Shown here: positions 1 through 64,000 of the stretch, piece by piece | Position numbering within the stretch: the first letter of the stretch is position 1 | Layout of the letters: every line of letters begins with the position of its first letter | Source: Hespellia sp. | GTDB lineage: Bacteria; Bacillota; Clostridia; Lachnospirales; Lachnospiraceae | Length of the DNA: 64,000 bases | Assembly (NCBI GenBank): GCA_028689735.1 | Contig: JAQVCP010000007.1 | Location: 20,962 to 84,961, forward strand | Reading direction: 5' to 3' | Position numbers and translations under genes: made by a program | The notes under the pieces: generated by a model | Database searches by the model: none | Told to the model about the DNA's origin: nothing | Seen by the model: the letters and a program-made list of their open reading frames with translations, nothing else

Positions 1-521
1 CTGGTCAGCGCATCCAATGCACCAAGAGGTTCATCCATCAGAATCATCTCCGGCTGATTCACCAGCACTCTTGCAAGGGAGCACCGCTGCCTCATACCAC
101 CGGAAAGCTCGTAGGGCTTCTGCTTCTTGAAGTCCTTCAGCCCGACCAGTTCCAGATATTTGTTGACATTTTCCTCGATTTCCTTTTTGGGAAGTCTTCT
201 TTTCTTCGGTCCGAATGCCACATTATCGTAGATATTCAGCCACGGGTACAGAGGAGGCGTCTGAAACACCACACCTCTCTTCCAGTTTGGACCATTGATG
301 ACTTTTCCACCCATTGTAGCACTTCCCGATGTCGGTTTGTGGAATCCCGCGATAATATTCAGCAAAGTACTCTTTCCACATCCAGAAGGCCCCAGCACAC
401 AGATGAACTCTCCTTTTTTGATATCTAGATTCGCATCCTTCAACGCAAGTACTTTTCCTTTTTCACTGTCATATTCCAGATTGGCATTTTTGATAGATAC
501 AACAATTTCTTCCTGATTCAT
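1..521 (-). CDS. ABC transporter ATP-binding protein, TauB/SsuB/NrtD type (3' end runs off the window)
   Basis: Manual translation from ATG at 521: MNQEEIVVSIKN...GPSGCGKSTLL (Walker A)...LSGGMRQR (signature)...ILMDEPLGALDALT (Walker B); downstream of the SBP and permease genes. Confidence 0.9.
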   Translation of the reverse strand, partial: MNQEEIVVSIKNANLEYDSEKGKVLALKDANLDIKKGEFICVLGPSGCGKSTLLNIIAGFHKPTSGSATMGGKVINGPNWKRGVVFQTPPLYPWLNIYDNVAFGPKKRRLPKKEIEENVNKYLELVGLKDFKKQKPYELSGGMRQRCSLARVLVNQPEMILMDEPLGALDALT

Positions 522-606
522 AGTGGCAGCTCCTTTCTTAATAGACGAACTATTCTGTCAATCATTTGTTTGAAAGACTGTTTTTTCAAATGGTTCTGGT
601 TCATCA

Positions 607-1668
607 CTACTTCGCTGCTTTCACAGCCTCTTCGATGTAGCTTCCGTTTACAGCTTTCTCAAATACGGATTTATCCGGTACTTCTGCGATACTTCCCTGA
701 TCTTTCAGAAATGCTGCGGTATCATACAGGTTCTGAACCAATGCTCCTTTTGCATCGCTGGTTCCAAAATAATCCGCTCCCAGCTGTTCCTCTGCGGTCA
801 GCCAGATCGATCCGCTCATCTGTGACGCTGCCGCATCTGTTGATAATTCCATAGCCTTCGCGATGGTTGAAACCGCTTCATCCTCTGTGTTCTTATACAA
901 ATCGACGGCACCGGATACTGCTTTGATATAGGCAGTCACAAGTTCTGGATTTGCCTCGGCAAATTCGGTTCTTACAAGCTCCACATTAGAGGTCATATAT
1001 CCTGCATCTGCCATATCTGCACTGGTAAGAAGTACTGTTCCATCTCCTAATTCTGTCAGTGTCGGCTCCCATACATATGTCGCATCGATCTGTCCATTCT
1101 GCCATGCCGCATAAATTTCACTGGGCTGCATATCCAGAAGGGTCACGTCACTCTCAGACAATCCTGCCTCTTCCAACGCATGAAGTGCAGAGAAATGTGC
1201 TGTGGATGCAAACGGTGTGGCGATGGTTTTTCCTTTTAAGTCTGCAACGGTTTTTGCCCCGCTCTCATTTCTTGCAACAAAGCTTTCTGTTGCACCTAAT
1301 ACTTCATGTATCCAGATGCATTCCACGCCCAGGTCCTGTGCAATTGCCAGAGTTGCCGGGCAGGAACCTAACAGTCCGAAGTCGATGCTTCCTGAAGCAA
1401 GCGCAGTGTTGACATCTTTTCCAGAATCAAACTGTTTGATTTCTACCTCTACGCCCATCTCCTTTGAAAAGGAATCCATTGCTTTGGCTATACCTTCATC
1501 ATTTGGCATCTCCTGGGTACCTATAACGACTTTTGTTGCTTTTTCTGAGCTTTCAGAGCTTCCGCTTCCAGATGATTTTGATCCGCTGTTTCCGCAGCCG
1601 GAAAGTAATGCCATTGTCATGGTTCCGGCAACAATTGCTGCCAGAATTTTCTTTGTTCTGTTTTTCAT
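607..1668 (-). CDS. ABC substrate-binding lipoprotein, TauA/SsuA-like
   Basis: Lipobox LLSGC, Ser-rich linker, TPFASTAH and DATYVWEP motifs of the TauA/SsuA/NMT1 fold; start re-picked at ATG 1668 behind a GGAG RBS. Confidence 0.85.
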   Translation of the reverse strand: MKNRTKKILAAIVAGTMTMALLSGCGNSGSKSSGSGSSESSEKATKVVIGTQEMPNDEGIAKAMDSFSKEMGVEVEIKQFDSGKDVNTALASGSIDFGLLGSCPATLAIAQDLGVECIWIHEVLGATESFVARNESGAKTVADLKGKTIATPFASTAHFSALHALEEAGLSESDVTLLDMQPSEIYAAWQNGQIDATYVWEPTLTELGDGTVLLTSADMADAGYMTSNVELVRTEFAEANPELVTAYIKAVSGAVDLYKNTEDEAVSTIAKAMELSTDAAASQMSGSIWLTAEEQLGADYFGTSDAKGALVQNLYDTAAFLKDQGSIAEVPDKSVFEKAVNGSYIEEAVKAAK

Positions 1669-1743
1669 AATATGTTCTCCTATACTTCTGTGTATTCGTT
1701 TCAACTTATGTTCTATTGACTCATTCACTTCCAAATGAATCCG

Positions 1744-2517
1744 TTATGCTTTTCCACTCCACGGAACAAATTTCTTTTCGACTAGATTCAACACCACATT
1801 CATCAGAATTCCTGTCACTCCCATAACGATGATTCCCACAAATACGATATCATTTCTCAGCCAGTTCTTTGCATCCAGCACCATCCAGCCGATTCCCACA
1901 TTAGCGGCGACCATCTCAGCAGCAACCAGCGTGGAATATCCAACACCGATGGAAGTCCGAATTCCGGTAAACATGTCCGGCAGGCAAGACGGGAAGATGA
2001 CGGAAAAGAACACCTGCGTCTTACTGGCACCCAATGTGTAGGCACTGTTGATGTGATCCCGGTTAACTCTGACTACTGCTGATACACAGGATACATAGAT
2101 CGGTGCAAAGCAGGCAAGATAAAGCAGTGCTATCTTGGATGCATTATCAATTCCCAATGCCAATACCAGCAGTGTATAATATGCCAGTGGCGGAAGCGGT
2201 CTGTAGAATTCAATGATGGGTTCAAATGCTGCCCTTACCTTTTCACTGAATCCACTGAGCAGTCCCAGTGGAACCGCCGTTACCACCGCAAGTCCAAATG
2301 CCAGGAACAGCCGCTGCATACTGACACCCAAATGCTGTAGGAGCGAATGTCCTTTGTAGTCAATGCAGACACTTAAGAATGCCGCCCAGACTTCATGAGG
2401 TGAGGGAATCAGTTTTTTATCTACCCACCCCAGTTTTGTCGCCACATACCACAATGCCAGAATCAACACCACAACGACAACTGATATCACTTTATTTCCC
2501 GATAGTTTCTTTTTCAT
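1744..2517 (-). CDS. ABC permease, TauC/SsuC type
   Basis: RPLPPLAY, TLGAS (EAA loop) and LVAAEM motifs; six hydrophobic segments; RBS AAGGAG before ATG 2517. Confidence 0.9.
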   Translation of the reverse strand: MKKKLSGNKVISVVVVVLILALWYVATKLGWVDKKLIPSPHEVWAAFLSVCIDYKGHSLLQHLGVSMQRLFLAFGLAVVTAVPLGLLSGFSEKVRAAFEPIIEFYRPLPPLAYYTLLVLALGIDNASKIALLYLACFAPIYVSCVSAVVRVNRDHINSAYTLGASKTQVFFSVIFPSCLPDMFTGIRTSIGVGYSTLVAAEMVAANVGIGWMVLDAKNWLRNDIVFVGIIVMGVTGILMNVVLNLVEKKFVPWSGKA

Positions 2518-2542
2518 TCGCGCTCTCCTTTCACGTTGCTGC

Positions 2543-2878
2543 TTACACTTCATCTGTCAGTTTTCGTGTCCTGACATTGTATGATTTTTCCACAGGACAG
2601 ATGAAGATTTTGCCATCTCCCGGATTACCCGTTGAATTTGCATCCATCAGTGCCTTTACCACTTCATTTTTCCCCTCGTCCGGAACCATGATGTTCAGAA
2701 TCCGCTTTGTCACCAGATTTGTCCTTATCTTCGTGCCGTCAGCCAGAAGAAACGCCACCGGTTTTTTCCCCCGTCCCATGGCTTTCTGACAGGTATATCC
2801 CGGGTAGCCCGCCTCAATCAGCCGCCGCTTGGTCTCTGCCAGTTTTGTGGGCCGGATAATTGCTATAATCTCTACCAT
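2543..2878 (-). CDS. P-II family nitrogen regulator, NifI2-like
   Basis: IIAIIRP, GRGK, STGNPGDGKIFICPV P-II motifs; TKRILNIMVPDE resembles NifI2. Confidence 0.85.
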   Translation of the reverse strand: MVEIIAIIRPTKLAETKRRLIEAGYPGYTCQKAMGRGKKPVAFLLADGTKIRTNLVTKRILNIMVPDEGKNEVVKALMDANSTGNPGDGKIFICPVEKSYNVRTRKLTDEV

Positions 2879-2889
2879 AAAATGACCTC

Positions 2890-3216
2890 CTATAAATCTG
2901 CCGTTTTCGTGCTGACTGTATATGCCTTTTCCACTGGAGTCACAAAGATCCTTCCATCTCCATAGTTACCGTCATCGCCGGTAAATGCATGTTCCATAAT
3001 GATATTTGCGACCGTTTCCTCATCTTCATCCTGAAGAACCATCATCATCATATGTTTTGGTAATTCATCATAAAATGTAGTACCGATCTGAAGCCCCTTC
3101 TGTTTGCCGCGCCCATATACATCCATACGTGTCATTGCCGGGAATCCCGCTTCCAAAAGTGCATCTGCAACTTCATCCGCCTTCTCCGGCCTTACGATTG
3201 CTCTAAGCATTTTCAT
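2890..3216 (-). CDS. P-II family nitrogen regulator, NifI1-like
   Basis: MKMLRAIVRPEK, GRGKQKG, YDELPK, GDGRIFV; YDELPK resembles NifI1; RBS AAGGAGG. Confidence 0.85.
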   Translation of the reverse strand: MKMLRAIVRPEKADEVADALLEAGFPAMTRMDVYGRGKQKGLQIGTTFYDELPKHMMMMVLQDEDEETVANIIMEHAFTGDDGNYGDGRIFVTPVEKAYTVSTKTADL

Positions 3217-3293
3217 AATCTTATCCTCCTTTAGCATTCTTCTATTGTTCAATTCTCTCCCCACACACAGCTGTTTTTGTGCTCTGGACATAG

Positions 3294-3328
3294 AAAAAGG
3301 CGAAGAAATCTCTTATGACCTCTTCGCC
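3294..3328 (-). terminator. Intrinsic terminator-like hairpin 2 in the P-II operon leader
   Basis: Minus strand GGCGAAGA...TCTTCGCC followed by TTTTT. Confidence 0.6.
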
Positions 3329-3373
3329 AAAAATAGAAAAGACATCGATTACCATGTAACCGACGTCCTTGTC
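3329..3373 (-). terminator. Intrinsic terminator 1, overlapped by an ANTAR-like hexaloop hairpin
   Basis: Minus strand GACGTCGGTTAC-ATG-GTAATCGATGTC then TTTTCTATTTTT; alternative hairpin GAC-AAGGAC-GTC (3362-3373) uses the 5' arm. Confidence 0.6.
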
Positions 3374-3396
3374 TTTTATTTATGAACTTGTGATTT

Positions 3397-3425
3397 ATTG
3401 TATCGGACTCAGCAATTATTTACAA
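3397..3425 (-). promoter_or_regulatory. Sigma-A type promoter of the P-II/ABC operon
   Basis: TTGTAA-N17-TACAAT on the minus strand; 18-bp palindrome GCACAAAG-TT-CTTTGTGC (3436-3453) just upstream. Confidence 0.6.
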
Positions 3426-3552
3426 GAGGTGAATTGCACAAAGTTCTTTGTGCTCCGGCACAATTACTGTTCAAATTTCCTTGCTGACTGGTCGGATTCA
3501 AGCATCAACTGTACTTCTATGGCAAACAGAGTCCAAATGTCCCTTCTGCCTT

Positions 3553-5613
3553 CTACAATAAATAGGACTCAAAAATCTGCCTTACCTTCTCCGTCACATA
3601 GTTGCTGCCGCCTTTGTCCTGGACGTCTTTCACCATGGCGACTACCAACAATGGGTTGGTGGTATCTTCTGCGGTTTCACACACGAACCAGCCGTATTCC
3701 GTGGCTCCTGCTTCCGCCTGGCTGCCTTTTGTCTCCGCAGTTCCCGTCTTCCCCAGCAAGGTATAGCCGGGAATCTGTCCCTTTGCTCCGGTTCCGCTTG
3801 GATCTTCGATCACCTGAATCAAATCCTTTCGGATAATCTCTGTACTTTCGGGTGTGAATACCCCTTCCTTCCAGTAAGAAGCACTCATGCCTTCCTCTTG
3901 TCTGATCACCGGAAGAATCATATTTCCACTATTCACAAAGGCAGAATAAATAGATGCCAGATGAATCGGATTCACCTGAACCTGCCCCTGTCCATAACCG
4001 GTATCTGCCAGCTGAATCTCGTTGTCTATCTTCCCGTCGGTCCCGTAGGTGGATGCCGCCGCATCAATATCCAAAGGTATTTCCTCATCAAATCCAATGG
4101 CTTTTAATTGCTGCTGCATGGTATCGGTTCCGATATCCAGTGCTGCTCTTGCAAAATAAATATTGTCCGAATAGACCAGTGCATTTCTCAGATTCACTTC
4201 ATCGCCGTAATCCGTCAGGGTGGTTACATGATAATCGCCCCAACTGGCATCCTTCTGCCAGCTCAGTCCAACGTTTCCCTTATTCTCATCTGGATTGAGC
4301 AGTCCGGTGCTGACACCGATTGCTCCAATCACCGGCTTAAAGGTAGAACCGGGAACCCAGGCTGACGCGTACCGATTGGTCAGTGGCTGGTTCACATCGT
4401 TGTTAAGTTCCTCCCAGCGCGTGCCGGACATTCCAAGAATAAATTCGTTTGGGTCGTAGCTCGGTGTGCTTACCAGTGCTAACAGCTCGCCTGTCTTTGG
4501 ATTCATGGCGACCACGCTGCTTACATCCTCTGCAAAAAGCTGGTAAATGGTCTGCTGCAGATTTGCATCAATGGTCACATGTACATCGCTTCCATCTGCC
4601 GGAGCTGTACTTGCAATGGTCTCCTGTCTCACTCCATCTTCACTTTCAATGTAAATATCACTGCCGGAGGCTGCTTTCAGTGTACTCTCGTATCCCCGCT
4701 CCAGTCCCGCTTTTCCGATGACACTGCTTGCAGCATACCCATCCCCGCTTTTCTTCTCCAGCTCTTCTGCGCTGATTGCCTGCGTATAACCAGTAAGATG
4801 CCCTGTTGACTCCTTGAGCGGATAAACGCGGTCTGTCACATTGGAAATCATGACCCCCGGTATGGCAAGCAATGCATCCTGAGTAACGTTATCATCAAAC
4901 GCCACTGCTTTGATCGGGACAAAGGTATCATCCTTGACATAGGAAGCACTCAGACTCGCCTCAATATCTGCCGGATCCACACCCAGAATGGAGCCGATCT
5001 GTGCCAGTGCATCCTGATGATTCGCCTCCATCTTACCCGGAATCAGACCAACCTGTGCCACAATTCCCTCCTGGGTCAGTGCCACATTGTTGCGATCATA
5101 AAGCTGGCCACGCCGGGCCTCTGTGTTGCTGATTCTGACCTTTTCATTCTCTCCCAGTTCCGGGAAGATATCCGAAGAAGACCACACTACTCTGTAGATA
5201 CCGTCCTCATCTTTTTTCAACTCCATCTCATTATCAAAAGATACTTCTCCCGCACTGGTGTCCATCTTCATTTGATATGAAACGCTTTCTTTTTTATCGT
5301 TTTTTCGCTTCTCATCTGCCGTGACTGTTGCTTTGATATTGGCAGCCTCGATTCCTTCATAAATGTTCCGGTTTCGTTCCGTATATGTCTCCTCAGATAC
5401 ATTTTTTTTCGTGTCTGCATCAAGAAGCTGGTACATTTCCTCATATTTTCCAGCGGACAGAAGCTTGAAATACTGCTTTGCCACCTCCTCCGGATTGGAC
5501 TTCTCCTTGTTTAGAAAAAGTACAATGCCTGCCACTGCGGCAATCACTATGGCTGCAGCTGCAATTGTCAGGACAATAATTTTCATTTTCCCTTTGTTTT
5601 TCATTCTATCCAT
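3553..5613 (-). CDS. Class B penicillin-binding transpeptidase with NTF2-like (MecA_N) N-terminal domain
   Basis: N-terminal TM anchor; GSTFK (SxxK), YSDN (SxN) and GKTG catalytic motifs; RGQLYDRN dimerisation motif. Confidence 0.9.
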   Translation of the reverse strand: MDRMKNKGKMKIIVLTIAAAAIVIAAVAGIVLFLNKEKSNPEEVAKQYFKLLSAGKYEEMYQLLDADTKKNVSEETYTERNRNIYEGIEAANIKATVTADEKRKNDKKESVSYQMKMDTSAGEVSFDNEMELKKDEDGIYRVVWSSSDIFPELGENEKVRISNTEARRGQLYDRNNVALTQEGIVAQVGLIPGKMEANHQDALAQIGSILGVDPADIEASLSASYVKDDTFVPIKAVAFDDNVTQDALLAIPGVMISNVTDRVYPLKESTGHLTGYTQAISAEELEKKSGDGYAASSVIGKAGLERGYESTLKAASGSDIYIESEDGVRQETIASTAPADGSDVHVTIDANLQQTIYQLFAEDVSSVVAMNPKTGELLALVSTPSYDPNEFILGMSGTRWEELNNDVNQPLTNRYASAWVPGSTFKPVIGAIGVSTGLLNPDENKGNVGLSWQKDASWGDYHVTTLTDYGDEVNLRNALVYSDNIYFARAALDIGTDTMQQQLKAIGFDEEIPLDIDAAASTYGTDGKIDNEIQLADTGYGQGQVQVNPIHLASIYSAFVNSGNMILPVIRQEEGMSASYWKEGVFTPESTEIIRKDLIQVIEDPSGTGAKGQIPGYTLLGKTGTAETKGSQAEAGATEYGWFVCETAEDTTNPLLVVAMVKDVQDKGGSNYVTEKVRQIFESYLL

Positions 5614-5770
5614 ACTTCCCCTCCTGGTTCTTTTCATTTATACATTATACTAACACAATTCCGGCCTTTTATCATCTCTATATTCCTTTCTGCTGCTAGT
5701 GTGACACTAGATTCTATTTCTCCCCACATTTCGCTCTATTGCGTCTTTTTGTAAAATATTAAGATATAAA

Positions 5771-5811
5771 TGTCGTGTATACTTGACACATTGTAATATC
5801 AGTGCTATGTT
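5771..5811 (+). promoter_or_regulatory. Promoter with overlapping imperfect palindromic operator (XRE module 1)
   Basis: TGTCGT-GTATAC-TTGACA dyad over the -35; TTGACA-N17-TATGTT. Confidence 0.55.
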
Positions 5812-5841
5812 AATATTATAAATAAAGAAGAGGTGATGTTC

Positions 5842-6075
5842 ATGGCACGCAATATACCAATCAAGGTTGCGAGGGCTCGGCTGGATATGACGCAGAAGAA
5901 GCTTGCAGAAAAAGTAGGTATTTCGAGACAGACGATGAATGCAATCGAGCAGGGAGATTATAATCCGACAATTAAGCTTTGCAGGTCCATCTGCGGAGTA
6001 CTTGGAAAATCATTAGATGAATTATTTGGGGAGGATGAGGAACATGAAGAAGATGAAAAAAACGCAGTTGGATGA
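5842..6075 (+). CDS. XRE/Cro-C1 helix-turn-helix regulator
   Basis: MTQKKLAEKVGISRQTMNAIEQGDYNPTIKL; RBS GAGGTG. Confidence 0.9.
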   Translation: MARNIPIKVARARLDMTQKKLAEKVGISRQTMNAIEQGDYNPTIKLCRSICGVLGKSLDELFGEDEEHEEDEKNAVG

Positions 6076-6511
6076 GATGCAGGAACAAAAGCTTCTAAAG
6101 ATCGAACACAATGGATGCTGGTTTGCTTTCTGGGGACTTTTGGCAATCATATTTATCCAGATACTCCTGGATCATGGAAATGCGGGGCAGAATGTAGCCG
6201 GTGAATGGATTGTTTTCATGTGTCTCTGCATTTACATGTTGATTGCATCTCTGAAAAATGGAATCTGGGACCGCAGGTTTCAACCGACGCTGAAAACCAA
6301 TACTGCATTTAGTGCAGGTGGCGCAGCAGCAATTGCCATATTTAATTCCGTCCTCTCATATGTGAGGTATCACAAAATGGCAGGTTCCATTGCAGCGGGT
6401 ATTTTTATGTTTGTGATGACCTTTGTGATATGTATGATTATGTTCAGCATTACCACAATGATTTATAAGAAACGAAAAGAAAAACTGGAAGACATGGATG
6501 ATGAGGCATAG
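6044..6511 (+). CDS. Four-TM membrane protein (DUF6773-like), coupled to the XRE gene
   Basis: LDEMQEQKLLKIE then hydrophobic helices, KNGIWDR; overlaps the XRE 3' end; family name from recall only. Confidence 0.7.
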   Translation: MKKMKKTQLDEMQEQKLLKIEHNGCWFAFWGLLAIIFIQILLDHGNAGQNVAGEWIVFMCLCIYMLIASLKNGIWDRRFQPTLKTNTAFSAGGAAAIAIFNSVLSYVRYHKMAGSIAAGIFMFVMTFVICMIMFSITTMIYKKRKEKLEDMDDEA

Positions 6512-6568
6512 GATACCTTGTTACATTTTCCATGGTATCTGCAGGCAGTCTCTGTAAAAACAGCAGCG

Positions 6569-6606
6569 ATGGCGGATGTGTTATAAAAAAATAATACATC
6601 CGCCAT
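6569..6606. terminator. Hairpin between convergent genes, probably a bidirectional terminator
   Basis: ATGGCGGATGT...ACATCCGCCAT 11-bp perfect stem. Confidence 0.6.
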
Positions 6607-6658
6607 TGCTAAATTTTTATTGATATCCAGGTCATGTTCTGGTTTCAGAAGCACTTGT

Positions 6659-7015
6659 TCATTCCATCAACAACATCTTCTGGCCTTTTGCACTCAGTCT
6701 ATCATTCAGCCAATGCATATTCGGGGTTTCAAAGCAATAATAAAATTCATATTTTTCTATATATTCAGCCACAATATCTCTATACTCATCTTTCACGGAT
6801 GCCACAATGTTATTTCCATAAGAAACCAAATTACATGCAATCGGTTCCTTGTAATACGTTCTTGCATCTGCTCCTAACCGGAACTCAACAATCACATTTT
6901 CATTCTTTAAGAAATCTTTTGGTTTACAATTCGTGTCTATTGCCGATTGTTTCAAAGCAATATCTAATATTTCCTTATTTGTCATCATCTTTTTTCTCTC
7001 TTCTGCTTTACTCAA
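6659..7015 (-). pseudogene. 3'-truncated GNAT-family acetyltransferase
   Basis: ILDIALKQSAID...CNLVSYGNNIVASV...HWLNDRL matches the N-terminal half of a roughly 250-aa Clostridiales GNAT protein as I recall it; stops after KGQK without the acetyl-CoA-binding half. Confidence 0.6.
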
Positions 7016-7127
7016 TTTACGCGTTGCTCCCCCACCTTACACAGATTTCCTTGGAAGCTGAGGGCATCATTTGTAAGAATTATATCACATGGTCACTAAC
7101 TTTTCGTAACAAATATTGTTTTTATGT

Positions 7128-7145
7128 TGTAAAATATACTTGACA
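7128..7145 (+). promoter_or_regulatory. Imperfect palindromic operator overlapping the -35 (XRE module 2)
   Basis: TGTAAA-ATATAC-TTGACA, same architecture as 5771-5788. Confidence 0.55.
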
Positions 7146-7247
7146 TTTTGGATGTTATATTATATGGTTGATGTAGAAATAATAATGATCATTACACGCG
7201 TAATGAGGTCGAACACTTAAACCGTTTTCCATAAAGGAGGAACCCCT

Positions 7248-7757
7248 ATGAAAACTATGATCCTTATCTCTCTCTACCTTATACTTTGCATCGCCATCTA
7301 TTTTATTACCAGAAAGTTTTTTTCAAAAACAACTCCATCACCATGCGATGAGCGACAACTACTGGCAAGAGGCAACGCTTATAAATGTGCTTTTCTTGTA
7401 TTATTGGGCTATTTAGTGTTATGTATTATCACACAGAACGGTTTTCAGCAACTATTTTTCAGCACCCATGTGCTTTTGGTTCTCGGGATATGTCTTGGAT
7501 TTTTCGCTTTTGCCAGTGTTTCCATCCTTCAAGATGCATACCTGCCTCCTAAAGCAGATTCTAGAAATGCTGCTTTTTGCCTTGGAGCTATCAGCATCTC
7601 TAACATTGGACTGGGATTAACTCTTGATGAGATTAGAATTAATGACGGAATTCTTGAATACGTTCCAATTACTCTTATGTTAGGTATCACACTCTTTCTT
7701 TTATTTTTACTGTTCATCTTCAAACAGTATGTGTTGTCATATTCAGAGGAGGAATAG
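7248..7757 (+). CDS. Membrane protein, XRE-associated
   Basis: RBS AAAGGAGG; DERQLLARGNAYK motif plus about 5 TM segments. Confidence 0.75.
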   Translation: MKTMILISLYLILCIAIYFITRKFFSKTTPSPCDERQLLARGNAYKCAFLVLLGYLVLCIITQNGFQQLFFSTHVLLVLGICLGFFAFASVSILQDAYLPPKADSRNAAFCLGAISISNIGLGLTLDEIRINDGILEYVPITLMLGITLFLLFLLFIFKQYVLSYSEEE

Positions 7758-7759
7758 CT

Positions 7760-7966
7760 TTGAAAAATTTAAGACTAAAATCAGCTCGTGTTGCCTGTGA
7801 CCTGTCCCAACAACAGCTTGCTGACAAAGTAGATGTTACAAGACAAACAATTAGTGCTATCGAAAAAGGTAATTATAACCCCACTCTGAATTTATGCATC
7901 TCAATTTGTCAGACTTTGGGTAAAACCTTAGATGAATTATTTTGGCCTGCAAATGGTCAGCCTTAG
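7760..7966 (+). CDS. XRE/Cro-C1 helix-turn-helix regulator
   Basis: TTG start behind GAGGAGG; LSQQQLADKVDVTRQTISAIEKGNYNPTLNL; paralogue of 5842-6075. Confidence 0.9.
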   Translation: MKNLRLKSARVACDLSQQQLADKVDVTRQTISAIEKGNYNPTLNLCISICQTLGKTLDELFWPANGQP

Positions 7967-7985
7967 CAGTATGGATAATTCTGTT

Positions 7986-8021
7986 CCCCTCACAATGTTT
8001 CGCTTTGAAATGTAAATTGGA
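7986..8021 (+). repeat. 36-bp dispersed repeat, copy 1 (copy 2 at 14891-14926)
   Basis: CCCCTCACAATGTTTCGCTTTGAAATGTAAATTGGA; 35/36 identical to copy 2. Confidence 0.9.
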
Positions 8022-8225
8022 CTGTGTTAAGTGTAGACCTTTTTACCTCTCTCTCCCGTATATCCGAAAGGTAGGAAAATGACGATAAAAGCGGCTATTT
8101 CCACGCTCTTGGAAATGTGGTAGAATAGATGTTGTTAAAAGACATTTTAAAGTTGTCGAATAAAGTTATTTGTTTTTTGCGACGGAGCAATTTTATTCAG
8201 TTGGAAGTTGTAGAGGAGCACTTGT

Positions 8226-8392
8226 ATGATTGGTACAGTTGTGAAAGTGATAGTTGATAGACCATTAGGGAGCTACCATCCAGAACACAAAGATATGTTT
8301 TATCCTATAAACTATGGATATGTTGAAGGAATTGTTGCGCCAGATGGGTTTCTTTTACAGAGAAGCATTTTGAGTCAGATGTAATAATGTAA
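8226..8392 (+). pseudogene. Internally deleted small inorganic-pyrophosphatase-like gene
   Basis: MIGTVVKVIVDRPLGSYHPEHKDMFYPINYGYVEGIVAPDG joined to an out-of-frame C-terminus TEKHFESDVIM*; the central part is missing. Confidence 0.7.
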
Positions 8393-8396
8393 GTTT

Positions 8397-8418
8397 CAGT
8401 TTGCATTGCGGAAAATTT
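8397..8418 (+). repeat. 22-bp intergenic junction repeat, copy 1 (copy 2 at 13755-13776)
   Basis: CAGTTTGCATTGCGGAAAATTT, exact in both copies; each sits between a stop codon and GAATTTG plus RBS. Confidence 0.9.
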
Positions 8419-8446
8419 ATGAATTTGGCAGGGGAGGAATGAATAA

Positions 8447-8821
8447 TTGATATTCTTAGGTGTCATCTGTATAGTCTCTGCTTTATGTATTCTATATTTA
8501 AAATACAGAGTGGTTTTTACAGGAGAAAAAAGCAAAGGGAAAATTATTGGCATGGTAGATGAAAATACAGGATATCGCGTGGGCGGTGTATCTGTGAAAA
8601 AGCACTCTTACATAGTGCAAATTAAGCATAAAAATTACTATACGGCTCATGGGTGTATATTTGTTTCATTTTCAAAAAGAAAGATTGGAAATGAAATCTT
8701 TGTTTTTAAAAATGAAAAGTATGGAAATGAAGTTTTCGAGTGTTTTGATTTTCGCATAGAAGTATGTTCTATTTTGATGCTGTTATTTAGTGTCTTCTGC
8801 ATTTATGAAGGGCTGATATAA
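8447..8821 (+). CDS. Small AT-rich membrane protein, hypothetical
   Basis: RBS GGGGAGG; N- and C-terminal TM helices flanking a beta-rich soluble part. Confidence 0.65.
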   Translation: MIFLGVICIVSALCILYLKYRVVFTGEKSKGKIIGMVDENTGYRVGGVSVKKHSYIVQIKHKNYYTAHGCIFVSFSKRKIGNEIFVFKNEKYGNEVFECFDFRIEVCSILMLLFSVFCIYEGLI

Positions 8822-9119
8822 TACTTTCCCCGGCCAACAGACTGATCCAGCGTTTTTGAAATAACAGGCTGGAAACATCCTAGCCCTGCAGCATAATGTA
8901 TCCCATTGTAAAGGGAAGGCTGCCGCACATCAAACCCAAGATCACTTCCCATTAAAATTAAAATTCCCATGAACAGTACGACCCCGACGATACTGTTTTC
9001 CGTTCCGCACAATCTATTATTTTTTCTGTTCTCAGATACTTTCTCGCAGATCGTTTATTTACTTACACCGAATCGTAAAATGTAAAAGTGCTGCACCACC
9101 AGATTACGGTTAAATGCAT
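8803..9119 (-). pseudogene. Possible decayed third gene of the ABC exporter operon
   Basis: RBS GGAGG and ATG at 9119 with an early stop; a hydrophobic fragment continues at 8803-9012. Confidence 0.3.
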
Positions 9120-9142
9120 GTCTTACCTCCACTGCATGAATC

Positions 9143-10744
9143 TTAAGTATCTCTCTGCGGAAAAGAGCACACGCTTCGATAGAACAGCGCACTCATCAGA
9201 CCTAAGACCGTCGCAAAAAGAACCATTACAATCCTCCCGTCTATCAGCGTGCTCAGGAAAAAGACCGCCACCGCCAGTGCCATTTCCAGCAGCATATTCA
9301 CGAAAATTCCAAGCATGGATGCCACCCCCTGTTTGATAATCTCAACTTCATTTTCCCACCCGAAATTTGCAAATCGCTTTCCGACCCACATTCCGAAAGT
9401 CGTTGAAAATGCGATTGCTGCAAAAAGCACAATAAAATACAGCAGTATCATCCCAATATTTAATTTCAGCGAAATTGCAAAACAGATATTACAGATAAGA
9501 GCCGCCGGAACAAGAAGCAACAGGTTAAACGCCATCTTGCTTTTAAAAATCATGCTTTCCGCAATTGGAAGACTCTTCATAATCCATAGATTTTTCCCTT
9601 CCAGTGACCAGGATACAGAAGTCGTACAGGTCATAGTAAGCATCATCGCGATTGCAAATGGAGCCGCATAAAAAAATCCCTGCTGCATCCCGCCGATTTC
9701 CATACTCGCCAGCACTTTGTCTATTCCAATGAACACACAGATAACAGAACCGCTAACCGCCAGAAGCATGCCCATCCCAACATTCGTCAGATAGATAACG
9801 GAGGACGTAAACCGTTTCCATTCTTTCCGGACCAATGCGTACATCATCGAACGCGGCTGCATCTTACTCACTTTATAATTTGAACGACTGCTGCCCGTCA
9901 TCAGCGCTGTATTGATGGCTTTGTATTTGACAGCTACAATTGATACAAACAATACATATATACCAAATGACAACAGCAGGAACAGCAGCAGATAAAGCAC
10001 ACTGCTCTCATTCACGGCCCGATCGAATATCACAGACACCGGATACAGCTTATGAATCTGTGCCTCCAGTAATTTCCCCTGATCTTCCATTTTCCGGAAA
10101 AATTCCGCATTACTCCCGGCACCGTTAAAAATAAAGTTCAGACTGAATACCGCTGTAAGGAGAAGAAGCGTCAGCACCACCTGCACAAAGACCTTGAACC
10201 GGAACCTGGACCCAATGGCTGCAATCAATGCTCCGGCAAATGCAGCCAGTGACATCGGAATCAGTGGCGCAAAGCACGCTCCGATCAGCCAGATCAGCCA
10301 GGTCAGAGCCCCCGGTCTCTCCCAGATTGCATAACCGGCACACATCGGAATCATCACACACAGACTGAAAATCAGATTGTTGATATACATATAAAGAAAC
10401 TTTGCCGTAATCACCGTCTTCGTTGACACCGGAAGTGCCATCACCATATCATAATCCTTAAACGCAAACAGAAATCCGTTCGTTTTCACAAAGGTGAACA
10501 CAAGTGCAATGATGGAACTGATTGCCAGCGAATATCCCGGGAGCACATACGCCATCTTCAGATATCCGTACCCATACGCAACTGCAAAGCTGTATCCCAC
10601 CATCATGACAAAGACGATTGCCATCCCCGCATAAACACCCATCATGCGGTGTTTTTTCTTTGTGTCTGTCTCGTGACGAAGCACATTCAGCGATGACTGA
10701 TTCTTATATTGCGCCAAAAGCAGCGTGAACAGTTTACCTGGCAT
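9143..10744 (-). CDS. ABC-2 type exporter permease (large, multi-TM)
   Basis: KDYDMVMALPV, ALVRKEWKRF and SLEGKNLWIMKSLPI motifs; more than 10 TM segments; overlaps the ATPase stop. Confidence 0.85.
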   Translation of the reverse strand: MPGKLFTLLLAQYKNQSSLNVLRHETDTKKKHRMMGVYAGMAIVFVMMVGYSFAVAYGYGYLKMAYVLPGYSLAISSIIALVFTFVKTNGFLFAFKDYDMVMALPVSTKTVITAKFLYMYINNLIFSLCVMIPMCAGYAIWERPGALTWLIWLIGACFAPLIPMSLAAFAGALIAAIGSRFRFKVFVQVVLTLLLLTAVFSLNFIFNGAGSNAEFFRKMEDQGKLLEAQIHKLYPVSVIFDRAVNESSVLYLLLFLLLSFGIYVLFVSIVAVKYKAINTALMTGSSRSNYKVSKMQPRSMMYALVRKEWKRFTSSVIYLTNVGMGMLLAVSGSVICVFIGIDKVLASMEIGGMQQGFFYAAPFAIAMMLTMTCTTSVSWSLEGKNLWIMKSLPIAESMIFKSKMAFNLLLLVPAALICNICFAISLKLNIGMILLYFIVLFAAIAFSTTFGMWVGKRFANFGWENEVEIIKQGVASMLGIFVNMLLEMALAVAVFFLSTLIDGRIVMVLFATVLGLMSALFYRSVCSFPQRDT

Positions 10745-11450
10745 CTTCCACCACCTCCATAAAAACATCCTCCAGAGTCTGGTCCTTGATCAGCTCTTCC
10801 ATGGTACCTGCCGCAACGATTTTCCCCTGCTTGATGATGGCAATCTTGTTGCACAGTTTCTGCGCGACCTCCAGCACATGCGTTGAGAAGAAAATACAGC
10901 TGCCTCTTGCACAGAGCTCTCTCATCACATTCTTCAGATCCAGCGCCGCCTTCGGATCCAGCCCCACAAACGGTTCGTCAAGCACCATCAGCTTCGGCTC
11001 ATGGATCAGTGCTGAGATAATTGCCACCTTCTGCTTCATCCCGTGCGAATACGAGGAAATCAAATCTCCAAGTGCCGATGTGATTTCAAATAAATCGCCA
11101 TACTTTTTAATCCGTTCCTCCCGGACCTGCCCGTCAATTCCGAAAATGTCTGCAACAAAATTCAGATACTGGATTCCGGTCAGATGCTCATACAGATCCG
11201 GATTGTCTGGAATATATGCCGTCACCTTCTTGCATGCCATCGGTTCCGTCTTTACCGAGTGGCCGTCGATTCGGATATCTCCTTCCTCGAACTCGAGCAC
11301 TCCCACAATTGCCCGGATTGTCGTACTCTTTCCTGCACCGTTATGTCCGATAAAGCCGTAGATATCACCATCCTCAACGGTCAGATCAATATGATCTGCC
11401 GCACGTTTCCCCTTCTGATATGTCTTTGAAAAATTCCTGATTTCCAGCAT
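10734..11450 (-). CDS. ABC exporter ATP-binding protein
   Basis: GHNGAGKST, YSHGMKQK, LDEPFVGLDP. Confidence 0.95.
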   Translation of the reverse strand: MLEIRNFSKTYQKGKRAADHIDLTVEDGDIYGFIGHNGAGKSTTIRAIVGVLEFEEGDIRIDGHSVKTEPMACKKVTAYIPDNPDLYEHLTGIQYLNFVADIFGIDGQVREERIKKYGDLFEITSALGDLISSYSHGMKQKVAIISALIHEPKLMVLDEPFVGLDPKAALDLKNVMRELCARGSCIFFSTHVLEVAQKLCNKIAIIKQGKIVAAGTMEELIKDQTLEDVFMEVVEDAR

Positions 11451-11526
11451 CGCAACTGCCTCCCTGATTTTTATTTCGCTTTACTCAGCTTTCCGCCTTC
11501 ATTTTTGCAGATGTAAACGCAAAACA

Positions 11527-11577
11527 CCTCTATTGCATTTTCACTATACCTTTTCGGTTGCGGAAATGCAATAGAGG
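11527..11577 (-). promoter_or_regulatory. Promoter embedded in a 14-bp inverted repeat
   Basis: Arms CCTCTATTGCATTT / AAATGCAATAGAGG; minus strand TTGCAT-N17-TATAGT points into the ABC exporter. Confidence 0.5.
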
Positions 11578-11670
11578 CGTGGTTGATTTTATCCCGATCT
11601 GTTAACTGTGATGCAACTGTTTGTTCGTGAGCGTCCGGCACATATCAGGCACTCCAGCCCTTTATGCGCG

Positions 11671-11705
11671 TATGGATATGTCGAAGAAATTGTTGCTCCA
11701 GATGG
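11671..11705 (+). pseudogene. Second remnant of the pyrophosphatase-like gene
   Basis: Encodes YGYVEEIVAPDG; 32/35 nt identical to 8313-8347. Confidence 0.7.
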
Positions 11706-11869
11706 TGAAAAGCGTCAACCAATACAGGGTATTATGAAACATAACAGGTATCTTTCATAATCGTACTTGTGCTGATAACATATCAGAGTTATTATAAATA
11801 CAGTTCAGAAAAATGAACTGTATTATTTTTTGAACCGTAACAATAATTATGGTGCAATATGGAGGGTTT

Positions 11870-12226
11870 ATGAAAAGAGAACGATTTGAGTTTTTTGTCT
11901 TAACAATAACTATTTTTTGTGTAGGTGCTTTGTTGTATGGCTGTTTAGGAGCATCGCTGATATCTTCCGGAAATTCTTTTTTGAATATTCAAAGTCCTAT
12001 CGTGTCTTGTATCATTGCATCTGTTTTTGGTGGATATTTTTTGTTTGGTATTTTGTCAGGTGTCATTTTTACGGCAAAATGGCTCTCCAAGAAAACGTTA
12101 AAAATGAAAGTAGTATTTACAATATTCTTTTGCATACCAGTTTGGCTTGCTTTGGCAGGAATTTTCTATAGCATTCCTTATGGGATTTATAATGTTATTC
12201 AATATAAAAAGGTAAATGAGAATTGA
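11870..12226 (+). CDS. Small membrane protein, hypothetical
   Basis: RBS GGAGG, 3-4 TM helices. Confidence 0.75.
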   Translation: MKRERFEFFVLTITIFCVGALLYGCLGASLISSGNSFLNIQSPIVSCIIASVFGGYFLFGILSGVIFTAKWLSKKTLKMKVVFTIFFCIPVWLALAGIFYSIPYGIYNVIQYKKVNEN

Positions 12227-12247
12227 CCGGGCTGAAAGCGAGGGATG

Positions 12248-12350
12248 CTTCTTGAACGAAGTTCAAGAAGATGGAGATTTAGATAACTTGGAATTGAACA
12301 AAATCGCTGCGCGATGGCCTGTCAAGGCTGTGGTGCAGCGATTTTGTTCA
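12248..12350. repeat. Two adjacent perfect inverted repeats
   Basis: CTTCTTGAAC-GAA-GTTCAAGAAG (12248-12270) and TGAACAAAATCGCTGC...GCAGCGATTTTGTTCA (12295-12350). Confidence 0.85.
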
Positions 12351-12507
12351 CTCGAAAAATTATTGAATACACAATACTGATTAAAAACTGAATATTTATG
12401 AAGGGTAATTGTGACGATCAAAAATAGACATATCACAACAAAACAAGTATAATGATTGTATCAATGTTGGTTAAACCAATCTTGAATTTGCAAAGGAGGC
12501 ATGTAAT

Positions 12508-12822
12508 ATGTTACTAATTTTATTTGACTTGATGATGGCATTAATTATGTTCTTGATAGGACTATTCTTTTACAAATCCAAAGGGAAAGCGGTTAATTTG
12601 TTAACTGGTTATAATATGAAGGCGGATGACGAACGACAAAAATACAACGAACCAGAAATGTGTATAAATTATGGCATAAGACTTATGATTATGGCAATCC
12701 CTTTTTTAATCGGAGCGATTCTTGATTACTTTTCATCTGGAATGGGTTGTATGTTTGCATGGATTATTTTGACAATTCTTTTGATTTTGCTTGTTAAAAA
12801 AAGAATAAAAATAGAAAAATAA
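12508..12822 (+). CDS. DUF3784-like small membrane protein
   Basis: KAVNLLTGYN...YNEPEMC pattern with three TM helices; RBS AAAGGAGG. Confidence 0.7.
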   Translation: MLLILFDLMMALIMFLIGLFFYKSKGKAVNLLTGYNMKADDERQKYNEPEMCINYGIRLMIMAIPFLIGAILDYFSSGMGCMFAWIILTILLILLVKKRIKIEK

Positions 12823-12880
12823 TGATATGAACAATCCAGTTTATAGGAATGAACAATTTGGAAGCTGTGGGAGAAAGAAA

Positions 12881-13240
12881 ATGAAAAATATAAATAGAGT
12901 TGAAGTAGATGAAAAATGGGCAGATGCGACAATTATTGAAGCAGGCGATTATGTGTTTGTGGGGTATTGTATGGAAAATGAGGGACAACCAATTGAAAAG
13001 CAGATGCATGGTGCTTTTAATATTTTGGAAAATCGCTTAAAGAAAATCGGATTAACATTGGACTCCGTTGTAAAAATGGATTGTCTGTTTAAAGATATTG
13101 AAGATTTGGATGTATTGCCGAGTGTTATCAAAGAAAGATTTAGTGGAGGATATCCAACAAGAAAAGCATATGAAACAAAATTTATTCGAGAGGGAATAGC
13201 CTTCCAAATTGATGCAATAGCATACAAAGGATTTAGATGA
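12881..13240 (+). CDS. RidA (YjgF/YER057c/UK114) family protein
   Basis: AGDYVFV, GLTLDSVVK, YPTRKA, FQIDAIAY. Confidence 0.85.
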   Translation: MKNINRVEVDEKWADATIIEAGDYVFVGYCMENEGQPIEKQMHGAFNILENRLKKIGLTLDSVVKMDCLFKDIEDLDVLPSVIKERFSGGYPTRKAYETKFIREGIAFQIDAIAYKGFR

Positions 13241-13277
13241 CTTACAGTTTTGCAGAGAAGAATTTATGGGAGATGGA

Positions 13278-13736
13278 ATGGAAATATTTTGTTTAAATGG
13301 TTATCAGAACGAGAAAATAGAATTAGAAATTATTGATGTATTGGGTTTCCCAGAAAAAACAAGCTACGAGGGAGGGTATGACATTATTTGTCGCTTGTTG
13401 ATACAGATGGGAAGCTATCATATAATTTTCGATAAGCTATATTCTGCAACTGGAGCATTATATAGATTTTCAGATGAGTTAAAAAGATGTTACGCTAAAT
13501 TGGACGGGAAAGCGAAATATAACCTTTTACTTGAAAATGATTTATCTTTTGAAGTTGAAATGGTAGGCTCTGGACATGCTGTTGTAACTGGTAGTTTCCA
13601 AGAAAGACCTGACAAGGAAAATGTATTCTCGTTTGAAATGGAAACTGACCAATCATGTTTTCCATTGGTTTTTCAAGGAATTGATGCACTCAAGGACATA
13701 TATGGAGATGAAATGGGAATCAGAAAACCTCTTTGA
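13278..13736 (+). CDS. Hypothetical protein, possibly WapI-like immunity protein
   Basis: Intact 152-aa ORF with RBS; beta-rich, ends FEMETDQSCF; immunity similarity is recall only. Confidence 0.55.
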   Translation: MEIFCLNGYQNEKIELEIIDVLGFPEKTSYEGGYDIICRLLIQMGSYHIIFDKLYSATGALYRFSDELKRCYAKLDGKAKYNLLLENDLSFEVEMVGSGHAVVTGSFQERPDKENVFSFEMETDQSCFPLVFQGIDALKDIYGDEMGIRKPL

Positions 13737-13754
13737 TAACAGGAGTTACAATTA

Positions 13755-13776
13755 CAGTTTGCATTGCGGAAAATTT
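13755..13776 (+). repeat. 22-bp intergenic junction repeat, copy 2
   Basis: Exact match to 8397-8418. Confidence 0.9.
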
Positions 13777-13797
13777 GAATTTGAGAAGGATATAAAA

Positions 13798-14127
13798 ATG
13801 GATGAAAGAATTATTGGTTTTATTGCTTGGGCAATTATAGGATGTTTTATAATTGGGCTTGGTATTAGTGCTTTTTTTAGGAAGAAAGCAGTTGATTTTT
13901 GGGCAAATGTTAAAGTAGAACCCATGAATGACATTAGAAAATATAATTACGCATTAGGAAAATTACTTATCGTATATGGTGTGATATTCAATATATTAGG
14001 AATACCTTTACTTAGTGGACAAAATTCCCCTCTTATTTTATTGTCAGTATTGGGAATAATGATTGAAACAATTGTTACAATGGTATTTTATACACAAATG
14101 ATTGCTAAGAAATATAGAGCGAATTAG
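13798..14127 (+). CDS. Small three-TM membrane protein (DUF3784-like)
   Basis: RBS GAAGGA; AVDFWAN...DIRKYNYALGKL. Confidence 0.7.
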   Translation: MDERIIGFIAWAIIGCFIIGLGISAFFRKKAVDFWANVKVEPMNDIRKYNYALGKLLIVYGVIFNILGIPLLSGQNSPLILLSVLGIMIETIVTMVFYTQMIAKKYRAN

Positions 14128-14209
14128 ACAAATTCAGTTATAATTTGTAAAGCAGATGAATAGTGAATTGCCAATATAGACTACATCGAAAGCCAAGCCA
14201 AAGTAAAAC

Positions 14210-14272
14210 CAGACAAGCCAGTCAACAGGCAAGATAAACGGCACTTTGTGCCGCCCCTGACAGGCTTGTCTG
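14210..14272. repeat. Branched palindromic element (REP/attC-like)
   Basis: Outer arms CAGACAAGCCAGTCA / TGACAGGCTTGTCTG (14/15); inner CGGCAC-TTT-GTGCCG. Confidence 0.75.
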
Positions 14273-14325
14273 TCTTTGCTGATAGGTGATCAAGGGACTT
14301 ATTTTACAGCCCATTTTCCACCTCT

Positions 14326-15477
14326 TTATTTTCCTTGCACTGCTTCGGCTTCTATATACTTGCTCCTCACATCCTCAGCAATCTTTTCCTGAATTTTCTG
14401 TTCCAATCGGTCCGTCCAGTTTTCATTTACATCAGATTGTATGATCAATTCTTCTTCATCTACCGGTATCTTTCCGTGTTTCTCCGGTGTTAAGATGTGG
14501 TTAGAATACTCCAGGAACAGTATATACTGTTCCTCATCCTTCATTCTTAAATACCCTTTAAAATAGCCTGTATCCTCAGAATACTGATAATATTTCATCT
14601 GCATGTTTTCCGATACAGAGATTGTATCCTGCTCTTTCACTGATAAGTCTGTACAATCTTTATATATCTGTTGAATCTGAAACTCCGCCTCTGAATGTAT
14701 GATAAATCCATCCGCTGTCGGCTCCGACATCACTGGATTTGCACCCTCGTCATATGGCAGACAAATACCAGAAACAATGATATCTGCCTGACTTTCCAAG
14801 TCTCCCATTGTGCGATTGCCAAGTTCCGCACTTATTTCCACATAACCGACCATTCCGCCAATCGTAAGCATAATGCAGACACCAATTATGCCCCTCACAA
14901 TGTTTCGTTTTGAAATGTAAATTGGAATGTGTTTCACATTTATCCGCAAAAGACCCAACGCACAGAACAAAATCACGCAACCTAAGATCAGGCACCATAG
15001 CAAAGGATTGTCCGACCAGGGACTTATTCTCCCAGCATAAAATATGGATGTGGGGCCATCCACTTTCCCCATAAGGTTGATTACCTGATTTTGAACATAC
15101 AGAGTTCGTGCACAAATGCCAACAATAAAGACAAATGCAATGCCGATGATTGCTGTCAAAATAAGAATCTGTTTCCGCTTCTTTGCCTTTTCCCAGTAAA
15201 AATCGGTTTTCTGCAATGTGTCCGTAATGATTTGATTTGCCTTTTCATTTGTGATTTGCGCTTCCACACTGCGCTCTCCGCTCATGAGTTCCCAAACGCT
15301 CACATCCAGTATGTCTGCTAATGTCTCCAGCAATTTGATATCTGGAAACCCTTTTCCCGTTTCCCATTTCGATATTGCTTTGTCTGTCACATGAATCTGC
15401 TCTGCCAGTTCTTTCTGTGTCATTTTCTTTTCCTTGCGCAGTTTACAGATGAATTTCCCCATCTTAACATTATCCAT
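14326..15477 (-). CDS. XRE-HTH regulator fused to membrane segments and a C-terminal soluble domain
   Basis: MTQKELAEQIHVTDKAISKWETGKGFPD; TM helices; KVDGPTSIFYAG motif; contains repeat 14891-14926. Confidence 0.8.
   Translation of the reverse strand: MDNVKMGKFICKLRKEKKMTQKELAEQIHVTDKAISKWETGKGFPDIKLLETLADILDVSVWELMSGERSVEAQITNEKANQIITDTLQKTDFYWEKAKKRKQILILTAIIGIAFVFIVGICARTLYVQNQVINLMGKVDGPTSIFYAGRISPWSDNPLLWCLILGCVILFCALGLLRINVKHIPIYISKRNIVRGIIGVCIMLTIGGMVGYVEISAELGNRTMGDLESQADIIVSGICLPYDEGANPVMSEPTADGFIIHSEAEFQIQQIYKDCTDLSVKEQDTISVSENMQMKYYQYSEDTGYFKGYLRMKDEEQYILFLEYSNHILTPEKHGKIPVDEEELIIQSDVNENWTDRLEQKIQEKIAEDVRSKYIEAEAVQGK
14891..14926 (+). repeat. 36-bp dispersed repeat, copy 2, inside a CDS
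   Basis: 35/36 identical to 7986-8021; read on the minus strand within the peptide KHIPIYISKRNIVRG. Confidence 0.9.
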
Positions 15478-15680
15478 ACTCCCCCTCCTGTCACTACTTT
15501 CTGTTACACATATACTTCGTATGAAATATATTTTTCTAATTCAAAAGTAGCACAATCTCCTGTGAAATACACTCTACGAAAAGAAGAACTCTATGATTTT
15601 TTAAAGAAAGCAACTTTCTTCTTTCTTTGTCATCTTTATACTTTTTATCTTTTTCCTTATATTCCATAAAACAGAAAATC

Positions 15681-15705
15681 AGGGGGACGATAGAGCCGTC
15701 CCCCT
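15681..15705 (-). terminator. Terminator of the nucleoside ABC operon
   Basis: AGGGGGACG-N7-CGTCCCCCT 9-bp stem. Confidence 0.65.
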
Positions 15706-15791
15706 GTCCTGATTTCTATTATCTCATATAGAATCGACAAATACTAGTTTTTAAATTTTTCAATTAAATGGATCATTGGAATCTTTCTTTT

Positions 15792-16732
15792 TTATCTCTG
15801 CCCCTTATCATAAGGAATTCCCTCCGCCTTCGGTGCTCTGGAATTCTTAGAGAAGATAGCCAGTACCACCAGCGAGATAATATAAGGCAGCATATTGTAA
15901 AGCGTGCTCGGAAGATGAAGTGAGACTAGTAAATCAAATCCTGAATATACGTTAGATAGTGCTCTAAGCAACCCAAACAGCAACGCTGCAAGGGCAATCA
16001 GATTCGGTTTCCACTGACCAAAAATCATAACAGCCAAAGCAAGGAATCCAAAACCAGCCACACCATTTTCAAATTTCCACTCACTGACACCAGCGGTGAT
16101 AATACGATACCTCCAAGACCACCGAGCATTCCGGAAATCAACACACCTGCATAGCGCATTTTGTACACGTTGATTCCCACAGAATCCGCAGCCTGTGGAT
16201 ACTCGCCACAAGCCATCAGACGAAGCCCGAATTTCGTCTTAAAAAGAACAATTCCTGCACAAATAAGTGCTGCCACAGCGAGTAACATAAACCAGCTCAC
16301 TTCAAACTTTCCGATTTTAACAAGAGAGAAGATCTTTTTCTGCTCTATGTACTGAATCGTCGAGGACACATTGCTGGAATCATTTGCCATATTCATTGCC
16401 TTTACAAATACAGTCGCTGCTGCAGTTCCAAGCAAATTCATTGCAGTACCAGCCAGCGTCTGATCAGCCTTAAAGTTAATAGCTGCCACGGCCAGAAGCA
16501 GAGAGTAGAGCAGTCCAAAAATCATACTTCCTATGATAACTGCCAGTAAGAGCACGCCACTTGGAAGATCTTTCATAAATTTCATGACCAGGGCACCGCC
16601 CAGAGCTCCCATAACCATAATTCCTTCCAATCCCAGGTTGATGACACCACTGTGCTCTGAGAAGCATCCACCCAGCGCCACAAGAAACAGCACGGATGCA
16701 TATATGAATGTGTATTGTAATAGCAGAACCAT
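15792..16732 (-). pseudogene. Nucleoside ABC permease 2 (NupC/YufQ-like), split by a 1-nt frameshift near 16100-16107
   Basis: SEHSGVINLGLEGIM and FGLRLMACGEYPQAADSVG in one frame; ITAGVSEW...GFLALAVMIFGQWKP...LPY in another. Confidence 0.85.
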
Positions 16733-16734
16733 AT

Positions 16735-17901
16735 CTACTCGCCTCCTTTCGCTGCACTTGCAGTTACTTTTGTATTCGCTGCAGCATCAGCATTTACATT
16801 TTTTCCAGGTTTATTCTGAATTCGTTTCTTCATACAAAACTTGAAGAACAATACAAAACTACAGAAGTAAATAATAATCGATGAAATCAAATCTGAAATC
16901 TGCGAACAGTAAACCATCTTATCTACATAAGAACCACCACTGGTGATATGCTGGATAAAGAATGCAGAGAACACACCGCCGATTGGATTTAAACCACCGA
17001 GGAACGCAGCTGCAATTCCGTTAAACCCCATTGCCGGAACCGTTGTCTGTGAACAGGACCACTGCTCGATTCCGCTTAAGTACAAAAAGGAAGCTCCAAG
17101 ACCCGCCAGACATCCTGAGATGACCATGGTCAGAATCATATTTCTCTTTTCTTTCATTCCTGCATATTTTGCGGCATTCTTATTAAGACCCGTCGCTTTT
17201 AATTCATATCCAAGCTTTGTCTTTTCCATGATGACAAAAACCAGCACTGCAATCAGAATTGCAAGTGGAATGGCGATCGTCACATAGCGGTTATTAAAAA
17301 ACAGCTTGTCCAGTCCAAGGTTTGGAATCAGTGCTTTCGGGTTATTCGTGCGAAGAGCACTGGTATAAGTCGTACTGGCATCTTTTACGGTAGTCAGCAG
17401 CATATTGACGCTGTAGAGACTGATCCAGTTGAGCATAATGCAGGCAATAACTTCATTTACATTTAAATAAGCCTTCAAAGCTCCTGCGATTCCTCCGAGA
17501 ATTCCGCCACCGATCATGGCCGCCAGCATACACACATACCATGGCATTCCAAATCCAATGGCAAGATACAGGCTGAGACCTGCACCCACTGCGTACTGAC
17601 CGGATGCTCCAATATTGAACAGACCCACTTTATAGGCAAACATAACGGACAGCGTACACATCAGAAGCGGCGCTGTCTTTGCCAGAGTACTTCCGAAATA
17701 TTCCAGGGCAACTGCCGGTCTTGGAAAATAGAGAAAGTTCTGCAGAATGGCAGTGATTGCATCTGTTGCCCCTGCCGGGTTGATAGCAAGTAACACAATA
17801 TATCCCACCAGAAGTCCAAGGAGGATACAGATGATAGAAGCGACCAGGGTCTGGAATCCATCATTTTCCATCAGGGTCTTTTTTTCTTTTGCTGTATTCA
17901 T
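16735..17901 (-). CDS. Nucleoside ABC permease 1 (NupB/YufP-like)
   Basis: GLFNIGASGQY, LNVNEVI, GYELKATGLN, GFNGIAAAFLG. Confidence 0.9.
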   Translation of the reverse strand: MNTAKEKKTLMENDGFQTLVASIICILLGLLVGYIVLLAINPAGATDAITAILQNFLYFPRPAVALEYFGSTLAKTAPLLMCTLSVMFAYKVGLFNIGASGQYAVGAGLSLYLAIGFGMPWYVCMLAAMIGGGILGGIAGALKAYLNVNEVIACIMLNWISLYSVNMLLTTVKDASTTYTSALRTNNPKALIPNLGLDKLFFNNRYVTIAIPLAILIAVLVFVIMEKTKLGYELKATGLNKNAAKYAGMKEKRNMILTMVISGCLAGLGASFLYLSGIEQWSCSQTTVPAMGFNGIAAAFLGGLNPIGGVFSAFFIQHITSGGSYVDKMVYCSQISDLISSIIIYFCSFVLFFKFCMKKRIQNKPGKNVNADAAANTKVTASAAKGGE

Positions 17902-17904
17902 TTT

Positions 17905-19434
17905 CTAAACCTCCTGTCTCTTGGCGCCAGTCATATAAAGGCCAAGTTCTTCTACCGTAATTTCTTCCGGTTTGAATTCTCCAACCAGTTCCCCTTCGTA
18001 CATAACAAGGATTCGATCGGATACGTCCATAACCTCGTCCAGTTCCAGGCTCACCAGAAGCACACCCTTTCCGGCATCTCTCTGAGCAACTAACTGTTTG
18101 TGTATAAATTCAATAGCACCAACGTCGACGCCCCGGATTGGCTGAACCGCAATGAGCAAGGATGGATCCTTGTCAATCTCCCGGGCAATAATTGCCTTCT
18201 GCTGATTTCCTCCGGACATGGCACGGACTGTCGTAATGGCACCCTGACCGGCACGCACATCATATGCTTCAATCAGACGGTCTGCATACTGGCGGATTTC
18301 TTTTTTGCGCAGCATACCGAACTTATCTGTAAAACGTGGCTCGTAATAACGTTCCAGTACCATATTCTGCTCCAGAGAATAATCCAGAACCAGACCATGT
18401 TTGTGACGGTCTTCCGGGATATGACTCATCCCCATAGCAGAACGTTTTCTGATGGATTCTTTTGTAATATCTTTTCCATTCAAATGGATAGTTCCAGCCG
18501 TCAAAGGCTCCAGTCCGGAAAGTCCATACACCAGCTCCGTCTGTCCATTTCCATCAATTCCCGCAATACACACAATCTCCCCTTCTCTTACCTGGAAAGA
18601 CACATCGTGAACTGCGTCTTTCTTTCTCCGACTAGAGGCAACGGAAACATGCTGTACATCCAGCACTGCCGCTCCCGGTCTGGCCGGCTCTTTTTCCACA
18701 CTGAAATTGACATCACGTCCAACCATCATGGCCGAGAGCTTTTCCGGAGTGGTATCTTTTGTATCTACAGTTCCTACGTATTTTCCTTTTCTAAGAACGC
18801 TACACCGATCAGACACTTCCATAATCTCATTCAGCTTATGGGAAATGAACAGGATGCTCTTTCCTTCTTTTGCAAGACCTTTCATGATCTGCATCAATTC
18901 TTCGATCTCCTGTACCGTCAGAACCGCAGTGGGCTCATCGAAAATCAGGATTTCATTATCACGGTAGAGCATCTTTAAGATTTCGGTTCGCTGCTGCATA
19001 CCAACTGTAATGTCCTCGATCAGAGCGTCCGGCTCTACATGAAGGTGGTAGCGCTCAGAGAGCTCCATAACCTTTTTTCTTGCTGCATCTTTTTGAAGCA
19101 GTCCGCTTTTTGTCGGCTCTACGCCAAGAATAATATTATCTAAAACCGAAAAACATTCTACTAATTTAAAATGCTGATGCACCATTCCGATTCCAAGATC
19201 ATTGGCATCATTCGGATTGTTGATTGTGACTTTTTTCCCGTCTTTGTGTATTTCTCCTTCTTCTGGCTGATACAGACCAAACAGAACACTCATCAGTGTA
19301 GATTTTCCAGCGCCATTTTCCCCAAGAAGTGCATGGATTTCGCCCTTTCTTAACTGGAGTGTGATATTGTCATTGGCGACAATACCCGGAAAGCGTTTGG
19401 TGATGTTCAGCATCTCAACGGCATATTCTCCCAT
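17905..19434 (-). CDS. Nucleoside ABC ATP-binding protein with two NBDs (NupA/YufO-like)
   Basis: GENGAGKST, FDEPTAVL, MSGGNQQK. Confidence 0.95.
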   Translation of the reverse strand: MGEYAVEMLNITKRFPGIVANDNITLQLRKGEIHALLGENGAGKSTLMSVLFGLYQPEEGEIHKDGKKVTINNPNDANDLGIGMVHQHFKLVECFSVLDNIILGVEPTKSGLLQKDAARKKVMELSERYHLHVEPDALIEDITVGMQQRTEILKMLYRDNEILIFDEPTAVLTVQEIEELMQIMKGLAKEGKSILFISHKLNEIMEVSDRCSVLRKGKYVGTVDTKDTTPEKLSAMMVGRDVNFSVEKEPARPGAAVLDVQHVSVASSRRKKDAVHDVSFQVREGEIVCIAGIDGNGQTELVYGLSGLEPLTAGTIHLNGKDITKESIRKRSAMGMSHIPEDRHKHGLVLDYSLEQNMVLERYYEPRFTDKFGMLRKKEIRQYADRLIEAYDVRAGQGAITTVRAMSGGNQQKAIIAREIDKDPSLLIAVQPIRGVDVGAIEFIHKQLVAQRDAGKGVLLVSLELDEVMDVSDRILVMYEGELVGEFKPEEITVEELGLYMTGAKRQEV

Positions 19435-19466
19435 TTTGATTTTCCTCCTTCGTTATCCTCTCATCC

Positions 19467-20657
19467 TTACATGATGGTTCCTTCTCTGACATTGACCTGT
19501 ATTGAAACTTCCGGCATCTGCTCCACAGAATCATTGACTGTGATTTCCCCATTGTAAAGACTGTTTACCAGTGCATGATAATCATCCACCGTAAACTTAT
19601 CATTCCACTGTGTCGATTCTTCCGGAAGTCCCACATAATTCAATGACATATCCTCTCCGGAAACCAGTCCAAGACTTTCGATTTTCCCAACATGCTCCTC
19701 CCAGGTATCCGTCCTAATAATCGCATCCAACATAGCATTCACAGTTGCGGTCAGACTCTTCATAGCCGATGTTACCGTCATGCCCTCTCCGTATGCATCG
19801 ATGATGGCTGCCTGGTCATTGTCTACTCCGATGACCTTCCCGCCGGTCTTTGCTGCTGCCTCTGCCGCTGAAGTAAAAATACCGCCTCCACATGCAAATA
19901 CGACTTCTGTTCCGCTGCTGTACCATGTATCCATGGCGGCTGTAATCTCTGTGGAACCATAGAACTGTCCGCCGTAAGCGTACTGGACACTGACCTCATC
20001 AGTGATTCCAAGTTCATTCGCCGCATCATTGATTCCCTGAACAAAACCGTATCCGAATCTCATAACCGCAGGCACTGCCATTCCCCCCAGATATCCAAGA
20101 CTGTGATATCCCATCCGAACGGCTGCATACCCTGCCATATAGCCCGGAAGCTCTTCCTTGTAAACTGCACAATAAGTATTCTCTGTATTATAATAATCTG
20201 CTTCATCATAGGCGTCCGGATTATCGTAATATGCATTTCCAACTGCTGTAGAAATGATATCTCCGGCTGTCATATCCATTACGATGAATTTAACATCCGG
20301 GTACTTAAAGGTGGTTTCAATCAACGTCTCGGCAAAAACATATCCCGCCATTACGATGACATTGTACCCATCCGCCACTGCCACATCTACCATAGCGATA
20401 CGTGCGTAATCTGTGTCTCCGTCCGGTTTCAGATATGTGAAATCCACATCATTTTCTGAACAGTATGCATCACAGGCTTCATAAGTTGTCTGGTTAAAAG
20501 ACTGATCTGTAATATCTGCAGAGTCTGTAATCATTGCAACACGATACTTTGAGCTTCCTTTATCCTCCGTTCTCCCTGACCTGGATCCGCAGGCCGTCAG
20601 CGAAAACAGCATGACAACAGCCAGCAGAGCAGACAAGGCTCTCTTTGTCTTTTTCAT
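19467..20657 (-). CDS. BMP family nucleoside-binding lipoprotein
   Basis: Lipobox LTACG; DQSFNQ, VVFACGG, VIGVDNDQ, TSAMK. Confidence 0.9.
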   Translation of the reverse strand: MKKTKRALSALLAVVMLFSLTACGSRSGRTEDKGSSKYRVAMITDSADITDQSFNQTTYEACDAYCSENDVDFTYLKPDGDTDYARIAMVDVAVADGYNVIVMAGYVFAETLIETTFKYPDVKFIVMDMTAGDIISTAVGNAYYDNPDAYDEADYYNTENTYCAVYKEELPGYMAGYAAVRMGYHSLGYLGGMAVPAVMRFGYGFVQGINDAANELGITDEVSVQYAYGGQFYGSTEITAAMDTWYSSGTEVVFACGGGIFTSAAEAAAKTGGKVIGVDNDQAAIIDAYGEGMTVTSAMKSLTATVNAMLDAIIRTDTWEEHVGKIESLGLVSGEDMSLNYVGLPEESTQWNDKFTVDDYHALVNSLYNGEITVNDSVEQMPEVSIQVNVREGTIM

Positions 20658-20679
20658 AGTTTCCTCCTAATTTGTAAGG

Positions 20680-20727
20680 TTCTTTCTATCTAAACTTCTT
20701 TCTATCCAAAGTTCTTTCTATCTCAGC
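20680..20727. repeat. 3 x 16-bp tandem repeat between deoB and the BMP gene
   Basis: TTCTTTCTATC-TAAAC / -CAAAG / -TCAGC. Confidence 0.9.
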
Positions 20728-20750
20728 TTCTTCTGTTTTGAAAATTCTTG

Positions 20751-21942
20751 TTATTTCAGCGCGTCTAAAATGGATGTTCCAATTGTTCCTTCTGGCATCT
20801 CCACCTCGAAATTCTCAGCAATGGTTGCACCGATGACAGCAAAGGTATCCTGCTCCGGCAGCATACCTTCACCCTTCATGGATTTGGAATACGCAAGAAA
20901 CGGCACCTTTTCTCTAGTGTGGTCCGTTCCGGAATAAGTCGGATCATTTCCATGGTCTGCAGTGATTATCAGCAGATCCTCTTCTTCCAAATGCTCCACT
21001 AAAATTCCCAATTTGACATCGAACTTTTCAATCTCTTCTGCATAGCCAGCCGGATTTCTTCTGTGTCCCCATTTTGCATCAAAGTCAACCAGATTGACAA
21101 AACAAAGTCCGGTAAAGTCCGTCTTTGTCTCTTCAATGGTCTGCTCCATTCCATGAACAGAAGAATCCGAATGCAGTGCTTTGGTTATTCCTTCCCCGAC
21201 AAAAATATCATTGATTTTTCCAATAGAAATGACATCATATCCTTTGTCTTTGAGTACATTCAGCACTGTCTGACCGAACGGCTTCAGGGCATAGTCGTGA
21301 CGGTTACTTGTTCGCACAAATTCACCTTTTTTTCCTGCCAACATATGGGCGGGCAATGACTCTTCCAACCTTCCACTCTTCTCTCAACGTCAGCTCCCTT
21401 GCGATCTCACAGCAGCGATATAATTCTTCCAGCCCAAAAGTCTCTTCATTTCCACAAATCTGAAGCACGGAATCTGCTGAAGTATAAACAATCATTTTCC
21501 CGGTTGCTATTTCTTCTTCCGCCAGCTCATCTAAAATCTCCGTTCCACTGGAACTCTTGTTTCCAATAATCTTATGTCCCGTTCTCTTCTCCAGCTCTTC
21601 GATGAGTTCCGAAGGAAATCCATGATCGGTAAACGTCTGAAATGGTGTCTTCGTCCCAAGTCCCATCATCTCCCAATGTCCCGTCATCGTATCTTTTCCA
21701 TTGCTGGTCTCTCTTAGTGCCGCCTGATATCCCAGAGGTTTTTCTACTGGGGCAACCTGTTTTAATTTGGCCAGATTGGCCATTCCAAGCTTTTGAAGAT
21801 TCGGAATCTTGAAGATTTCGACTGACTCCGAAATGTGTTTCAGTGTATTGACACCCACATCACCAAATTTTTCTGAATCCGGCATTGCGCCGATTCCAAG
21901 AGAATCCATTACCACTACAAAAATTCTTTTATATCGTTTCAT
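20751..21942 (-). pseudogene. deoB: Phosphopentomutase, split by a +1 frameshift in an A7 run (21327-21333)
   Basis: [27 protein letters not shown] then frame change; [32 protein letters not shown] in the second frame. Confidence 0.9.
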
Positions 21943-21983
21943 ACTTTCCATCTCCACATCCTGACATATGGTACCTTTCTTTA

Positions 21984-22403
21984 TTATGCTAAATTTCCCG
22001 GTCCAAATCCCATCGGCATCAAAGCTGCTAATGTATAAACCAGATAATCTTCTGTACTTTTTGCCAGCAGGATTTCAAACCCCTCAGGATCACAGAATTC
22101 CATCATCACCTGCCTGCAGACCCCGCAAGGGGGTGCAAACTCGCTCAGCACTCCATCCTGACCACCTACGATACAAATCGCTTCAAACTCTGTCACCCCT
22201 TCACTGACTGCCTTGAAAAATGCAGTGCGTTCTGCACAGTTTGTCGGTGTATAGGCCGCATTTTCAATGTTGCATCCAGTAAATATGGTCCCGTTCTTTG
22301 CTAAAAGTGCTGCGCCTACTTTGAAGTTTGAGTAAGGTGTGTAAGAAAAATCCAACTGTTCTATTGCCATCTTAATCAACATTTTTCTTTTTTCTGAATC
22401 CAT
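21984..22403 (-). CDS. cdd: Cytidine deaminase
   Basis: [33 protein letters not shown]. Confidence 0.95.
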
Positions 22404-22459
22404 ATGATCTCCTTTTATATTCTTCCCATCCGTTCTCTCATCAACAAGCGTTCTTGATT

Positions 22460-23239
22460 CTATTTCTTTTCTTTATCCGCTTTGATTAGATTTCTAATTC
22501 CTTGTACCGCCACACGGATCGCCATATCAGTATCATGCACAATCGGATTTTCCAGCCCGGCCTTTTCGCGTTCCTGATTGGCGAGAACTAAAAAGCAGGA
22601 TCCCACTCTGACTCCCAGGCTGCTGCCTACGATAAAGAGTGCTGCCGATTCCATCTCAGACGCGAGACATCCAAGTCTTTTCCACGCCTCCCATTTATTC
22701 ATCAGTTCATAGCTGACTGGCTTCGTCTCCGGTGAATGCTGCCCGTAAAATGCATCCTTGCACTGAACAACACCTACATGATAAGGCTGATTCATCTCTT
22801 TCGCCGCTGTGATCATAGAGTTCATAACATCCACATCCGGTACTGCCGGAAACTCAATCGGTGCATATTCTTTGCTGGTTCCTTCCATGCGGATGGCTCC
22901 ATTTGCAATGACTACATCACCGCTCTCTACATTCAACTGCATCCCGCCACAGGTTCCGATACGGATAAATGTATCCGCTCCGGCATTCACCAGTTCTTCC
23001 ATTGCGATAGAAGCCGATGGACCGCCGATTCCGGTGGATGTAACACTGACTTTCTCTCCGTCAAGGTATCCTGTGTACGTTACATATTCTCTGCTGTCTG
23101 CAACGAACTTTGCATCGTCAAAATATTTCGCTATTTTTTCACAGCGTTTTGGATCTCCCGGCATAATTACGTAACGTCCTACGTCACCTTTTCCCACTTG
23201 AATGTGATACTGCTTGCTTGCGTCTTCTGAATAGTTCAT
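22460..23239 (-). CDS. udp: Uridine phosphorylase
   Basis: [33 protein letters not shown]. Confidence 0.95.
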
Positions 23240-23444
23240 ATATAATTCTCCTTTTCTTTTCATAATGTATTTTCGGTTTCTATATAATTGATTCCCAATA
23301 TCTCAACCGCGTTAACGATATTATATAAACAAATCGATTGCGAAAAAAGGACTCCAGTGTCAATTTACAAAAAAAGATGAGTTTTTTTCTCTCACCTTTT
23401 TTTAAGACTGTATCTTTCTTTTCCCAATCGGGGGCTGGAGTCCC

Positions 23445-24833
23445 TTAATTGCGATCGATCAATTCGGATACAATGATATTCAATTCTTCATATTGTTCCT
23501 GAGACATTACAAAACGACTTCCTTCTCTCGTAATCAGTCCGTTATCAGCCAGCTTTTTTAGTGAGCGGTCAATGGTCTTAACACTAAGTCCTGTTGAATC
23601 CGCAAGCTCCTGTCTGGAACGTCGAAGCTCCAGCTTTCCATTTTTCTGATATTTGCTGTATGCGTCTACCAGATACAGCGTAAATCGATTGGACCCCTGT
23701 AAAAAGAGGTAAGCTCTCCCCCTCTTGCTCTGTTCCATCAGATATCTCGCGATATTCTTTGTCTCAAGCTTCAGCGCCCTAATGTCTCTTCCCATCCACT
23801 GAGAAAATGTGCTGCGCGGAATCTTGGCAATGGTACATGGAGTAATGGTCTCCAGAGTTGTCTGATACAGCTCCGTTCCCTGTACAACTTCCATCCCACC
23901 AAATGCAAAAACATCTTCAAACTGCATAAAGTCAAAGACAATTCCATAAATACGATAGTCCACTGCTTTTACCGAGCCCTTTCCTACCATATAAATCATA
24001 TTTGCAGGTTCCCCTTCCCGGATGAATACTGTATTTTTTCCATACTCCTGTACCTGAATTGCCGAAAGAAGCCAGTCCGGAGCGGACAAAAAGTATTCTT
24101 CAAACTGCTGGCGTCTCTCCTCATCAATCTCATCCAGAAACGGAAGATATGGAAGAAGCCGCTGATGCACAGCGTCACTGGTTCCCGTCCGGGTTTCTTC
24201 GTTTTCCGCTGCCTGTTTTTTTTTCTCCTCAAGAATACTTTGCATCTTGCAGATCACAATGTCTGCCGCCACCCGGTTCTTTCCACTATTTACAACAATA
24301 TCCGCCATTGCACGGGTTGGCTGCACATAGAGATTATGCATGGGCTTAACCGTTGTCAGGTATTGCTCCATAATATTCTCCATATCTCTTCCACGTTCCT
24401 TTGTATCTCTGGCAATCCGGCGAAGAATACGCTCATCTGCATCTGCATCTACAAAAATCTTGATATCAAGCATATCACGCACCCGCTCATCCACCAGAAG
24501 TAAAATCCCCTCCACTAAAATGATAGGACTTGGTTCTACACATACGGTCTTTTCTGAGCGGTTATGCTGGCTGTAATCATAGACAGGGCCATCAATCGCA
24601 TGTCCCTCCTTTAACAGCTTCAAGTGCTCCAGCAGAAGATTCGTCTCCAGAGAATCCGGGTGATCATAATTCACCTTCTGTCTCACCTCAAATGGTATAT
24701 CTTCCTGCTTCCGATAATAATTATCATAATAAATCACCGCGACCTCATCGCCAAACTGCTTTTTCAATCTCTTTGTAAATGTAGATTTCCCAGAACCGGT
24801 TCCACCGGCAATTCCAATAATTATGCTCTCCAT
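23445..24833 (-). CDS. Uridine kinase fused to a Crp/Fnr-family cNMP-binding and HTH domain
   Basis: N-half GGTGSGKST, NYDHPDS, EGIL, RRIARD, QYLTTVKPMH; C-half VFIREGE, GKGSVKA, SRQELADSTGLSVKTIDRSLKKL. Confidence 0.9.
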   Translation of the reverse strand: MESIIIGIAGGTGSGKSTFTKRLKKQFGDEVAVIYYDNYYRKQEDIPFEVRQKVNYDHPDSLETNLLLEHLKLLKEGHAIDGPVYDYSQHNRSEKTVCVEPSPIILVEGILLLVDERVRDMLDIKIFVDADADERILRRIARDTKERGRDMENIMEQYLTTVKPMHNLYVQPTRAMADIVVNSGKNRVAADIVICKMQSILEEKKKQAAENEETRTGTSDAVHQRLLPYLPFLDEIDEERRQQFEEYFLSAPDWLLSAIQVQEYGKNTVFIREGEPANMIYMVGKGSVKAVDYRIYGIVFDFMQFEDVFAFGGMEVVQGTELYQTTLETITPCTIAKIPRSTFSQWMGRDIRALKLETKNIARYLMEQSKRGRAYLFLQGSNRFTLYLVDAYSKYQKNGKLELRRSRQELADSTGLSVKTIDRSLKKLADNGLITREGSRFVMSQEQYEELNIIVSELIDRN

Positions 24834-24995
24834 CTCTCATTCCTTCTCTTACTCATCTGCTTCAATGATCTTCTTACATGTATTTTATCCATATGAACAA
24901 AATTTTCTCTCATTTGGATAAATATTTGTGATAGAACCCTCTTGTTTTTATAGCCTTCTAAAGATTAGTACCCCAACTACCTGTACATACTTGAA

Positions 24996-25313
24996 TTATA
25001 TTCTATTATCTCTATAATTACAATATAAGCGTTCGTAGCTCTGCAATGCAATCGGCTTCCTGCAAAAATCTTTCATACCCGTTTCCTCTTCAGTGCCAGA
25101 ATAAATGCCTGATAAACAATCAATATTAAGGTGCGCATTATACACACATACCCCTGGCTCATGTTCATAGAGACATATTCGCTTTATATCGAAATCAAAG
25201 CAGAGATGCCCTGTCTTACGACGGGGCATCTGATGTAGCTTCCTTTGTTTTTTGGAGGGACACCTTATAATCCAATTCAAAACGTAAATGCAGCAAAAGC
25301 CAAATTTTTTCAA
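24996..25313 (-). CDS. Possible Cys-rich hypothetical protein
   Basis: ORF follows the acidic gene on the same strand; weak RBS, no recognisable motif. Confidence 0.3.
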   Translation of the reverse strand: MKKFGFCCIYVLNWIIRCPSKKQRKLHQMPRRKTGHLCFDFDIKRICLYEHEPGVCVYNAHLNIDCLSGIYSGTEEETGMKDFCRKPIALQSYERLYCNYRDNRI

Positions 25314-25340
25314 TTGGATTGTAATTCACTGTTCATGTCT

Positions 25341-25619
25341 TTATCTCGTTTTTATTTTCTGCCAACCTTCATCTGCATCCCTATTTTCCTCATACTCATC
25401 CAACATTTTTTCTAATTCCGAATCCACTTCACATTCTTGAAAACAATCCACTTCATCCAATTCATTCAGCATTACATCCAGCTCCGATGGTTCCCGACTA
25501 TCCAGTATCTCTCCGTCAAATTCTTCCAGATTAACCTCCGCAAATTCCTCGAATGATTCACTGGTTCCTTCTTCGCAGGCCTCGTCATAATCCACACAAA
25601 AATCAAATCCTTCATCCAT
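25341..25619 (-). CDS. Very acidic small protein
   Basis: About 36 of 92 residues D/E by hand count; basic C-terminus WQKIKTR; 14 nt after the ATPase stop. Confidence 0.7.
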   Translation of the reverse strand: MDEGFDFCVDYDEACEEGTSESFEEFAEVNLEEFDGEILDSREPSELDVMLNELDEVDCFQECEVDSELEKMLDEYEENRDADEGWQKIKTR

Positions 25620-25633
25620 AGTCCCTGTCTCCT

Positions 25634-28324
25634 TTACAATTCTTTGTTTTTTTCGGATGGGAATTCCGTTAAAATCACTCTTTTTTCTTCCTTACTTATC
25701 ATAAGATTTTTTTCCATGATCAATTTTCTCAGCACTTTAATTCTGGAACAGATTATCATTTTTTGCTTCTGTTCCGGGGAGTATACAGAAAACTCTTTTT
25801 CCATTAGAACCGGAAGATAAAACACACATTTTTTTAAATCTTTTGTATTCTTGATAGAATTTCTGTATTTTTGTATCGCAACATTTGCTAAATATTCGCA
25901 GTCTGCTCTCATATCAAACTCACAGGTCTTGGAATCCGTCATACAATATCTGCACTCCGAATAAGGTTTTAACAACATTTTATGCTGATGCCAATACACG
26001 TCATGTTCTGCCACCTCTTCATCGGAGACGCTCAAGCGAATCCCTTCTTTTTCTCGAATGTCCTCTGTATAAACAATCTGGGGAGCATCCAGTCTGCTGT
26101 AATACACAAAAGCTTCTCCGGGTTTTAGTCTGGACAGCTTTTCTAGTGCATCTTCATCCATATTTGTGCTGTCTGCAATAATGTTCTTTTCTGTGGTCTG
26201 CACCAGTCGGAAAGCAACCTTTATATCTGTGTTGGCAACGATCTCCCTGCTGACTTTTGAAGGTGACTGATCCGCAATGAGGATGCTCGTTCCGTAAGAA
26301 CGAATTTCAGCAACCATATCTTGCAGTGCCTTTACTGTTGTTCCTTTTGAGTCTGCTTTATCCTCTCCTCCGCTTCCTCCATCGAACACCACATGCGCTT
26401 CGTCAATTAAAATAGCATTTTTCAATTCTCCGTCCCCCACTTGATTGTGCTTGGTATAAACGCATATATTAATGAGCAGCAAAGCCATAATTAACGCTTT
26501 TTGTTCTGCATTATCAATGGAATTCAATTCAAGAACCGTAGGAACCGATAATAAATCTTCAATTGGTACCGTGTGGATGGAATCATATATATTACTGTTT
26601 TGTTCAATTAGATTCATCAGCCGCAAAAGACCTGCACTCTCAAGATTTCCTTTTACTTCTTTACTATATGTAGAATCTACCAGCATTTTTTTGAAGACCA
26701 TAATAAATTCGTACAGGCCAAATGCTGTGGCGTCTGAGTCTCCGGACTTGCTATAATCTTTCCACCCGTACTGGATATAACATGCCCGAATTGCCTTCAG
26801 GAAAATCATATCCAACGGTGACGGCATAGAAAAAGCTGCTTTGAATGCGCTTGCAAGACTTGGAATATACTGCTCCACCCGAATTCCTTTCGGTGGAATA
26901 AACGGATTAATCACAAACGGTGATACTGTCTGGTTTCCCGGTGTAAATATTTGAAGTTCCGGTATTACTTCCAGCATTGCCCGATATTCTGTTTTTGTCG
27001 GTTCTATGGCAAGGAATGGAATCCCTCTTTTTGCAAACTGTAACAAAAGCGATACTGCAAATGTGGTCTTTCCGGAACCGGGGGTTCCAACAATGAGCGC
27101 ATGTTTGGTAAGCGCCTTTTTCGTACATCCAATGTAAATTTTTTTAACTCCGCCCGCCTGAAGCCATCCAAACTGAATATTCTCTTTATTCACAACATCT
27201 GCTGAAAACTGTTCGACCATCTGCATTCCCTGACTACTTGCAATAGCCCCCATCGTTTTTTCATATAACGGAATCCTAAAAAACGTTGACGCTTCCTCCG
27301 CAGTCATCAGATACGGCAGTCGAAACAATTTCTGCGCCAGAGGAAAGGATGCCTGTATTGCTTTATTTCTATAAAGATACAAAAGCTTGTTATTGATGTT
27401 CCATCCATACACCGGAAGCTGTGACTTCAAATTAATTTGTTCCCCGGTAATGTTCAGACATAAGCAATCACTTGTCGCCTTTTTCATTCGTCCACCTTGA
27501 AGCAGACTGATGATTTTCGCTGCCAAGCTTGCACAGTCCGATTGGTTTCCATAGGTTAATATGTTATACAAAAACATTGGTTGTTCTCGGTGTTCTTCAT
27601 AATATGCAAAACATTTTAGTGGTTCTTCTGCCAGTAAATCTTTATATGGCTGCCCATTCACAACAGTCCCCTCTTTGATTCTTCCTAATTCTGCCGTCAC
27701 TTCATTGACAAGATATTTTTCTGCTTCTGTCCACGAAGTCGTAAAAACTTGAAAACTGACAGCACTGTGTTTCTGACAGCTTAGCGTTGCAATCAGATCA
27801 TTGAAATTATTCGGATTTTCTCCAGGAATCACATCTGCATAATAATATGGATAAAGAGAATTAGAATTAGAAATTGTTTTTTCACTCTTTACAATTGCAT
27901 AAACGCACTGACTGCACACTTTAGAAAGAAGCGCATCAAAATTTCCCTCTTTCCATCGAATTTCTTCTATCTTGCACCCATTGGAACTTAACGCAGTAAC
28001 AAAATTACTCTTTATACTAACAACCTGGCTCTCTGCCTGTTCCTTTCGGTTTCCTATCCGGCGAATGATACAATATATATGAATTCGGGAAGAGAATGTC
28101 TGATTTTCTATCTCTTCTGTTACCCATAAAAATTCCAGACAAGTACCATCTCCACAAAGCTTATGGGACTCTAATAATAAATGCTGGAATAAGACTGCAA
28201 TTGCAGAAGGAGTATTTTTTCCGCCCTCTGTCTCTTTATTTCCCGGAAATGAAGTAATTTCAACAATTTCCATCGCAAGATATTTTTCACCACTCAATTC
28301 ATATATCATTTTTCCATTCCCCAT
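25634..28324 (-). CDS. HerA/FtsK/VirB4-superfamily P-loop ATPase (DUF87-like) with long N-terminal domain and Cys-rich C-terminus
   Basis: HALIVGTPGSGKTT (Walker A), AIEPTKTEY, ILIDEAH (Walker B), EIRSYG..IADQSP, LKPGEAF; C-terminal ECRYC..C..C. Confidence 0.85.
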   Translation of the reverse strand: MGNGKMIYELSGEKYLAMEIVEITSFPGNKETEGGKNTPSAIAVLFQHLLLESHKLCGDGTCLEFLWVTEEIENQTFSSRIHIYCIIRRIGNRKEQAESQVVSIKSNFVTALSSNGCKIEEIRWKEGNFDALLSKVCSQCVYAIVKSEKTISNSNSLYPYYYADVIPGENPNNFNDLIATLSCQKHSAVSFQVFTTSWTEAEKYLVNEVTAELGRIKEGTVVNGQPYKDLLAEEPLKCFAYYEEHREQPMFLYNILTYGNQSDCASLAAKIISLLQGGRMKKATSDCLCLNITGEQINLKSQLPVYGWNINNKLLYLYRNKAIQASFPLAQKLFRLPYLMTAEEASTFFRIPLYEKTMGAIASSQGMQMVEQFSADVVNKENIQFGWLQAGGVKKIYIGCTKKALTKHALIVGTPGSGKTTFAVSLLLQFAKRGIPFLAIEPTKTEYRAMLEVIPELQIFTPGNQTVSPFVINPFIPPKGIRVEQYIPSLASAFKAAFSMPSPLDMIFLKAIRACYIQYGWKDYSKSGDSDATAFGLYEFIMVFKKMLVDSTYSKEVKGNLESAGLLRLMNLIEQNSNIYDSIHTVPIEDLLSVPTVLELNSIDNAEQKALIMALLLINICVYTKHNQVGDGELKNAILIDEAHVVFDGGSGGEDKADSKGTTVKALQDMVAEIRSYGTSILIADQSPSKVSREIVANTDIKVAFRLVQTTEKNIIADSTNMDEDALEKLSRLKPGEAFVYYSRLDAPQIVYTEDIREKEGIRLSVSDEEVAEHDVYWHQHKMLLKPYSECRYCMTDSKTCEFDMRADCEYLANVAIQKYRNSIKNTKDLKKCVFYLPVLMEKEFSVYSPEQKQKMIICSRIKVLRKLIMEKNLMISKEEKRVILTEFPSEKNKEL

Positions 28325-28381
28325 ATTGAATTTCAGTCCCTCTTAAATTTGCTTTCTGCAAATCTACTGACACTGTATTTT

Positions 28382-29632
28382 CTATAATTGAAGTAATTCT
28401 TTCTTTTTTCTATCGAATTCTTCTTGTGTAATAATTCCCATGTCCAGAAACTCCTTATATTCTTTTAAAATTTCCTTGCATGCTTTTATTTTTTCGAGTT
28501 GCTCGTTCTCCTTGGCTGACAGACTCTCCTCCTCGTGCAAGCCAGGATTCTCCTCCTCTTTCAATTGTATAATATCCGGCATCACTCCCACTAGACCTGG
28601 TGAAGGACTCTGCTGATTCTCCATCAGCCCCTGCCCCATTGTTTGATTCGCAATAGTCTCGATAGAATTTCCAAAAGCGCCTCCTACACCGAATCCCATT
28701 CCAACCCCCATCGCAGCATTGCGCAGGTCGCTTCCACTTCCTTCGTTTTCTGCTATTTTTTCCATTACATCAAACCCTCTTGACTGCTGATAAGAAAATC
28801 CCAGTTGCTGCTGTTCATACTTCTTCACATCTACATCCCACTGCTTTTTCTGAACCTCACCACTATATCCAACCAATCCTACATTTTTCCTGATTTCCGC
28901 TTCTTGCAAATCGAGTTCTCCCTGGGTCGTTAATGTCACCTTTCTGGCTCTTTGTTTGTTAATGGTCTGATACACCAAATCATTTTCTGGACGCATAATC
29001 TCCTCTACCCAGAATTTCTCAAGTGTAATTCCATAATCTGACATTTCTTCTACGATTTTCTGCTTTAGAAATACTGCAATCTCCGGCAAATCGTTTTCCA
29101 CATCAAAAATAGAGCACTCCCGTTGTTTTAAAATTCGGGGAAGCAGTGTTTTGATGTGCATCGTAATCGCTGACTTAAAATAGGTCTGGATATGGGAATG
29201 ATCAAGTACAACTTCTGTTCCCACTAATTTCATCAGTGCCTTACGTGAATCGTCCAGGCGAATGCTCATCTCCCCGTGAGCACCAATTTTAAACTGATAA
29301 TTGTTTGTCTCCTTATCTTTGTAAGCAATGTCACCAACACCCCAAGGAATTGCCATCTGTTCTGTTTTATTGATAAAATAGACTTCACAATGAAACGGCG
29401 ATTCACCACCAAACGGGAGATTGACGATTTTATTTAACAAAGGGATGTTTCCCGAATGCAATGTATGATTTCCGGGGCCAAACACATCTAATGCCTGACC
29501 GTGATAGTAGAACACCGCCTCCTGAGACTCATGTACCTGTAATTGAGATAAGGTACTGAAATCCTCATGGGGATATTTCCAAATCAATGTTTGATTATCC
29601 CCTTCATATTTAATCACATCGATAATAGCCAT
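28382..29632 (-). CDS. SPFH (Band 7, YdjI-like) protein with C-terminal SHOCT domain
   Basis: LIWKYPHEDF...LQVHESQEAVF...FGPG.HTL...PFGGESPFHCEVYFIN; C-terminal LDMGIITQEEFDRKKKELL. Confidence 0.85.
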   Translation of the reverse strand: MAIIDVIKYEGDNQTLIWKYPHEDFSTLSQLQVHESQEAVFYYHGQALDVFGPGNHTLHSGNIPLLNKIVNLPFGGESPFHCEVYFINKTEQMAIPWGVGDIAYKDKETNNYQFKIGAHGEMSIRLDDSRKALMKLVGTEVVLDHSHIQTYFKSAITMHIKTLLPRILKQRECSIFDVENDLPEIAVFLKQKIVEEMSDYGITLEKFWVEEIMRPENDLVYQTINKQRARKVTLTTQGELDLQEAEIRKNVGLVGYSGEVQKKQWDVDVKKYEQQQLGFSYQQSRGFDVMEKIAENEGSGSDLRNAAMGVGMGFGVGGAFGNSIETIANQTMGQGLMENQQSPSPGLVGVMPDIIQLKEEENPGLHEEESLSAKENEQLEKIKACKEILKEYKEFLDMGIITQEEFDRKKKELLQL

Positions 29633-29690
29633 ATATAAATCTCCTTTTTAATCACCGGTCCGAAGCTCCACAACCTTCTATGCTCAAGTA

Positions 29691-32234
29691 TTATACCCAT
29701 AAACTTTGCGTTATCAATTCTTTTTTCGTGCGTTCTCCATCCGGACTCCAACAAGAACAGCGGCTAAGTGGAATTTTACGTCCATCCAGGAACAAAAATT
29801 GACGAGCTGGTTTCAATCCTAATTGAATTAAGTATCTCGCACTCTCTATGTCACCGCAATTCATAGCAAGAAAGAGAATTGGATATCTGTCTCTTACAAT
29901 TTTTCCAAGTAATGATGTATTATTGCTCACGCGGACTGATGCGCACTGTGACAAATCCGCACCATTTTTCACCAAAAGTTCAATGATATTCTTTCTAGTT
30001 TTCGGTGGATTGGTCTCCCGAAAAGCGCGGCTTGCATAGCACACAATAGGCGTTTCCCAGCGTTCCCCCTCGGGATTGTAATACTCTAGACAACCATTGA
30101 CATCTAACCCCTGATTGATCAAAAATTGTGTGAGCCTCTCACTTCCCCCCGTAATCACATCTACGATTAATGGATACCTGTCACATCTACCATCACGTAT
30201 ATTTTCTCTCGCATAATGGATATCAGCACCGGAGTGGACCAGTAATTCAAAGATATCTTCGTGGGCACTATATGCGGCTACACTGAGTGGTGCCCACTCA
30301 TATTTATGGTTATTTGCCTCTGAGTAGTGTCGTACATAGTTTACATTTGCTCCCGCTTCAATCAATACTTTTGCTGCGATGTAATTATTATCAAGGACTG
30401 CCCAGAATAACTCCGTCGCTCCGCTTCTGTCATCGTCCACACGTGCACCGTATGAGAGCAGCACTCTCATAGCCCTTTCCAGATCTACTTTATTATGTCT
30501 CTGACACACTGTCAGAATCGACTCAGATGTCGCTGCTCCTTTCGCAGTATGGTAATGCACCATCTCATTGGCATCTGCACCTTTTTCTAAAATCATTTTT
30601 ATGATTTCACCATTTGAAAAACTAGCTGCATCCGAAAGAATAGACACATGGTCCTCCCATTGCTTTTCAACGCCTTCAGTTCTTGCAATATCTATTCTTG
30701 CGTGATTTTCCAGTAAGAGAGATACAATTTCCCGGTTATTGTGCTGAACCGCTGACGAAAGGGCAGTTGTGGTATAGTACCGCTCTTTGGACTGTCGCTT
30801 TGCAGAAACTGCATTCACATCCGCGCCATTTTTCAGAAGCATTTCTACCATTTCTTTTGAGGCATCAGCTTCAACTGCCTTAATCAGTGCCTTTGATGAA
30901 TCCATCCCACAATTAACCAGCCGCTTAGTTCCTGTTACATCATTACATTGAACCAACGATTCAACCAGAGTAATGTTGTTTACATCTACAGGATACTTTG
31001 CAACGATGTATTCACAACGAGAAATGTCCTTAATTTCTGCGAAAATCCCCAGTATTTTCACTGCATTATTTCCAGAGATAATCTTCTTTTCAATCTCAGG
31101 CATTTCTTTCGGAAGGTACTCTTTTAGTTTTGAGAAATATAGATTCTTTTCATTCCTATCAGTGCATAAAAGAAGCAGTCCCATATATGCATAGGGATGA
31201 TTGATATTCTCTTGCAGTAGTTCACGAAATATCTTCTCGGCTGATTGTGTTTTATTCAAATCATAATCCATAAAGCCCAGTTGGATTTTATCTTCATGAT
31301 TCGCTTTTTTCTCCTTTTCTTCCTGATTTGCTTCTTCCTTTCGTACAATCACTTTGCTGAGTCCATGCAGTAAATCCTGTGTAAAACCCAGTTTTCCAAT
31401 ATCAAAGGACTGAAGAGGTATGAGACAATCCGGCATATCATATGGATCCATATCTTTGATACAGGGAATCAATTTTTTTGTACGGTCTTTCTTCATCATA
31501 GAATAGAACCTGCTCCATTCATTCTTCACCCACACTGACGATAGATTCTCTGCAGATGTTCCAACTACAAGCATAACCTTTGCAGAACTCAGTGCCGCAA
31601 AAATGTAAGGTTCATATTCTGTTCCAGCTTTGTCTTCCAGTGTGATTCTGGAAAAAAACACTTTATATCCACCCTCTACTAATGAGGAATAGATGTCTTG
31701 TGCACAGACACTGTCTTTTGTCCGGTTTCCAAATTCATCACTTTCTTTGTAGCAGATAAAAATATCATAAGCTTCCTCATCCTTTGATATAGATAAGATT
31801 CCTTTTTGTACTTCCACGATTTTTGCAGCTTCCCTGATATACTGTCTTCGTGAAATCTCATCGGAGTTCTCCAGTGCTGCCTGATAATCAATGTCCTCGC
31901 CAAAGCTATCATAACTTGCTCTGTGACAAGTTGGATACCATTCATATGTATTGGGATCTTCCACATAATCGATTCCATATCGGCATAAAGCACTGCACCA
32001 GTGCGCTTCCGCATCTGTGTCATCTTCATTTAATATGCGTTCGTATGCCAATGCCGCTTTATCAAACTCTCCTTTTTTCCGAAAAAAATTTCCTCGATTA
32101 AATGCTGCAAGTCGCTGCTCATCATCGATGCGTGGAATCGTCATTGTACTACCACAATAATTGCAGGTACCCAATCTCTGTTCCAAAGCAATTTCCATAT
32201 CTCCGCCACAATATTTACATTTTATCAGTGCCAT
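29691..32234 (-). CDS. Zn-ribbon + TPR + TIR domain + ankyrin-repeat protein
   Basis: CKYCGG...CNYCGS; GEFDKAALAYERIL; TIR YDIFICYKE...FFSRITLEDK...WVKNEWSRF; about 9 ankyrin repeats (LLKNGADVNA, LIEAGANVNY etc.); RBS GGGAGG before ATG 32234. Confidence 0.9.
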   Translation of the reverse strand: MALIKCKYCGGDMEIALEQRLGTCNYCGSTMTIPRIDDEQRLAAFNRGNFFRKKGEFDKAALAYERILNEDDTDAEAHWCSALCRYGIDYVEDPNTYEWYPTCHRASYDSFGEDIDYQAALENSDEISRRQYIREAAKIVEVQKGILSISKDEEAYDIFICYKESDEFGNRTKDSVCAQDIYSSLVEGGYKVFFSRITLEDKAGTEYEPYIFAALSSAKVMLVVGTSAENLSSVWVKNEWSRFYSMMKKDRTKKLIPCIKDMDPYDMPDCLIPLQSFDIGKLGFTQDLLHGLSKVIVRKEEANQEEKEKKANHEDKIQLGFMDYDLNKTQSAEKIFRELLQENINHPYAYMGLLLLCTDRNEKNLYFSKLKEYLPKEMPEIEKKIISGNNAVKILGIFAEIKDISRCEYIVAKYPVDVNNITLVESLVQCNDVTGTKRLVNCGMDSSKALIKAVEADASKEMVEMLLKNGADVNAVSAKRQSKERYYTTTALSSAVQHNNREIVSLLLENHARIDIARTEGVEKQWEDHVSILSDAASFSNGEIIKMILEKGADANEMVHYHTAKGAATSESILTVCQRHNKVDLERAMRVLLSYGARVDDDRSGATELFWAVLDNNYIAAKVLIEAGANVNYVRHYSEANNHKYEWAPLSVAAYSAHEDIFELLVHSGADIHYARENIRDGRCDRYPLIVDVITGGSERLTQFLINQGLDVNGCLEYYNPEGERWETPIVCYASRAFRETNPPKTRKNIIELLVKNGADLSQCASVRVSNNTSLLGKIVRDRYPILFLAMNCGDIESARYLIQLGLKPARQFLFLDGRKIPLSRCSCWSPDGERTKKELITQSLWV

Positions 32235-32317
32235 ATCTATAACCTCCCATTGAACAAAATCACTGCGCGATGAATTGCCAAGACCGTAGCGCAATTTTTG
32301 TTTCCTCAATAATTAGA

Positions 32318-32402
32318 ATAGACAGTGGAAATTCCTTCTGACATTTGATATCGTAAAGTTACCATACCCAACAACTCCATACAGAAGGACACCACTGTCT
32401 AT
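32318..32402. repeat. Long-loop inverted repeat at the right edge of the TIR block
   Basis: ATAGACAGTGG / CCACTGTCTAT (11 bp) plus inner TCCTTCTG / CAGAAGGA. Confidence 0.7.
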
Positions 32403-32459
32403 AAAAAGAATACCATCTAACATCCTTTCTGGCAAGCGATTTTATGCAGCCAACTTCCC

Positions 32460-34334
32460 CTACTCCTCCGGTCCACTCAGCAGATATAATGGCTCCTTCT
32501 TCAGATTCTTCCGGGTATAGATTACAGAGATCGCACACGAAATTGCCACCACAAATCCCATTGCTGCAGCACTTCCTTTTTCTGTGTCTGCCTGTTTCTT
32601 TAACGTTTCTTTCAGAATGTCTTTGGTACTTTCTTCATCCTGGTGTCCTTTGGAAAATGTATTGTCATAGTAAGTCACATTCCTGGTATTGATTACGATA
32701 TCTTTACTCAGGTAATACCCTGACACGCCCCCTGCTGCCACGCCAATCAGTACAATCAGCATCAGCCCGGAAAGCATGGAAACGATGCATTTTCCTTTCC
32801 TCATTCCAAGGGAACGCTCGATGGCAGTTCGTTTCTCCTGTTTCGCAATAAAAAGGTGACAAAACAGCAGTAATATGAGAAATGTTGTCACTCCGCCGCC
32901 CACTAGAAAAATGTAAGCCATAACCTGGCGATTCTGGATTCCTTCTTTTAACTCATTGTATCCCCCGTCATAGAACTTGATTTCCAGACCGTCAATCCCC
33001 TGTTTTTCCCAGGCTTCCATAAAAGAATCAATCTCACCGTTTGGAATCTCGAAAGAAGTCGTAGCAGCAAGCATCGGTCCATTATCCACAATGTTTTTTG
33101 CCCAGCTGTTTGTAACAGATTTATATGGTATGATAATCTCATTTTTGGCAAGACCATATTCGGACTGTTCTTGCACCTTTGTGTTATAAATCCCTACAAT
33201 CTCATAGGAATCCCGGTCAAATATCTGATAAAACTCCTTATCTGCATTGATTAATGAAAATCCAATTCCGATCGAACCATCCGGCATAAAATTTCTCGCC
33301 GGTGCATTTCGATAATTTGCAAAATATAAAGGCAGTTCAATGGAATCTCCGACTTTCCAGTCATTTAGCTGCGCGAACTTTGAAGAAATAAGACACACAT
33401 CTTTCCCTTCCTGATACTCTTTTGCAGAGATGTCCCTACCGGAATCCAGATAAGCCTCTTTTTTGGAAAACATCGTGAGGACTCCTGTTTTGTCTACCGG
33501 CTGCACTGAGACAGTATTCGTCAGCATTTCCTGTTCCCTGGCAACTTCCATCCATGCCTTGCCGTCTTTTGTTTCATAAAAGTCCGGAGTCACTGCCTCA
33601 TAGGTGATGTTTCTATCTGGGTCTTCCAACCTGGTTCCGTCTTCCAGATACTGAAAAGAAGTAATTCCTGCTCCTATATAATATTCATAATCGTATTCTC
33701 TGCCTGATACACCCCTGCACACCGTACCAGAATGTACTTTCATGGATGTGCCCAGACTCAGAACATAAGTCTCACCCTCTTGCAATACAATGGGTTCCGG
33801 GTTGTGATGGTCACAGATTAGAATCGTTCTCCCCACCAGATCTTCCATTCCGTTTAGTTTGTTGACAACTTCTACCTCCAGCGGATTTGCCGGCCCCGTC
33901 TCAAGCGGGCAAACTTCCACTACCATAATCCAGTCTTGATTTAATCGGTCTAGTTCCTCTGCCTCCGTTCCAAAAACAGCGTCCGGCATATATGCACCGA
34001 AAAAGGGACGTTTTCTCGGTGCCACCGTATAATCCGCCCCTTCAAAATCCAGCACGGATTCATCCATCCACTGACTATACTGATTTTTACGCATATAAGT
34101 ATATTCCTGCGTACCTGCATCCCACATGTCCACCACTTCTGTGCTGTCCGGCTTCTGCTCCACGGTTCCAAGTGTTGTGAAAAGTTTTTCAAATTCCTCT
34201 ATCCCCTGTACACTAACGCTCCACAGATTGATTCCCACCGCCAGAAGTGCGGTGCTTCCTCCAATCAGCAGAAAGAACAGGACCGTCCGAAGCGGTGTGC
34301 GCAGGATTTGTTTGATGCTGTTTCTCATCATCAT
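32460..34334 (-). CDS. FtsX/MacB-like ABC permease with large extracellular domain
   Basis: NSIKQILRTPLRT; DVCLISSKFA; RTAIERSLGM; one N-terminal plus three C-terminal TM segments. Confidence 0.85.
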   Translation of the reverse strand: MMMRNSIKQILRTPLRTVLFFLLIGGSTALLAVGINLWSVSVQGIEEFEKLFTTLGTVEQKPDSTEVVDMWDAGTQEYTYMRKNQYSQWMDESVLDFEGADYTVAPRKRPFFGAYMPDAVFGTEAEELDRLNQDWIMVVEVCPLETGPANPLEVEVVNKLNGMEDLVGRTILICDHHNPEPIVLQEGETYVLSLGTSMKVHSGTVCRGVSGREYDYEYYIGAGITSFQYLEDGTRLEDPDRNITYEAVTPDFYETKDGKAWMEVAREQEMLTNTVSVQPVDKTGVLTMFSKKEAYLDSGRDISAKEYQEGKDVCLISSKFAQLNDWKVGDSIELPLYFANYRNAPARNFMPDGSIGIGFSLINADKEFYQIFDRDSYEIVGIYNTKVQEQSEYGLAKNEIIIPYKSVTNSWAKNIVDNGPMLAATTSFEIPNGEIDSFMEAWEKQGIDGLEIKFYDGGYNELKEGIQNRQVMAYIFLVGGGVTTFLILLLFCHLFIAKQEKRTAIERSLGMRKGKCIVSMLSGLMLIVLIGVAAGGVSGYYLSKDIVINTRNVTYYDNTFSKGHQDEESTKDILKETLKKQADTEKGSAAAMGFVVAISCAISVIYTRKNLKKEPLYLLSGPEE

Positions 34335-34344
34335 CGATATCCCC

Positions 34345-35016
34345 TCACTTCCCTTTTTCCAGTTGTCCATCCTTCATCCGGTAAATACAGTCTGCCTGCC
34401 GCGCAAGCTCCGGGTTGTGTGTGACTACAATCACGGTATATCCCCTCTCATGGGCACATGCTTTTAGGATTTCTGCAATATTTTCCTCGTTGTCCGTGTC
34501 CAGATTCCCGGTGGGTTCGTCTGCCAGAAGGATACTGCCTTCTCCTGCAAGTGCCCTTGCAATTGCAACCCGCTGCTGCTCCCCACCACTCATCATCTTC
34601 GGGAACTGATGGATAATTTTCTCTGACAATCCCACAGACTTGATATATTCTGTTGCCCTCTCCTGGGCCTTCCTGCGGCGCATTCCTTTGAGCTGCATGG
34701 GATACATGACGTTTTCCAGAGCATTGAGCAGCGGAAATAAATGAAAGGACTGGTAGACTACCGAGACAACCTCCCGGCGATACGCATCCCGGTCCATCTT
34801 CTTCAAATCTTTTCCATCCACAAATACGCTGCCCTCTTTTGGCACATCAAGTCCTGCCAGAAGAGACAACAGGGTACTCTTTCCACTTCCCGACTCTCCT
34901 GTAATTGCATATATTTTTCCACTTTCAAATTCACAGGATACATCCTTTAATGCCTGAATGGTCTGATATTTACTTCGGTACGCGTAACTGACATGTTCTA
35001 CTCTGATTTTTTCCAT
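34345..35016 (-). CDS. ABC ATP-binding protein (MacB/LolD type)
   Basis: GESGSGKST, MSGGEQQRVAIARAL, LADEPTGNLD. Confidence 0.95.
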   Translation of the reverse strand: MEKIRVEHVSYAYRSKYQTIQALKDVSCEFESGKIYAITGESGSGKSTLLSLLAGLDVPKEGSVFVDGKDLKKMDRDAYRREVVSVVYQSFHLFPLLNALENVMYPMQLKGMRRRKAQERATEYIKSVGLSEKIIHQFPKMMSGGEQQRVAIARALAGEGSILLADEPTGNLDTDNEENIAEILKACAHERGYTVIVVTHNPELARQADCIYRMKDGQLEKGK

Positions 35017-35027
35017 TCCTTTCACCT

Positions 35028-36926
35028 CTATTCCTTTCCAGCAAGCACTGCCATAACACCGATTTTACGGATCATACCAAGTGCAATCATTGTTCCGATT
35101 CCATAACACAGCAAAAACAGCAGAGACATTTTTGTAAGTACCCACACATTTCCAAATCCCATCACAAGATTGATCCCCATCCCTAGCACACACCCGGCTA
35201 CGGCCAGTAACATGTGTTCCATGAAAATCTGTCCGGTTATGATGTGATTGCCTGTTCCGAGGCTCTTCATGATTGCAAGCTCCAGCCTTCTGCTTTGCAG
35301 CAGTAAATAGGAAATCATGTACCCCATCAGCAGAATCAGTGCGTAGAGTACCGGATAAAATCCAATAAGAAAATCAATACTTTTCCGGAGTGCCCCGGCT
35401 GTATTGATATAATCTGTGTCATCGAGAACAAGGGTGTACCCTTTGTAGGTTGACATTGCACTTCCCGAGACTTCCGTGAATCCTGCTTTTTTCATCTGAC
35501 CGACAAAGGAGTTCAGCGTATCCGGTTTTGCCAGGCTAAAAGAAAAACTGGATGCCTGGTAGGGTACTGCCGCTTCCTGAAACCATGTTTTCACTTCATC
35601 CAGAGAGCAAACCACATCGGTCGTGGTAAATGCAGCACTTCCCACAATCCTCAGCGTCACTGTTTTCAGTGGCTTAAGATTCAGCGTGTATGCCTGAATA
35701 TCTGCTGCATCATAGTAACTGATCTGGAAGGAAAGTTCATCCCCGAGACGAACCTGATATTTTTCCAGAAGCTTCTCATCCACCACACAGACATTTTCTT
35801 CCTGCATAAACTTCACATGATCCATTCCATCCATCCAGCTGTAATTTCCGTTTGTCTGACTTTGAAGCACCTCCAACTGATTCACACCTGTGACAGTCCG
35901 GTGCCTGCCCTCTGTATCATTTTCTGCCACACCGTCCAGATTGACGGTCTCTTTATACCATCCGATATAGGGAGACTTGCGAATGACCTCGCTCATCTCA
36001 TCTGAAATCAATAGTCCTTCACTGAGAGATCCATTGGAATTTCTTACTTCTCCTGTAATCCGGTAAACATCGGACAAATGCTCCAGTTGTTCCTTGTGGC
36101 TGTCTACATTCCCCATATAGATTCCCACGAAACAAACCACCATGCAGCAAACTGCAATGGCGAGAGCACTCTTTCCCCTCTGCCGATTGATATTGCGTCC
36201 AATCTCGTAGAACATCTGGAGCAGACGCTTTCTTCTGCGGGGAATCTTGGCATCGCTGGCATTTTCCGGATGGAGCATGGTGCAGAGAATCACAGTCCCC
36301 GGTGTATGCTCTTTTTTCTGCCGTACCTTCGCTGCACGCACTTCGTAGAGGGTTCCCTCCACACTGATCTGCATTGGTTTTGTATGCTTTACACGCGTTA
36401 TGGAAATCCCATTCTCTTCTGCATAATTCTGCAGCTCTCTCCACATTTCTTCCTCTTTATATATATTGCAATGAACATAGACAGAAAATTGTTTCTTCTC
36501 AGATGCTTCCGCTACTTGTCTGTAATCGTTGTAAATTTGGGCGAAACCACCCTCACTGTTTTGCAGGTATTCCATTTCATTTAGATAACTTTCTACGGAA
36601 ATGTCTTCGGACCGCTGTTTTCCTATCTTATCGCATATTTCCATGGCTGCCCGAAGCTGCCTTTGCTGGCGGCTCAGCATCTCCTTCTGCACCAGAAGTG
36701 TCTCGGACAGTTCCGCCTCACCATGCAGGATTCTTCCAATCTCTTCAATCGGCATATCCAGCATCCGCAGCATCTTGATCAGTTTCAGCTGTTCCACATC
36801 CTTCTCCGAATAATCGCGGTAACTGTTTTCTGCCTCCCGGATGGGCGCAATCAGATTCATCCGCTCATAATACCGGATGTTCTGTCTGGTCAGCCCAGTC
36901 AGCTCTTCCACTTGCTTTGTATTCAC
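35028..36926 (-). CDS. MerR-family HTH regulator fused to an FtsX-like ABC permease
   Basis: MNTKQVEELTGLTRQNIRYYE...NSYRDYS; later NINRQRGKSALAI...RRLELAIMKSLG with terminal TM segments; GTG start behind GGAGG. Confidence 0.85.
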   Translation of the reverse strand: MNTKQVEELTGLTRQNIRYYERMNLIAPIREAENSYRDYSEKDVEQLKLIKMLRMLDMPIEEIGRILHGEAELSETLLVQKEMLSRQQRQLRAAMEICDKIGKQRSEDISVESYLNEMEYLQNSEGGFAQIYNDYRQVAEASEKKQFSVYVHCNIYKEEEMWRELQNYAEENGISITRVKHTKPMQISVEGTLYEVRAAKVRQKKEHTPGTVILCTMLHPENASDAKIPRRRKRLLQMFYEIGRNINRQRGKSALAIAVCCMVVCFVGIYMGNVDSHKEQLEHLSDVYRITGEVRNSNGSLSEGLLISDEMSEVIRKSPYIGWYKETVNLDGVAENDTEGRHRTVTGVNQLEVLQSQTNGNYSWMDGMDHVKFMQEENVCVVDEKLLEKYQVRLGDELSFQISYYDAADIQAYTLNLKPLKTVTLRIVGSAAFTTTDVVCSLDEVKTWFQEAAVPYQASSFSFSLAKPDTLNSFVGQMKKAGFTEVSGSAMSTYKGYTLVLDDTDYINTAGALRKSIDFLIGFYPVLYALILLMGYMISYLLLQSRRLELAIMKSLGTGNHIITGQIFMEHMLLAVAGCVLGMGINLVMGFGNVWVLTKMSLLFLLCYGIGTMIALGMIRKIGVMAVLAGKE

Positions 36927-36970
36927 CTGCTATCACCTCCTCATATAGTGTGTAGTGTCTTATTGGTCTT

Positions 36971-37001
36971 ATCATAAGGTATCTACCTGTGATACAGTCA
37001 A
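36971..37001 (-). promoter_or_regulatory. MerR-type promoter with 19-bp spacer and internal dyad
   Basis: TTGACT-GTATCACAGGTAGATACCT-TATGAT; dyad GTATC-N7-GATAC. Confidence 0.75.
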
Positions 37002-37217
37002 TAGTTTTTGGGGAAATAATCATGGAATATCCTTAAAAATAATTTTCCACACCATTTTCCATCTATGCTTCCTCTGCATGACAAAAAATCAGCCGGTGTA
37101 CCAAAGTTTTCCACTGGCTGATTTATTTTTCCGTTTTTATCCACATTTCTTTCGTCAAACGAATCCTCGAATTTTTACGTTGCTTTGCCTGGAAACAAGT
37201 GGACATTTTTCGCAAGA

Positions 37218-38717
37218 TTACGGCGAGACTCCAGCGTAAATCCAGGTTTCTCCGTTATCATTCGACTGAAAAAGGATCCCTTCCTCTTCGCCTGCTCCTG
37301 ACATCGCCGTAACCTTCAGATGAAATCCATCCCATTCCGGCATGGTCAGATATGCGTAGTCCTGCCGTCCCAGATTATAATCTGCGGCATGCTCCGGCAG
37401 CCGGGTAACAGTATCCATCGGGAACTCGCACTTCGTCCAGCTGACCCCGCCATCCTTGGTGACATAGATTTGGGATGCACTCTGGGATGCTCCTGCCAAT
37501 CCCGCAAAACCAAACTGGTCGGTAAAAAATTCCAGCCCTTCTGCCACACCGATATCAGGAAACGGATTCTCATTGATCCGCTCCCATGTGGTTCCACCAT
37601 CCTTGGTCAGCTCCAGCGCATAGGAACGGCTTCCTGCTGCCGCGTCTGTCACCGCAAGCCGCCACCCGGTATTTTTATCCAGGAAATAGTACATTGATCC
37701 GTCTGTCTGATCTGAATACTGTCCAAGCTGCTGCTTTGCATTTTCTATCTGCTCCTCCATCTTCTCCCTGCTGATTTCTTCGGCAGTCACATATTCCGGC
37801 TCCATGATGAACCGCTTCGGTGTAACACTCTCTGCCTCGGGTATGTATAGGGATAGTTCGTAACCAACTGCACTTCCACCAGCCTGCAGCCTCGTAATGA
37901 TGCTGTCACCGACCCCTGTTTCCCGGCCGTCTCCGTCTGCATCGCCCGGAAGATACTCCAGACCTTCCGACGTCTCAAAGGAACGGCGCCCATAGTAGAG
38001 AATCTCATATTCTATATCCCCGCCTGTTCCCCACTCTTTTATCTCCTTTTGACAGTCCACGTTTTCCAAAATGCGCAGCATAGGATTCAAAGACATCTCT
38101 GCAGAATAGTCCCCAGATCCATCCTCTCCAATCCAGACAGTCATTTTTTTGCTGTCGTCTGCATTATAGTTTACTACATAGGTCTGTGTTTTCCCCTCTG
38201 CATTCTTTCCATATAGAATCGTGTAAATGAACTGTATCGTTCCATCCTGGTCAAAGGACATTTCATAGGAATCTGAGATATACAATTCTGCCGGAAGGTT
38301 GAGTTCCTTGTCAAGATCCGCCAGCACACCATTCACTCCGGTTTCAAAGAAGTTATTATGACTCAGTGAAATCATCCGCTCATTCTTTATCTGGTCCAGT
38401 TTCCATGACAGCTTCCCTTGATAGGCGGCAGCGGAGTAGACAATGCGCGCTCCAAAAAACATGGTCCCAATCAGGCAGACAATAATCTCCGCAGCCAGAA
38501 CCTTCTTGTTGACCCGGTTTCCGCCCGGTTCTTTTGGCTTTGCACTATAGGAAATGAGCCAGAGAACAATGCACACTACCAGGGCAAGTATATCGAATAA
38601 AATTCTGATAATATTGGATATCATTCCGCCATACTGGCATAACTGCCAGACATGGTATAATGCCAGAAGATAGAACAAGACTGTGATTTTCCCGAAGGTT
38701 TTATTTATGATTTTCAT
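37218..38717 (-). CDS. Membrane-anchored protein with BNR/Asp-box (beta-propeller) repeats
   Basis: Three N-terminal TM segments; TKDGGTTW, TKDGGVSW, SNDNGETW. Confidence 0.75.
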   Translation of the reverse strand: MKIINKTFGKITVLFYLLALYHVWQLCQYGGMISNIIRILFDILALVVCIVLWLISYSAKPKEPGGNRVNKKVLAAEIIVCLIGTMFFGARIVYSAAAYQGKLSWKLDQIKNERMISLSHNNFFETGVNGVLADLDKELNLPAELYISDSYEMSFDQDGTIQFIYTILYGKNAEGKTQTYVVNYNADDSKKMTVWIGEDGSGDYSAEMSLNPMLRILENVDCQKEIKEWGTGGDIEYEILYYGRRSFETSEGLEYLPGDADGDGRETGVGDSIITRLQAGGSAVGYELSLYIPEAESVTPKRFIMEPEYVTAEEISREKMEEQIENAKQQLGQYSDQTDGSMYYFLDKNTGWRLAVTDAAAGSRSYALELTKDGGTTWERINENPFPDIGVAEGLEFFTDQFGFAGLAGASQSASQIYVTKDGGVSWTKCEFPMDTVTRLPEHAADYNLGRQDYAYLTMPEWDGFHLKVTAMSGAGEEEGILFQSNDNGETWIYAGVSP

Positions 38718-38905
38718 TGATAACCTCTTTTTCTTTCTGTTCAGTGCCAAAGCAGACTCCAAGTGAACTCTTGACTCTTAGTTTATTCTGCAAACCACTT
38801 GAATTAATAATAAAATTATACTATAAAAAACAGAGTAATAAAAGCCATTCGGTCTATTACTCTGTTTTTATAGAAAACTCTTGTTTCACTGAATGCCATG
38901 GATGC

Positions 38906-39382
38906 CTAGACAATTCCCAATAACCTTCCAATCCAGTAAATCACACCCAGCACCCAGCTAGTCACGATTCCATACAGGATCACCGGTCCCGCTATGGTAA
39001 ATATCTTACACCCAATTCCAAACACCTGACCCTCTTTCTTATATTCGATTGCCGGTGCCGCCACAGAATTGGCAAAACCTGTAATCGGTACCAGAGCACC
39101 TGCACCGCCCCAGTTGGCGATTCGCGGATAAATATTAAGACCTGTCAGAATCACGCTGAGCAGCACCAGAATCAGAGATGTCCAGGAGCCGGAAATTTCC
39201 TGACTAAGATCCAGTAGCTTGCAATAATTCATGATTGCCTGCCCAATGCAGCAGATGATTCCACCTGTGATAAATGCTCTGACCATATTCGTTCCCAGAC
39301 GGTTTTTTGGTGTCATCTGCTTCACATATTCCTTATACTGTTCTTCTTTTCTTTTTTTTCGTGCCTGCTCTTTAGATGCCAT
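38906..39382 (-). CDS. spoVAC: Stage V sporulation protein AC
   Basis: RAFITGGIICCIGQ, GAGALVPITGFAN, IAGPVILYG. Confidence 0.95.
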   Translation of the reverse strand: MASKEQARKKRKEEQYKEYVKQMTPKNRLGTNMVRAFITGGIICCIGQAIMNYCKLLDLSQEISGSWTSLILVLLSVILTGLNIYPRIANWGGAGALVPITGFANSVAAPAIEYKKEGQVFGIGCKIFTIAGPVILYGIVTSWVLGVIYWIGRLLGIV

Positions 39383-39590
39383 TTATGCCTCCCATCTGTT
39401 CCGACTGACTACCTGTATCCAGCATTGCTCCCCTAAACTCCTCACTCCGTCTGACCAGCGTTCCCTCACTTAGATTCTCGCTTCCCTTCACTCCATAGTA
39501 ATAATAGAAAATACCTACTACAACAGCCACCAGAACCATTCCGATCAGCCACATTCTCAGTCGTTTTCTCGCCCGATCCATATGATACAC
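39372..39590 (-). CDS. Small single-TM protein between sigF and spoVAC
   Basis: One hydrophobic helix; overlaps the spoVAC start. Confidence 0.5.
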   Translation of the reverse strand: MYHMDRARKRLRMWLIGMVLVAVVVGIFYYYYGVKGSENLSEGTLVRRSEEFRGAMLDTGSQSEQMGGINGI

Positions 39591-39623
39591 CCGCCTTTCC
39601 CAAGTAGTATGGCAAAAAGCATC

Positions 39624-40340
39624 CTAGTTATGCATTTCTTTCAATCGTTTTAAAATTTTTTTCTCCAGCCTTGACACTTGCACCTGGGAAATTCCCAGCT
39701 TTTCCCCTACCTGAGTCTGCGTTTCCTCATCGAAATAACGCAGATAGATCAACTGTCGTTCCTCTTTGTCCAGCGACTCCAATAGCTGCTGCAAAACCAT
39801 ACGATTCAGAACCATCTCTTCCTGGTGCTCTTTTTCCTCCAATTTATCAACCAATTGGATTTCATTTCCACCCTCATTAAAAATGGGCTTGTAAATGGAT
39901 TCAATTTCTCCACTGGCCTCCATTGCCTGCACCAGTTCTTCTTTTTCCACCTTCATTTTTTCCGAAAGTTCTTCGATGGTGGGTTCCCGCCCCAGAATAT
40001 CCTGCAGTTTTTCTTTTTCCCGGAATACCTGATAAGCCAGCTCTTTGAGAGAGCGGCTTACTTTCATCATTCCGTCATCTCTAAGAAATCGTTTAATCTC
40101 ACCGCTGATCATGGGGACCGCATAAGTCGAGAATCGTACATCATAGGATAGATCGAATTTGTCAATGGCTTTGAGGAGCCCAATGCTGCCAATCTGGAAC
40201 AAATCCTCCGGCTCTGCTCCACGCCCGCGAAAGCGCTTGACCACGCACCAGATCAGTCCTACATTTTCCTCTACCAGCTTCTCTCTCGCCGTTTTATCGC
40301 CTTGGTGTGATTTTTGAATTAAAGCGATTGTGTGGTCCAT
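39624..40340 (-). CDS. sigF: RNA polymerase sporulation sigma factor F
   Basis: DLFQIGSIGLLKAIDKFD, TQTQVGEKLGISQVQVSRLEK; third gene after spoIIAA and spoIIAB. Confidence 0.95.
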   Translation of the reverse strand: MDHTIALIQKSHQGDKTAREKLVEENVGLIWCVVKRFRGRGAEPEDLFQIGSIGLLKAIDKFDLSYDVRFSTYAVPMISGEIKRFLRDDGMMKVSRSLKELAYQVFREKEKLQDILGREPTIEELSEKMKVEKEELVQAMEASGEIESIYKPIFNEGGNEIQLVDKLEEKEHQEEMVLNRMVLQQLLESLDKEERQLIYLRYFDEETQTQVGEKLGISQVQVSRLEKKILKRLKEMHN

Positions 40341-40774
40341 GTCTCCCTTTCTTTTCCGATTCTTTTTTCCATTGTCACAAGCGTGCCCTCACCTGCCCGC
40401 GACTGCACCGAAATATGGTCCATAAATGCTTCCATGAATGCGAATCCCATTCCGGCGCGGTCTTCCTCTGGCTTGGTAGTAAACAGCGGTTCCATCGCCT
40501 GCTTGATATCCTCAATTCCAATCCCCTGATCTTTCACCTCTACCTGAAACAGATTACCGGTGATGCTGCAATGAATCTCAATGTTATGTACTTCATTTCC
40601 ATAAGCATGGATGATTGCATTCGTCACCGCCTCCGAGATTGCGGTCTTGACGTCCGCCACTTCCTCTATGGTCGGGTTGAGCTGTGTCAGGAAAGCTGCT
40701 GCCGCGACTCTGGCAAATCCCTCATTGACTGGTCTGCTGTCAAATATAATCGTCATTTCATTGGTGTCCCTCAT
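40319..40774 (-). CDS. spoIIAB: Anti-sigma F factor kinase
   Basis: NEGFARV, DVKTAISEAVTNAIIHAY, RAGMGFAFM. Confidence 0.95.
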   Translation of the reverse strand: MRDTNEMTIIFDSRPVNEGFARVAAAAFLTQLNPTIEEVADVKTAISEAVTNAIIHAYGNEVHNIEIHCSITGNLFQVEVKDQGIGIEDIKQAMEPLFTTKPEEDRAGMGFAFMEAFMDHISVQSRAGEGTLVTMEKRIGKERETWTTQSL

Positions 40775-41085
40775 GCTCGTTCCTCCTCATAAATCTTCAT
40801 AATATTCAGCACTCCCGAAAGCGTCAGAATCTTGCGCATTCGCGCTCCTACATGGACCGCCCATACTTCTCCGCCCAACAAGTTCAAAAGACGGTATCGC
40901 CCCATGATGACCCCAATTCCTGAACTGTCGCAAAACTCCGTCTCCCCAAAGTCAAAAATCAGATAGCGGATATGATTGTGGGTGATAAGCAAATCTGCTT
41001 CCTTTCGCATTTCCTCTGCATTGTAGTGGTCTACCTCCTTTGGCAGATAAACCGTCAGATAATTCTCCTGAATCTTGTAATTCAT
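40771..41085 (-). CDS. spoIIAA: Anti-sigma F factor antagonist (STAS)
   Basis: EVDHYNA, FCDSSGIGVIMGRY. Confidence 0.95.
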   Translation of the reverse strand: MNYKIQENYLTVYLPKEVDHYNAEEMRKEADLLITHNHIRYLIFDFGETEFCDSSGIGVIMGRYRLLNLLGGEVWAVHVGARMRKILTLSGVLNIMKIYEEERA

Positions 41086-41150
41086 AACAATCCTCCTTGT
41101 TTTATTCAGACTTCATATGTTTCCTTTGCTTCTGATTGATGAGAAAAAAA

Positions 41151-41182
41151 GAAGGACATGCGTCTCTCTTCGCATATCCTTC
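41151..41182 (-). terminator. Terminator after the TPR gene
   Basis: GAAGGATATGCG...CGCATGTCCTTC followed by a T7 run on the minus strand. Confidence 0.7.
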
Positions 41183-41209
41183 TCTTTCGTATTGGTCTTA
41201 TTCTATTGA

Positions 41210-42622
41210 TTACTCCGTGTCCTCATCGTAGTTATCACTGCTCTCATCCTGCGAGTCACTATTATTGGAAGATGAATTCCCGCTGCCCGATGAAGCATTG
41301 GTGATATTTACATTGCCGTTCAGACCTTCCTGGGCTTTTGTAGCCACGTCAGTGTCCGGATACAGCTCAATCACTCTCTGGAACCTCGTGTTGGCATTGG
41401 TCGTATCTCCATTCAGAAAGTATGCCGCTCCCAGATTATAAATAGCCTCTCCGTCCTGATAGCTCTCATTCATTGTAACTACCTTGTTCATGGCATCAAT
41501 TGCAGTCTGATAATCTCCACTGCTCAGTGCCGACTCTCCGGTAGAGAACTCTGTATCACAGACATCCGGGTAGATGTTGCCTGTCAGTTCATCAAACAGA
41601 GCCTGTCCCTGAGTTCCAAGTGAATCCCGGTGAATAGCCATCAGCGAATCCGCCATGGTTGCACTGCTGTAATCAGCAGAATCATACTGGTCTGACACCT
41701 GCATCAGGCTTTCATAGCTGTCAGCTGTATTCTGGGCATTTGTAAGCACTTCCTCAGTCTCTCCGTTGCTTGCACGGTATTCATCCAGAGCCTTTTTCTG
41801 GGCGCTGAGCTCCGCCTTCTGAGCTGCGACCAGCTCTCCATACTCCAGCAGCTGCTTATTCGCATTGTCAAGCTGGCTTTCATTCACTGCCGGAACAATC
41901 AGGAACCACACAGTTGCTGCTCCGATTACAATCCCGAGAATAATGTTAATCCACATCTGCCCCACCAGCTCCCGCCACTTAGCAGGAGCCGGCTGAATAA
42001 TGGTTTCATTACCAAGCTTATAGCTGACTGCATTTTCAGCGGTTCCCCGCACCTCAGTCTCACGAATTTTTTTTCCTTTAAGCTGCGTCATCTCATGCAT
42101 ATAACGAAGGGTGATCTCATTGGTCGTATCCAGCTTTCTTGCTGTCCTTAAAATCTGTCTTGCCTTAGCATACTGCTCTGTCTTAAGATAAAGCAGTGCC
42201 AGAAGTTGGTACGCCTTAAGGAAGGTCGGATGTGCCACGATGACCTTTTTCAGCTGAATTACCGCCAGATCATCTCCATCCTGCTGACAATACAAGAGAC
42301 ACTGGTTATACTTCTTTACCGCCTGATTGACGGCTTCCAGCTCATTGGCATTCTCCTGCACCTTCGCTATGTAGTAATTGGCTATATTATCGGTTGGACG
42401 GAAGTTCTTGCTGATAATCCATTCTACCAGTCCTTCTGCCACCTCTCCGCGTCCATAATACACCAGACCCAGGAGATTACGGGCAGCGATATTCTCTCTA
42501 TTATATTGTAAACTACGCCTCAATGATGTGATTGCACCAGACATATCATGCATCTGTGCTTTGCTGAGGCCATCATTATACCAATAATTGGATTGGAATA
42601 AGATCTTCGTAGTAATCTGCAT
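41210..42622 (-). CDS. Tetratricopeptide repeat protein with central TM segment and coiled coil
   Basis: ARNLLGLVYYGRG, AIYNLGAAYF; hydrophobic segment IILGIVIGAATVWFLIVP. Confidence 0.85.
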   Translation of the reverse strand: MQITTKILFQSNYWYNDGLSKAQMHDMSGAITSLRRSLQYNRENIAARNLLGLVYYGRGEVAEGLVEWIISKNFRPTDNIANYYIAKVQENANELEAVNQAVKKYNQCLLYCQQDGDDLAVIQLKKVIVAHPTFLKAYQLLALLYLKTEQYAKARQILRTARKLDTTNEITLRYMHEMTQLKGKKIRETEVRGTAENAVSYKLGNETIIQPAPAKWRELVGQMWINIILGIVIGAATVWFLIVPAVNESQLDNANKQLLEYGELVAAQKAELSAQKKALDEYRASNGETEEVLTNAQNTADSYESLMQVSDQYDSADYSSATMADSLMAIHRDSLGTQGQALFDELTGNIYPDVCDTEFSTGESALSSGDYQTAIDAMNKVVTMNESYQDGEAIYNLGAAYFLNGDTTNANTRFQRVIELYPDTDVATKAQEGLNGNVNITNASSGSGNSSSNNSDSQDESSDNYDEDTE

Positions 42623-42642
42623 CTATACTCACCATTATCTTT

Positions 42643-42777
42643 CTACTTTGTCTGATCCATTACCTCACGAAGCAGGTCTGTCATATCTGACAAATCCTCC
42701 TGATACACTGCTTCTTCTATATCTTCTACTTCCAAACTGGGTTTGAATTTTTTTAATTCTTCTTCATAATCAAGCAT
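42643..42777 (-). CDS. Small acidic protein (44 aa), not in the ORF track
   Basis: RBS GGAGGA then MLDYEEELKKFKPSLEVEDIEEAVYQEDLSDMTDLLREVMDQTK*; fills the folC-TPR gap. Confidence 0.7.
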   Translation of the reverse strand: MLDYEEELKKFKPSLEVEDIEEAVYQEDLSDMTDLLREVMDQTK

Positions 42778-42792
42778 TGACTCTTCCTCCTT

Positions 42793-44070
42793 CTACCGCG
42801 AAAAATATTCTTTGATCATCCCTGTCAAATAAAGAGATCCCAGACAATAGATTGTCCTCCCCTTCTGGTTGTCCAACAGGCATTCTATCGCTTCCTCCAG
42901 TGTATCCTTCACGACCACCGGACACTGCGTATACTGGCGGAACAGATTGCCAAGCACTGCTGCATTGGCTCTCCGCTTGTCCTCAATAGGTGTAATTACA
43001 TAGGCATCTGCCTCCATGTGCGTACAGAGATACGCAATCATATGTTCGTAATCCTTATCTGCCACTGCTGAAAACAAAACCAGATTCCCCTCCGGATTCT
43101 CAGGTACTGTATCAGTAAATGCTTCAATTGCACTGATGTTATGCGCCCCATCAACGTAGACTCCCGGAAGAATCTCTTCCATTCGTCCCGCCCAGCGAAC
43201 ACCTGCCAGCGCACTCTCCCACTTTTCTAACTGCTTCTCTTCCTTCATAAGACAACGCATAATCTCCAGTGCCATCATTGCGTTATCTGCCTGGTACCTT
43301 CCAATGTTGTCCAGTGTCCAGGTAGTATCTTCATAATACGCATTTACAGCTGAAAATGCAATATGTTTCCGGTCACTTTCTCGGAATTCGTACGCACTTT
43401 TCGATATTTTTTTACAAGGTGCCTGCATTTTTTCTGCCTGTTTCTCAATGACACGGTTGCTGTCCTTTGCTCCATCCAGATAGAAGACCGGAACATCTTT
43501 TTTTATGATACCTGCTTTTTCTCCCGCAATCTGTTCAATAGTATGACCCAGCCACTGGGTGTGATCAAGACCGATTTCCGTAATCCCGCAGACCGTTGGA
43601 TGCTCAATGGAATTCGTTGCATCCAGTCTGCCTCCAAGCCCGGTTTCCAGAATCAGATATTCCACATCTGCTCTTGCAAATGCAGTCATTGCCATCCCAA
43701 AAAGAAATTCAAAAAATGTAGGATGACTGACTCCCTCCCGCCGCATCTTCTCCACCACTTCCATCACTTCATGGAAAACAGAAAGAAAATCATCATCACT
43801 GATCATTTGACCGTTGATGACGATTCTTTCATTCATGGTAACAAGATGGGGGGAGATACAAAGACCAGTGGTCTTCCCCCCCGCCTGCAGCATCGCCTGA
43901 ATGTACGCACAGACAGAACCTTTCCCATTCGTTCCGGCTATGTGGACAATCTTCCGTCCCTGCTGTGGTTCTCCCAGCCGCTTTAAAAAATCGCGGGTAT
44001 GGGCAAGTGTATTTTTCTTTGTAAACTTTGGCGTATCTGATATATAAGCGACCGCTTCCTCGTAATTCAC
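42793..44070 (-). CDS. folC: Folylpolyglutamate synthase/dihydrofolate synthase
   Basis: VHIAGTNGKGS, ETGLGGRLDATN, DGAHN. Confidence 0.95.
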   Translation of the reverse strand: MNYEEAVAYISDTPKFTKKNTLAHTRDFLKRLGEPQQGRKIVHIAGTNGKGSVCAYIQAMLQAGGKTTGLCISPHLVTMNERIVINGQMISDDDFLSVFHEVMEVVEKMRREGVSHPTFFEFLFGMAMTAFARADVEYLILETGLGGRLDATNSIEHPTVCGITEIGLDHTQWLGHTIEQIAGEKAGIIKKDVPVFYLDGAKDSNRVIEKQAEKMQAPCKKISKSAYEFRESDRKHIAFSAVNAYYEDTTWTLDNIGRYQADNAMMALEIMRCLMKEEKQLEKWESALAGVRWAGRMEEILPGVYVDGAHNISAIEAFTDTVPENPEGNLVLFSAVADKDYEHMIAYLCTHMEADAYVITPIEDKRRANAAVLGNLFRQYTQCPVVVKDTLEEAIECLLDNQKGRTIYCLGSLYLTGMIKEYFSR

Positions 44071-44126
44071 ATTTTCCTCCCGCGTAATTCTTTCGTAAAG
44101 CAGACACTCACGATCTGCTTCGATGC

Positions 44127-46343
44127 TTATTGAGCATCCGGATTGCTTTCTGTCGTATGATCCTCTGGTGCACCATTCTTCTCTACTTCGTCTGTCACAA
44201 GTACCAGCTTCTTATCTTTATATTCATACTCTGCAGACGTCCGGAAAATCGTGTTGCTGGAGCCAACCTGACTGACGGTGATGATATCACCTTCCTGCAG
44301 CTTACTGTCTGTCAGCTCAATCCTTGTATTATTAAGAAATGTGCTGCTCTGCTTTTCTCCATTGATATACACCTTGCTCCACTTTGTAAAATTATCACCG
44401 TAGAGACTGTAGGTGCCATCCAGCTGAGAAACAATCTCAGATAATGTCACATCCTTCACGCCCATTTCCATATGGCCTTCCTCAATCGGATCTCCAGTAT
44501 TCTCATAGACATATTTGTCACCATATAAGATATCATATTGCAGTAATTCCAGATCTGACAGGTAATTCTTCGTCTGCCGTCTCTGCTGGTGGTAATTAAA
44601 AATCGTTCCCGAATGAATTCCAAGACGTTCAAACACATCTGCCATCACCTGATAGGAGGTAATATTCTGATTCTTCTTTTCCAAGCCGATATTGTCCCAG
44701 ATAACATAATTCGTGTTGTAAAGATATCTTCCCTTTAGGTCTTTTGCTTCCAGACCAAGTGTCGGAAGATGATCTCCATAAAAAACAATGACTGACGGCT
44801 CATTTCTTGCCTCAACTGCTGCAATCAGTTCACCTACGACTTTATCCATCTCATGAACTTCATTGACATAGTACTCCCAGGCATTTTTCTGACCTTCATC
44901 TTCCGGACCGGTAACCTCAACCTCCGGATTCTCCATAACCTTTTCTGTCGGATAATCTCCGTGTCCCTGGACACTGATGGTAAAGACAAAATCCTGCCCC
45001 TCTGTCGTGTCCATGGACTCCATGATGTTCGGCACCAAAATGTCATCTGTAGCCCATCCCTTCGGTGTAGTCTGAAGGATGTTCATGAATTCCTTACTGG
45101 TAAAATAATCGAATCCGATATTGTTAAATACTTTTGCACGGCTGTAGAAATTACCGCCATTATTGTGAAGTGCTTCCGTTCCATACCCTAGAGATGCAAG
45201 TGCCGTTGCTGCACTCTCCGCCACCTGGTTCTTAAGCACTGTCTTGTACGGATACTCTCCCGGTCCGAAAAACCGCAGGTTCATTCCAGTGAGTACTTCA
45301 AACTCTGTATTGGCAGTTCCAGCACCTACCGATGGCACTTTAAAATATCCGCTGGAGTAGTCATTGCTCAGCGCCCGCATATTCGGAATCGGATCCTTTG
45401 AAAACTGCAGCCATTCTACTTCTGTTGGATCAAAATATGACTCCAGCTGAACGAACATTATATTAGGAAGATCTTCCTTCGCAATGTCCGAACTGCTTTC
45501 ATTCAGAGCTCCATCATGGTTCAGTTCGGCAATTGCCTCCTCTGAATAGCCTGCAGGCTGGGAAATTCCCGTATTAAACACGCTCGCTGTGAAGCAGTAT
45601 GGAAATCCATAATCCTCATAGGCAAATGCAATATTTCCAAAATAGTTGGAAACGACACGCTTATCGATTGCAAGATTCGTAAGACCGGCATATCCTGCCA
45701 GTGCTGCTATCACTGCAATAAGTGCAATGACCCGATGCATTTTTCCTGTGTACTGTCCACCGCGGCGCCACATCGAGATTACCCAGATAACCACAGCTGC
45801 CACACCGATAACCAGCAGCACAAATTCAACTGGCGAAAAGTAGTTACTGATCAGAGCGGTTGCATCCGAGAGCACTTTCAGGTCCTGTGCATTAAATGGT
45901 GTAACTCGCTTGAGCAGCAGATAACCGTTAGAGATTCCAAGAACCAGCCAGAAAACACTGATCAGGATTCTCGTAAACACACGTCTCCGCACCAGATAGA
46001 CAATAAAAAATGTAGCAAAAATAAGGTACGAATTGAACAAAAATACTTTTGGCGCACCCACCATATATTCCCACGCAGCAATCAGAGAATGCCTGGAGAT
46101 CACCTCAATCACAAAATTCAACATGCACGCAAGCAGCGCATGAAGCAAAAGAGAAATGTGATTCATGACAGAATAATACGGGCGAAGCATTGTTGCAAGC
46201 TTTCCATTACGACGCTTTTCAAGTATCTCCTCGCGCCGCTCTTTTTTGCGTTTATAATATTCTTTGATGTCTTCTTTCTTCAAATTTTTTAACTTTGTAA
46301 AAAAACCTTTGATGTCTGGTCTCTTAATCTGAATTTTTTTCAA
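44127..46343 (-). CDS. LTA synthase family (sulfatase-fold) membrane protein
   Basis: PNIMFVQLES, GTANTEFE, SVQGHG, YGDHLP. Confidence 0.9.
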   Translation of the reverse strand: MKKIQIKRPDIKGFFTKLKNLKKEDIKEYYKRKKERREEILEKRRNGKLATMLRPYYSVMNHISLLLHALLACMLNFVIEVISRHSLIAAWEYMVGAPKVFLFNSYLIFATFFIVYLVRRRVFTRILISVFWLVLGISNGYLLLKRVTPFNAQDLKVLSDATALISNYFSPVEFVLLVIGVAAVVIWVISMWRRGGQYTGKMHRVIALIAVIAALAGYAGLTNLAIDKRVVSNYFGNIAFAYEDYGFPYCFTASVFNTGISQPAGYSEEAIAELNHDGALNESSSDIAKEDLPNIMFVQLESYFDPTEVEWLQFSKDPIPNMRALSNDYSSGYFKVPSVGAGTANTEFEVLTGMNLRFFGPGEYPYKTVLKNQVAESAATALASLGYGTEALHNNGGNFYSRAKVFNNIGFDYFTSKEFMNILQTTPKGWATDDILVPNIMESMDTTEGQDFVFTISVQGHGDYPTEKVMENPEVEVTGPEDEGQKNAWEYYVNEVHEMDKVVGELIAAVEARNEPSVIVFYGDHLPTLGLEAKDLKGRYLYNTNYVIWDNIGLEKKNQNITSYQVMADVFERLGIHSGTIFNYHQQRRQTKNYLSDLELLQYDILYGDKYVYENTGDPIEEGHMEMGVKDVTLSEIVSQLDGTYSLYGDNFTKWSKVYINGEKQSSTFLNNTRIELTDSKLQEGDIITVSQVGSSNTIFRTSAEYEYKDKKLVLVTDEVEKNGAPEDHTTESNPDAQ

Positions 46344-46406
46344 CTTGTAACCTCTCTCTAACCGGTTTCAACGTGCAGCAATTCCCCCATTGCTCTCTTG
46401 ACGATG

Positions 46407-49055
46407 TTATCGCATCCCTTTCAGTCTCTCATCTACCTGTTCCATCATCTGAGTATATTTTTCCAGCTTCGCTTTTTCTTCGTTGATCTTTGCTTCCGGC
46501 GCTTTACTGAGAAAACGCTCATTGCTAAGCATTCCATTTACACGGGCAAGCTCTTTGGTCAGACGCTCTTTTTCCTTGGTCAGACGTTCTTTTTCCTGTT
46601 CAAAATCAACCAGATCTTCCATCGGAAGATAAACGGTTGCATCCGGCACCACAATGGATACGGCGTCATCAGCAATTCCATCCTTCGTGTGGCTCACGAT
46701 AATCTCACTTGCCAGAATCAACGGCTTTGCTGATTCTTTAAACAGCTCAAACCCCGTACACAGCTGCTGACTCTCAGATACAATATATACCTTTGACTTA
46801 CGGCTCGGTGCCACATTCATCTCGGAACGGATATTGCGGACACCGCGCGCAATTGCCTTGAAATGCTCTGCAATATTTTCTGCCTGTGGGAAACTCCATG
46901 CCTCTGTATATACCGGCCATGACGACATCATAAGTGACGCTTCTTCAGGTACGAGTGCACTGTAAATCTCTTCTGTCACAAACGGCATAAATGGATGCAA
47001 GAGTTTTAAACCATTGGATAAAACAGTCTTCAATGTCCAAAGTGCACAGTTCGCTCCCTTTGGATCTTCTTCTGCATGATAAATACGGTACTTTGCGATC
47101 TCAATGTACCAGTCACAGAATTCATCCCAGATAAAGTCATAAACCTTCTGTACCGCAATTCCAAGCTCAAACTTATCCATATTCTCTGTTACGTCTTTTG
47201 CCAGAGTATTCACCTTGGAAAGAATCCAGCGGTCCATCGGCTTTAATTCAAAATCATCCGGCTCTGTAATTGTCTTATCGTCCAGATTCATCATGATAAA
47301 TCTGGATGCATTCCATACTTTATTGGCAAAGTTTCTGCTTGCCTCTACTCTTTCATTGTAGAAACGCATGTCATTACCCGGTGCGTTTCCGGTCACCAGT
47401 GTCAGTCTGAGTGCATCCGCGCCATACTGATCGATAATCTCCAATGGGTCGATACCATTTCCAAGGGATTTACTCATCTTACGTCCCTGGGAATCACGAA
47501 CCAGGCCATGGATAAATACGGTATTAAATGGTGCCTTTCCGGTATGTGCATAGCCGGAAAATACCATACGGATTACCCAGAAAAAGATAATGTCATATCC
47601 CGTTACCAGCACATCTGTCGGGTAGAAGTAGTCCAGATCTTCCGTCTTCTCCGGCCAGCCCAATGTTGAAAATGGCCAAAGTGCAGAACTAAACCACGTA
47701 TCTAATGTGTCCTCATCCTGTGTGAAATGTGTGCCGCCGCAATGCGGGCACTTCTCTGGCATCTCACGTGCTACCACGAACTCCCCACACTCATCACAGT
47801 AATATGCCGGGATTCTGTGTCCCCACCAAATCTGTCTCGAAATACACCAGTCCCGGATGTTCTCCAGCCAATGCAGGTAAACTTTGTCAAATCTCTCTGG
47901 AACAAACTTCAGATCTCCATTCTTCAGCGCCTCGATGGCAGGCTTTGCAAGCTCTTCCATCTTCACGAACCACTGTTGTTTGATCAGTGGCTCTACCGTC
48001 GTACCACAGCGGTCATGAGTTCCTACATTATGTGTATGCGGAACTATTTTCACCAGGTAACCCTGTGCGTCCAGATCCGCAACAATTGCTTTTCTGGCTT
48101 CGTAGCGGTCCATTCCCGCATACTTTCCGCCCTTGGCATTGATCGTAGCATCATCGTTCATGATATTGATTTCTTCTAAATCATGACGCTTTCCTACCTC
48201 AAAGTCATTCGGGTCATGAGCCGGTGTGATTTTCACTGCTCCGGTACCGAATTCTTTGTCCACATAGTAATCTGCAACAATCGGGATTTCCTTGTTCACC
48301 AGTGGTAGCAGAACATTTTTGCCAATGATATCCTTGTATCTCTCGTCATCCGGGTGAACCGCGATGGCAGTATCTCCCAGCATCGTCTCCGGACGTGTGG
48401 TCGCAATCTCAAGAAAACGCCCCTCTTCCCCTACAATCGGATACTTGATGTGCCAGAAATGGCCTTCCTGCTCTTCATGCTCTACCTCTGCATCGGAAAG
48501 GGAGGTTTTACAAACAGGACACCAGTTAATGATACGGGAGCCCTTGTAAATATATCCTTTTTCATAGAGACCGATAAACACGTCTTCAACAGCCTTTGAG
48601 CATCCCTCATCCATCGTGAAACGCTCTCTGTCCCAATCGCAGGATACACCGATTTTCTTAAGCTGTTCCTTGATTGTTCCGCCATACTCTTCTTTCCACT
48701 CCCAGGTTCTCTCCAGGAATTTCTCACGGCCAAGTTCCTTCTTATCAATTCCTTCTTCTTTTAACTGGTTCGTTACCTTTACCTCTGTAGAGATTGCAGC
48801 GTGATCTGTTCCAGGTATCCAGAGTGCATTATAACCCTGCATTCTCTTGTAGCGGATCAGAATATCCTGAAGTGTATTGTCCAGAGCATGTCCCATGTGC
48901 AGCTTTCCTGTAATATTCGGTGGTGGCATCACGATGGTAAATGGTTTTTTTTCTTTATCGACTTCTGCATGGAAATACTTTTTCTCGCACCATGCTTCGT
49001 ATAATTTATTCTCAATCGCTTTCGGATTATAGGTCTTTTCTAGATTTGTACTCAT
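46407..49055 (-). CDS. valS: Valine--tRNA ligase
   Basis: [25 protein letters not shown]; start at ATG 49055 behind AAGGAGG. Confidence 0.98.
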
Positions 49056-49073
49056 CTCATCCTCCTTAACATT

Positions 49074-49102
49074 AAAAACGCCCTTTACCTCTGTAAAGGG
49101 CG
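49074..49102 (-). terminator. Terminator hairpin in the valS leader
   Basis: CGCCCTTTAC-AGAG-GTAAAGGGCG-TTTTT. Confidence 0.75.
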
Positions 49103-49138
49103 AAAATATATCGCTCATATATAATTTTATCTTAGGAT

Positions 49139-49167
49139 ATAGTATCCTTAAACCGCATTTTTGTCAA
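49139..49167 (-). promoter_or_regulatory. Sigma-A promoter of valS
   Basis: TTGACA-N17-TACTAT. Confidence 0.7.
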
Positions 49168-49226
49168 GATTTTTAGAAATGTTTAAGGATTGTTTAAGAA
49201 TTTCTCCATGAATCAACTATATAAGA

Positions 49227-49802
49227 TTATATTCTTTTTTCTATCAACAACTTCATATCTTTCAATTCCACAATATAACCACTGCAATTTCCCATTCGCC
49301 AACTATAATAATCCTGCTCCGGTACACCATGCCTTGCAAGCATCGCCATCAGTGTTCCTCCATGAGAAACAACTGCAATCTTCTCATATCCTTGCTCTTT
49401 GGCATCCTCGACTAAAGCCTCCAGCGCTTTTGTTGCCCTGATTCCACAAGAAGCTACATCCTCCACAAAGGGGACAATCGTTGGATCGTCTGGGCAGGTA
49501 AGCCATTTGTTGTACTGAGGATTCCCCAATAACTCCTCATGACTTTTTCCTTCAAACTCACCAAAATCTGTCTCTCGCAACTCTGGTATGACAGTCTGTG
49601 CAACATTCGGCCATAAGAGTACCGCTGTTTGACGGCACCTTGCCAAAGGACTAATATACACATGTTCCACCGATGGCATTACCTGTGCGCGCTCCGCTGC
49701 CAAGGCCGCACCACTGGGCGAAAGCAGCACATCCGTTATCCCCAAAAAACGGTGGTCCATATTTTCTATTGTCAGGCTGTGTCTCATTAGAATTATCTTC
49801 AT
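49227..49802 (-). CDS. Histidine phosphatase family protein (CobC-like)
   Basis: RHS(G)LT, SPLARC, LRETDFGEFEG, VVSHGG; lies at the end of a B12-dependent locus. Confidence 0.85.
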   Translation of the reverse strand: MKIILMRHSLTIENMDHRFLGITDVLLSPSGAALAAERAQVMPSVEHVYISPLARCRQTAVLLWPNVAQTVIPELRETDFGEFEGKSHEELLGNPQYNKWLTCPDDPTIVPFVEDVASCGIRATKALEALVEDAKEQGYEKIAVVSHGGTLMAMLARHGVPEQDYYSWRMGNCSGYIVELKDMKLLIEKRI

Positions 49803-49833
49803 TTTTCACTTCTTCTCCCCGATATGATATCAG

Positions 49834-50439
49834 TCATTTCGTTTGTTCTGCCCGTCTGGCTGATCTAAGAGCATCAAATTTTTCTCCGGTTTCGACGTTC
49901 TTTTCCTCTGTCACTATCTCGCGTTCAGTCCCTGTATCTCCATGTTTTGTAGAGACGACATTTCTCGGTTTTTCTGCTTCTGCCTGATTTTTCCACGGAA
50001 GTTCATCTCCCGGCTCACTCAGATATTCAAAAATCTTCCAGATACCATCTCCATTATAAGAGCTCACCTGAAAAATAGGATCACATCCGGCCAGCTTCAG
50101 CCAGTTTGTCGCTCTCTTGACGTTCTCGCCATCATCCCGGTCAATCTGGGTTACAATCCCAATCACCGGGCGATTGGCTACTGCTGCCACACAAGGGGAA
50201 TAGAGAGAATAAGGTTCCGTACAGTTTAAAAGCAACGCAATCACATCGGCTTCATAACTGTACAATGCAAGCGCACGGGCCAATGTATAATTCTCTGCAT
50301 ATTCTCCTGGTGTATCAATAATCACATTAAAGTGATTCACATATTGTGTTTTATGGTAAGATATTGTCCCACCACGCAGAGCCTGCATCAATGTTGTCTT
50401 TCCACATTCACTGCGTCCAATCATTATCATCTTTTTCAT
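49834..50439 (-). CDS. pduV: EutP/PduV family microcompartment GTPase
   Basis: GRSECGKTTL, IDTPGEY, GIVTQID. Confidence 0.9.
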   Translation of the reverse strand: MKKMIMIGRSECGKTTLMQALRGGTISYHKTQYVNHFNVIIDTPGEYAENYTLARALALYSYEADVIALLLNCTEPYSLYSPCVAAVANRPVIGIVTQIDRDDGENVKRATNWLKLAGCDPIFQVSSYNGDGIWKIFEYLSEPGDELPWKNQAEAEKPRNVVSTKHGDTGTEREIVTEEKNVETGEKFDALRSARRAEQTK

Positions 50440-50837
50440 GTTCGCGTAATATCACATACTGTAAACCCAAGTTTGTTGTGCAGATATGTGAGAATTCCTT
50501 TCACTGAAGCTTCTACATTTCCAATTCGACCGGTAAAAATCAAAGTTCCGGAAAAACGGTCAAGAAAACCCATCTCTATTTTTGAGGTCTTTAGTGCAAT
50601 GTCACCTGCAATCACCGTTGTCTCACATGGACAGATTGCCATGATAGCAATTGCAGCCTGGTGATAATCCACATTAGGATCCAATCCAAGCTTTTGATAA
50701 ATCACTTCATCCGGACTGGCAATGATATGGGCTAATGTAACCTCTTTTCCCGGTACAGACTCCTGCACGATTCTCACTTTTGCCGTGGCACTGCCAGCAT
50801 GCATCAGGTCATTTATCCCGTATGGTAATTCACTCAA
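50436..50837 (-). CDS. pduU: Circularly permuted BMC shell protein PduU/EutS
   Basis: RIVQESVPGKEVTLAHII, GFLDRFSGTL; TTG start behind AAGGAG. Confidence 0.9.
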   Translation of the reverse strand: MSELPYGINDLMHAGSATAKVRIVQESVPGKEVTLAHIIASPDEVIYQKLGLDPNVDYHQAAIAIMAICPCETTVIAGDIALKTSKIEMGFLDRFSGTLIFTGRIGNVEASVKGILTYLHNKLGFTVCDITRT

Positions 50838-50924
50838 TCTGGTCACTCCTTTCTCTTGGCCTCGCGGCATCGTCTAGAATACTGACCCGTTCACTTTTTA
50901 TCTGACTGCAAACGTGTCCCCACA

Positions 50925-51476
50925 CTAGTTTAAGTGTTTCAGTAAATCCGGATGCGGAGATGGAATTACACAGTGACTCGTGAGTTCTCCGCTGTCTCCC
51001 ATACCGTTGATACATGCCTTCACAGCTGAGCGGACGGAGGATACCTCTCCGGTAAACGTTACAACTCCTTTTCCACCTAGTCCTCGCGCAATGCGAATCT
51101 CCATCAACGTCACGTTGGATGCCTTTGCCACAATGTCTCCCACCTGCACAGCAGAAAGGGCGGAAATCGTCTCAATGACACCGACAGAAGCAATTTTGTC
51201 AACTTCTGTCAATCCGAGGATGGCTCCAGAAATGGACTCATGAACATTATTGATGATATGTTCCGAAATTAAATAGCTTCCAGCTACCTGTCGACCTGAA
51301 TTGATTGCACTTTTCACAGATCCGACATTTCCCTGAATGATAATGATGTATTTCCCCGGGCACGAGGGCGTTGCCGTTACAATCTCCACGTTGGCTGCTT
51401 TCAGCATGTTGTCCGCGGCTTCAATACCTACAGGGATGCTTTTCAGTTCTAATAATCCAATGGATGTACTACCCAT
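50925..51476 (-). CDS. pduT: Tandem-BMC shell protein PduT (Fe-S pore Cys)
   Basis: IGLLELKSIPVG, SCPGKY, second domain IRIARGLGGKG. Confidence 0.9.
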   Translation of the reverse strand: MGSTSIGLLELKSIPVGIEAADNMLKAANVEIVTATPSCPGKYIIIIQGNVGSVKSAINSGRQVAGSYLISEHIINNVHESISGAILGLTEVDKIASVGVIETISALSAVQVGDIVAKASNVTLMEIRIARGLGGKGVVTFTGEVSSVRSAVKACINGMGDSGELTSHCVIPSPHPDLLKHLN

Positions 51477-51551
51477 ACGTCAGTCCTCTTTTCTAAATAA
51501 ATCGATCCTGCCCAGGAAGTAAAACTGCCTGAGCAGTCAAATTGACAAGCG

Positions 51552-52886
51552 CTATGCCTTAATCGTCATTGTACTTGCTGTAACTTCTGTCACGGTTCCA
51601 CTGATGCTGGCGTGAAGATTTGCTCCAAGTTTCCCCTCCGGAATCTTTGCAATCAAATCATTTTTTGCTACCTTATCTCCTAATTTTACCACAGGTTCTG
51701 CCGGCATGCCAACATTTTGTTTCAATTCAATCGTCACCGTAGAAAATGTACGCAGCTTCCAGTTCATCGGTGCCGGAACATCAAAATCCGTAAGTGAAAG
51801 CTGGCGAATCAGCTTTGCCACCGGATAACGCTTCAGCTCCCGGAATGGAGACGGAGCATCCGGTTTCATATTCAGAGTGTTGCGAATACCATTTTTTCCT
51901 AATATTGTTTTGAAATTTCCATTGAGTTTCCAGGGCTGCAGCCCCATAACACACGCGTATTCGCATAATCGGCAGCCACAGCACAAATAAGCATTCATCG
52001 GTGTCTCTTTTTCATCACACAAGCTGCCATAGGCAGCGACTCTCATGAGTTTATGCGGATGAATCTGATGATTCAGATTCGCCCTCGGACATACTTCTGT
52101 ACAGAGAGAACATTGCATACATGCAATACGCGCATCCCGGATAGAAGCTTCCATCGGCTTTTCCAGGCTTTTAAGAAGCATGTGATCTTCCGGCAACACA
52201 ATTAATCCTTTTGTTGTTTTCGTAATGAATGTATCCGGGGAAACCACTTTCCCCATCATCGGACCACCGTTGATAATCTTGTATTGGTCTATGGTCGGTC
52301 CTCCTGCAAGTTTCAGCACTTCCCGCACACTGGCACCAATTGGAACCAGCACGGACTTTGGAGTTTTCACTGCTCCTGTAATGGTAACATATTTTTCTAC
52401 CACCGGTTGATTCTTCGTAACTGCAGTGTGGAGATTTAAAGCGGTCTCCACATTGCAGACAACAACACCTACATTTAACGGAATTCCCCCTTCCGGGACA
52501 ACCCGGCCCGTCACTTCACACACAAGTACCTGTTCATCACCGGCCGGATAAAACGATCCCAGCTGATGAATCCGAAGCTTCGGATGACTTGAAACTGCTT
52601 TTTCCAATTCTCTGACCGCTTCCGTGTAGTGTGCTTTCACACCCACAACTCCACTGGCCGCCCCCACATGCTCAACAATCATATCCAGAGCATCTAAAAG
52701 CTCTTTGGCATATTTTTGCATCAATTGCTGATCCACGCGCAAAAGTGGTTCACATTCCGCACCGTTAATAATAACAGTATCCGCTTTTGCATTCAGTTTT
52801 GCATGAGTGGGAAAACCAGCTCCTCCAGCGCCCACGATTCCAGCCTGCTCGGCCAGTCGTATCAATTCTTCGCTCATAAGGTTCAA
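51552..52886 (-). CDS. pduS: RnfC-like cobalamin reductase PduS
   Basis: GIVGAGGAGFPTH, NGAECEP, CMQCSLCTEVCP, CCGCRLCEYAC. Confidence 0.9.
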   Translation of the reverse strand: MNLMSEELIRLAEQAGIVGAGGAGFPTHAKLNAKADTVIINGAECEPLLRVDQQLMQKYAKELLDALDMIVEHVGAASGVVGVKAHYTEAVRELEKAVSSHPKLRIHQLGSFYPAGDEQVLVCEVTGRVVPEGGIPLNVGVVVCNVETALNLHTAVTKNQPVVEKYVTITGAVKTPKSVLVPIGASVREVLKLAGGPTIDQYKIINGGPMMGKVVSPDTFITKTTKGLIVLPEDHMLLKSLEKPMEASIRDARIACMQCSLCTEVCPRANLNHQIHPHKLMRVAAYGSLCDEKETPMNAYLCCGCRLCEYACVMGLQPWKLNGNFKTILGKNGIRNTLNMKPDAPSPFRELKRYPVAKLIRQLSLTDFDVPAPMNWKLRTFSTVTIELKQNVGMPAEPVVKLGDKVAKNDLIAKIPEGKLGANLHASISGTVTEVTASTMTIKA

Positions 52887-52913
52887 ATCCTTTCTTCCAT
52901 TCGGCGCGATCTG

Positions 52914-54317
52914 TTATCTAACGTCAAAACCACCTACAAGTACGCATTTACGCTTTCTTGCAAAACTCTTTGCGGAAGTCAGTCCCTCTCCGGTAGGTCC
53001 TGCGATCGTAAATGTGGTATACCCCATTCCACCTACACCGATTCCAGCATAAGATGGACCATTTTTCACAAAAATCGTTGTCTGGATAAGTTTCGCCATT
53101 TTTGTCAATTTATCGACATTGCGGGAGTGCATCATCGCAGTATGTCTGTTTCCATGCTCTACACGCACCGCCATATCAATAGCAGCATCCACGTTTTCAA
53201 CGCGAACAACCGGAAGAATCGGCATCATCAATTCCACCTGCACAAACGGGTGGGATTCCTCTGCTTCCATAATGATGACTTTCACATCTTTGTCAGCCTG
53301 AATGCCTAACTTTTCAAGGATATAAGGAGCACTCTTTCCTACAAATTCTGTCTTTGGCTTCTTGCCTTCATTCGTAACCAACTCTACCAGTTTCTCAATA
53401 AGAGCCTTATCTTTCAGCTCGTAAGCACCGGACTTTTTCATATTAAAAATCAGATAATCAGCGATAGATTCCACTGCAATAACTTCTTTTTCTGCGATGC
53501 AGGGAAGGTTATTATCAAAAGAACAGCCTGCTACGATATCACTGGCAGCTTTTTCAATATCCGCCGTCTCATCTACTACTACCGGTGGATTGCCAGCCCC
53601 GGCTCCGATTGCTTTTTTGCCACTGGATAATACAGTCTTTACAATAGCAGGACCACCTGTTGCAACCAGCATGCGAACCTTCGGATGCTGCATCATGGCA
53701 TTGGTATTCTCAATGGAAGGCTCTGCAACCGTTACAATCAGATTGTCCGGTGCGCCTGCCTCTTTCAGTGCCCTGTTAAGTGCCCGAATCAGAAATAAAG
53801 TAACTCCCTTTGCACGTGGATGCGGACTAAATACCACTGCATCACCTGCAGCAAGCATGCCAATGGAATTACAGATTACGGTCTCTGTCGGGTTCGTAGT
53901 CGGAGTGATAGCTCCAATAACACCGAATGGAGAATATTCCACCAGTGTCAGTCCATCGTCACCAGAGATTGCTTCTGTCACCAAATCCTCGATACCTGGT
54001 GATTTTGTAGCTGCCAAAGTATTTTTGGCAAGCTTAAATTCGTAGGCACCCATTCCGGTTTCATCTACGGCTGCCTGAGACATATATTCCAGGTTTTCTC
54101 TCTTTAATACAGTGTCTCTGATAACCTGCACAAATTTTGCACGATCTGCCATACTATAACTCAAATATTTTCGCTGGGCAATGTCCGCGGCATTTACTGC
54201 CTCATCCATCGTTTGAAAAACACCTAAATCTCCAGCCGTGGAGATTTCATTTCCCTCTTCCACCTGATCCAACACTTTTTGCACCAGAGACTGAATCAGA
54301 TCTACATCTACTTTCAT
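52914..54317 (-). CDS. pduP: CoA-acylating propionaldehyde dehydrogenase
   Basis: N-terminal encapsulation helix, TPTTNP, GAGNPP, NLPCIAEKE, GPTGEG. Confidence 0.92.
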   Translation of the reverse strand: MKVDVDLIQSLVQKVLDQVEEGNEISTAGDLGVFQTMDEAVNAADIAQRKYLSYSMADRAKFVQVIRDTVLKRENLEYMSQAAVDETGMGAYEFKLAKNTLAATKSPGIEDLVTEAISGDDGLTLVEYSPFGVIGAITPTTNPTETVICNSIGMLAAGDAVVFSPHPRAKGVTLFLIRALNRALKEAGAPDNLIVTVAEPSIENTNAMMQHPKVRMLVATGGPAIVKTVLSSGKKAIGAGAGNPPVVVDETADIEKAASDIVAGCSFDNNLPCIAEKEVIAVESIADYLIFNMKKSGAYELKDKALIEKLVELVTNEGKKPKTEFVGKSAPYILEKLGIQADKDVKVIIMEAEESHPFVQVELMMPILPVVRVENVDAAIDMAVRVEHGNRHTAMMHSRNVDKLTKMAKLIQTTIFVKNGPSYAGIGVGGMGYTTFTIAGPTGEGLTSAKSFARKRKCVLVGGFDVR

Positions 54318-54354
54318 CTAAATTCCTCCTGTCATCCGTGATTCCACTTTTTCT

Positions 54355-55335
54355 TCACTGCTCAATCGCATATTTCGCAATTAAAGTATCCTCTTCCACT
54401 GTTCCACCGGAGACACCTATCGCACCAACAACGCGACCTTCGTATTCGTAGGGGATGCCCCCTCCGAATAGAATAATACGTCCCTGATTACTTGACTCTA
54501 TCCCATATAGCGGCTCGTTAGGCTGTGCCATCTTTCCAAGCACATCCGTAGACATTTTAAATGCATTGGCTGTATAGGCTTTATTTGTCGCAACATCAAT
54601 GCTTCCGAGGAATGAACCCTCCATTCGATGCAGCAGCATTAGATTTCCACCCTCATCTACTGCAGCAAATACAACGCTGATTCCTACCTCCGCTGCTTTT
54701 TCTTTTGCCCGATCAGCCATTCTTTCAATATTTTCCAGTGTGAATGCTGCTTTTTTTTCCATTCCCGTCATAAGCTTTCGCACCTGTTCTTCTACTTTAG
54801 TTCTCAGCTCTTCCTTTTCTAAGATCGTCTCTTCCAGTCTGGCAAGAGCATAGGTAGCATCCGATAAACGATTGATGTATCGAAGAAGTACTTCCCTTAC
54901 TTCTGTCTCTGTCTGCAGGCGAATCAATAGTCGTTCGCAGCGGCGCACAATCGTACGCGCAACATGAAGAGCTCCGGACGAAGGGTTTTTTCCAGGTACC
55001 ACGAAAGATGTCTGTATTCCATTTATCTTGGTACATTCATCCACTACATTTTCAAGGAAGTGCACATCTTCATCACTAATCATATGCTTAAGCTTCTGCA
55101 GACCATTTTCATCACTTGCAATTTCTGCCGCAAAAGAGAACAATCTTCCTTGAACTGTCTGAATCGTATCAATGATATATTTTTGAGAGGACAGCGACTT
55201 GGCATATCCCAGCATAGCCCCCATCTCATCCACCGTTCCGTAACACTCGACACGCAAATCACCTTTACTGACCCGGCTTCCTCCAACTAAACTCGTCTGC
55301 CCTTTGTCGCCAGTTTTGGTGTAGAGATTTGCCAT
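54355..55335 (-). CDS. pduO: Cob(I)alamin adenosyltransferase with C-terminal GlcG/HbpS-like domain
   Basis: YTKTGDKG.T, ARTIVRRCER, INRLSD; C-terminal KAYTA...GGGIP...GAIGVSGG. Confidence 0.92.
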   Translation of the reverse strand: MANLYTKTGDKGQTSLVGGSRVSKGDLRVECYGTVDEMGAMLGYAKSLSSQKYIIDTIQTVQGRLFSFAAEIASDENGLQKLKHMISDEDVHFLENVVDECTKINGIQTSFVVPGKNPSSGALHVARTIVRRCERLLIRLQTETEVREVLLRYINRLSDATYALARLEETILEKEELRTKVEEQVRKLMTGMEKKAAFTLENIERMADRAKEKAAEVGISVVFAAVDEGGNLMLLHRMEGSFLGSIDVATNKAYTANAFKMSTDVLGKMAQPNEPLYGIESSNQGRIILFGGGIPYEYEGRVVGAIGVSGGTVEEDTLIAKYAIEQ

Positions 55336-55599
55336 TTACCCCACCTCCACGGTATCAATAATACCTACAATGCTCGTATCCACCGGCACCTGTCCGCCCA
55401 GTACGGTCCTTGCGGCGCTGCCCTTACAGACAATCACCATCTCTCCGGTTCCTGCGCCAACAGAATCAACCGCAATTTCTGACTCACCAATACGCTGAAG
55501 GTGTTCATCCAGTCGTTCAATAACCAGGAACTTCATTCCAATCAGTGAGTCCTGTTTACTGGTGGATACGACTGTTCCAATCACTCTTGCAATATACAT
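55336..55599 (-). CDS. pduN: BMC vertex pentamer PduN/EutN
   Basis: ARVIGTVVSTSK, AVDSVGAGTGE, IVGIID. Confidence 0.95.
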   Translation of the reverse strand: MYIARVIGTVVSTSKQDSLIGMKFLVIERLDEHLQRIGESEIAVDSVGAGTGEMVIVCKGSAARTVLGGQVPVDTSIVGIIDTVEVG

Positions 55600-55602
55600 A
55601 GG

Positions 55603-56436
55603 TTAATTCCTTTCTTGTACAATCTTAATTCCTTTCATCTGTACCATATCACGGGCCAGCTGAGTCATCTGACTTTCAGGGGCAATACGCAGTGTCGTTC
55701 CGGGAACAAGTGCTGCGATATCAGCTCTCCCAATCACCATTCGTGAAATCTCCACACATTGCTTTTTCTGATTATTTTCAGGCGTTTCCTGCAATACACA
55801 GGCAGCTGCCGATGCACTCTCTTTTACAGTACTCCCACCGATTACATGCATCACCTTATGAGTCATCCGTTCAGCAGTGGTAAGAATCGCTCCAAAATCC
55901 TGCAGTGCAGTCAAATTCCCCCGCAACTTTTCCTGCAATGGTACTGTCAGGTGATACCCTAATTCTTTTCGCTTTGGATTGTCAGGACAACATCCGTCTG
56001 TTGCAATGATTACATTTTTTCCTCGCATCATGGAGTTCAATATCATACGGCTTGCAGCTGTATCCGCAGTACACTGCGCGATCCGTGAAGCCGTTGCGAC
56101 CGTCAGTGCTGGCACGATAATCGTCGGATAACCAGCTGCCATAACCTCCGGTGCCTTATCCAGATTACTCTGCCATACACTTCCAAATGAAATGTTCTGT
56201 TTGATTTTCTCTACGTCCAAAACGTTCATCGCCCCATAGGACATAAATAAATCAAAGGAAAATCCTGCTTCCTGCAATTGTCTGAGACTCTCCATCCATT
56301 CATCAAATCCAAGAACAGAACCAGTACAAACAACGAGAGCTTTTTTTTGCAGTTGCATAAGTTTCTCTGAGACACGCGACACGATTTCATCCATAATTAC
56401 ATCCGCAATTGCCTGACGAATTAATTCCTTATCCAC
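55603..56436 (-). CDS. BMC-associated flavoprotein (PduM-like/EutK-region flavoprotein)
   Basis: IIVPALTVATASRIA flavoprotein motif; N-terminal amphipathic helix. Confidence 0.7.
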   Translation of the reverse strand: MDKELIRQAIADVIMDEIVSRVSEKLMQLQKKALVVCTGSVLGFDEWMESLRQLQEAGFSFDLFMSYGAMNVLDVEKIKQNISFGSVWQSNLDKAPEVMAAGYPTIIVPALTVATASRIAQCTADTAASRMILNSMMRGKNVIIATDGCCPDNPKRKELGYHLTVPLQEKLRGNLTALQDFGAILTTAERMTHKVMHVIGGSTVKESASAAACVLQETPENNQKKQCVEISRMVIGRADIAALVPGTTLRIAPESQMTQLARDMVQMKGIKIVQERN

Positions 56437-56454
56437 GTAAAGTCTCCTTCCTGT

Positions 56455-57276
56455 CTATGCACTTATGGCTATCCCTAATGGTGTGACCAGCAGCGGAACC
56501 GCCGGTTTCACCGTATGAATACCAATTTCTTTTTCAAATATAGATTCGAATTCCGAAAAACAACAGGCACCTCCTACTACGTAAATGGCATCCACGGAAT
56601 AATTTGCTATATATTTCCGTACAATCGAAGCCATTTTTTCTACTACCGGTCTCACTACAGGAAATACTTCGGATTCTCTGGATGGATCTTTTTTCATTCC
56701 TTCCGCTTCTTCTGTTGATTTTCTATAATAACCGGCAAGTACCAGAGTCATATGCGTACCGCCTGTTGCCTCATCCGCGGTATACAAGACCTCTCCTTTT
56801 TCTAAAATACTGATCCCGGTCGTTCCACCTCCCACGTCAACTACTGCACCGGAAGAAATTCCAAGTACAGCAGCCGCTGCTGAAGGTTCATCAATTACTT
56901 TCGTCACTTGAAAGCCTGCACCTTCCACTACGTTGGCAATGCAGCGCACATTTCCACTGATAATCCCCGGTGGAATGGCCGTAGCTGCCTTTGTGAGGGT
57001 TACTCCCAGTTTTTCTTCCAGCGCAGCTTTCATCTTTGACACCGTAGACACTGCATGCACATAATCCACAACAATGCCATCTCTTACAACGTGAGAAGGT
57101 ACACTCATCCCGGCGACTGGTCTGTCATTTTCATCCACAACAGCCACCACAATATTTGCAGTTCCCAAATCAACACCAACTTTAAGTTCTCCGCTCCAGG
57201 AGGCTACGCCCCCTTCTCTTACAAGCTGTTCAAATTCCAGCAATGTCTGATTTGGATTTTCCAAATTACAGGTCAT
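56455..57276 (-). CDS. eutJ: EutJ-like Hsp70/actin-fold protein
   Basis: GVDLGTANI, VVDVGGGTTG, DEATGGTHM. Confidence 0.9.
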   Translation of the reverse strand: MTCNLENPNQTLLEFEQLVREGGVASWSGELKVGVDLGTANIVVAVVDENDRPVAGMSVPSHVVRDGIVVDYVHAVSTVSKMKAALEEKLGVTLTKAATAIPPGIISGNVRCIANVVEGAGFQVTKVIDEPSAAAAVLGISSGAVVDVGGGTTGISILEKGEVLYTADEATGGTHMTLVLAGYYRKSTEEAEGMKKDPSRESEVFPVVRPVVEKMASIVRKYIANYSVDAIYVVGGACCFSEFESIFEKEIGIHTVKPAVPLLVTPLGIAISA

Positions 57277-57295
57277 GAAATACCTCCTCGCTTTT

Positions 57296-57943
57296 TTATT
57301 TACTTATTCGAATCAAATCACCATTTTTTGCACCTGTGGCATTGGCTTCATCCGTATCAATATGCATCTCCAGTGCATATCTGTCTGAAACACGAACCAG
57401 TACATTGGAAAATACTGCACCACGTTCTTCATCCCCGACACGGACATCCACGAGATCCAAGTCCTTCACACCAAAGACAAGTGATTCTTCCGGAGTCATG
57501 TGAATATGTCTCTTTGCAATCATCACACCTTGTGCCTTTGTCACACTGCCACAAGGACCGATGATTTCACAACCTGGCGTCCCGGTCACATTACCAGAAT
57601 CACGTACTGGCGCTTTTATTCCAAGTATAAAACTATCCGTGCGTGATATTTCCAACTGCGTTTCCGAGCGAAGCGGTCCCAGCACACGAATGCGCTCCAA
57701 CGCTCCTTTTGGTCCTTTTATCGTCACCAGTTCTTCAGACGCATATTGACCGGGCTGCCCCAAATCCTTCTTGTGTGTCAGCTCACTTCCCTTACCGAAT
57801 AAAATGTCCATATCTGCACGATCCAGATGAATATGATGATTAGAAACCCCCAGAGGTATACAATTGTCACTTTTCTTTGCCTCAACAACAACTGCCGTTA
57901 CCAATCTCACAAGGTCTTCTTTGGACATATCCTCTGTTTTCAT
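57296..57943 (-). CDS. pduL: Phosphate propanoyltransferase
   Basis: [32 protein letters not shown]. Confidence 0.95.
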
Positions 57944-58266
57944 TTCTCATCACCAACCTTATTTGCAACTCTGATTGATGGTAAGATTTTTTCCACATCA
58001 GTGTGCGGACGAGGAATAACGTGCTGTGAGAAAACTTCTCCTACCTTCTCTGCTGCACATGCTCCAGCATCGACTGCAGCTTTTACAGCTCCCACATCGC
58101 CTCGTACCATTACAGTCACAAGACCTGAACCAATCTTCTCATATCCAATCAGAGATACATTTGCAGATTTTGTCATGGCATCGGATGCTTCAATCGCACC
58201 AACCAGGCCGTGAGTCTCAACCATACCTAATGCTTCACCAATCACTCTACCATTTGCTTCACTCAT
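57940..58266 (-). CDS. BMC hexamer shell protein (PduA/PduJ type)
   Basis: [37 protein letters not shown]. Confidence 0.95.
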
Positions 58267-58323
58267 ATATTGTCCTCCAAATGGCGCTTTCGCGCAACAC
58301 ATGATCTGCTACTATTCTTTTGT

Positions 58324-58995
58324 TTACTTTTTCTTATCGTCAGGCTTTTCTTCCTTCTTTTCTGCATTTTGTTTTGGTACTTCTACCTTTGGCTCATTCT
58401 GCTTCGTTGCCTCTGCCTTCGGTGCATTCTGTTTTGATGCTTCCGCTTTTGGAGCATTCTGTTTTGGTGCTTCTGCCTTTGGCATATTCTGCTTTGGTGC
58501 TTCTGCCTTTGGCGTATTCTGCTTTGCTGATTCTAACTTCGTTATATTTTGTTTTGCTTGTTCTGTCTTTGTTTCGCTTGGTTTTGGCACTTCAGCCTTT
58601 GCTTCAACTTTGGCAGGCTCAGCAGCCTTTACGGAAATCTTCTTGACCGATTTTACTTCTGTCTTCTTCGCATCTGCTTCCTCAGCAACTTTTTTTGGCT
58701 TTACACCGCCCACCGTCTGCTGATTATGAATGAGATGTTCAATGCCTTCTGCAGGTCTGGCAATCACCTTAAAGCTTGCAACTGTTCCCACTTTTCCTGC
58801 CGCAGACACTGCCGCTGCTACCGCTGCTTTTACAGCACCCACATCTCCTTCAACCTTGATCGTTGTCAATCCACTTCCCCTGGCTTGCTCATAACCAACC
58901 AGTTGAACATTGGCTGATTTCACAGCGGTGTCTGCTGCCTCTACCGCAGCCAACAGGCCATAGGTCTCAACAAGACCTAAACTCTTTTGGCTCAT
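58324..58995 (-). CDS. BMC hexamer shell protein with long repetitive C-terminal tail (PduK-like)
   Basis: BMC domain LGLVETYG...GDVGAVKAA...VIARP, then a K/E/A/P-rich tail. Confidence 0.9.
   Translation of the reverse strand: MSQKSLGLVETYGLLAAVEAADTAVKSANVQLVGYEQARGSGLTTIKVEGDVGAVKAAVAAAVSAAGKVGTVASFKVIARPAEGIEHLIHNQQTVGGVKPKKVAEEADAKKTEVKSVKKISVKAAEPAKVEAKAEVPKPSETKTEQAKQNITKLESAKQNTPKAEAPKQNMPKAEAPKQNAPKAEASKQNAPKAEATKQNEPKVEVPKQNAEKKEEKPDDKKK
58351..58560 (-). repeat. 30-bp (10-aa) tandem repeat, about 7 units, in the BMC tail
   Basis: KQNITKLESA KQNTPKAEAP KQNMPKAEAP KQNAPKAEAS KQNAPKAEAT KQNEPKVEVP KQNAE. Confidence 0.9.
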
Positions 58996-59369
58996 TGTCC
59001 CACCTCTCTTTCATCATCCAAAGATTTGAACGGAAGCTTTTTGACCAGACGTGCTGCATTGGCTCCCAACGCTCTTATCTGCCACTCCGGTGAACGGGAA
59101 GAGATTACAAACAATGGCCTGTCTTCCCCCATCTTTTCGTAACAGAGAACTAAAGTGCTGCTGTTAAAACCAATTCCAACGTCGAGTTTCGAAGATTCCG
59201 CAGCTTCCCACGCAAGTTCTGCTGCTACCTGCGTATCCTTTTCATAAAATTCAAAAGGTATACTTTCTTCTTCAATACCATACAGTAATTGTCTGAGTGT
59301 CTCCGCTCTACCATGATCACGGCTGGCAAAAATCATAATTGTAGGTTTGCTTTGCTTTCCCTGTCTCAT
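58992..59369 (-). CDS. pduH: Diol dehydratase reactivase small subunit
   Basis: LLYGIEEESIP, LDVGIG, RALGANAARLVKKLPF. Confidence 0.9.
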   Translation of the reverse strand: MRQGKQSKPTIMIFASRDHGRAETLRQLLYGIEEESIPFEFYEKDTQVAAELAWEAAESSKLDVGIGFNSSTLVLCYEKMGEDRPLFVISSRSPEWQIRALGANAARLVKKLPFKSLDDEREVGQ

Positions 59370-61192
59370 GATTCAAGCCCCCCTTCTGTCATCGATAGAA
59401 CAAGTCCTGTGGCTACGGCATTTCTCGGTCCTTCTGTACCACGGATATTTCCCCGTCCTGCTACCACCCTATATTGAGACAATGTATCCGTCACCTGCTG
59501 CGGTATTTCAAAGTCTAAGGAAGAACCTCCGACCAGAACCACAAATTGAATATCACGAATACTGCCTGTAGGACTAACCTTTGATAACGCTCTCACTGCA
59601 TTGGTGACAAATACTCTTTCTTTTGCATGTCGGCGGATATTACGAATCTGCTCCATATTTGCTTTTCCCTCAATCGGAATCATCTTTCCTTCTTTCAGGA
59701 TTACAATCTTGGCAAAAATAGATGGGTCAAGCGGCTCATCAAAAAATTCTGCCGTACCATTCTCATGGCGAATATGGAAGATACTCTCCACCTTGGCAAG
59801 CGGATACTTTTTAATATCCTCCGCCAGTTCAAAATCATCAAGTCCAAGCTCTGACTGTATAAGAAGTGTGACCATATTTCCGGCACCTGCCAGATGAATG
59901 GAATGTATCACACCCTCTTTGTTGATAATGGACGCATCTGTAGAACCAGCACCCATATCCAAAATAGCCAGAGGTTTTTCTGTACCTGGTGTGGTTAAAG
60001 CTCCGCGAATAGCCATATCAGCCTCCACTCCGCCAACCCTTACCGGCACATTAATCTTCTCTGAAAACTCTTTGGCAATTGCTTCCATTTGAAGTTTGTC
60101 GGCCTTTACCATCGCGGCAATACCGACAGCATTCTCTTCAGAAAATTCATTGGCAAGTCCCCCCTGCACTTTCTGTGGGGTAAATGTATCTACTGCCAGA
60201 AGATCCTGAATTTTGATATTCTGTGGGGTCTGCTTTGTCAGGTTCGCCATAACCTGACGGACTTTCTCCAGCATTCCACCTGCATTTGTTCCTGGCTCAC
60301 CTTTCACATCATCAATAGCATACACTGCAGAGACAGCATCCATAATCTTTTCAGCGCCATCATCTACATCTACCTTCATCGTTCGGCCAGCCGCCTTAAC
60401 TTCAATACTTCCCGCGGGAATCCGTCTCTCTTTCACCTCTCCGGCCGGAGTCTTGATTACCACGGCTGAGCGGTTTCCAATAAGTGCACGAGCAATCGGA
60501 ACCACCTGTCGCGTCTCATCGGAGGATAAATCAAATAAGGTTGCAATGCCATAAGGATTTGAGAGAACCTCTACGACACCTCCCGCACCGGCAACTTCCA
60601 CCGCTGCCCGCATACCAAGCGGAACCTTATCAATCAATGCAACCTCATCAACCACAGGAATCATATTTTGAAGCCGATTACAAATCAGCACACCGTCATC
60701 CCTCTGTACAACAGCCGCCCTAACACGTCTGCCGGATACTGTATTTCGATTAATAACTTCGGCTGCCACGGCAAAATCAATGCTCCGTGGAACCACCACA
60801 ATATAATCACCATTCAGGGGTGCTTCATCCAGCTCTGTAAGAAGAACCGTCTCACCCACACCCACACCCACACCACCCGGCGTTGCCGGATTATGTCCAA
60901 TCATGGTCGACTCTGTAATAATTGTTTCTGTGATGGTTTCCATGGCCACATCACCGATAACAGGCGCTGCCTCATTTAATCGCACCTCAGACAGATCTGA
61001 AATGCTCAGACCTGCCTTTTCCAGTGCATCCGACAATGAGTGAAAAATGCCATTTATATTCTGATGCGTTCCTTTTATACCGGTCGTCGGTACAATCCCG
61101 CTTGACAAAAACTCAACCTTCCCGTTTTCCAGACGCCCAAGGGCTGTCTCGGTGGTTGCATTGCCAATATCAATTCCAGCAATAATTTTCAT
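59366..61192 (-). CDS. pduG: Diol dehydratase reactivase large subunit
   Basis: IAGIDIGNATTE, NEAAPVIGDVAMETITET, LDMGAGSTDA, GPRNAVATGL. Confidence 0.95.
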   Translation of the reverse strand: MKIIAGIDIGNATTETALGRLENGKVEFLSSGIVPTTGIKGTHQNINGIFHSLSDALEKAGLSISDLSEVRLNEAAPVIGDVAMETITETIITESTMIGHNPATPGGVGVGVGETVLLTELDEAPLNGDYIVVVPRSIDFAVAAEVINRNTVSGRRVRAAVVQRDDGVLICNRLQNMIPVVDEVALIDKVPLGMRAAVEVAGAGGVVEVLSNPYGIATLFDLSSDETRQVVPIARALIGNRSAVVIKTPAGEVKERRIPAGSIEVKAAGRTMKVDVDDGAEKIMDAVSAVYAIDDVKGEPGTNAGGMLEKVRQVMANLTKQTPQNIKIQDLLAVDTFTPQKVQGGLANEFSEENAVGIAAMVKADKLQMEAIAKEFSEKINVPVRVGGVEADMAIRGALTTPGTEKPLAILDMGAGSTDASIINKEGVIHSIHLAGAGNMVTLLIQSELGLDDFELAEDIKKYPLAKVESIFHIRHENGTAEFFDEPLDPSIFAKIVILKEGKMIPIEGKANMEQIRNIRRHAKERVFVTNAVRALSKVSPTGSIRDIQFVVLVGGSSLDFEIPQQVTDTLSQYRVVAGRGNIRGTEGPRNAVATGLVLSMTEGGLES

Positions 61193-61219
61193 GGCATAGC
61201 CTCCTGATATCCTGCAGAC

Positions 61220-61726
61220 TTAATCCTTTTTCAGTCTGCCTCTCTTCTCGTAAACTTCGGCAGCTTCTCTTACCAACGCGGCAGATACGGCTGCCTTATA
61301 ACCGTCTAATTCATTCGCAATATCAAGCAGATCCTGCTTTGATGAACGATATGGACGAAGTGCGTTGTAAATTTCCAGCAACCGATCATCTGGAACTGCA
61401 ATCAATTCCGCTGCACGACGCAGATTACCTGCAAATGCTTCACGTCCCACGCTCTCAGCTACCTGAGCCTGCATCTCCAATGTCTCAGGTGCGATACGCA
61501 TATCTTCCGGTCCCAACTCTCCCTTCACTACCTTGTCGTAAGAGATGGAGTTGAATGGCTTGCCTGTTGGAGTCTTAAGCTTATCAGCCATCTTTTCAGA
61601 AAGTGGATAATTATCCGCCGTCACTTTGCCATTGGAGGCATATGACGACTTAGTTTCCGTAGAATCGTTTTGCATGGCTTTCATGACCTGTTCAACGATC
61701 TGCTTCATTAAAAGTTCTTGATCCAT
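61220..61726 (-). CDS. pduE: B12-dependent diol dehydratase small subunit
   Basis: DMRIAPETL.MQAQ, NLRRAAEL, YNALRPYRS. Confidence 0.95.
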   Translation of the reverse strand: MDQELLMKQIVEQVMKAMQNDSTETKSSYASNGKVTADNYPLSEKMADKLKTPTGKPFNSISYDKVVKGELGPEDMRIAPETLEMQAQVAESVGREAFAGNLRRAAELIAVPDDRLLEIYNALRPYRSSKQDLLDIANELDGYKAAVSAALVREAAEVYEKRGRLKKD

Positions 61727-61740
61727 GGTTCAATGCCTCC

Positions 61741-62409
61741 TTATTGGAAGTTGACTACAACAGCCTGTGGCTTTTTGTTGTTATCAACTAACTGTGTCTC
61801 TTTAATATGTAACAATGCGGACAATGCCTGATAAGTAGGACGTGCCATCTGGTCATTACGAACAGGAACCGGCGTAGGAGCCTCGCCCTTTGCGTACTTG
61901 GCAGCATTTTTACCTATCTGACGATATGTCTCCAAATCAATAAGCGGTGCTTGAGAAAACAGCTCCAGGTTACTCAACGGTGGCAAATCTTTCTGATGAA
62001 TAACCGTTGTTCCTTTGGACTGAATGCCGATACCAATACCGGAGCCGGAATATTCAGCCGCATCATGAGCTATAAAAGAAACGTCAGATGTGCGGTATAC
62101 TTTGATTACACGCCACTTGATTCCCTCTTCCTCAATACCTGCGATAATCTCGCGCAATACCTGATCATGTGCAAGATCTACAATTGTCTTTGTCTGTTCA
62201 CGGCCGAATGCCGGAGCAAGACCGATTACAACCTCATCTGTTGTAATACCTCTCTGGGCAACCCCCTGCTCTGTGAGCTGCATCTTGCCATTCGGCAATG
62301 ATGAAGCAGTGACAGATTGTGCAGCCGGTTCCGTAGAACTATCATCCAGATTCATTTCTTTCAGGACTTCTTCAATGATGCCCCGAAGCATATTTGCATC
62401 AAATGTCAT
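61741..62409 (-). CDS. pduD: B12-dependent diol dehydratase medium subunit
   Basis: [39 protein letters not shown]. Confidence 0.95.
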
Positions 62410-62425
62410 CTTCTATTCCTCCCAC

Positions 62426-64000
62426 TTAAATGTCTTCTGGACGAATGGCATTCGGAATATCGCTGATCTGCTTCCATCTTTCTTCGCTAATCTGATATCC
62501 TGTCATAGGTCCGTGATAGTCATTCGGCGTATTAACGGCAGACATAACATGGAACTGCTCGTCAAATATGGAAGCGGTATGTAAATAATCACCAGCGACC
62601 TTCTGTCGGAGCATAGCATAGACATTCTGCGCTACATCCGAGAATCCGGCTTTGTCGAGCGCTTTTACGAAATCTACACCTGTTACTTTGCGCGCCATCA
62701 TATCCTCAATGGCTTTCAGGTCTTCGTTTACATTTCTCTCCGGCATATCTTTGGAACCGTTGGCATATGTTGCAGCCTCCACTTCCTCGTCTGTAATAGC
62801 CGGGAGTCCCAGTTCGCGGAACATACCCTGCAGTGCACGGGCAGCTTTGTTACGAATCTTGATTACGTCTTCCTCTTGAACTGGCTGCAGACCACCATCC
62901 ACCTTCATATCACGCTGAATGATATTCCAGTCATCATAGTCTTCCGCATCCCAGTTAGAGCCTGCGAACATGTTGTCGTAGTTAGGAGTTGCAGAATATC
63001 CGGAGCAGATATAGTCTGTACCAGAGAAGAACTGTGGTACGCTACGAGCTACCCGGCGTAAATCTGAATGAGTAAAGGTCTGATCGTTCGATGTTGTGGA
63101 TTCCAGATCCAGAAGCATCGAAATCAGATTTTCTGCTGCAATTGCACGGATACCTGACGGTACAGCTGCCGGAACACCAACGCAGGAAACAGAACCATTC
63201 TGTGTTCCTTGAACACCGGCACCTTTTGTGACAGCAAGACAACGTGCTTCAAGATAAAGCATGGATTTTCCTTCAGCGTATCCCATCTGTACTTCGGAAC
63301 CTGTACCGGAAGTAAATCGCATCTTCAAGCCTCTGGATGCATAACAAGATGCTAAAAAAGCCTTTGAATAAGGTGTGTCATCACCATCCATAAATACTGG
63401 TTCTGTACCATATACGGAAATTGTCTCTGCATAAGTCGTAAAACCGCGCATACCAAGTTCCAGTTCTGTAGCTTCTTCCAAAGCACACTGTGTCATAACA
63501 CCTGGGCGTCCAACCTGCGCACCGACCATAAGACTCATGGCATTAAACGGAGCATAACGGGCGATACCAACTGTAGTTTCCATCTCTGCGAATCCACGAA
63601 TTCCAGCCTCTGCTGCATCTGCTGCAATCTGAACCGGGTTGTCACGTACATTCGTAACATGACACTGGTTCGCTGGTTGTTCACGCGCTCGCATCTTTGT
63701 CATACCCATCATAATTTCAACGATGGTCATCTTGCTCATTACTTCTGAGAGTTTTGCCGGTGTCAAACATAACGTCACATCCAGAACCTGCTTACGGGTA
63801 ACATTAATGTCAACGATCATTCTGGCAATATCCAGAGAATCTATAGCCATTGCGCGCTCTGCGCCATCCAGACGGATAGCATGGTCAGCAATGAATGTAT
63901 CCAGCATATCAAACTGCTCTCTTGTTTTTCCATCGAGCTCTGTGATCCTGCCATTCTCAATCTTGATACTAGGCTTAGGATCATTCGGGCCGTCCATAGC
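62426..64000 (-). CDS. pduC: B12-dependent diol dehydratase large subunit (5' end outside the window)
   Basis: PNDPKPSIKI, ETTVGIARYAP, QCALEEATEL, GSEVQMG, NDQTF. Confidence 0.97.
   Translation of the reverse strand, partial: AMDGPNDPKPSIKIENGRITELDGKTREQFDMLDTFIADHAIRLDGAERAMAIDSLDIARMIVDINVTRKQVLDVTLCLTPAKLSEVMSKMTIVEIMMGMTKMRAREQPANQCHVTNVRDNPVQIAADAAEAGIRGFAEMETTVGIARYAPFNAMSLMVGAQVGRPGVMTQCALEEATELELGMRGFTTYAETISVYGTEPVFMDGDDTPYSKAFLASCYASRGLKMRFTSGTGSEVQMGYAEGKSMLYLEARCLAVTKGAGVQGTQNGSVSCVGVPAAVPSGIRAIAAENLISMLLDLESTTSNDQTFTHSDLRRVARSVPQFFSGTDYICSGYSATPNYDNMFAGSNWDAEDYDDWNIIQRDMKVDGGLQPVQEEDVIKIRNKAARALQGMFRELGLPAITDEEVEAATYANGSKDMPERNVNEDLKAIEDMMARKVTGVDFVKALDKAGFSDVAQNVYAMLRQKVAGDYLHTASIFDEQFHVMSAVNTPNDYHGPMTGYQISEERWKQISDIPNAIRPEDI

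Follow-up and report, generated by a model that had tools for sequence, protein, structure and literature searches.

A NifI1/NifI2-type P-II pair at the head of a taurine-type ABC importer operon in Hespellia sp.

Organization of the operon

The window analysed here is a stretch of 64,000 nucleotides of Hespellia sp. DNA. Its minus strand, read from 3216 to 1, carries two tandem P-II genes followed by tauC-, tauA- and tauB-like ABC importer genes. All five genes are located on this strand:

2890..3216, minus strand: P-IIa, NifI1-subfamily P-II protein, 108 aa (Pfam P-II, 84.6 bits)
2543..2878, minus strand: P-IIb, NifI2-subfamily P-II protein with shortened T-loop, 111 aa (Pfam P-II, 69.7 bits)
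1744..2553, minus strand: TauC-like ABC permease, start uncertain, 2553 or 2517 (Pfam BPD_transp_1; NCBIfam)
607..1668, minus strand: TauA-like substrate-binding lipoprotein, lipobox LLSGC (NCBIfam, PDB match)
1..521, minus strand: tauB-like ABC ATPase gene, 5′ part, cut by the left window edge

The RBS of P-IIa is AAAGGAGG. Between P-IIa and P-IIb there is a gap of 11 nt, the AGGAGG RBS of P-IIb overlapping the P-IIa stop codon, and the first ATG of the tauC-like gene gives an 11-nt overlap with the end of P-IIb. On the contig the tauB-like gene is present in full (269 aa, end at C161:20673). A sequence-only reading of this DNA had described, without naming the strand, tandem and co-oriented P-II genes tightly spaced with permease, substrate-binding protein and ATPase genes, which is indeed the arrangement of the five minus-strand genes. 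The motifs that it quoted, GRGKQKG..YDELPK and TKRILNIMVPDE..GNPGDGKIF, are present as well, and the coordinate that it gave on the right, 3216, coincides exactly with the start codon of P-IIa.

Since the operon runs from right to left, the region left of the window lies downstream. Here, tauB is followed by genes for a TauE/SafE exporter and a PucR regulator and then by spoVA genes. The P-II pair is flanked by a PBP gene on one side and by tauCAB-tauE-pucR on the other. It had been suggested that a nitrogenase-like enzyme is encoded just left of the window. This is refuted by the adjoining 16 kb on that side, which contain the remainder of tauB, tauE, pucR, the spoVA genes, genes for MATE and Na/Pi transporters and an amylase gene, and by searches with nif profiles. 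In the 97%-complete genome, NifD/K (PF00148) has 0 matches and the best match to NifH (PF00142) is weak, at 42.9 bits, so that no convincing NifH is found. As noted before, the P-II pair leads importer genes instead of nifDK, and it is not placed between nifH and nifD in this genome. The host is a gut Firmicute unable to fix nitrogen. As the genome has no NifDK, the function of the NifI heteromer, i.e., NifDK binding and release by 2-oxoglutarate plus ATP, cannot apply.

Other P-II genes are present in the genome. A separate glnK-amtB pair on contig C160 has its own P-II, and a third NifI1-like gene appears interrupted by a repeat. A single NifI1-like P-II gene is found between tauF and an amidohydrolase gene, both on C36/C2 and in a related locus (L067).

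Subfamily and structure of the P-II proteins

Maximum-likelihood trees were calculated for 59 and 82 P-II proteins, with 8 GlnB/GlnK proteins and 42 nif-linked sequences that include the PDB 9p1x chains. P-IIa is placed within NifI1 and P-IIb within NifI2, with a support of 99/97 each and separate from the 8 GlnB/GlnK proteins, and the tau subclade of P-IIb has a support of 100/99. The NifI1/NifI2 subtype suggested earlier from motif resemblance is recovered in the trees; neither a grouping with ordinary GlnB/GlnK nor a canonical nifHDK operon following the pair was found. The NCBIfam equivalog cut-offs for GlnB/GlnK, 181–202 bits, are not reached, the P-II proteins scoring 44–50 bits.

Among solved structures, P-IIa matches M. 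acetivorans NifI1 best (PDB 9p1x_H, 101.6 bits, versus ≤67 for GlnK/GlnB), and its identity to nif-linked NifI1 of the same bacterial family is 58–62%. P-IIb shares 45–49% identity with NifI2 proteins whose genes lie between nifH/nifI1 and nifD. In pairwise comparison with solved structures it scores as high with GlnB (Archaeoglobus GlnB, 69.8 bits) as with archaeal NifI2 (67.9 bits), so its NifI2 assignment rests on the tree and on the bacterial nif-linked relatives.

The T-loop residue Tyr51 of GlnB/GlnK is absent from both proteins, position 51 being V/T in the P-IIa clade and I/L in the P-IIb clade. The T-loop of P-IIa is 4 aa shorter than that of GlnB (14 vs 18 residues). P-IIa retains Q39, K58 and the B-loop, with R101/R103 changed to T/S. 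P-IIb has K39 and R103, as in nif NifI2. The pocket residues are thus complementary, the NifI1-type protein contributing Q39 without the C-loop arginines and the NifI2-type protein retaining K39 and R103. This residue pattern agrees with the pockets that have been reported for NifI as a 2:1 heterotrimer (bioRxiv 10.1101/2025.09.09.675011). From this complementarity we infer that P-IIa and P-IIb form a heteromer.

The NifI2-type T-loop comprises 14–18 aa in the tau clade versus 26–33 in nif-linked NifI2; it is 12–15 residues shorter and is now of GlnB length. In the M. acetivorans structure PDB 9P1X, it is the NifI2 T-loop that touches NifD (bioRxiv 10.1101/2025.09.09.675011). P-IIb has lost this long NifD-contacting loop, i.e., its T-loop is remodelled.

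The importer and the taurine pathway

The sequence-only reading had called the importer taurine/sulfonate-type, and the taurine system is the best NCBIfam family match for all three components: TauC for the permease (230.8 bits, equivalog cut-off 342), TIGR01729, the taurine binding protein, for the TauA-like protein (222 bits, cut-off 304) and TauB for the ATPase (249 bits, cut-off 357). None of these equivalog scores is reached. The TauA-like protein matches E. coli TauA (PDB 6SSY) with 151.6 bits and retains the ligand residues Q30, S60, G61, G79, E106, T132 and W176, of which G61 and G79 make backbone contacts in the E. coli protein (PMC6906117). Asp205, the taurine-selectivity residue of E. 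coli TauA (PMC6906117), is replaced by Asn here and in 8/10 other P-II-pair-linked TauA proteins compared; the protein of locus L101 has T.

The remaining steps of taurine nitrogen assimilation are encoded on contig C36 of this genome, which carries close homologues of Toa, the taurine:2-oxoglutarate aminotransferase (736 bits to PDB 6JIX, B. kashiwanohense Toa), and of TauF, the sulfoacetaldehyde reductase (589 bits to 6JKO, B. kashiwanohense TauF). All four functions of the pathway are thus encoded, Toa and TauF on C36 and TauE and TauABC in this operon. Most of the related loci also contain close homologues of these characterised enzymes.

The missed equivalog cut-offs and the Asp205 to Asn change argue against taurine as the gated substrate. 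They could point to an importer that carries another sulfonate or nitrogen compound, e.g., an N-substituted taurine or another aminosulfonate, of which the uptake would be gated by the P-II pair. In line with this, some of the related loci add an Amidohydro_3 gene, and enzymes of this kind have been reported to hydrolyse taurine-conjugated bile acids (PMC13081988). However, Q30, E106, T132 and W176 are conserved and loss of E106 abolishes taurine binding in E. coli TauA (PMC6906117). The presence of close homologues of biochemically characterised Toa and TauF in the cluster and the best family match of all three components also favour taurine. A different substrate is therefore considered improbable.

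Conservation of the locus among relatives

In 14/14 loci carrying the P-IIb subclade, the I1-I2 pair lies directly upstream of tauC-tauA-tauB; in one of them an amidohydrolase gene is found between the pair and tauCAB. Toa and TauF are adjacent in 10 of these 14 tau-type loci, TauE and PucR in most, and in several the P-II pair directly follows toa-tauF. One of the loci is from Thomasclavelia, and the pair and tauCAB co-occur across at least two bacterial classes. The only invariant neighbour of the pair is tauCAB. A second clade of NifI-like pairs adjoins a different NitT/TauT-type ABC importer, and an ABC importer is the only partner that this class has in common with the tau-type pairs. P-II genes are missing from one taurine cluster (L066), in which tauCAB, Toa-like and TauF-like genes are combined with a glycyl-radical lyase.

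Additional searches covered further sequences. The phylum-level genome sample holds no further tau-type locus, a P-IIb scan of genome contigs gave only 3 tau-type loci, its patterns being over-specific, and metagenome contigs searched with the tau-type P-IIb alignment gave, among the matches listed, only generic P-II proteins of ≤42% identity.

Proximity of the pair to tauCAB would be without functional meaning if the P-II genes were decaying remains of a nif cluster since lost, or general-role GlnB/GlnK paralogues. Nif-linked NifI pairs occur frequently within this bacterial family (11/16 genomes with a match), the order nifH-I1-I2-nifD occurring at 11 family-level and 25 phylum-level loci of the comparison set, and the repeat in the third NifI1-like gene would fit such decay. 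Against this, 14 loci have intact copies of both genes, for which dS is saturated and dN/dS is ≤0.2; P-IIa and P-IIb are under purifying selection. Moreover, the proteins form well-supported subclades of their own with a specific T-loop change, the pair travels with tauCAB from one class to another, and the tree and NCBIfam reject GlnB/GlnK paralogues. This explanation is already largely refuted and is deemed highly implausible. The same arrangement in all 14 clusters examined suggests that the sensor has been re-used to control the uptake of taurine as a nitrogen source.

Leader, putative promoter and candidate operator

Upstream of the P-II pair, several putative control elements are found:

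3448..3463, palindrome without assigned strand: candidate operator of 16 bp, TTGTGC-N4-GCACAA, ~20 bp upstream of the -35 element
3397..3425, minus strand: putative sigma-70-like promoter, TTGTAA-17-TACAAT (consensus match only, 9/12)
3362..3373, minus strand: mini-hairpin GAC-AAGGAC-GTC, ANTAR-substrate-like, hexaloop with A1 and G4
3338..3370, minus strand: leader terminator 1, 15-pair stem followed by a T-run
3299..3328, minus strand: leader terminator 2, 12-pair stem followed by TTTTT

The TTGTGC-N4-GCACAA palindrome also precedes the P-II pair in 6 other tau-type loci (L013, L015, L017, L038, L055 and L056) and, in this genome, toa-tauF (contig C36:12942). Exact copies of its core, TGTGC-N4-GCACA, occur at only 6 places in the genome of 3.69 Mb. 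The palindrome does not fit the consensus sequences of TnrA/GlnR, CodY and CRP boxes. As a candidate operator it probably binds a PucR-type regulator.

The leader contains 3 terminator-like sites versus 0.2 expected in shuffles, and its fold has a z of -5.9. The 3′ arm of the mini-hairpin lies within the 5′ arm of terminator 1. The same hexaloop motif, likewise overlapping a terminator, occurs in the leaders of glnA-nitR, glnK-amtB, glnN, agcS, a C-N hydrolase gene and the third P-II gene, which gives 7 nitrogen-gene leaders with one such hairpin each identified with confidence. The genome has one ANTAR gene, directly after glnA, and its product probably acts as an antiterminator at the leader terminator. 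An Rfam search of leader and operon returned no known RNA family, the single match being a spurious lncRNA below threshold.

As Toa and TauF are encoded outside the operon here, their link to it rests on the common operator, the common leader and the synteny in other genomes. The shared palindrome and leader type suggest that the operon and toa-tauF may be co-regulated. Both the proposed taurine regulon with Toa and TauF on another contig and the leader motif common to glnA and glnK-amtB go beyond the sequence-only reading.

Proposed mechanism

Among the possibilities raised from the sequence, gating of a taurine-type importer by the P-II pair appears to be the best supported. In the model, P-IIa and P-IIb would form a NifI-like heterotrimer, probably 2:1, that binds either ADP or MgATP plus 2-oxoglutarate. 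Under nitrogen sufficiency (low 2-oxoglutarate, ADP-bound), the complex would sit on the cytoplasmic face of TauBC and block import. Under nitrogen limitation (high 2-oxoglutarate plus ATP), it would be released and taurine would enter the cell. Toa would then transfer the taurine amino group to 2-oxoglutarate, yielding glutamate, TauF would convert sulfoacetaldehyde into isethionate, and TauE would export the isethionate. As 2-oxoglutarate would be both the signal sensed and the co-substrate of the first enzyme, import would open only with the amino acceptor available. Transcription would be under separate control through the palindromic operator (PucR-type) and the leader terminator (ANTAR). 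That the pair descends from the NifI1/NifI2 nitrogenase switch-off pair, that its heterotrimer senses 2-oxoglutarate and ATP/ADP to gate TauBC, and that the operon is one half (uptake and export) of a taurine nitrogen-assimilation regulon are considered, as a joint reading, to have slightly better than an even chance of being correct.

An extra regulatory domain for P-II docking was looked for in the TauB-like ATPase and none was found; the lack of an added domain comparable to the C-terminal domain of NrtC argues against gating. The pair might instead target a pathway enzyme or regulator, i.e., Toa (as NifI blocks NifDK), TauF, the PucR-type regulator or the ANTAR protein. NifI proteins do act on an enzyme (bioRxiv 10.1101/2025.09.09.675011) and Toa uses the P-II effector 2-oxoglutarate. 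The pair directly after toa-tauF in several loci and the lone NifI1-like P-II beside tauF would also fit an enzyme target. However, tauCAB is the sole neighbour kept in all loci, Toa and TauF are not adjacent to the pair in this genome and in L038, and PucR is absent near L015 and L102. In addition, the second clade of NifI-like pairs has only the ABC importer in common with the tau loci. A target other than the transporter is thus regarded as unlikely, and transporter gating is retained as the preferred reading.

Significance

NifI1/NifI2 is reported to be the sole P-II complex that is heteromeric and to serve nitrogenase exclusively (bioRxiv 10.1101/2025.09.09.675011). In the open-access literature searched (NifI with taurine or ABC transporters, PII with tauABC, PII genomic context), the association reported here is undescribed. 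Possibly, NifI-type P-II proteins are a portable heterotrimeric nitrogen-status clamp that is not specific for nitrogenase. On at least two occasions they would have left nitrogenase for NitT/TauT-type ABC importers, and on one a lone NifI1-type gene would have come to lie beside a candidate taurine-specific bile-salt amidohydrolase. In the taurine system, the heterotrimer would physically lock TauBC. This wider view is put forward tentatively, its chances being rated somewhat short of even. If true, the TauBC lock would be the first heteromeric P-II-ABC transporter complex.

A conserved, selected NifI clade in bacteria that lack nitrogenase genes would illustrate how a sensor module can be redirected, with the core and effector pockets retained and one loop trimmed, i.e., the T-loop touching NifD in the structure from M. 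acetivorans. The finding would add a layer of post-translational control to the bacterial use of host taurine, a pathway that yields isethionate in the gut and is linked to taurine bile acid deconjugation. With four or five proteins, the system is compact enough for tests in vitro.

Comparison with known systems

ANTAR-mediated antitermination is found in several nitrogen regulons, such as clostridial glnA-nitR, NasR/NasT and EutV. The candidate system proposed here resembles them in the ANTAR protein encoded after glnA and in the A1/G4 hexaloop hairpin that overlaps a terminator in nitrogen-gene leaders. The described ANTAR substrates have two hairpins, whereas here one per leader is identified with confidence.

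Taurine nitrogen-assimilation clusters of the type TauABC-Toa-IsfD/TauF-IsfE have been described in Klebsiella oxytoca, Chromohalobacter salexigens and Bifidobacterium kashiwanohense (PMC6616044). They share the pathway genes, and a TauE-family exporter and TauABC are present here too. In the text and figure legends of that study, P-II proteins have 0 occurrences. In Hespellia sp., the transporter genes are preceded by a NifI-type pair, and the cluster is divided between two loci.

GlnK-AmtB is similar in that a P-II gene is co-transcribed with the gene of a nitrogen-source transporter, which GlnK blocks when nitrogen is sufficient. It differs in the P-II subfamily, in GlnK being a single gene and in AmtB being a channel instead of an ABC importer.

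NrtBCD belongs to a related group of nitrate/sulfonate/taurine importers. The control of an ABC importer by P-II in response to 2-oxoglutarate is common to this system and to the working model proposed here. In cyanobacteria, the ABC importer NrtBCD is bound and locked by canonical PII (PMC10945777). There, the P-II protein is a homotrimeric canonical GlnB that is encoded elsewhere and binds NrtC, which has a C-terminal regulatory domain, whereas here a NifI-type pair lies within the operon and TauB has no extra domain.

The closest relative of the pair itself is NifI1/NifI2 (Methanococcus maripaludis; M. acetivorans, PDB 9P1X). Both have the same two P-II subfamilies in the gene order I1 then I2, the same short NifI1 T-loop, the same Q39 on I1 and the same C-loop Arg on I2. 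In contrast to that pair, the one described here is not located between nifH and nifD and occurs in a genome without NifD/K, its NifI2 T-loop has the length of that of GlnB, and its partner genes encode an ABC importer.

Organization of the operon and its flanks

The window spans C161:20962-84961 of the source genome, a 3.69-Mb draft that is 97% complete. In it, a tightly packed row of minus-strand genes begins at 3216 with the tandem P-II genes P-IIa and P-IIb. The sequence-only reading had described both as co-oriented with permease, binding protein and ATPase genes, which is correct, including its right-hand coordinate. The genes are as follows.

3216..2890, minus strand: P-IIa, 108 aa; RBS AAAGGAGG ahead of the ATG opening MKMLRAIV
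2878..2543, minus strand: P-IIb, 111 aa, 11 nt past P-IIa; its AGGAGG RBS overlaps the P-IIa stop
2553..1744, minus strand: BPD_transp_1 permease, top NCBIfam match TauC
1668..607, minus strand: lipoprotein binding protein, top NCBIfam match TIGR01729 (taurine-binding)
521..1, minus strand: ABC ATPase, truncated by the window edge; 269 aa in full on the contig, top match TauB
Left of the window: TauE/SafE-family membrane protein, 4-nt overlap with the ATPase gene
Left of the window: PucR-family regulator, 25-nt gap after the TauE/SafE-family gene

A longer P-IIa frame of 133 aa from the ORF finder was rejected, its first 25 residues having no P-II match. Upstream of the operon (3553-5637, minus strand) lies a gene for a 694-aa class B penicillin-binding protein with a MecA_N (NTF2-like) domain, whose top NCBIfam match, enterococcal PBP4(5), reaches 558 bits and not the cut-off of 700. 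At the other end, pucR is followed by spoVAA/AB, a MATE gene, spoVAD/AE, a Na/Pi-PhoU transporter gene and an amylase gene. Directly downstream of pucR (L004:13597-13707, i.e., C161:18596-18706), lies what remains of a TauF-like Fe-alcohol dehydrogenase, a C-terminal stretch of 37 residues that is 84% identical to the enzyme of locus L013. This remnant suggests that toa-tauF formerly belonged to the tauCAB operon and has since been deleted.

The P-II pair descends from NifI1 and NifI2

Against the GlnB/GlnK NCBIfam equivalogs, P-IIa and P-IIb score 44-50 bits, with cut-offs of 181-202, and no NCBIfam model covers the taurine-linked P-II clade. The top solved-structure match of P-IIa is chain H of PDB 9p1x (101.6 bits, vs at most 67 for any GlnK/GlnB), the NifDK-NifI1,2 supercomplex of Methanosarcina acetivorans (bioRxiv 10.1101/2025.09.09.675011, preprint). 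Pairwise scores of P-IIb are ambiguous (Archaeoglobus GlnB 69.8, 9p1x NifI2 chain 67.9); therefore, trees labelled by genomic context were relied on. Homologues of P-IIb at up to 45% identity occur inside nifH-P-II-P-II-nifD-nifK operons. When one genome per genus of the same bacterial family was sampled, 16 had a match: 11 carry canonical nifH-I1-I2-nifDKEN operons, with NifI1 58-62% identical to P-IIa and NifI2 46-49% to P-IIb, two are of the taurine type (the source genome and G073) and three have a NifI-like pair adjoining a different NitT/TauT-type ABC importer.

Maximum-likelihood trees (LG+C20) were built with 59 and then 82 sequences, including as references E. coli GlnB/GlnK, the GlnK of the source genome, three other GlnB-like proteins, Archaeoglobus GlnB-1 and both 9p1x chains. 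P-IIa falls within the NifI1 clade and P-IIb within the NifI2 clade (support 99/97 each), and GlnB/GlnK form a separate group (97/89). The proposed NifI1/NifI2 subtype thus held up in the phylogeny, in which grouping with ordinary GlnB/GlnK was not seen. In each of the two subfamilies, taurine-linked members cluster in a single subclade (100/94 and 100/99) that is nested among nif-linked sequences, so the pair moved as one unit.

The same reading had placed a possible nitrogenase-like enzyme just left of the window; inspection of the genes past position 1 revealed none. In the whole source genome, Pfam Oxidored_nitro (NifD/K/E/N) has zero matches, and the 42.9 bits reached by Fer4_NifH fall far short of what a genuine NifH would score. 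A fourth P-II gene (contig C160, 95 bits) lies directly upstream of an ammonium-transporter-like gene.

Between loci, both genes of the pair show saturated dS, dN of 0.13-0.40 and dN/dS of at most 0.2. Q39, K58 and the GDG(K/R)IF B-loop are retained in all NifI1-type proteins, whether linked to nif, tau or the second ABC class, and T and S stand at the positions of R101/R103 in the C-loop. Among NifI2-type proteins, K39 predominates and R103 is retained. The pocket that is always occupied in the 2:1 heterotrimer of M. acetivorans consists of the NifI1 T- and B-loops together with the NifI2 C-loop (bioRxiv 10.1101/2025.09.09.675011). The complementary pocket residues match this layout, which argues for a shared heteromeric architecture. 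The NifI2 T-loop counts 14-18 residues in the taurine clade vs 26-33 in nif-linked proteins; in the M. acetivorans structure it touches NifD and was named a specificity determinant (bioRxiv 10.1101/2025.09.09.675011). Loss of the long loop fits a changed target. P-IIa and P-IIb are NifI1 and NifI2 by descent and, judged by context and NifI2 T-loop, not functional NifI.

Association with taurine nitrogen assimilation

P-IIb of the taurine-linked subclade (51-100% identity) is carried by 14 independent loci: the source genome, L013, L015, L017, L038, L055-L057, L100-L102 and L183-L185. In all 14, the pair is directly upstream of tauC-tauA-tauB, with an intervening Amidohydro_3 gene in L101 alone. 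A class-III aminotransferase and an Fe-alcohol dehydrogenase are also present in 10, and TauE and the PucR regulator in most, with order and orientation differing between loci. A Thomasclavelia MAG contributes one locus; the rest come from Lachnospiraceae/Eubacteriales MAGs or metagenome/run assemblies. The subclade is rare in species-representative genomes (2 of 300 genera of the family; none in a 400-genome phylum sample). Nevertheless, it turns up repeatedly in metagenome assemblies from ENA and in Logan assemblies of public runs; together these supply almost every one of the 57 protein clusters with ≥51% identity.

In the source genome, the toa and tauF homologues lie on contig C36, off the tauCAB operon. 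The aminotransferase scores 736 bits against PDB 6JIX, a taurine:2-oxoglutarate aminotransferase, and the dehydrogenase 589 bits against PDB 6JKO, the sulfoacetaldehyde reductase BkTauF (PMC6616044). By this same pathway, gut anaerobes take nitrogen from taurine and excrete isethionate; P-II is absent from the text and legends of that paper (PMC6616044). Compared to E. coli TauA, the binding protein keeps Q30, G61, G79, E106, T132 and W176, with Asp205 changed to Asn; its ligand is most likely taurine. Confidence in the identity of the P-II pair and the taurine pathway is high.

In locus L066 (G103:C32), genes for a glycyl-radical enzyme and the activase of that enzyme precede Toa-like, tauCAB and TauF-like genes, and P-II genes are absent; taurine there seems to be used for sulfur/sulfite, not nitrogen. 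Because this glycyl-radical lyase cluster lacks P-II, the NifI-type pair accompanies nitrogen assimilation.

A second clade of NifI1/NifI2-like pairs (L020, L047, L048, L050) adjoins the different NitT/TauT-type importer, whose binding protein is 23-29% identical to TauA of the source genome. The genes around these pairs (LarA-like, AcnX, M20 peptidase and amidohydrolase) have no connection with taurine. Locus L059, from a Candidatus Omnitrophota MAG, has two separate NifI1/NifI2-like pairs or pair fragments on one contig; no nif/tau genes were detected nearby with the seed set used.

A third, lone NifI1-type P-II gene outside the window follows toa-tauF, precedes a 559-aa Amidohydro_3 gene and is split over two contig ends (C36:15843-16040 and C2:19395-19511). 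The 125 nt past the break recur without a mismatch at the end of contig C4, so the gene is probably interrupted by an IS-like repeat. The pairing with an amidohydrolase recurs in L067, and the two P-II proteins group as a separate clade (100/99). A 2026 preprint (PMC13081988) reports bile salt hydrolases that are taurine-specific and metal-dependent in the Amidohydro_3 domain family, which the 559-aa protein matches in Pfam.

Transcriptional control

Upstream of P-IIa, the following elements were identified.

3448-3463: palindrome TTGTGCTCCGGCACAA
3425-3397: promoter-like site
3370-3338: terminator-like hairpin 1
3362-3373: mini-hairpin GAC-AAGGAC-GTC, inside the 5′ arm of terminator 1
3328-3299: terminator-like hairpin 2

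Terminator-like sites number three, compared with an expectation of 0.2 from shuffles; for the leader fold, z = -5.9. Six other loci carry the palindrome ahead of their P-II pair, and in the source genome it also precedes toa-tauF (C36:12942); across the whole genome, the TGTGC-N4-GCACA core of the palindrome is matched exactly just six times.

In the homologous leaders, too, a terminator overlaps a corresponding hairpin whose hexaloop carries A and G at positions 1 and 4. Besides the P-II/tau operon (3362-3373), six other source-genome leaders combine a hexaloop hairpin RAC-AARGNC-GTY with an overlapping intrinsic terminator: those of glnA-ANTAR, glnK-amtB, a type III glutamine synthetase, a sodium:alanine symporter, a C-N hydrolase and the third P-II gene (C164:8433, C160:41426, C88:68569, C18:17281, C102:6442 and C36:15654). 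A relaxed pattern gives 18 matches, eight of which (7 distinct loci) are hairpin-terminator leaders of nitrogen genes. This looks like a candidate ANTAR nitrogen regulon, in which the P-II/tau operon can be placed because it shares the hexaloop hairpin-terminator leader with nitrogen genes. The glnA gene is followed by the only ANTAR-domain gene of the genome, and this ANTAR protein probably antiterminates the regulon.

Target of the pair

The ABC importer is the sole invariant neighbour of the pair in the 14 loci and the sole partner in common with the second NifI-like clade. An extra domain was looked for in TauB of the source genome and none was found, so any contact of the pair would be with the core ATPase or permease. 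Gating of the Tau importer by the P-II pair is inferred with moderate confidence; in the open-access literature, no paper was found tying NifI-type proteins to taurine or ABC importers. Two known systems resemble this working model. In the classic example, GlnK-AmtB, the P-II gene shares a transcript with the gene for the transporter that P-II blocks. NrtBCD belongs to the related nitrate/sulfonate/taurine group of ABC importers. This cyanobacterial nitrate importer is bound and locked by canonical PII (PMC10945777), the likeness here being P-II control of an ABC importer.

What the first reader, a model, noticed from the sequence alone, without database searches (positions are those of the whole stretch)
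8187..14160. Integron-like array of small genes separated by recurring stop-CAGTTT...GAATTT-RBS junctions
Seen: small, AT-rich, plus-strand genes of unrelated function (PPase-like, membrane proteins, DUF3784-like, RidA, immunity-like) with short spacers that repeatedly contain CAGTT(T) soon after the stop (8397, 12837, 13245, 13755, 14135) and GAATTT or TTGGAAGYTGT just before the next RBS (8201, 8421, 12484, 12858, 13260, 13777). Two spacers share an exact 22-mer, CAGTTTGCATTGCGGAAAATTT (8397, 13755), 5.4 kb apart and flanking different genes. Established: promoterless single-gene cassettes bounded by recombination sites are the hallmark of integrons, which are poorly documented in Firmicutes, and these spacers are not classical attC sites. 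Inference: a cassette capture and shuffling system with its recombinase elsewhere in the genome.
Basis: partly seen in the sequence, partly recalled or inferred. Interest (0 to 1): 0.75.

Follow-up and report, generated by a model that had tools for sequence, protein, structure and literature searches.

The report
Small-gene cassette array with shared junctions
A gut Lachnospiraceae genome (Hespellia-like) carries rows of small unrelated genes joined by a shared ~40-base junction sequence, and the genes have been swapped between rows and between species roughly at that junction, which recalls an integron although integron sites and an integron enzyme are both absent.

Summary
An exact 22-mer (25 nt with one mismatch) lies at 8397 and 13755 between unrelated genes. 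CAGTT and GAATTT/AATTTG are concentrated in the spacers of a low-GC (33% against 43%) plus-strand array.

Corrections:
- The array is split by a 2.9-kb GC-richer ABC-transporter segment on the minus strand.
- The 'PPase' is a truncated fragment.
- Only 2 of 7 junctions carry the full motif. The others are degenerate.

The same junction occurs in a second array of this genome (contig C99), in another Hespellia species and in one Anaerostipes MAG. A third own array (C147) carries only the GAATTTG box.

Single-gene units (GNAT, MerR, DUF1697, DUF3784, AAA kinase, RidA) recur in different orders. Three of them (MerR, GNAT, RidA) are more alike between species (82-98.7%) than core genes (71-80%). 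The left edge of the 98.7% MerR segment falls exactly on ATGAATTTG.

This is not an integron. The junctions do not fold into hairpins, and no tyrosine recombinase lies on the array contigs, apart from one weak partial match about 8 kb from the C99 array.

Best reading (about 0.5): a lineage-restricted cassette array whose units are exchanged within the junction element by a still unknown route.

The parts
7986..8028 (+). Left copy of a 43-nt direct repeat that brackets the whole islet. The right copy (14891-14933) lies inside the HTH-membrane gene 14326-15477.
   Evidence: D1, 95% identity. The left copy reads as a remnant of a paralogous gene.
8098..8126 (+). Promoter-like site (TTTCCA-17-TAGAAT with a TG extension) ahead of the first unit.
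8195..8218 (+). J0, short junction form ATTCAGTTGGAAGTTGTAGAGGAG, between the promoter and the first gene.
   Evidence: Its right half matches junctions in G003 and Anaerostipes.
8226..8384 (+). Truncated inorganic-pyrophosphatase-like fragment (52 aa).
   Evidence: NF002317, E 0.0047, 20 residues only. A second fragment lies at 11671-11760 (D2).
8394..8428 (+). J1, full junction element TTTCAGTTTGCATTGCGGAAAATTTATGAATTTGG.
   Evidence: E 1.7e-4 with a profile that held no window sequence
8447..8821 (+). Unit: 124-aa membrane protein with no family match.
8822..11670 (-). GC-richer segment that interrupts the array: ABC permease 9143-10768 and ATPase 10734-11450.
11671..11760 (+). Second pyrophosphatase-like fragment. 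It repeats 8313-8347 at 91% identity.
   Evidence: D2
11870..12226 (+). Unit: 118-aa membrane protein with no family match.
12282..12348 (+). Solo hairpin. In related genomes it is the end of an element that carries a tyrosine-recombinase-like gene and, by my reading of the translations, an IS91-type transposase gene.
   Evidence: (I2); one full copy in this genome
12425..12453 (+). Promoter-like site TAGACA-17-TATAAT ahead of the four-gene block.
12484..12499 (+). J2, right half only: GAATTTGCAAAGGAGG.
12508..12822 (+). Unit: DUF3784 membrane protein.
   Evidence: PF12650, 5e-18; homologues in arrays of G003:C4, G001:C79 and G006:C21
12823..12880 (+). J3, degenerate junction ACAATCCAGTTTATAGGAATGAACAATTTGGAAGCTGTGGGAG.
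   Evidence: (E 17 alone)
12881..13240 (+). Unit: RidA/L-PSP-like protein.
   Evidence: PF01042, 2e-10; 82% nt identity to copies in other contexts in G003:C20 and G002:C72
13241..13277 (+). J4, short junction CTTACAGTTTTGCAGAGAAGAATTTATGGGAG.
13278..13736 (+). Unit: WapI-like immunity protein.
   Evidence: PF24716, 1e-14; homologues stand as single genes in other species
13746..13784 (+). J5, full junction element ACAATTACAGTTTGCATTGCGGAAAATTTGAATTTGAG.
   Evidence: best hit in the genome, E 1.5e-4
13798..14127 (+). Unit: 109-aa membrane protein, last gene of the array.
14128..14150 (+). J6, short junction ACAAATTCAGTTATAATTTGTAA with no gene after it.
14202..14280 (.). 23-nt-arm inverted repeat that closes the array; a likely two-way terminator.
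   Evidence: I6

Best explanation
The region is one of at least three low-GC gene-cassette arrays in this genome. The others lie on contigs C99 and C147.

Each unit is one small gene with its own ribosome-binding site. Units are joined by an element of about 40 nt, (A)CAAATTC-CAGTTTGC-ATTGCG-GAAAATTT-GAATTTG(T), followed by the RBS.

Shown:
- The left part (AAATTC/CAGYTTG) starts at or just after the stop codon. In the one informative pair (the GNAT unit) it stays with the upstream gene.
- In the two informative pairs (GNAT, MerR), the right part (GAATTTG plus the RBS) stays with the downstream gene.
- The same units stand in different orders in different arrays and species.
- Three units (MerR, GNAT, RidA) are much more alike between species than core genes are.
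- One 98.7%-identical segment begins exactly at ATGAATTTG.

Inferred:
- Units are exchanged by recombination inside the junction element. The agent would be either a site-specific recombinase encoded elsewhere or short-homology recombination after DNA uptake.
- The element also gives an incoming promoterless gene a translation start. The gene would then be read from the array promoters at about 8100 and 12440.

Content is a mix of small membrane proteins, an orphan toxin-immunity gene (WapI-like) and small enzymes. Sister arrays add GNATs, DUF1697, a kinase, a methyltransferase and a YezG-like immunity gene. This looks like an accessory defence and detoxification gene store.
For: - Motif real and specific: (only C161 and C99 score in 3.7 Mb).
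- Same junction elsewhere: Hespellia sp. G003:C4 (L018:7165) and Anaerostipes (L022:4807), each between other genes.
- A third own array at the start of C147, with GAATTTG junctions.
- Unit content.
- Shuffling, GNAT unit: own C99 against G003:C4 is 87-90% identical with different neighbours. Homology runs from the RBS to about 30 nt past the stop, including the left box, and ends at GAATT.
- Shuffling, MerR unit: own C147:446-1315 is 98.7% identical to G003:C4, and the left breakpoint lies exactly at ATGAATTTGT.
- Shuffling, other units: RidA is 82% identical in another context. The AAA-kinase, DUF1697 and DUF3784 units stand in other orders. G002:C45 holds C99 units in another order.
- Core genes are only 71-80% identical (leuS 80.5%).
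- Most junctions of the three Hespellia arrays carry a recognisable AAATTC/CAGYT and/or AATTTG box.
- Low GC.
Against: - No recombinase lies beside any array. None is on C161, and none is on G003:C4, G003:C20, G002:C45, G002:C72, G001:C79 or G001:C40. The only match near an array is a weak partial one about 8 kb from the C99 array, beyond core genes.
- The junctions have no hairpin.
- Dyad symmetry of the site exceeds shuffles in only 2 of 11 junctions.
- Only about 5 full copies are known anywhere. There were 2 true hits in one-genome-per-species for 185,579 species, and none in 400 other Lachnospiraceae genera, viral contigs or plasmids.
- Many junctions are degenerate, and several sister arrays lack the motif.
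- Comparisons at 75-86% identity only show that homology ends at the RBS and the stop codon, as any orthologue pair would.
- No circles, no empty sites and no strain-level variation could be examined.
Confidence: 0.5

Rival explanations
1. Passive linker. The junction is an inherited intercistronic sequence of one ancestral low-GC operon or islet. That islet was duplicated and passed between gut Lachnospiraceae as multi-gene blocks, then reshuffled by ordinary deletions, IS activity and illegitimate recombination. The junction has no role in recombination.
For: - Arrays share several units, and DUF1697 is followed by a DUF3784-family gene (different subtypes) in both C99 and G003:C4.
- IS200/IS605, a transposase and a solo IS-type end lie inside the arrays.
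- A foreign ABC segment and gene fragments show untidy rearrangement.
- No recombinase is linked to an array.
- The short boxes are ordinary A/T-rich words genome-wide.
Against: - The 22-30-nt core is identical within the genome and in another genus, while the sequence a few bases to either side is unrelated. Coding parts of shared units differ by 10-25%.
- The breakpoint of the 98.7% MerR segment sits on the GAATTTG box.
- The left and right halves of the junction assort independently.
Confidence: 0.3
2. Expression element. The conserved sequence works at the RNA or DNA level for gene expression, for example as a translation-coupling or enhancer sequence, an mRNA processing site, or the binding site of a regulator that controls all units together. 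It is kept by selection for that reason.
For: - It always lies between a stop codon and the next RBS, in one orientation, and its right part abuts the Shine-Dalgarno sequence.
- The core is under apparent constraint.
Against: - There is no conserved RNA structure and no Rfam match.
- No complementary copy that could encode a pairing RNA exists elsewhere in the genome.
- The site has no clear operator-like palindrome.
- Perfect copies mixed with heavily decayed ones fit a repeat or recombination site better than uniform selection does.
- A copy follows the last gene, with nothing downstream to express (J6).
Confidence: 0.13
3. Chance similarity of A/T-rich spacers.
For: Short boxes such as AATTTG before an RBS are no commoner than control hexamers across the genome.
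Against: - An exact 22-mer occurs twice where 0 are expected.
- An independent profile ranks the window junctions first in the genome.
- The same 30-mer occurs in another genus.
- By my rough Poisson estimate on the counts, the CAGTT excess in spacers has a probability of about 3e-5.
Confidence: 0.02

Closest known systems
Integrons and CALIN arrays (IntI, attI, attC)
   Same: - Co-oriented single-gene units that are mostly promoterless.
- A recurring element at the 3' end of each unit, including after the last gene.
- A promoter at the head of the array.
- Cargo of small enzymes, GNATs and proteins of unknown function.
- Units shuffled between arrays and species.
- A lineage-specific uniform site, as with Vibrio VCRs.
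   Different: - No IntI or any linked recombinase.
- The junctions are about 40 nt, conserved in sequence, and do not fold into attC-type hairpins.
- No GTTRRRY core.
- The host is a Firmicute.
rAID-1 (recombinase-associated acquired interbacterial defence) clusters of Bacteroidales (bioRxiv 10.1101/471110)
   Same: - Skewed GC content.
- Repetitive intergenic sequences that the authors call reminiscent of integrons.
- Arrays of orphan immunity genes in gut bacteria. Here there is a WapI-like gene, and a YezG-like gene in a sister array.
   Different: - rAID-1 clusters are headed by a conserved XerD-family recombinase gene, and none is present here.
- Immunity genes are a minority of the cargo here.
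- The phylum and the repeat sequence differ.
pdif (dif) modules of Acinetobacter plasmids (e.g. PMC6160057, PMC7399989)
   Same: Small gene modules bounded by short recombination sites, with no recombinase gene in the module; the host XerC/XerD are thought to act in trans.
   Different: By my recollection of the pdif papers, pdif sites are 28-bp XerC-6-XerD sites in alternating orientation. The junctions here are co-oriented, do not resemble a dif site, and have only weak dyad symmetry.
Orphan toxin/immunity modules downstream of polymorphic toxin genes (wapAI, cdi, rhs loci)
   Same: Tandem small units that include an immunity gene, with a short conserved sequence at each unit boundary that permits swapping by homologous recombination.
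   Different: In those loci, by established knowledge, the conserved boundary is coding sequence of the toxin. Here it is non-coding, no toxin gene is present, and most units are not immunity genes.

Membership tests
Integron | IntI-type tyrosine recombinase gene next to the array | tested here: not met
   PF00589 finds 5 full genes in the genome, none on C161. A weak partial match on C99 lies about 8 kb away, beyond core genes. None lies on the array contigs of G001-G003.
Integron | attC sites: imperfect hairpins (R''-L''/L'-R') of 57-141 nt at the 3' end of each cassette | tested here: not met
   Single-strand folds of both strands of six junctions give z-scores from -0.5 to +0.9 against shuffles. 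The consensus fold is -1.3 kcal/mol with no covariation.
Integron | Co-oriented, mostly promoterless single-gene cassettes read from a promoter at the array head | tested here: inconclusive
   All units lie on the plus strand with spacers of 37-62 nt. Promoter-like sites upstream of the two blocks lie at 8098 and 12425, though the scan also lists weaker sites inside the array. There are no transcript data.
Integron | Cassettes excise and integrate as units | not testable with these tools
Comparative data show units in new contexts.
CALIN (cluster of attC sites lacking an integrase) | Two or more attC sites | tested here: not met
   as above.
rAID-1 | Conserved XerD-family recombinase at the head of the cluster | tested here: not met
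rAID-1 | Repetitive intergenic sequences and skewed GC content | tested here: met
rAID-1 | Cargo mainly orphan immunity genes | tested here: inconclusive
   One WapI-like gene here. A YezG-like gene and a weak Imm74 match in G002:C45. Most of the other units are enzymes or membrane proteins.
pdif modules | Modules flanked by XerC/XerD-type sites (two inverted arms and a 6-bp spacer) | tested here: inconclusive
   An idealised 16-6-16 reading exists, but the symmetry exceeds shuffles in only 2 of 11 junctions. The candidate dif-like site upstream of the XerS-like gene on C14 does not resemble the junction.
Dispersed intergenic repeats (REP/BIME, BOX-like) | Many copies scattered over the genome, usually palindromic | tested here: not met
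   Profile hits occur only in the two arrays, and the junctions form no hairpin.

The most novel reading that the evidence does not exclude
Hespellia and some other gut Lachnospiraceae use a gene-capture system that needs no integron integrase. Single genes would be inserted, excised and exchanged at a co-oriented lox/dif-like site of about 38 bp: left arm ACAAATTCCAGTTTGC, spacer ATTGCG, right arm GAAAATTTGAATTTGT. The agent would be a recombinase encoded elsewhere, either a housekeeping Xer-type enzyme or one of the many serine recombinases. The site would also supply the translation start for each captured gene.
Probability: 0.25. Interest if true: 0.8.

Novelty: new variant of a known kind. 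Interest (0 to 1): 0.55.

Why it matters
Integrons are almost unknown in Firmicutes, yet gut Clostridia exchange accessory genes intensively. A short, sequence-defined junction at which single genes are swapped would be a second, independent way to build cassette arrays. It would give a handle for finding mobile single genes in gut metagenomes, such as immunity, detoxification and possibly resistance genes. It would also point to a recombinase activity still to be found. Even under the passive reading, the locus shows recent transfer of single-gene units between gut species.

Tried and rejected
1. Classical attC: folding of both strands is not different from shuffles.
2. Known RNA families: nothing relevant in Rfam.
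3. Metagenome scan with TTGCGGAAAATTTN{0,3}AAKTTG: the pattern was too loose.
4. Scan of 400 Lachnospiraceae genera with the 22-mer at up to 3 mismatches: 22 hits against 4 in the control. On inspection they lie in coding sequence (a recurrent ...KF.AME.AL... motif that I take to be FliD, and others) or at a promoter after an smpB-like gene, not at junctions.
5. Viral contigs, plasmids and phages: no junction match.
6. IS200/IS605 using the junction as a target: the flanks of 8 copies show no common junction-like target. One copy does sit inside a C99 junction.
7. Similarity to streptococcal difSL and to a candidate dif next to the XerS-like gene on C14: only an ATTTTCC word is shared.
8. 16-6-16 dyad symmetry: attractive on the idealised consensus but not robust on the real copies.
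9. The 3' flank of WapI homologues in other species looked motif-like by eye, but it does not score with the profile.
10. Reading the junction as coding sequence (frame ..SLHCGKFE..): it is in frame with the next gene in only 2 copies, the changes are not synonymous, and stops follow in other copies. Rejected by inspection.
11. Exact-protein look-ups for strain variants: only the same sample (SRR22315505) holds these proteins. Its contigs break at about 8249 and 13156, which cannot be interpreted without reads.
12. Synteny with congeners: the flanking genes are only 41-45% identical at protein level or absent, so no empty site could be defined.

Full report
**What is in the sequence.**
Positions 8.1-14.2 kb hold plus-strand genes of 52-156 codons with spacers of 37-62 nt, at 33-36% G+C. 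The window's flanks are 43-50% and the genome is 43.2%.

Family searches give:
- a truncated pyrophosphatase-like fragment (8226-8384);
- a 124-aa membrane protein;
- a 118-aa membrane protein;
- DUF3784 (12508-12822);
- a RidA/L-PSP-like protein (12881-13240);
- a WapI-like immunity protein (13278-13736);
- a 109-aa membrane protein.

The row is broken at 8822-11670 by a GC-richer segment. It carries an ABC permease and ATPase on the other strand and is bracketed by two diverged copies of the same piece of the pyrophosphatase-like gene (D2). A 43-nt direct repeat (7986-8028 and 14891-14933) brackets the whole islet, and its right copy lies inside a regulator gene (D1). Promoter-like sites ahead of the two blocks lie at 8098-8126 and 12425-12453. 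A long inverted repeat at 14202-14280 closes the row.

**The observation.**
The exact 22-mer CAGTTTGCATTGCGGAAAATTT occurs at 8397 and 13755 and nowhere else in the window, even with 3 mismatches. In the whole genome the only further relative lies on contig C99. CAGTT is concentrated in spacers, with 7 of 10 occurrences in 24% of the sequence, and so is AATTTG.

Aligned, the spacers give a bipartite element: (A)CAAATTC-CAGTTTGC-ATTGCG-GAAAATTT-GAATTTG(T), followed by the RBS. A profile made without any window sequence ranks the two full window copies first and second among all positions of the genome, at E about 1.5e-4. The other window junctions (J0, J3, J4, J6) are short or decayed forms. 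They are credible only as a set. The short boxes by themselves are ordinary words in this genome.

**More arrays, and the same junction in other genomes.**
- Contig C99 holds a second low-GC array of about 10 kb. It carries a protein of unknown function, a zinc-ribbon-like protein (my reading of its sequence; no family match), DUF3592, a GNAT, DUF1697, DUF3784, DUF6560, a methyltransferase and an AAA kinase, with the same junction at several places. An IS200/IS605 copy and a transposase lie inside it.
- The start of contig C147 holds a third array: GNAT, a tautomerase-like gene (my reading of its sequence), then MerR, with TAAATTTGAATTTGAGAGGAG-type junctions.
- A scan of one genome for each of 185,579 species found the junction core in only two other genomes. 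One is a Hespellia sp. MAG. There an 11-gene array sits between leuS and a trehalose operon, and the junction reads CAGTTTGCGTTGCGGAAAATTTCAAGTTGTAGAGGAG. The other is an Anaerostipes MAG from the same study, with CCAGTTTGCATTGCGGAAAATTTGAAGTTGTA between two unrelated genes.
- A sample of 400 other Lachnospiraceae genera, viral contigs, plasmids and phages gave no true copy.

The element is therefore real but narrow in range.

**Units move.**

| Unit | Compared places | Identity | Boundary or context |
|---|---|---|---|
| GNAT (MSIKQAV...) | own C99 and G003:C4 | 87-90% | Followed by DUF1697 in one and an unrelated 174-aa gene in the other. Homology starts at the RBS and runs about 30 nt past the stop, through AAATYC-CAGCTTG, and ends at GAATT. 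|
| MerR | own C147 and G003:C4 | 98.7% over 870 nt | Upstream sequences are unrelated. Identity begins exactly at ATGAATTTGT. |
| RidA | window, G003:C20, G002:C72 | 82% | Stands after a RhuM-like gene (my reading) and before a two-component system in the other genomes. |
| AAA kinase, DUF1697, DUF3784, 133-aa and DUF6560 units | own arrays and G003:C4, G002:C45, G001:C79, G001:C40 | 67-86% | Stand in other orders. |

Core genes of the same genome pair are 71-80% identical (leuS 80.5%). The MerR, GNAT and RidA units have therefore been exchanged after the species separated.

In the informative pairs, the left box of the junction stays with the gene before it and the right box with the gene after it. 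The two halves occur in different combinations. The last gene of the window array still carries a short junction with nothing behind it (J6). The comparisons at 75-86% identity add little, because there homology simply ends at the RBS and the stop codon.

**What it is not.**
- The junctions do not form hairpins on either strand (z from -0.5 to +0.9), and the consensus fold has no covariation. They are not attC sites.
- No tyrosine recombinase gene lies on the 88.9-kb window contig or on the six array contigs of the three congeners. The weak partial match on C99 is separated from that array by core genes. No serine recombinase lies on the window contig or on C99.
- Rfam has no matching family.
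- Earlier notes of this scan reported lox/dif-like cassette sites in other gut Clostridia. Prompted by them, I tested a 16-6-16 dyad reading of the junction. It fits the idealised consensus (13 of 16 arm positions), but it exceeds shuffles in only 2 of 11 real junctions. It remains a hypothesis.
- A XerS-like gene (C14:3256-4362) has a possible dif-like site upstream that does not resemble the junction.

**Most likely mechanism.**
I read the locus as a lineage-restricted cassette array. Single genes, each with its RBS, are joined by a conserved element of about 40 nt, and exchange of units happens inside that element.

Shown:
- the element itself;
- its position from stop codon to RBS;
- the linkage of its two halves to the neighbouring genes, in the GNAT and MerR comparisons;
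- shuffled order of units;
- transfer of the MerR, GNAT and RidA units after the species separated;
- one precise breakpoint on the right box.

Inferred:
- recombination at the element is the cause;
- the agent is either a trans-acting site-specific recombinase or short-homology recombination after uptake of foreign DNA;
- the element lets promoterless genes be expressed from the two array promoters.

The 22-30-nt core is identical in copies whose flanks are unrelated, and in two genera, while shared coding sequence differs by 10-25%. This argues for constraint or recent spread rather than drift. The mixture of perfect and decayed copies fits a recombination site or repeat better than a uniformly selected regulatory site.

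Against an active dedicated system stand four points: no linked enzyme, weak symmetry, few full copies, and sister arrays without the motif. My odds:
- 0.5 for exchange at the junction by any route, of which about half for a dedicated site-specific enzyme;
- 0.3 for a passive inherited linker;
- 0.13 for a purely expression-related element.

**Comparison with known systems.**
The locus behaves like an integron or CALIN array in layout and cargo, but it fails both defining tests (IntI, attC). The nearest described analogue in gut bacteria is the rAID-1 cluster of Bacteroidales, which has skewed GC, repetitive intergenic sequences and orphan immunity genes (10.1101/471110). That cluster is defined by a XerD-family recombinase at its head, which is absent here. 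pdif modules share the idea of host-enzyme-driven modules but not the site type or orientation. Full-text searches found no description of such arrays in Firmicutes.

**Limits.**
Only one genome per species is held, and the congeners are distant. The proteins of the array are on record only from the same sample. Circles, empty sites and strain-level breakpoints, which are the decisive data, remain untested.

Noticed in passing
window 12282-12348: A 26-nt-arm hairpin (TGAACAAAATCGCTGCGCGATGGCCT / AGGCTGTGGTGCAGCGATTTTGTTCA) is a solo copy here. In related genomes it is multi-copy, is often at contig ends, and lies roughly 150-260 nt upstream of a tyrosine-recombinase-like gene. That gene is followed by what I read as an IS91-type (zinc-finger, Y2) transposase gene. 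It looks like the end of a composite IS91-family element. In the window it is preceded by CTTG.
   Followed up: partly
window 7986-8028 and 14891-14933: A 43-nt direct repeat (95%) brackets the whole low-GC islet. The right copy is coding sequence of the HTH-membrane gene 14326-15477, and the left copy is a non-coding remnant of a paralogue. This suggests the islet was placed or enlarged by recombination between two such genes.
   Followed up: partly
window 8822-11670: A GC-richer segment with an ABC permease and ATPase on the minus strand is inserted in the array. It is flanked by two 91%-identical pieces of a pyrophosphatase-like gene (8313-8347 and 11671-11705).
   Followed up: partly
G000:C99:12473-14427 (own genome), also C126:11531-13487: An IS200/IS605-type element (tnpA and tnpB by my reading of the translations; about 1.95 kb) is present twice here. 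It occurs in at least 7 copies in G003 and many in G001, at 94-96% identity, well above the core identity of 71-80%. It therefore appears to have spread recently in the genus. One copy sits inside a junction of the C99 array.
   Followed up: partly
G000:C14:3256-4362 (own genome): A XerS-like 368-aa tyrosine recombinase gene. About 60-90 nt upstream lies the sequence GATTTTTCCAAAAGATATAGACGTAAAAAAC, which recalls the streptococcal xerS/difSL arrangement. It is a candidate chromosome dimer resolution site.
   Followed up: no
G000:C106 (own genome): Seven large-serine-recombinase genes lie within about 12 kb on one contig (C106:4137-16397), out of 25 in the genome.
   Followed up: no
L187 and L189 (metagenome contigs with WapI homologues): In two other species a WapI-like gene is a stand-alone module of about 760 nt. 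It keeps about 130 nt of upstream sequence (promoter-like, by eye) and about 170 nt of downstream non-coding sequence, and it is inserted between different core genes. In a third species (L178) the homologue sits beside a sequence I read as a tRNA gene.
   Followed up: partly
window 5833-7966: Two pairs of a small XRE-type regulator with a membrane protein (one of them DUF6773) lie just left of the array, inside the same low-GC islet.
   Followed up: no

Follow-up and report, generated by a model that had tools for sequence, protein, structure and literature searches.

In NadR, BirA and PutA a DNA-binding domain and an enzyme are combined in one polypeptide. NadR consists of a helix-turn-helix (HTH) domain, an NMN adenylyltransferase and a ribosylnicotinamide kinase; the latter is a P-loop nucleoside kinase whose fold belongs to the same broad class as that of uridine kinase (Udk). 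Pyrimidine genes of Firmicutes are regulated by PyrR, a sensor and attenuator of the UPRTase fold that is a pyrimidine salvage-type protein as well, and genes for nucleoside use, i.e., udp, cdd, the deo genes and BMP-type nup ABC transporters, are targets of CytR (LacI family), DeoR and NupR (GntR family). The class II activators FNR and CRP of Escherichia coli share a cNMP-binding-like barrel and a C-terminal winged HTH (wHTH), and one Crp/Fnr-family regulator of this species, YeiL, is encoded among nucleoside uptake and hydrolysis genes in the nupX-rihB-yeiL cassette.

Here we analyze a stretch of 64,000 nucleotides (the window) from Hespellia sp., a member of the Lachnospiraceae, in which a uridine kinase and a Crp/Fnr-type regulator share one reading frame upstream of a nucleoside operon. 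The window lies on contig C161 of an assembly of 174 contigs (3.69 Mb, 97% complete). Our analysis suggests that the gene is probably a real, recent and lineage-specific in-frame fusion of two whole genes, whose modules probably still work independently, and that it was not selected as a sensor.

A uridine kinase and a Crp/Fnr-type regulator in one reading frame

The fused gene is an uninterrupted frame of 462 aa on the minus strand (23445..24833), with no internal stops in the ORF listing. It consists of an intact Udk module (aa 1–207, 24213..24833), a 14-aa linker, QAAENEETRTGTSDA (24171..24212), and a complete Crp/Fnr-type regulator (aa 222–462, 23445..24170), all read from the minus strand. 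Pfam assigns aa 5–186 to the PRK/uridine kinase family (PF00485, E 7e-43), aa 262–349 to cNMP_binding (PF00027, E 4e-11, 43.2 bits against a cut-off of 27.5) and aa 387–441 to HTH_Crp_2 (PF13545, E 4e-8, 33.6 bits against a cut-off of 27). The second half thus has the architecture of the Crp/Fnr family, an N-terminal cNMP-binding-like beta-barrel (23787-24050) followed by a C-terminal Crp-type wHTH (23511-23675). Over aa 2–204 the protein exceeds the curated cut-offs of both uridine-kinase equivalogs of NCBIfam (TIGR00235, 269.6 against 180 bits; NF004018, 244.9 against 220.3 bits), and solved Udk/UCK2 structures can be aligned with the kinase half over its full length (Thermus thermophilus Udk, E 7e-58; human UCK2, E 1e-44). 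All Udk motifs are kept and agree with the consensus of 30 Udk relatives: the P-loop GIAGGTGSGKST, NYDHPD, the His in YSQHNRS, the lid RRIxRD..RGR (here RRIARD) and QYLTTVKP. The intact motifs in both modules would fit a protein under selection, and are neutral as to whether the fusion itself is adaptive.

The ORF list, Pfam and NCBIfam thereby bear out what a preliminary description of this DNA had read from the letters, namely a single 462-aa frame with a Udk domain (P-loop, NYDHP, RRIARD), a cNMP barrel and a Crp HTH, and its position directly upstream of udp-cdd-deoB-BMP-ABC is equally confirmed, since 181 nt separate the gene from this operon and all genes lie on the same strand. No other udk is present in the genome. 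The public NCBI gene call covers only 266 aa, starting at Met197 (aa 197–462), so that the kinase half is publicly unannotated and the fusion invisible to name searches; the protein collection accordingly holds two versions of the product, the 266-aa NCBI call and a 462-aa call on a Logan contig (run SRR22315505). Upstream of the fused gene we find a promoter-like sequence that matches the consensus, TTGTAA-17-TATAAT (24995..25023, minus strand). Between this site and the start codon, the leader contains a 13-nt inverted repeat (TTTATCCATATGA / TCATTTGGATAAA, 24884-24922); the leader as a whole shows no unusual RNA structure.

The join lies at the native ends of both proteins

Both modules end where their standalone counterparts do. 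Udk relatives terminate at positions equivalent to aa 204–207 of the fusion, and standalone regulators start with MxxxYLxxxLPFL(N/K)EI, with Met1 12 residues before the L(N/K/D)EI motif. In alignment with these standalone clade members, an in-frame GTG of the fused gene (Val222, 24168..24170, minus strand) lies 11 residues before the LxEI motif, i.e., within one residue of the native Met1. Thus, the protein is a whole Udk, a 14-residue linker and a whole regulator. The linker is probably the former intergenic spacer or an out-of-frame Udk tail.

A run of nine A residues (A9; 24216..24224, sense on the minus strand) encodes Lys204–206 at the native Udk C-terminus, which makes it a candidate site both of the fusing one-base event and of slippage. 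Adding one A would bring into frame a TGA of the +1 frame (24175-24177), at which Udk would stop after 219 aa, 4 nt before the GTG. A/T runs of at least nine are so rare in the 3.69-Mb genome (37 in total, eight of them sense-strand A9 runs inside long ORFs) that the position of this one at the join is not accidental. The simplest origin of the fusion is therefore a one-base change at the former boundary of two neighboring genes, such as the shortening of an A10 run by one A, whereby the TGA before the GTG start of the regulator would have been removed. An equally small alternative is the loss of an in-frame stop, e.g., at Gln207.

The join is reproduced in a separate assembly

A Logan contig of 9149 nt (SRR22315505) is 100% identical to window positions 32364-23216 across the join, A run included, and its product has the same 462 aa. 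Window positions 20687-13156 are matched at 100% identity by a second Logan contig. These contigs possibly derive from the same reads as the assembly and hence control for the assembler, not for the sequencing chemistry. Since the separate k-mer assembly spans the join identically, a chimera made by the assembler is ruled out.

Frameshifts across the genome were assessed by a homology-based test against the proteins of relatives, which replaced screens by overlapping open frames and Shine-Dalgarno rules because these were too noisy. None of the approximately 100 other genes of the genome that could be compared in this way is split across frames, indicating that the data are not generally indel-prone. 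The homopolymer frameshift candidates from the genome-wide screen all turned out to be ordinary gene junctions (5/5).

No other searched genome carries the fusion

A phmmer search with the whole protein against 1.84 billion representatives returned matches that each cover one half only among the best 150, either aa 1 to ∼207 or aa 226 to ∼461; the checked proteins among those with two matched stretches consist of Udk alone or of duplicated Udk. The fused form is absent from all 61 relatives compared. A genome search, used for the count of genera because a related-locus scan of genome contigs with the regulator half had given one locus, detected this half in 34 of the family's 401 genera, where the open frame always measures 241–304 aa (typically a gene of ∼245 aa); a frame of 463 occurs in the present genome only. 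From the kinase side, 80 metagenome loci with the closest Udk relatives (at most 68% identity) match aa 1 to ∼210 only and have no regulator nearby, and proteins of 254–808 aa found with the regulator half carry no PRK domain. These searches target near Udk and Crp members, and fusions of much more distant members would escape them.

The domain-architecture search that the preliminary description had proposed thus yields no second Udk-Crp fusion, and the conservation among relatives that would be expected of a trigger enzyme is not seen. Separate udk and crp genes in relatives had been named there beforehand as the outcome that would speak against a coupled sensor, and separate genes are what we find (34 genera, 80 metagenome loci). 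In the suggested comparison of gene neighborhoods, the standalone regulator is associated with nucleoside genes in 24 of 24 loci, and udk lies directly upstream of the regulator gene in no relative sampled. The nearest gene order, ...permease-x-crp-x-udk, occurs in one genus, and four metagenome loci have the order BMP-ABC-permease-permease-udk, so that both genes belong to the gene pool of nucleoside operons. The immediate two-gene ancestor, with udk next to crp, is therefore a presumed one, which counts against the preferred reading.

Other unusual gene calls were seen in both families. Close Udk relatives are found in further long gene calls (P0023, P0027, P0029–P0031, P0033, P0034, P0093 and P0101): proteins of ∼568 aa from several clusters join an ABC-type membrane domain to Udk, one call has Udk and pyrimidine-nucleoside phosphorylase domains, and one has Udk and PfkB. 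Either Udk often takes part in fusions or such calls are artefacts of gene calling. In the regulator clade there are two singletons, P0264 with an internal 40-aa duplication and P0267, whose sensor barrel is joined to a DUF5702 segment on a scaffold; one-off rearranged calls are thus not rare for this family in metagenome data.

Standalone regulators of this clade accompany nucleoside operons

In all 24 loci (24/24) the standalone homologues adjoin udp, cdd, deoB and/or a BMP-type ABC transporter. Promoters of the clade share a palindrome, AAGGAC-N4-GTCCTT with A/T-rich flanks, with 15 matches in 14 loci at no more than one mismatch compared to 0.9 in shuffled sequence. In most loci a −10-like hexamer (TAATAT, TAAGAT, TATAAT and similar) starts exactly 21 nt after the 16-mer. 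This spacing places the center of the box at −41.5, the class II position of Crp/Fnr activators.

Several features set the clade apart from the best-known members of the family. The C-terminal half of the fusion aligns with E. coli CAP over aa 253–442, and the CAP residues that contact cAMP (E72, R82 and S83) are replaced, with F/G and L-Y at these positions. With the NCBIfam CRP equivalog the protein reaches 55 bits against a cut-off of 266, which places it outside CRP proper. The recognition helix reads VKTIDR where CAP has RETVGR. Judged by these residues, a ligand other than cAMP and a different half-site would fit the clade best. The protein does not look like an oxygen sensor of the FNR type either, as the regulator half has a single Cys (TPCT) and the clade N-termini (MxxxYLxxxLPFL) are without a Cys cluster. 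Taken together with the gene neighborhoods, the regulators would be nucleoside-responsive class II activators. Neither Udk-Crp fusions nor Crp-family regulators of nucleoside genes in Clostridia came up in a full-text search of the literature, and the clade is apparently undescribed.

The fused copy keeps the clade recognition helix GLSVKTIDRSLKK and the family-conserved residues; of 64 highly conserved positions, five show real deviations, a number usual within the clade. No relative is more than 55% identical to this copy, its terminal branch is fairly long (0.72 compared to a median of 0.29), and it does not group with the regulators of those operons whose enzymes are 80–85% identical to the enzymes in the window.

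Two further observations concern relatives. In G140 and G348, two AAGGAC-N4-GTCCTT-like boxes lie 21–23 bp apart (L073, 14542-14578; L074, 17751-17789), the second one downstream of the −41.5 box and ahead of the −10 hexamer. This layout hints at activation combined with repression. The closest relative of the regulator half (55% identity; L029, 8001-8707, Clostridia bacterium UC5.1-1D2) is broken by stops or frameshifts and the neighboring cdd matches in two pieces, so either this assembly seems to be indel-rich or its genes seem to be decaying as well.

The operon downstream of the fused gene and its control region show signs of erosion

The udp promoter in the window keeps the layout of the clade in a weakened form. 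A candidate operator, TGACAC-TGGA-GTCCTT (WIN_B, 23347..23362, minus strand), is centered at −41.5, and the −10 hexamer TATAAT (23320..23325, minus strand) follows exactly 21 nt after it, as in relatives; the promoter-distal half-site is TGACAC, not AAGGAC. A second operator-like sequence that is degenerate in one half, AGGGAC-TCCA-GCCCCC (WIN_A, 23430..23445, minus strand), abuts the stop codon of the fused gene, with its center at approximately −124.5 and 83 bp from that of WIN_B. Scored with a position weight matrix, these two sites reach 11.4 and 9.7, and the best site genome-wide (16.1) stays below the weakest training site (17.7). No pattern match in this genome has both GGAC/GTCC cores intact.

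A terminator-like hairpin with A/T runs (23369..23403, minus strand) follows the fused gene. It is enclosed by a 25-nt inverted repeat (23333-23357 / 23435-23459, spanning 23333..23459, minus strand; RNA fold z = −5.4), which is unique in the genome and whose inner ends form half-sites of WIN_A and WIN_B. The outer arm of this repeat overlaps the last codons of the fused gene. The arrangement could be a nested or double terminator; alternatively, the operator may have been split by an inverted duplication of which the repeat is the remnant. The sequences that the preliminary description had picked out upstream of udp, CAAATCGATTGC at 23330-23341 and GTTAAC at 23311-23316, are present. Its suggestion that CAAATCGATTGC is a LacI-like operator does not hold up: related promoters do not conserve this element, which occupies the spacer that separates the −41.5 box from the −10 hexamer and forms part of the local 25-nt repeat. 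Rfam searches gave no match at gathering thresholds in the window and chance-level matches only around the gene, and no PyrR-type element was found.

The operon itself begins with udp for uridine phosphorylase (22460..23263, minus strand, with the likely true start at the ATG at 23239) and cdd for cytidine deaminase (21984..22403, minus strand), as seen in the ORF list and in related loci. Next is deoB for phosphopentomutase (20751..21957, minus strand), which is frameshifted by one extra A in an A7 run (21327-21333). Genes for the BMP lipoprotein, an ABC ATPase and two permeases (15792..20657, minus strand) complete it; the second permease gene (15792-16732) is frameshifted by one base missing near 16100-16103, also in the second Logan contig. 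For deoB, exact look-ups of the cdd product and of the deoB fragments returned no matching Logan contig. The operon tail of close relatives, consisting of one gene, then crp, then more genes, is absent here and unrelated genes are found in its place. Together, the degenerate box, the frameshifts in deoB and the permease gene and the missing tail point to an eroding locus, and the event that fused udk to the regulator fits the same class of one-base lesions.

Discussion

Could the fusion be a sequencing error? The organism would then have an A10 run and two tightly coupled genes, udk (219 aa, ending with the TGA) and crp (GTG start, 241 aa), which a one-base undercall merged in the consensus. 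The position of the join on one of the few long A/T runs of the genome argues for this, as do the TGA that an extra A brings in frame 4 nt before a GTG at the family's native start, the two further one-base indels of the same operon, one of them in an A7 run, and the fact that no other genome searched has the fusion. However, the Logan assembly is identical over 9.1 kb including the A run, the permease frameshift is likewise reproduced in another Logan contig, none of the other comparable genes is frameshifted, and the GTG has no good Shine-Dalgarno sequence upstream. We therefore regard such an artefact as unlikely, though it has to be reckoned with. The same A9 run, on the sense strand exactly at the boundary, and the TGA-N4-GTG in the +1 frame might also allow dual expression, in which RNA polymerase slips so that A10 transcripts yield a separate Udk, and a separate regulator by coupled re-initiation at the GTG, whereas A9 transcripts yield the fusion. 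Slippage on runs of about nine A/T is reportedly well established in bacteria. Here the ribosome binding site before the GTG is weak, there is no conservation that would argue for selection, and we consider this mechanism, which is compatible with the other explanations, improbable.

The preliminary description had proposed an evolved one-component pyrimidine sensor, whose Crp DNA-binding domain would respond to substrate or UTP/CTP bound by the kinase domain. One part of this proposal is supported: judged from the neighborhoods of its standalone relatives in 24 of 24 loci and from their palindrome at −41.5, the C-terminal half is a regulator of the Crp/Fnr type that serves nucleoside catabolism. 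The trigger-enzyme part, that the kinase reports to the HTH, finds no support. Both modules are intact, both families recur in nucleoside operons (the four metagenome loci with BMP-ABC-permease-udk and the genus with crp-x-udk), the fused gene lies directly upstream of the operon to be controlled, and it contains the only udk of the genome. Yet our searches found the architecture conserved nowhere, the linker resembles spacer sequence that is now translated, and both the target operator, which is degraded, and the operon, with two broken genes, speak against it; moreover, no new sensor is needed, as the sensor barrel of the regulator half is complete and its N-terminus is the native one. Kinase-controlled DNA binding is therefore very improbable. 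A functional fusion of another kind would make use of the oligomeric state of the enzyme. Udk domains are normally tetrameric, and such tetramers could hold two Crp dimers and bridge both half-degenerate boxes, whose centers at about −41.5 and −124.5 are separated by 83 bp, i.e., approximately eight helical turns, with looping compensating for the weak sites. Activation could then vary with the nucleotide bound to the kinase (feedback by UTP/CTP), and the proportions of fused and separate protein might further be set by slippage at the A9 run. Bridging together with looping and dependence on the kinase state is, as a joint reading, very unlikely.

We favor a real fusion without new function, in which a udk and a gene for a Crp/Fnr-family activator, a separate protein of ∼245 aa in other Lachnospiraceae, were probably joined by a single small mutation. 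The regulator module would most likely still work as its relatives do: a dimer bound to the AAGGAC-N4-GTCCTT-type box, centered at −41.5 in the udp promoter, would activate transcription on sensing a ligand other than cAMP, which is probably a nucleoside or nucleoside derivative. As for Udk, this module would most likely still be an independent kinase. As the locus is eroding, with a half-degenerate box, no canonical box in the genome and two frameshifts, the fusion is best read as one more small lesion, neutral or mildly harmful. Nothing indicates that signaling between kinase and regulator has evolved.

The fusion is thus most likely an evolutionary accident, possibly an error, and gives no evidence for a new class of kinase-coupled pyrimidine sensors. 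If real, it is a natural experiment on whether a class II activator tolerates a bulky N-terminal enzyme. The more useful by-product is the regulator clade, apparently undescribed, which is present in ∼8% of the sampled Lachnospiraceae genera and dedicated to nucleoside scavenging operons. With its candidate operator at the class II position and a predicted non-cAMP ligand, it represents a directly testable regulator for nucleoside use in gut anaerobes.

The fusions in NadR, BirA and PutA are conserved in a wide range of taxa, with demonstrated coupling, whereas Udk-Crp is a singleton with the opposite domain order and no sign of coupling. PyrR differs in being an RNA-binding protein of wide distribution, in which a single domain serves both roles. 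Among Crp/Fnr proteins, the clade shares the barrel and wHTH of the E. coli class II activators and, like FNR, a box of the 5-N4-5 type, in this case centered at −41.5. Its half-site is GGAC in contrast to the GTGA or TTGAT of CRP/FNR-type activators, it conserves neither the cAMP contacts of CAP nor the N-terminal Cys cluster of FNR, and the fused copy is unlike both in carrying 221 N-terminal residues of Udk and linker. YeiL provides a conceptual precedent for a Crp/Fnr protein in a nucleoside cassette, although it is not fused to an enzyme; the best 25 NCBIfam models for our protein include CRP, FixK and FtrB and no YeiL model. Finally, CytR, DeoR and NupR act on the same kinds of target genes, and in contrast to these repressors from other protein families, the clade described here apparently consists of activators, as suggested by the −41.5 geometry of its boxes.

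What the first reader, a model, noticed from the sequence alone, without database searches (positions are those of the whole stretch)
24996..32234. Candidate novel defence/conflict operon: TIR-ankyrin sensor + SPFH-SHOCT scaffold + HerA/VirB4-type ATPase + acidic protein
Seen: four or five co-directional, closely spaced genes (gaps 58, 57 and 14 nt among the four clear genes) that appear AT-richer than their flanks, sitting between housekeeping and transport genes, with no integrase, relaxase or T4SS membrane genes. Gene 1 has CxxC..CxxC, TPR, a TIR domain retaining the WVKNEW glutamate, and about 9 ankyrin repeats with long insertions. Gene 2 is YdjI-like SPFH. Gene 3 has complete Walker A/B and R/Q motifs. 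Established: bacterial TIR domains with this Glu are NADases or signal synthases in anti-phage systems (Thoeris, TIR-STING, TIR-NLR); HerA ATPases are core parts of Sir2-HerA and HerA-DUF4297 defence; B. subtilis YdjI acts with the Zn-ribbon protein YdjG in the PspA-YdjGHI envelope-stress module. Inference: ankyrin/TPR repeats sense a phage or envelope-damage cue, SPFH assembles the complex at the membrane, and the ATPase regulates or resets TIR activity. I do not recognise this combination as a named system.
Basis: partly seen in the sequence, partly recalled or inferred. Interest (0 to 1): 0.85.

Follow-up and report, generated by a model that had tools for sequence, protein, structure and literature searches.

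The report
TIR-ankyrin, SPFH, VirB4-like ATPase operon
The four genes are real and form a stripped-down version of a widespread, horizontally moving and so far undescribed bacterial conflict system, built around a membrane scaffold protein, a secretion-type motor ATPase and a very acidic partner protein, here armed only with an NAD-cleaving TIR enzyme fused to ankyrin repeats.

Summary
Observation confirmed: four tightly spaced minus-strand genes (29691-32234, 28382-29632, 25634-28324, 25341-25619) encode Zn-ribbon/TPR/TIR/9xAnk, Band_7_1 SPFH-SHOCT, a P-loop ATPase and a 92-aa acidic protein. A fifth ORF (24996-25313) has no homologue and is probably not a gene.

The genes co-occur elsewhere. 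In 86 loci of the ATPase family, SPFH lies upstream in 39/41 well-flanked loci. A Zn-ribbon-headed protein is present in 28/29 (with TIR in 21/29). A hyper-acidic protein follows the ATPase in at least 53/69.

- The ATPase N-terminal domain folds like VirB4/TrwK, not like a HerA barrel.
- The acidic protein is the ATPase's conserved partner. Elsewhere it is the leader of swappable toxin domains (zincin, WHH, AHH, EndoNS2), which are absent here.
- The TIR protein is a swappable accessory, not the core.

The toxin-less order TIR-Ank, SPFH, ATPase, acidic protein recurs in one distant metagenome locus, so it looks like a maintained subtype.

The system is rare (1/399 genomes of the class), AT-richer than its flanks, absent from PADLOC models and from the literature I could search. 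I favour an intracellular immune or abortive role through the TIR NADase (about 0.4). A toxin-translocation machine is the main rival.

The parts
29691..32234 (-). Gene 1: 847-aa Zn-ribbon / TPR head / TIR / ankyrin protein. It belongs to the 'Zn-ribbon-headed TIR' accessory family of the system.
   Evidence: Pfam TIR_2, Ank and TPR hits. The N-terminal 340 aa are conserved in 45 relatives at 55% mean column identity. The only full-length relative is L059, at 38% identity.
32139..32234 (-). N-terminal zinc ribbon (C6, C9, C24, C27), the shared head of all accessory proteins in the system.
   Evidence: The four Cys are invariant in alignment A4. The translation was checked. 28/29 well-flanked loci carry a protein with such a head.
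31347..31772 (-). TIR domain. The catalytic-Glu motif WVKNEW lies at 31515-31532 (aa 235-240, E239).
   Evidence: W235, V236, N238, E239 and W240 are invariant. WV[KR]NEW is present in every TIR-bearing family member. The AF2 model (pLDDT 89.5) matches NADase TIRs: L7, SARM1, AbTir (TM 0.80), TIR-STING and SPARTA.
29745..30917 (-). C-terminal ankyrin repeat array (about 9 repeats with insertions). No transmembrane segment is predicted.
   Evidence: Pfam Ank_2, Ank, Ank_3 and Ank_4 hits. Repeat motifs were listed, and the TM scan was negative.
28382..29632 (-). Gene 2: 416-aa SPFH scaffold protein. Band_7_1 domain at 28943-29563, Gly-zipper-like hydrophobic segment AAMGVGMGFGVGGAFG at 28661-28717, SHOCT at 28391-28468.
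   Evidence: Pfam Band_7_1 E 2.8e-37 and SHOCT E 4.8e-8. The Gly-rich segment and the SHOCT tail are conserved across the SPFH cluster. SPFH lies upstream of the ATPase in 39/41 loci that have at least 5 kb upstream.
25634..28324 (-). Gene 3: 896-aa ATPase. VirB4-like N-terminal domain at 27245-28324. HerA/FtsK-type P-loop domain at 26054-27178, with Walker A at 27062-27088 and Walker B at 26393-26413. Cys-bearing C-terminal domain at 25637-25966.
   Evidence: Pfam DUF87. At least 1242 full-length homologues and 2343 representative clusters at E<=1e-30. The N-terminal domain model (pLDDT 87.9) hits only TrwK/VirB4: 7o43_B at E 1e-7 and 8rtd_g at 1e-6. HerA structures match at about 1e-5. The motifs sit at invariant columns.
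25341..25619 (-). Gene 4: 92-aa hyper-acidic partner of the ATPase (MDEGFDF... ...WQKIKTR). It is the toxin-less form of the acidic leader.
   Evidence: 36/92 residues are D or E. An acidic N-terminal protein with an M-D-E-G/C-F-D start follows the ATPase in at least 53/69 loci. It is 34% identical to the L059 acidic protein, including the C-terminal W.K..KTR. No toxin or s98 remnant lies downstream.
29690..29717 (-). Promoter-like site TTGATA-16-TATAAT in front of the SPFH gene. It is a possible internal promoter for SPFH, ATPase and the acidic gene.
   Evidence: Consensus scan, 11/12 matches. This is a pattern match only.
32407..32435 (-). Weaker promoter-like site (TTGCCA-17-TATTCT, TG-extended) upstream of gene 1.
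   Evidence: Consensus scan. This is a pattern match only.
24996..25313 (-). It is probably non-coding.
   Evidence: No Pfam, PADLOC or NCBIfam hit. tblastn finds nothing in the related loci or elsewhere in the genome.

Best explanation
What it is. The operon is an intact, minimal subtype of an undescribed, horizontally mobile conflict system found in anaerobic gut and sediment bacteria.

Shown:
- The family core has three parts. The first is a Band_7_1 SPFH protein with a Gly-zipper-like segment and a SHOCT tail. The second is an ATPase of about 895 aa with a VirB4-type N-terminal domain and a HerA/FtsK-type P-loop domain. The third is a hyper-acidic, probably disordered protein encoded directly after the ATPase.
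- Around this core sit interchangeable proteins that all begin with the same zinc ribbon and helical head. Most of them carry a TIR domain with an invariant catalytic-Glu motif and a variable tail.
- In most loci the acidic protein is the leader of a swappable toxin domain.
- This window has no toxin domain and no integral membrane partner. The TIR-ankyrin protein is its only enzyme-bearing effector.

Inferred mechanism:
1. The SPFH protein forms a sub-membrane lattice. By analogy with B. subtilis SamI (YdjI), which is recruited by the Zn-ribbon protein SamG, this lattice concentrates the Zn-ribbon-headed TIR-ankyrin protein and the ATPase.
2. The ankyrin array binds a cytoplasmic cue derived from an invader or from stress.
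3. Ligand-driven clustering activates the TIR NADase, as in other immune TIRs. This depletes NAD+ or produces a nucleotide signal, and growth stops (abortive or immune outcome).
4. The hexameric ATPase engages the polyanionic partner, possibly through its pore as a DNA-like ligand. It would act as the energy-dependent switch that arms, resets or disassembles the complex.
For: Gene content and motifs.

Conserved linkage in 86 loci from human gut, termite gut and sediment metagenomes:
- SPFH upstream in 39/41 well-flanked loci; an acidic protein next to the ATPase in at least 53/69.
- A Zn-ribbon-headed protein in 28/29 and a TIR protein in 21/29.

TIR domain:
- WV[KR]NEW is invariant in all TIR members.
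- The model matches enzymatically active TIRs: AbTir, SARM1, L7, SPARTA and TIR-STING.
- TIR genes occur as 1-3 paralogues with different tails (up to 4 in tandem in L064) and no interleaved immunity-like genes. This is the pattern of regulated sensor-effectors, not of exported toxins.

The minimal, toxin-less order recurs in L059, with all four proteins at 34-51% identity, so it is under selection. The genome holds no p232, toxin or s98 gene elsewhere.

Accessory, foreign character:
- The ATPase is found in 1/399 genomes of the class and in 0/60 relatives other than the window's own genome.
- GC3 is lower than in the flanks.
- Integrases are adjacent in several loci.
- Modules are shuffled: the ATPase and SPFH proteins are closest to L002/L003, while the TIR-Ank protein is closest to L059.

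The SamI/SamG recruitment precedent comes from PMC13713150 and PMC11237479.
Against: - There is no functional datum of any kind.
- The system is not seen in obvious defence islands. The flanks here and in several loci are housekeeping genes.
- None of the TIR, SPFH or acidic proteins hits a PADLOC model.
- The ATPase N-terminal domain is of the VirB4 (secretion) type.
- In the wider family the ATPase is followed by classic polymorphic-toxin domains, the zincin always with a cognate 98-aa gene. Sister ATPase families sit next to WHH toxins with what I read as SUKH-like immunity genes. This pattern is more typical of toxin trafficking than of abortive infection.
- About a quarter of loci have Zn-ribbon-headed proteins without TIR, so TIR chemistry cannot be the core function of the family.
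- No nucleotide-signal receptor domain was recognised in the core.
Confidence: 0.4

Rival explanations
1. Toxin or protein translocation machine. The VirB4-like ATPase, held in an SPFH-bounded membrane patch, recognises polyanionic disordered leaders and drives the attached toxin domains across or into the membrane for interbacterial antagonism. The Zn-ribbon-headed TIR and repeat proteins would be gating or targeting receptors. Under this reading the window copy is a variant that has lost its toxin cargo and its membrane partner, and either handles only the 92-aa acidic protein or has been repurposed.
For: - The ATPase N-terminal domain is a VirB4/TrwK fold.
- Acidic leaders with a conserved N-terminal motif carry interchangeable toxin domains: WHH, AHH, Endonuclease_NS_2, zincin, papain-like and ParB-like. 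The zincin is always followed by the 98-aa gene (30 of 30 where the next gene is visible).
- Sister ATPases lie beside a WHH toxin and what I read as SMI1/SUKH-like immunity genes.
- A 3-4-TM protein (p232) is present in 32/41 loci, and many TIR proteins are membrane-anchored, some with extracellular-type domains.
- An earlier scan note on another genome reached the same idea.
Against: - No channel-forming component was identified.
- The window and L059 have no integral membrane protein and no toxin, yet all four genes are conserved.
- The WHH-type toxins have no adjacent immunity gene.
- TIR paralogue arrays lack immunity genes.
- The earlier bold secretion reading was later priced low by the scan's own check (unverified).
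Confidence: 0.25
2. Envelope-stress or membrane-remodelling module related to PspA-SamGHI (YdjGHI). The SPFH scaffold and Zn-ribbon proteins would organise membrane repair or signalling, with the ATPase as a remodelling motor. This would be a physiological role, not a conflict role.
For: - The SPFH protein is of the same Band_7_1 type as YdjI/SamI and is partnered with Zn-ribbon proteins.
- HSP20 genes lie upstream in two unrelated loci, and ClpB and an HSP70-like gene in one.
- The flanks are housekeeping genes.
Against: - No PspA or TPM (YdjH-like) gene is present in any locus.
- The distribution is extremely sporadic (1/399 genomes).
- Toxins are polymorphic, a catalytic TIR is present, integrases are adjacent and modules are shuffled. 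These are hallmarks of conflict systems, not of stress housekeeping.
Confidence: 0.1
3. Decaying remnant. The window copy would be a canonical system that lost p232, the toxin domain and s98 and is no longer functional as a unit.
For: - The closest ATPase and SPFH relatives (L002, L003, L017; 57-62% identity) all carry the zincin toxin plus s98, and most carry p232.
- The 500 nt after the acidic gene are non-coding.
Against: - All four ORFs are full length with every invariant motif intact.
- The same toxin-less order is conserved in the distant L059, including the acidic protein's C-terminal motif.
- Short acidic-only partners (88-120 aa) occur in other loci too.
Confidence: 0.1
4. Fragment of a conjugative type IV secretion system or ICE (VirB4 with cargo genes).
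For: The ATPase has a VirB4-like N-terminal domain. NCBIfam gives weak hits to VirB4, TraD and Ced ATPases. Some loci lie next to Tn916-type integrase and excisionase genes.
Against: - The recurrent neighbour families in the 86 loci and in the window are SPFH, p232, Zn-ribbon-headed proteins, acidic proteins and s98. I found no VirB6, VirB8, VirD4, relaxase or pilin gene in the neighbours I annotated.
- The neighbours are conserved independently of any ICE.
- No close orthologue (at least 80% coverage) lies on any of 72,556 plasmids.
Confidence: 0.03

Closest known systems
B. subtilis PspA-SamGHI (YdjGHI) module
   Same: Both have a cytosolic Band_7_1-type SPFH protein working with Zn-ribbon-bearing partner proteins at the membrane (PMC13713150, PMC11237479). 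The SHOCT and SPFH combination is known from Psp-linked contexts.
   Different: This system has no PspA and no TPM-domain YdjH. It adds a VirB4-like ATPase, a polyacidic partner, TIR and toxins. It is sporadic and mobile, not a lineage-conserved stress operon.
Thoeris and other TIR-based immune systems (ThsB paralogues, TIR-STING, SPARTA, AbTir-type NADases)
   Same: The TIR fold has the conserved catalytic Glu. Several TIR paralogues with different sensor-like tails occur per locus, as with multiple thsB genes (the latter from my own knowledge).
   Different: There is no ThsA (SIR2/Macro-SLOG), STING, SAVED or Argonaute partner. No PADLOC TIR model is hit. The TIR sits behind a unique Zn-ribbon and helical head, and in a quarter of loci it is replaced by non-TIR proteins.
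Sir2-HerA and DUF4297-HerA defence systems
   Same: A FtsK/HerA-superfamily P-loop ATPase is encoded next to its effector. PADLOC and NCBIfam anti-phage HerA models are hit weakly (E 1e-8 to 1e-14, well below cut-off).
   Different: The N-terminal domain is VirB4-like, not a HAS barrel. PDB HerA chains match only aa 635-754, at E about 1e-5. There is no Sir2 or DUF4297. SPFH and the acidic partner are unknown in those systems.
VirB4/TrwK ATPase of type IV secretion systems
   Same: Both have a two-domain layout, and the N-terminal fold is the only significant PDB match (7o43_B at E 1e-7, 8rtd_g at 1e-6).
   Different: Sequence identity is about 9-10%. I found no other T4SS component in the annotated neighbours of the 86 loci. 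The protein has a C-terminal Cys-bearing extension, and its partner is a polyacidic protein, not VirB3 or VirB8.
Type VIIb secretion locus logic (EssC followed by variable toxin-immunity modules) and polymorphic toxin systems
   Same: A FtsK-superfamily ATPase is followed directly by variable toxins that share a leader, with small cognate genes after them. The toxin domains (WHH, AHH, EndoNS2) are those of polymorphic toxins.
   Different: There are no WXG100 or LXG domains and no EssA, EssB or EsaA. The ATPase has no TM segment. The leader is polyanionic and disordered. The window copy has no toxin at all.

Membership tests
Thoeris | ThsA-type effector (SIR2 or TM domain with a SLOG/Macro gcADPR sensor) next to the TIR gene(s) | tested here: not met
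   Pfam and PADLOC scans of all four window proteins and of the accessory proteins of related loci show no SIR2, SLOG or Macro domain.
Thoeris | ThsB-type TIR protein recognised by defence-system models | tested here: not met
   Gene 1 hits no PADLOC TIR or ThsB model at E<=0.01. Its only hit is the ankyrin model PDC-M72A. The TIR fold and catalytic Glu are present.
Sir2-HerA / DUF4297-HerA | HerA with an N-terminal HAS barrel that reaches the curated anti-phage HerA model score | tested here: not met
   NCBIfam HerA_antiphage scores 41 bits against a cut-off of 800. The N-terminal domain is a VirB4-like fold.
Sir2-HerA / DUF4297-HerA | Adjacent Sir2 or DUF4297 effector | tested here: not met
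   Neither is present in the window or in the 86 loci.
Type IV secretion / conjugation | VirB4-family ATPase | tested here: inconclusive
   The N-terminal domain is structurally VirB4-like (E 1e-7, TM 0.46). The sequence reaches only 34 bits on a VirB4 model with a 590-bit cut-off.
Type IV secretion / conjugation | Co-located VirB6, VirB8 or VirB3 membrane components, a coupling protein and a relaxase | tested here: not met
   None was found among the window flanks, the conserved neighbour clusters of the 86 loci or the Pfam-annotated contigs.
PspA-SamGHI (YdjGHI) envelope-stress module | Band_7_1-type SPFH protein with Zn-ribbon partner protein(s) | tested here: met
   Band_7_1 at E 2.8e-37. 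Zn-ribbon-headed proteins are present in 28/29 well-flanked loci.
PspA-SamGHI (YdjGHI) envelope-stress module | PspA (ESCRT-III-like) gene and TPM-domain YdjH in the operon | tested here: not met
   No PspA or TPM hit in the window operon or in the scanned representatives of the neighbour clusters.
Polymorphic toxin / T7SS-like toxin export | Shared N-terminal trafficking region with variable C-terminal toxin domains, followed by immunity genes | tested here: inconclusive
   Met for the family: acidic leader plus zincin, WHH, AHH or EndoNS2, and the zincin is always followed by s98. Not met in the window, where the 92-aa protein has only the acidic part and nothing lies downstream. The immunity function of s98 is untested.
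Polymorphic toxin / T7SS-like toxin export | Demonstrated export, or a recognisable secretion channel | not testable with these tools
   No WXG, LXG or Ess components were found. p232 (3-4 TM) is the only candidate membrane partner, and it is absent from the window.
The undescribed SPFH / VirB4-like ATPase / acidic-partner system (family defined here and in an earlier scan note) | Orthologous ATPase of about 895 aa, with Band_7_1-SHOCT SPFH upstream and a hyper-acidic M-D-E-G-F-D protein immediately downstream | tested here: met
   The window ATPase is 50-62% identical over its full length to family members. SPFH and the acidic protein are in place.

The most novel reading that the evidence does not exclude
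The family is a new kind of protein-translocating or toxin-delivering apparatus derived from the VirB4 motor. The ATPase would thread polyanionic, DNA-mimicking disordered leaders, with or without a toxin attached, at an SPFH-corralled membrane patch. The Zn-ribbon-headed TIR proteins would act as Toll-like gating receptors: some have the topology cytoplasmic TIR, TM segment, extracellular lectin-like domain. The window copy would be a cytoplasm-sensing (ankyrin) variant in which the TIR itself is the output.
Probability: 0.15. Interest if true: 0.95.

Novelty: categorically new. Interest (0 to 1): 0.72.

Why it matters
If the system is functional, it is a widespread multi-gene conflict system of gut anaerobes: at least 1242 ATPase homologues, and 2343 representative clusters for the wider ATPase superfamily. 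Its architecture matches no named defence or secretion system.

It joins three things not previously seen together:
- an SPFH/flotillin-type scaffold;
- a VirB4-type motor outside any type IV secretion system;
- a polyacidic partner or leader that carries swappable toxins.

On top of this sit TIR enzymes on a dedicated zinc-ribbon head, some with a Toll-like-receptor topology.

It offers a testable case for three questions. What do bacterial SPFH scaffolds organise? Can a DNA-pump-type ATPase handle polyanionic proteins? How are bacterial TIR enzymes wired to membrane events?

The window's four-gene form is the smallest natural version and so a convenient construct for first experiments.

Tried and rejected
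- Empty-site comparison. Same-genus genomes are too divergent (42-49% identity) and synteny breaks next to the conserved ABC operon. I could show only that the system is absent there, not a clean insertion site.
- att-like direct repeats around the operon: none convincing.
- Remnants of a toxin domain or s98 between the acidic gene and the Udk-Crp gene: none. Hits were only low-complexity acidic matches inside gene 4.
- The fifth ORF as a gene: rejected.
- Searching with the ankyrin half of gene 1 returned only generic ankyrin proteins, so the abundance of the TIR-Ank subtype could not be measured.
- s98 as a widely scattered orphan immunity gene: only 2/400 genomes, both orphan or fused copies, so uninformative.
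- Phage or plasmid carriage. No orthologue was found in IMG/VR viral contigs or in phage records. Plasmids hold only distant homologues. One, on Priestia megaterium pN447-3.1, is followed by a 1135-aa protein of acidic tandem repeats and has no SPFH.
- Conjugative T4SS remnant: rejected for lack of any other T4SS gene.
- My first genome-contig scan used a single protein and returned only 2 loci. The metagenome scan with an alignment replaced it.
- Promoter and terminator scans gave only weak pattern matches.

Full report
1. WHAT IS IN THE WINDOW

Mechanical ORF calling gives four co-directional minus-strand genes separated by 58, 57 and 14 nt: 29691-32234, 28382-29632, 25634-28324 and 25341-25619.

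- Gene 1 (847 aa from the ATG at 32234). The ORF list extends to a TTG at 32309, but the family consensus N-terminus MAxxKCKMCGG fits the ATG. Pfam finds a zinc ribbon, TPR, TIR_2 (aa 158-280) and ankyrin repeats.
- Gene 2: Band_7_1 SPFH (E 2.8e-37) plus SHOCT.
- Gene 3: DUF87/HerA central domain with Walker A GTPGSGKTT and Walker B ILIDEAH.
- Gene 4: 92 aa with 36 Asp/Glu, and no family hit.

The 105-aa TTG ORF at 24996-25313 has no family hit and no homologue anywhere, so I do not treat it as a gene.

The four genes have GC3 of 0.355-0.415, against 0.45-0.51 in the flanking Udk-Crp/nucleoside genes and the MerR-FtsX/ABC genes.

The ATPase has at least 1242 full-length homologues of about 895 aa, at 39-62% identity. 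Against one representative per 50% cluster of about 15 billion proteins, its profile finds 2343 clusters at E<=1e-30.

I fetched 86 loci: 2 genome MAGs, 4 assemblies and 80 metagenome contigs from human gut, termite gut and sediment. I then clustered all neighbouring ORFs. The recurrent order is:

- an XRE-type HTH gene;
- optionally a Zn-ribbon/TM/TPR/NPCBM protein;
- the SPFH protein;
- a 232-aa protein with 3-4 TM segments ('p232');
- one or more Zn-ribbon-headed proteins;
- the ATPase;
- an acidic-leader protein;
- a 98-aa protein ('s98');
- sometimes further Zn-ribbon-headed TIR genes in tandem.

Counting only loci with enough flanking DNA:
- SPFH is upstream in 39/41 and p232 in 32/41.
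- A protein whose first 80 residues are at least 25% Asp/Glu follows the ATPase in at least 53/69. Several of the misses are artefacts of my ORF picker.
- A Zn-ribbon-headed protein is present in 28/29, and one with TIR in 21/29.

3. THE ATPase IS VirB4-LIKE

By sequence, only the P-loop half resembles anything solved: Sulfolobus HerA and the defence HerAs, at E about 1e-5 to 1e-3. NCBIfam and PADLOC hits (CedD, HerA, mad8, VirB4, TraD) are all far below their cut-offs.

An AlphaFold2 model of residues 1-398, built on 39 sequences, reached pLDDT 87.9. Its only significant PDB matches are TrwK/VirB4 of the R388 type IV secretion system (7o43_B at E 1e-7, 8rtd_g at 1e-6). In the viral library it matches a 'type IV transporter component' and uncharacterised Bacillus phage proteins.

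So the protein has the two-domain VirB4 layout plus a Cys-bearing C-terminal extension (invariant C791, C794, C801, C859). No other T4SS gene occurs among the neighbours I annotated in the 86 loci or in the window.

4. THE ACIDIC PROTEIN IS THE ATPase'S CONSERVED PARTNER AND NORMALLY A TOXIN LEADER

The proteins after the ATPase start with variants of M-D-E-G/C-F-D. Examples are MDEGFD, MCDFDG and MSDEGFD; the window has MDEGFDF. They continue with 80-400 hyper-acidic residues.

Their C-termini fall into unrelated classes:
- an HExxH zincin (DUF6782-like; 30 proteins, all followed by s98 wherever the next gene is visible);
- a WHH/colicin-DNase nuclease (11 proteins, no small gene after);
- a Cys/His papain-like domain, my reading from its motifs only (4 proteins, each followed by a 75-aa gene);
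- Endonuclease_NS_2-like, AHH and ParB-like domains, the last two read from sequence motifs only.

Some loci have acidic-only proteins of 88-190 aa.

The window protein is such an acidic-only form. There is no remnant of a toxin or of s98 downstream, and no p232, toxin or s98 gene anywhere else in the 3.69-Mb genome.

A distant homologue of the ATPase (32% identity) on Priestia megaterium plasmid pN447-3.1 is followed by a 1135-aa protein of acidic tandem repeats and has no SPFH. More distant ATPase paralogues in related genomes sit next to DUF6782-like proteins with s98, and next to a WHH-type toxin with what I read as SMI1/SUKH-like immunity genes. The pairing of ATPase and acidic or toxin partner is therefore the deepest association.

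5. THE TIR PROTEIN IS A SWAPPABLE ACCESSORY WITH AN INTACT ACTIVE SITE

Sixty-eight non-redundant proteins share the N-terminal 330 residues of gene 1. The Zn-ribbon Cys residues are invariant. In the 45 TIR-bearing sequences aligned, so are D157, F159, Y162, K163, R171, W235, V236, N238, E239 and W240.

Pfam TIR_2 is found in 56/68, and WV[KR]NEW is present in every TIR-bearing member. The AF2 model of residues 1-340 (pLDDT 89.5) matches enzymatically active TIR domains: flax L7, SARM1, AbTir (TM 0.80, rmsd 2.9 A), TIR-STING and SPARTA TIR-APAZ.

The tails vary: TPR, DUF6273, RCC1, F5/8-type-C, Zn ribbons and ankyrin. Ankyrin occurs in only 2 of 68, the window and L059. TM segments after the TIR are predicted in 44 of 76 proteins. 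Some of these have the topology cytoplasmic TIR, single TM, then a DUF6273 or discoidin-like domain.

In about a quarter of loci the Zn-ribbon head carries no TIR. Examples are a 664-aa helical-repeat protein and BspA-type LRR proteins. TIR genes occur as arrays of up to four without interleaved small genes.

6. THE WINDOW'S FORM IS A MAINTAINED SUBTYPE

Metagenome locus L059 has the same order: TIR-Ank (38% identity over the full length, ankyrin confirmed by Pfam), SPFH (43%), ATPase (51%), then an acidic protein of about 113 aa (34%, with the same C-terminal W.K..KTR). It too has no membrane protein and no toxin.

The window's ATPase and SPFH proteins are nevertheless closest (57-62%) to canonical toxin-bearing loci (L002, L003, L017). 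Modules are therefore exchanged between lineages.

7. DISTRIBUTION

The orthologous ATPase is present in the window's own genome only. It was not found in 60 relatives or in 399 sampled genomes of the class.

It is absent from IMG/VR viral contigs and from phage records. Tyrosine-recombinase genes lie next to several loci.

Same-genus genomes conserve the neighbouring ABC operon but not the system. No att-like repeats flank it.

8. INTERPRETATION

Shown: the system is mobile, rare and modular, and it carries enzymes typical of biological conflict.

Inferred, my preferred reading (about 0.4): the four-gene form is an intracellular immune or abortive module.
- The SPFH protein would form a sub-membrane scaffold, through its Gly-zipper-like segment and SHOCT tail.
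- By analogy with SamI recruited by the Zn-ribbon protein SamG in B. subtilis (PMC13713150, PMC11237479), the scaffold would gather the Zn-ribbon-headed TIR-ankyrin protein.
- Ligand binding by the ankyrin array would cluster and activate the TIR NADase.
- The ATPase, bound to its polyanionic partner, would arm or reset the complex.

The main rival (about 0.25) is that the family is a toxin-translocating machine. The VirB4-type motor, the polymorphic-toxin repertoire behind a common leader, the cognate small genes and the membrane partners support it. The absence of any recognisable channel, and the conservation of a form with no toxin and no TM protein here and in L059, count against it for this window.

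Envelope-stress housekeeping (0.1), a decaying remnant (0.1) and a T4SS fragment (0.03) are less likely, for the reasons given in the rival-explanation entries.

9. NOVELTY

No PADLOC model matches the SPFH, p232, acidic/toxin, s98 or other accessory proteins, and NCBIfam names none of them. Seven full-text searches found no paper that combines these components.

My analysis agrees with it and adds:
- the VirB4-type N-terminal fold;
- the TIR family anatomy;
- the toxin-less TIR-ankyrin subtype.

The system fails the defining features of Thoeris, Sir2-HerA, T4SS, T7SS and Psp-SamGHI. I therefore rate it as lying outside known kinds, with its mechanism unproven.

Noticed in passing
L055:811-3489 (-), L080:18371-20863, L064:2037-4721: Some family TIR proteins have a Toll-like-receptor-style topology. 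A cytoplasmic Zn-ribbon/TPR/TIR part is followed by one or several predicted TM segments and then DUF6273 or an F5/8-type-C ('NADase_transloc') domain that would face outward.
   Followed up: partly
L011:1-6423 and L014:3237-3692: HSP20 genes lie just upstream of the system in two unrelated loci (a Firmicutes-like contig and a Spirochaetia MAG). L011 also has ClpB upstream and a 415-aa HSP70-like gene inside the operon, between the SPFH gene and p232. This may point to a link with protein unfolding or chaperoning.
   Followed up: no
L025:12694-14442: The acidic leader of the WHH-toxin protein contains three tandem copies of a motif (..TEDTD.L.SLRDAVESGRLQVDTEEL..). The motif hits the C-terminal part of the FlgM anti-sigma-28 models (Pfam E 8e-7; NCBIfam E 1.6e-5, below cut-off).
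   Followed up: no
L003:5490-6908: A PqqD-like (RiPP recognition element) gene and a radical SAM gene are inserted between the TIR gene and the ATPase gene in a Lachnospiraceae MAG locus.
   Followed up: no
L099-L104 (relatives G047, G013, G026, G023, G059): Distant paralogues of the ATPase (911-1257 aa, 25-36% identity over the P-loop half) have no SPFH. They are preceded by a partner of about 800 aa, and in one case by dynamin-like GTPase genes. They are followed by DUF6782-like proteins with s98, or by a WHH-type toxin with what I read as SMI1/SUKH-like immunity genes, and by several small Zn-ribbon proteins.
   Followed up: partly
L109 (Priestia megaterium plasmid pN447-3.1, NZ_CP064271.1:106849-113322): A 963-aa homologue of the ATPase (32% identity) is followed by a 1135-aa protein made of about 25 acidic tandem repeats (TDTDTELQDDLPQAPSEKLDDLEQKETDQL) plus a C-terminal domain of about 350 aa. 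This is a cultivable organism in which the ATPase and acidic-partner pair could be studied.
   Followed up: partly
window 23445-24833 (-): A single 462-aa ORF fuses a uridine kinase (PRK family) to a cNMP-binding/Crp-type HTH regulator, directly upstream of nucleoside catabolism genes (PNP, cytidine deaminase, phosphopentomutase-like, Bmp lipoprotein). An earlier scan note, e1-5266707, also flagged it.
   Followed up: no
window 35028-36926 (-): A MerR-type HTH is fused to a MacB/FtsX-like permease and heads a permease-ATPase-permease operon. The operon is conserved in a same-genus genome (L097). An earlier scan note, e1-5266710, also flagged it.
   Followed up: no
window 29690-29717 (-): A near-consensus sigma-70-like promoter (TTGATA-16-TATAAT) overlaps the end of the TIR-ankyrin gene, 58 nt before the SPFH start. 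It suggests that the SPFH, ATPase and acidic genes can be transcribed independently of the accessory TIR gene.
   Followed up: no
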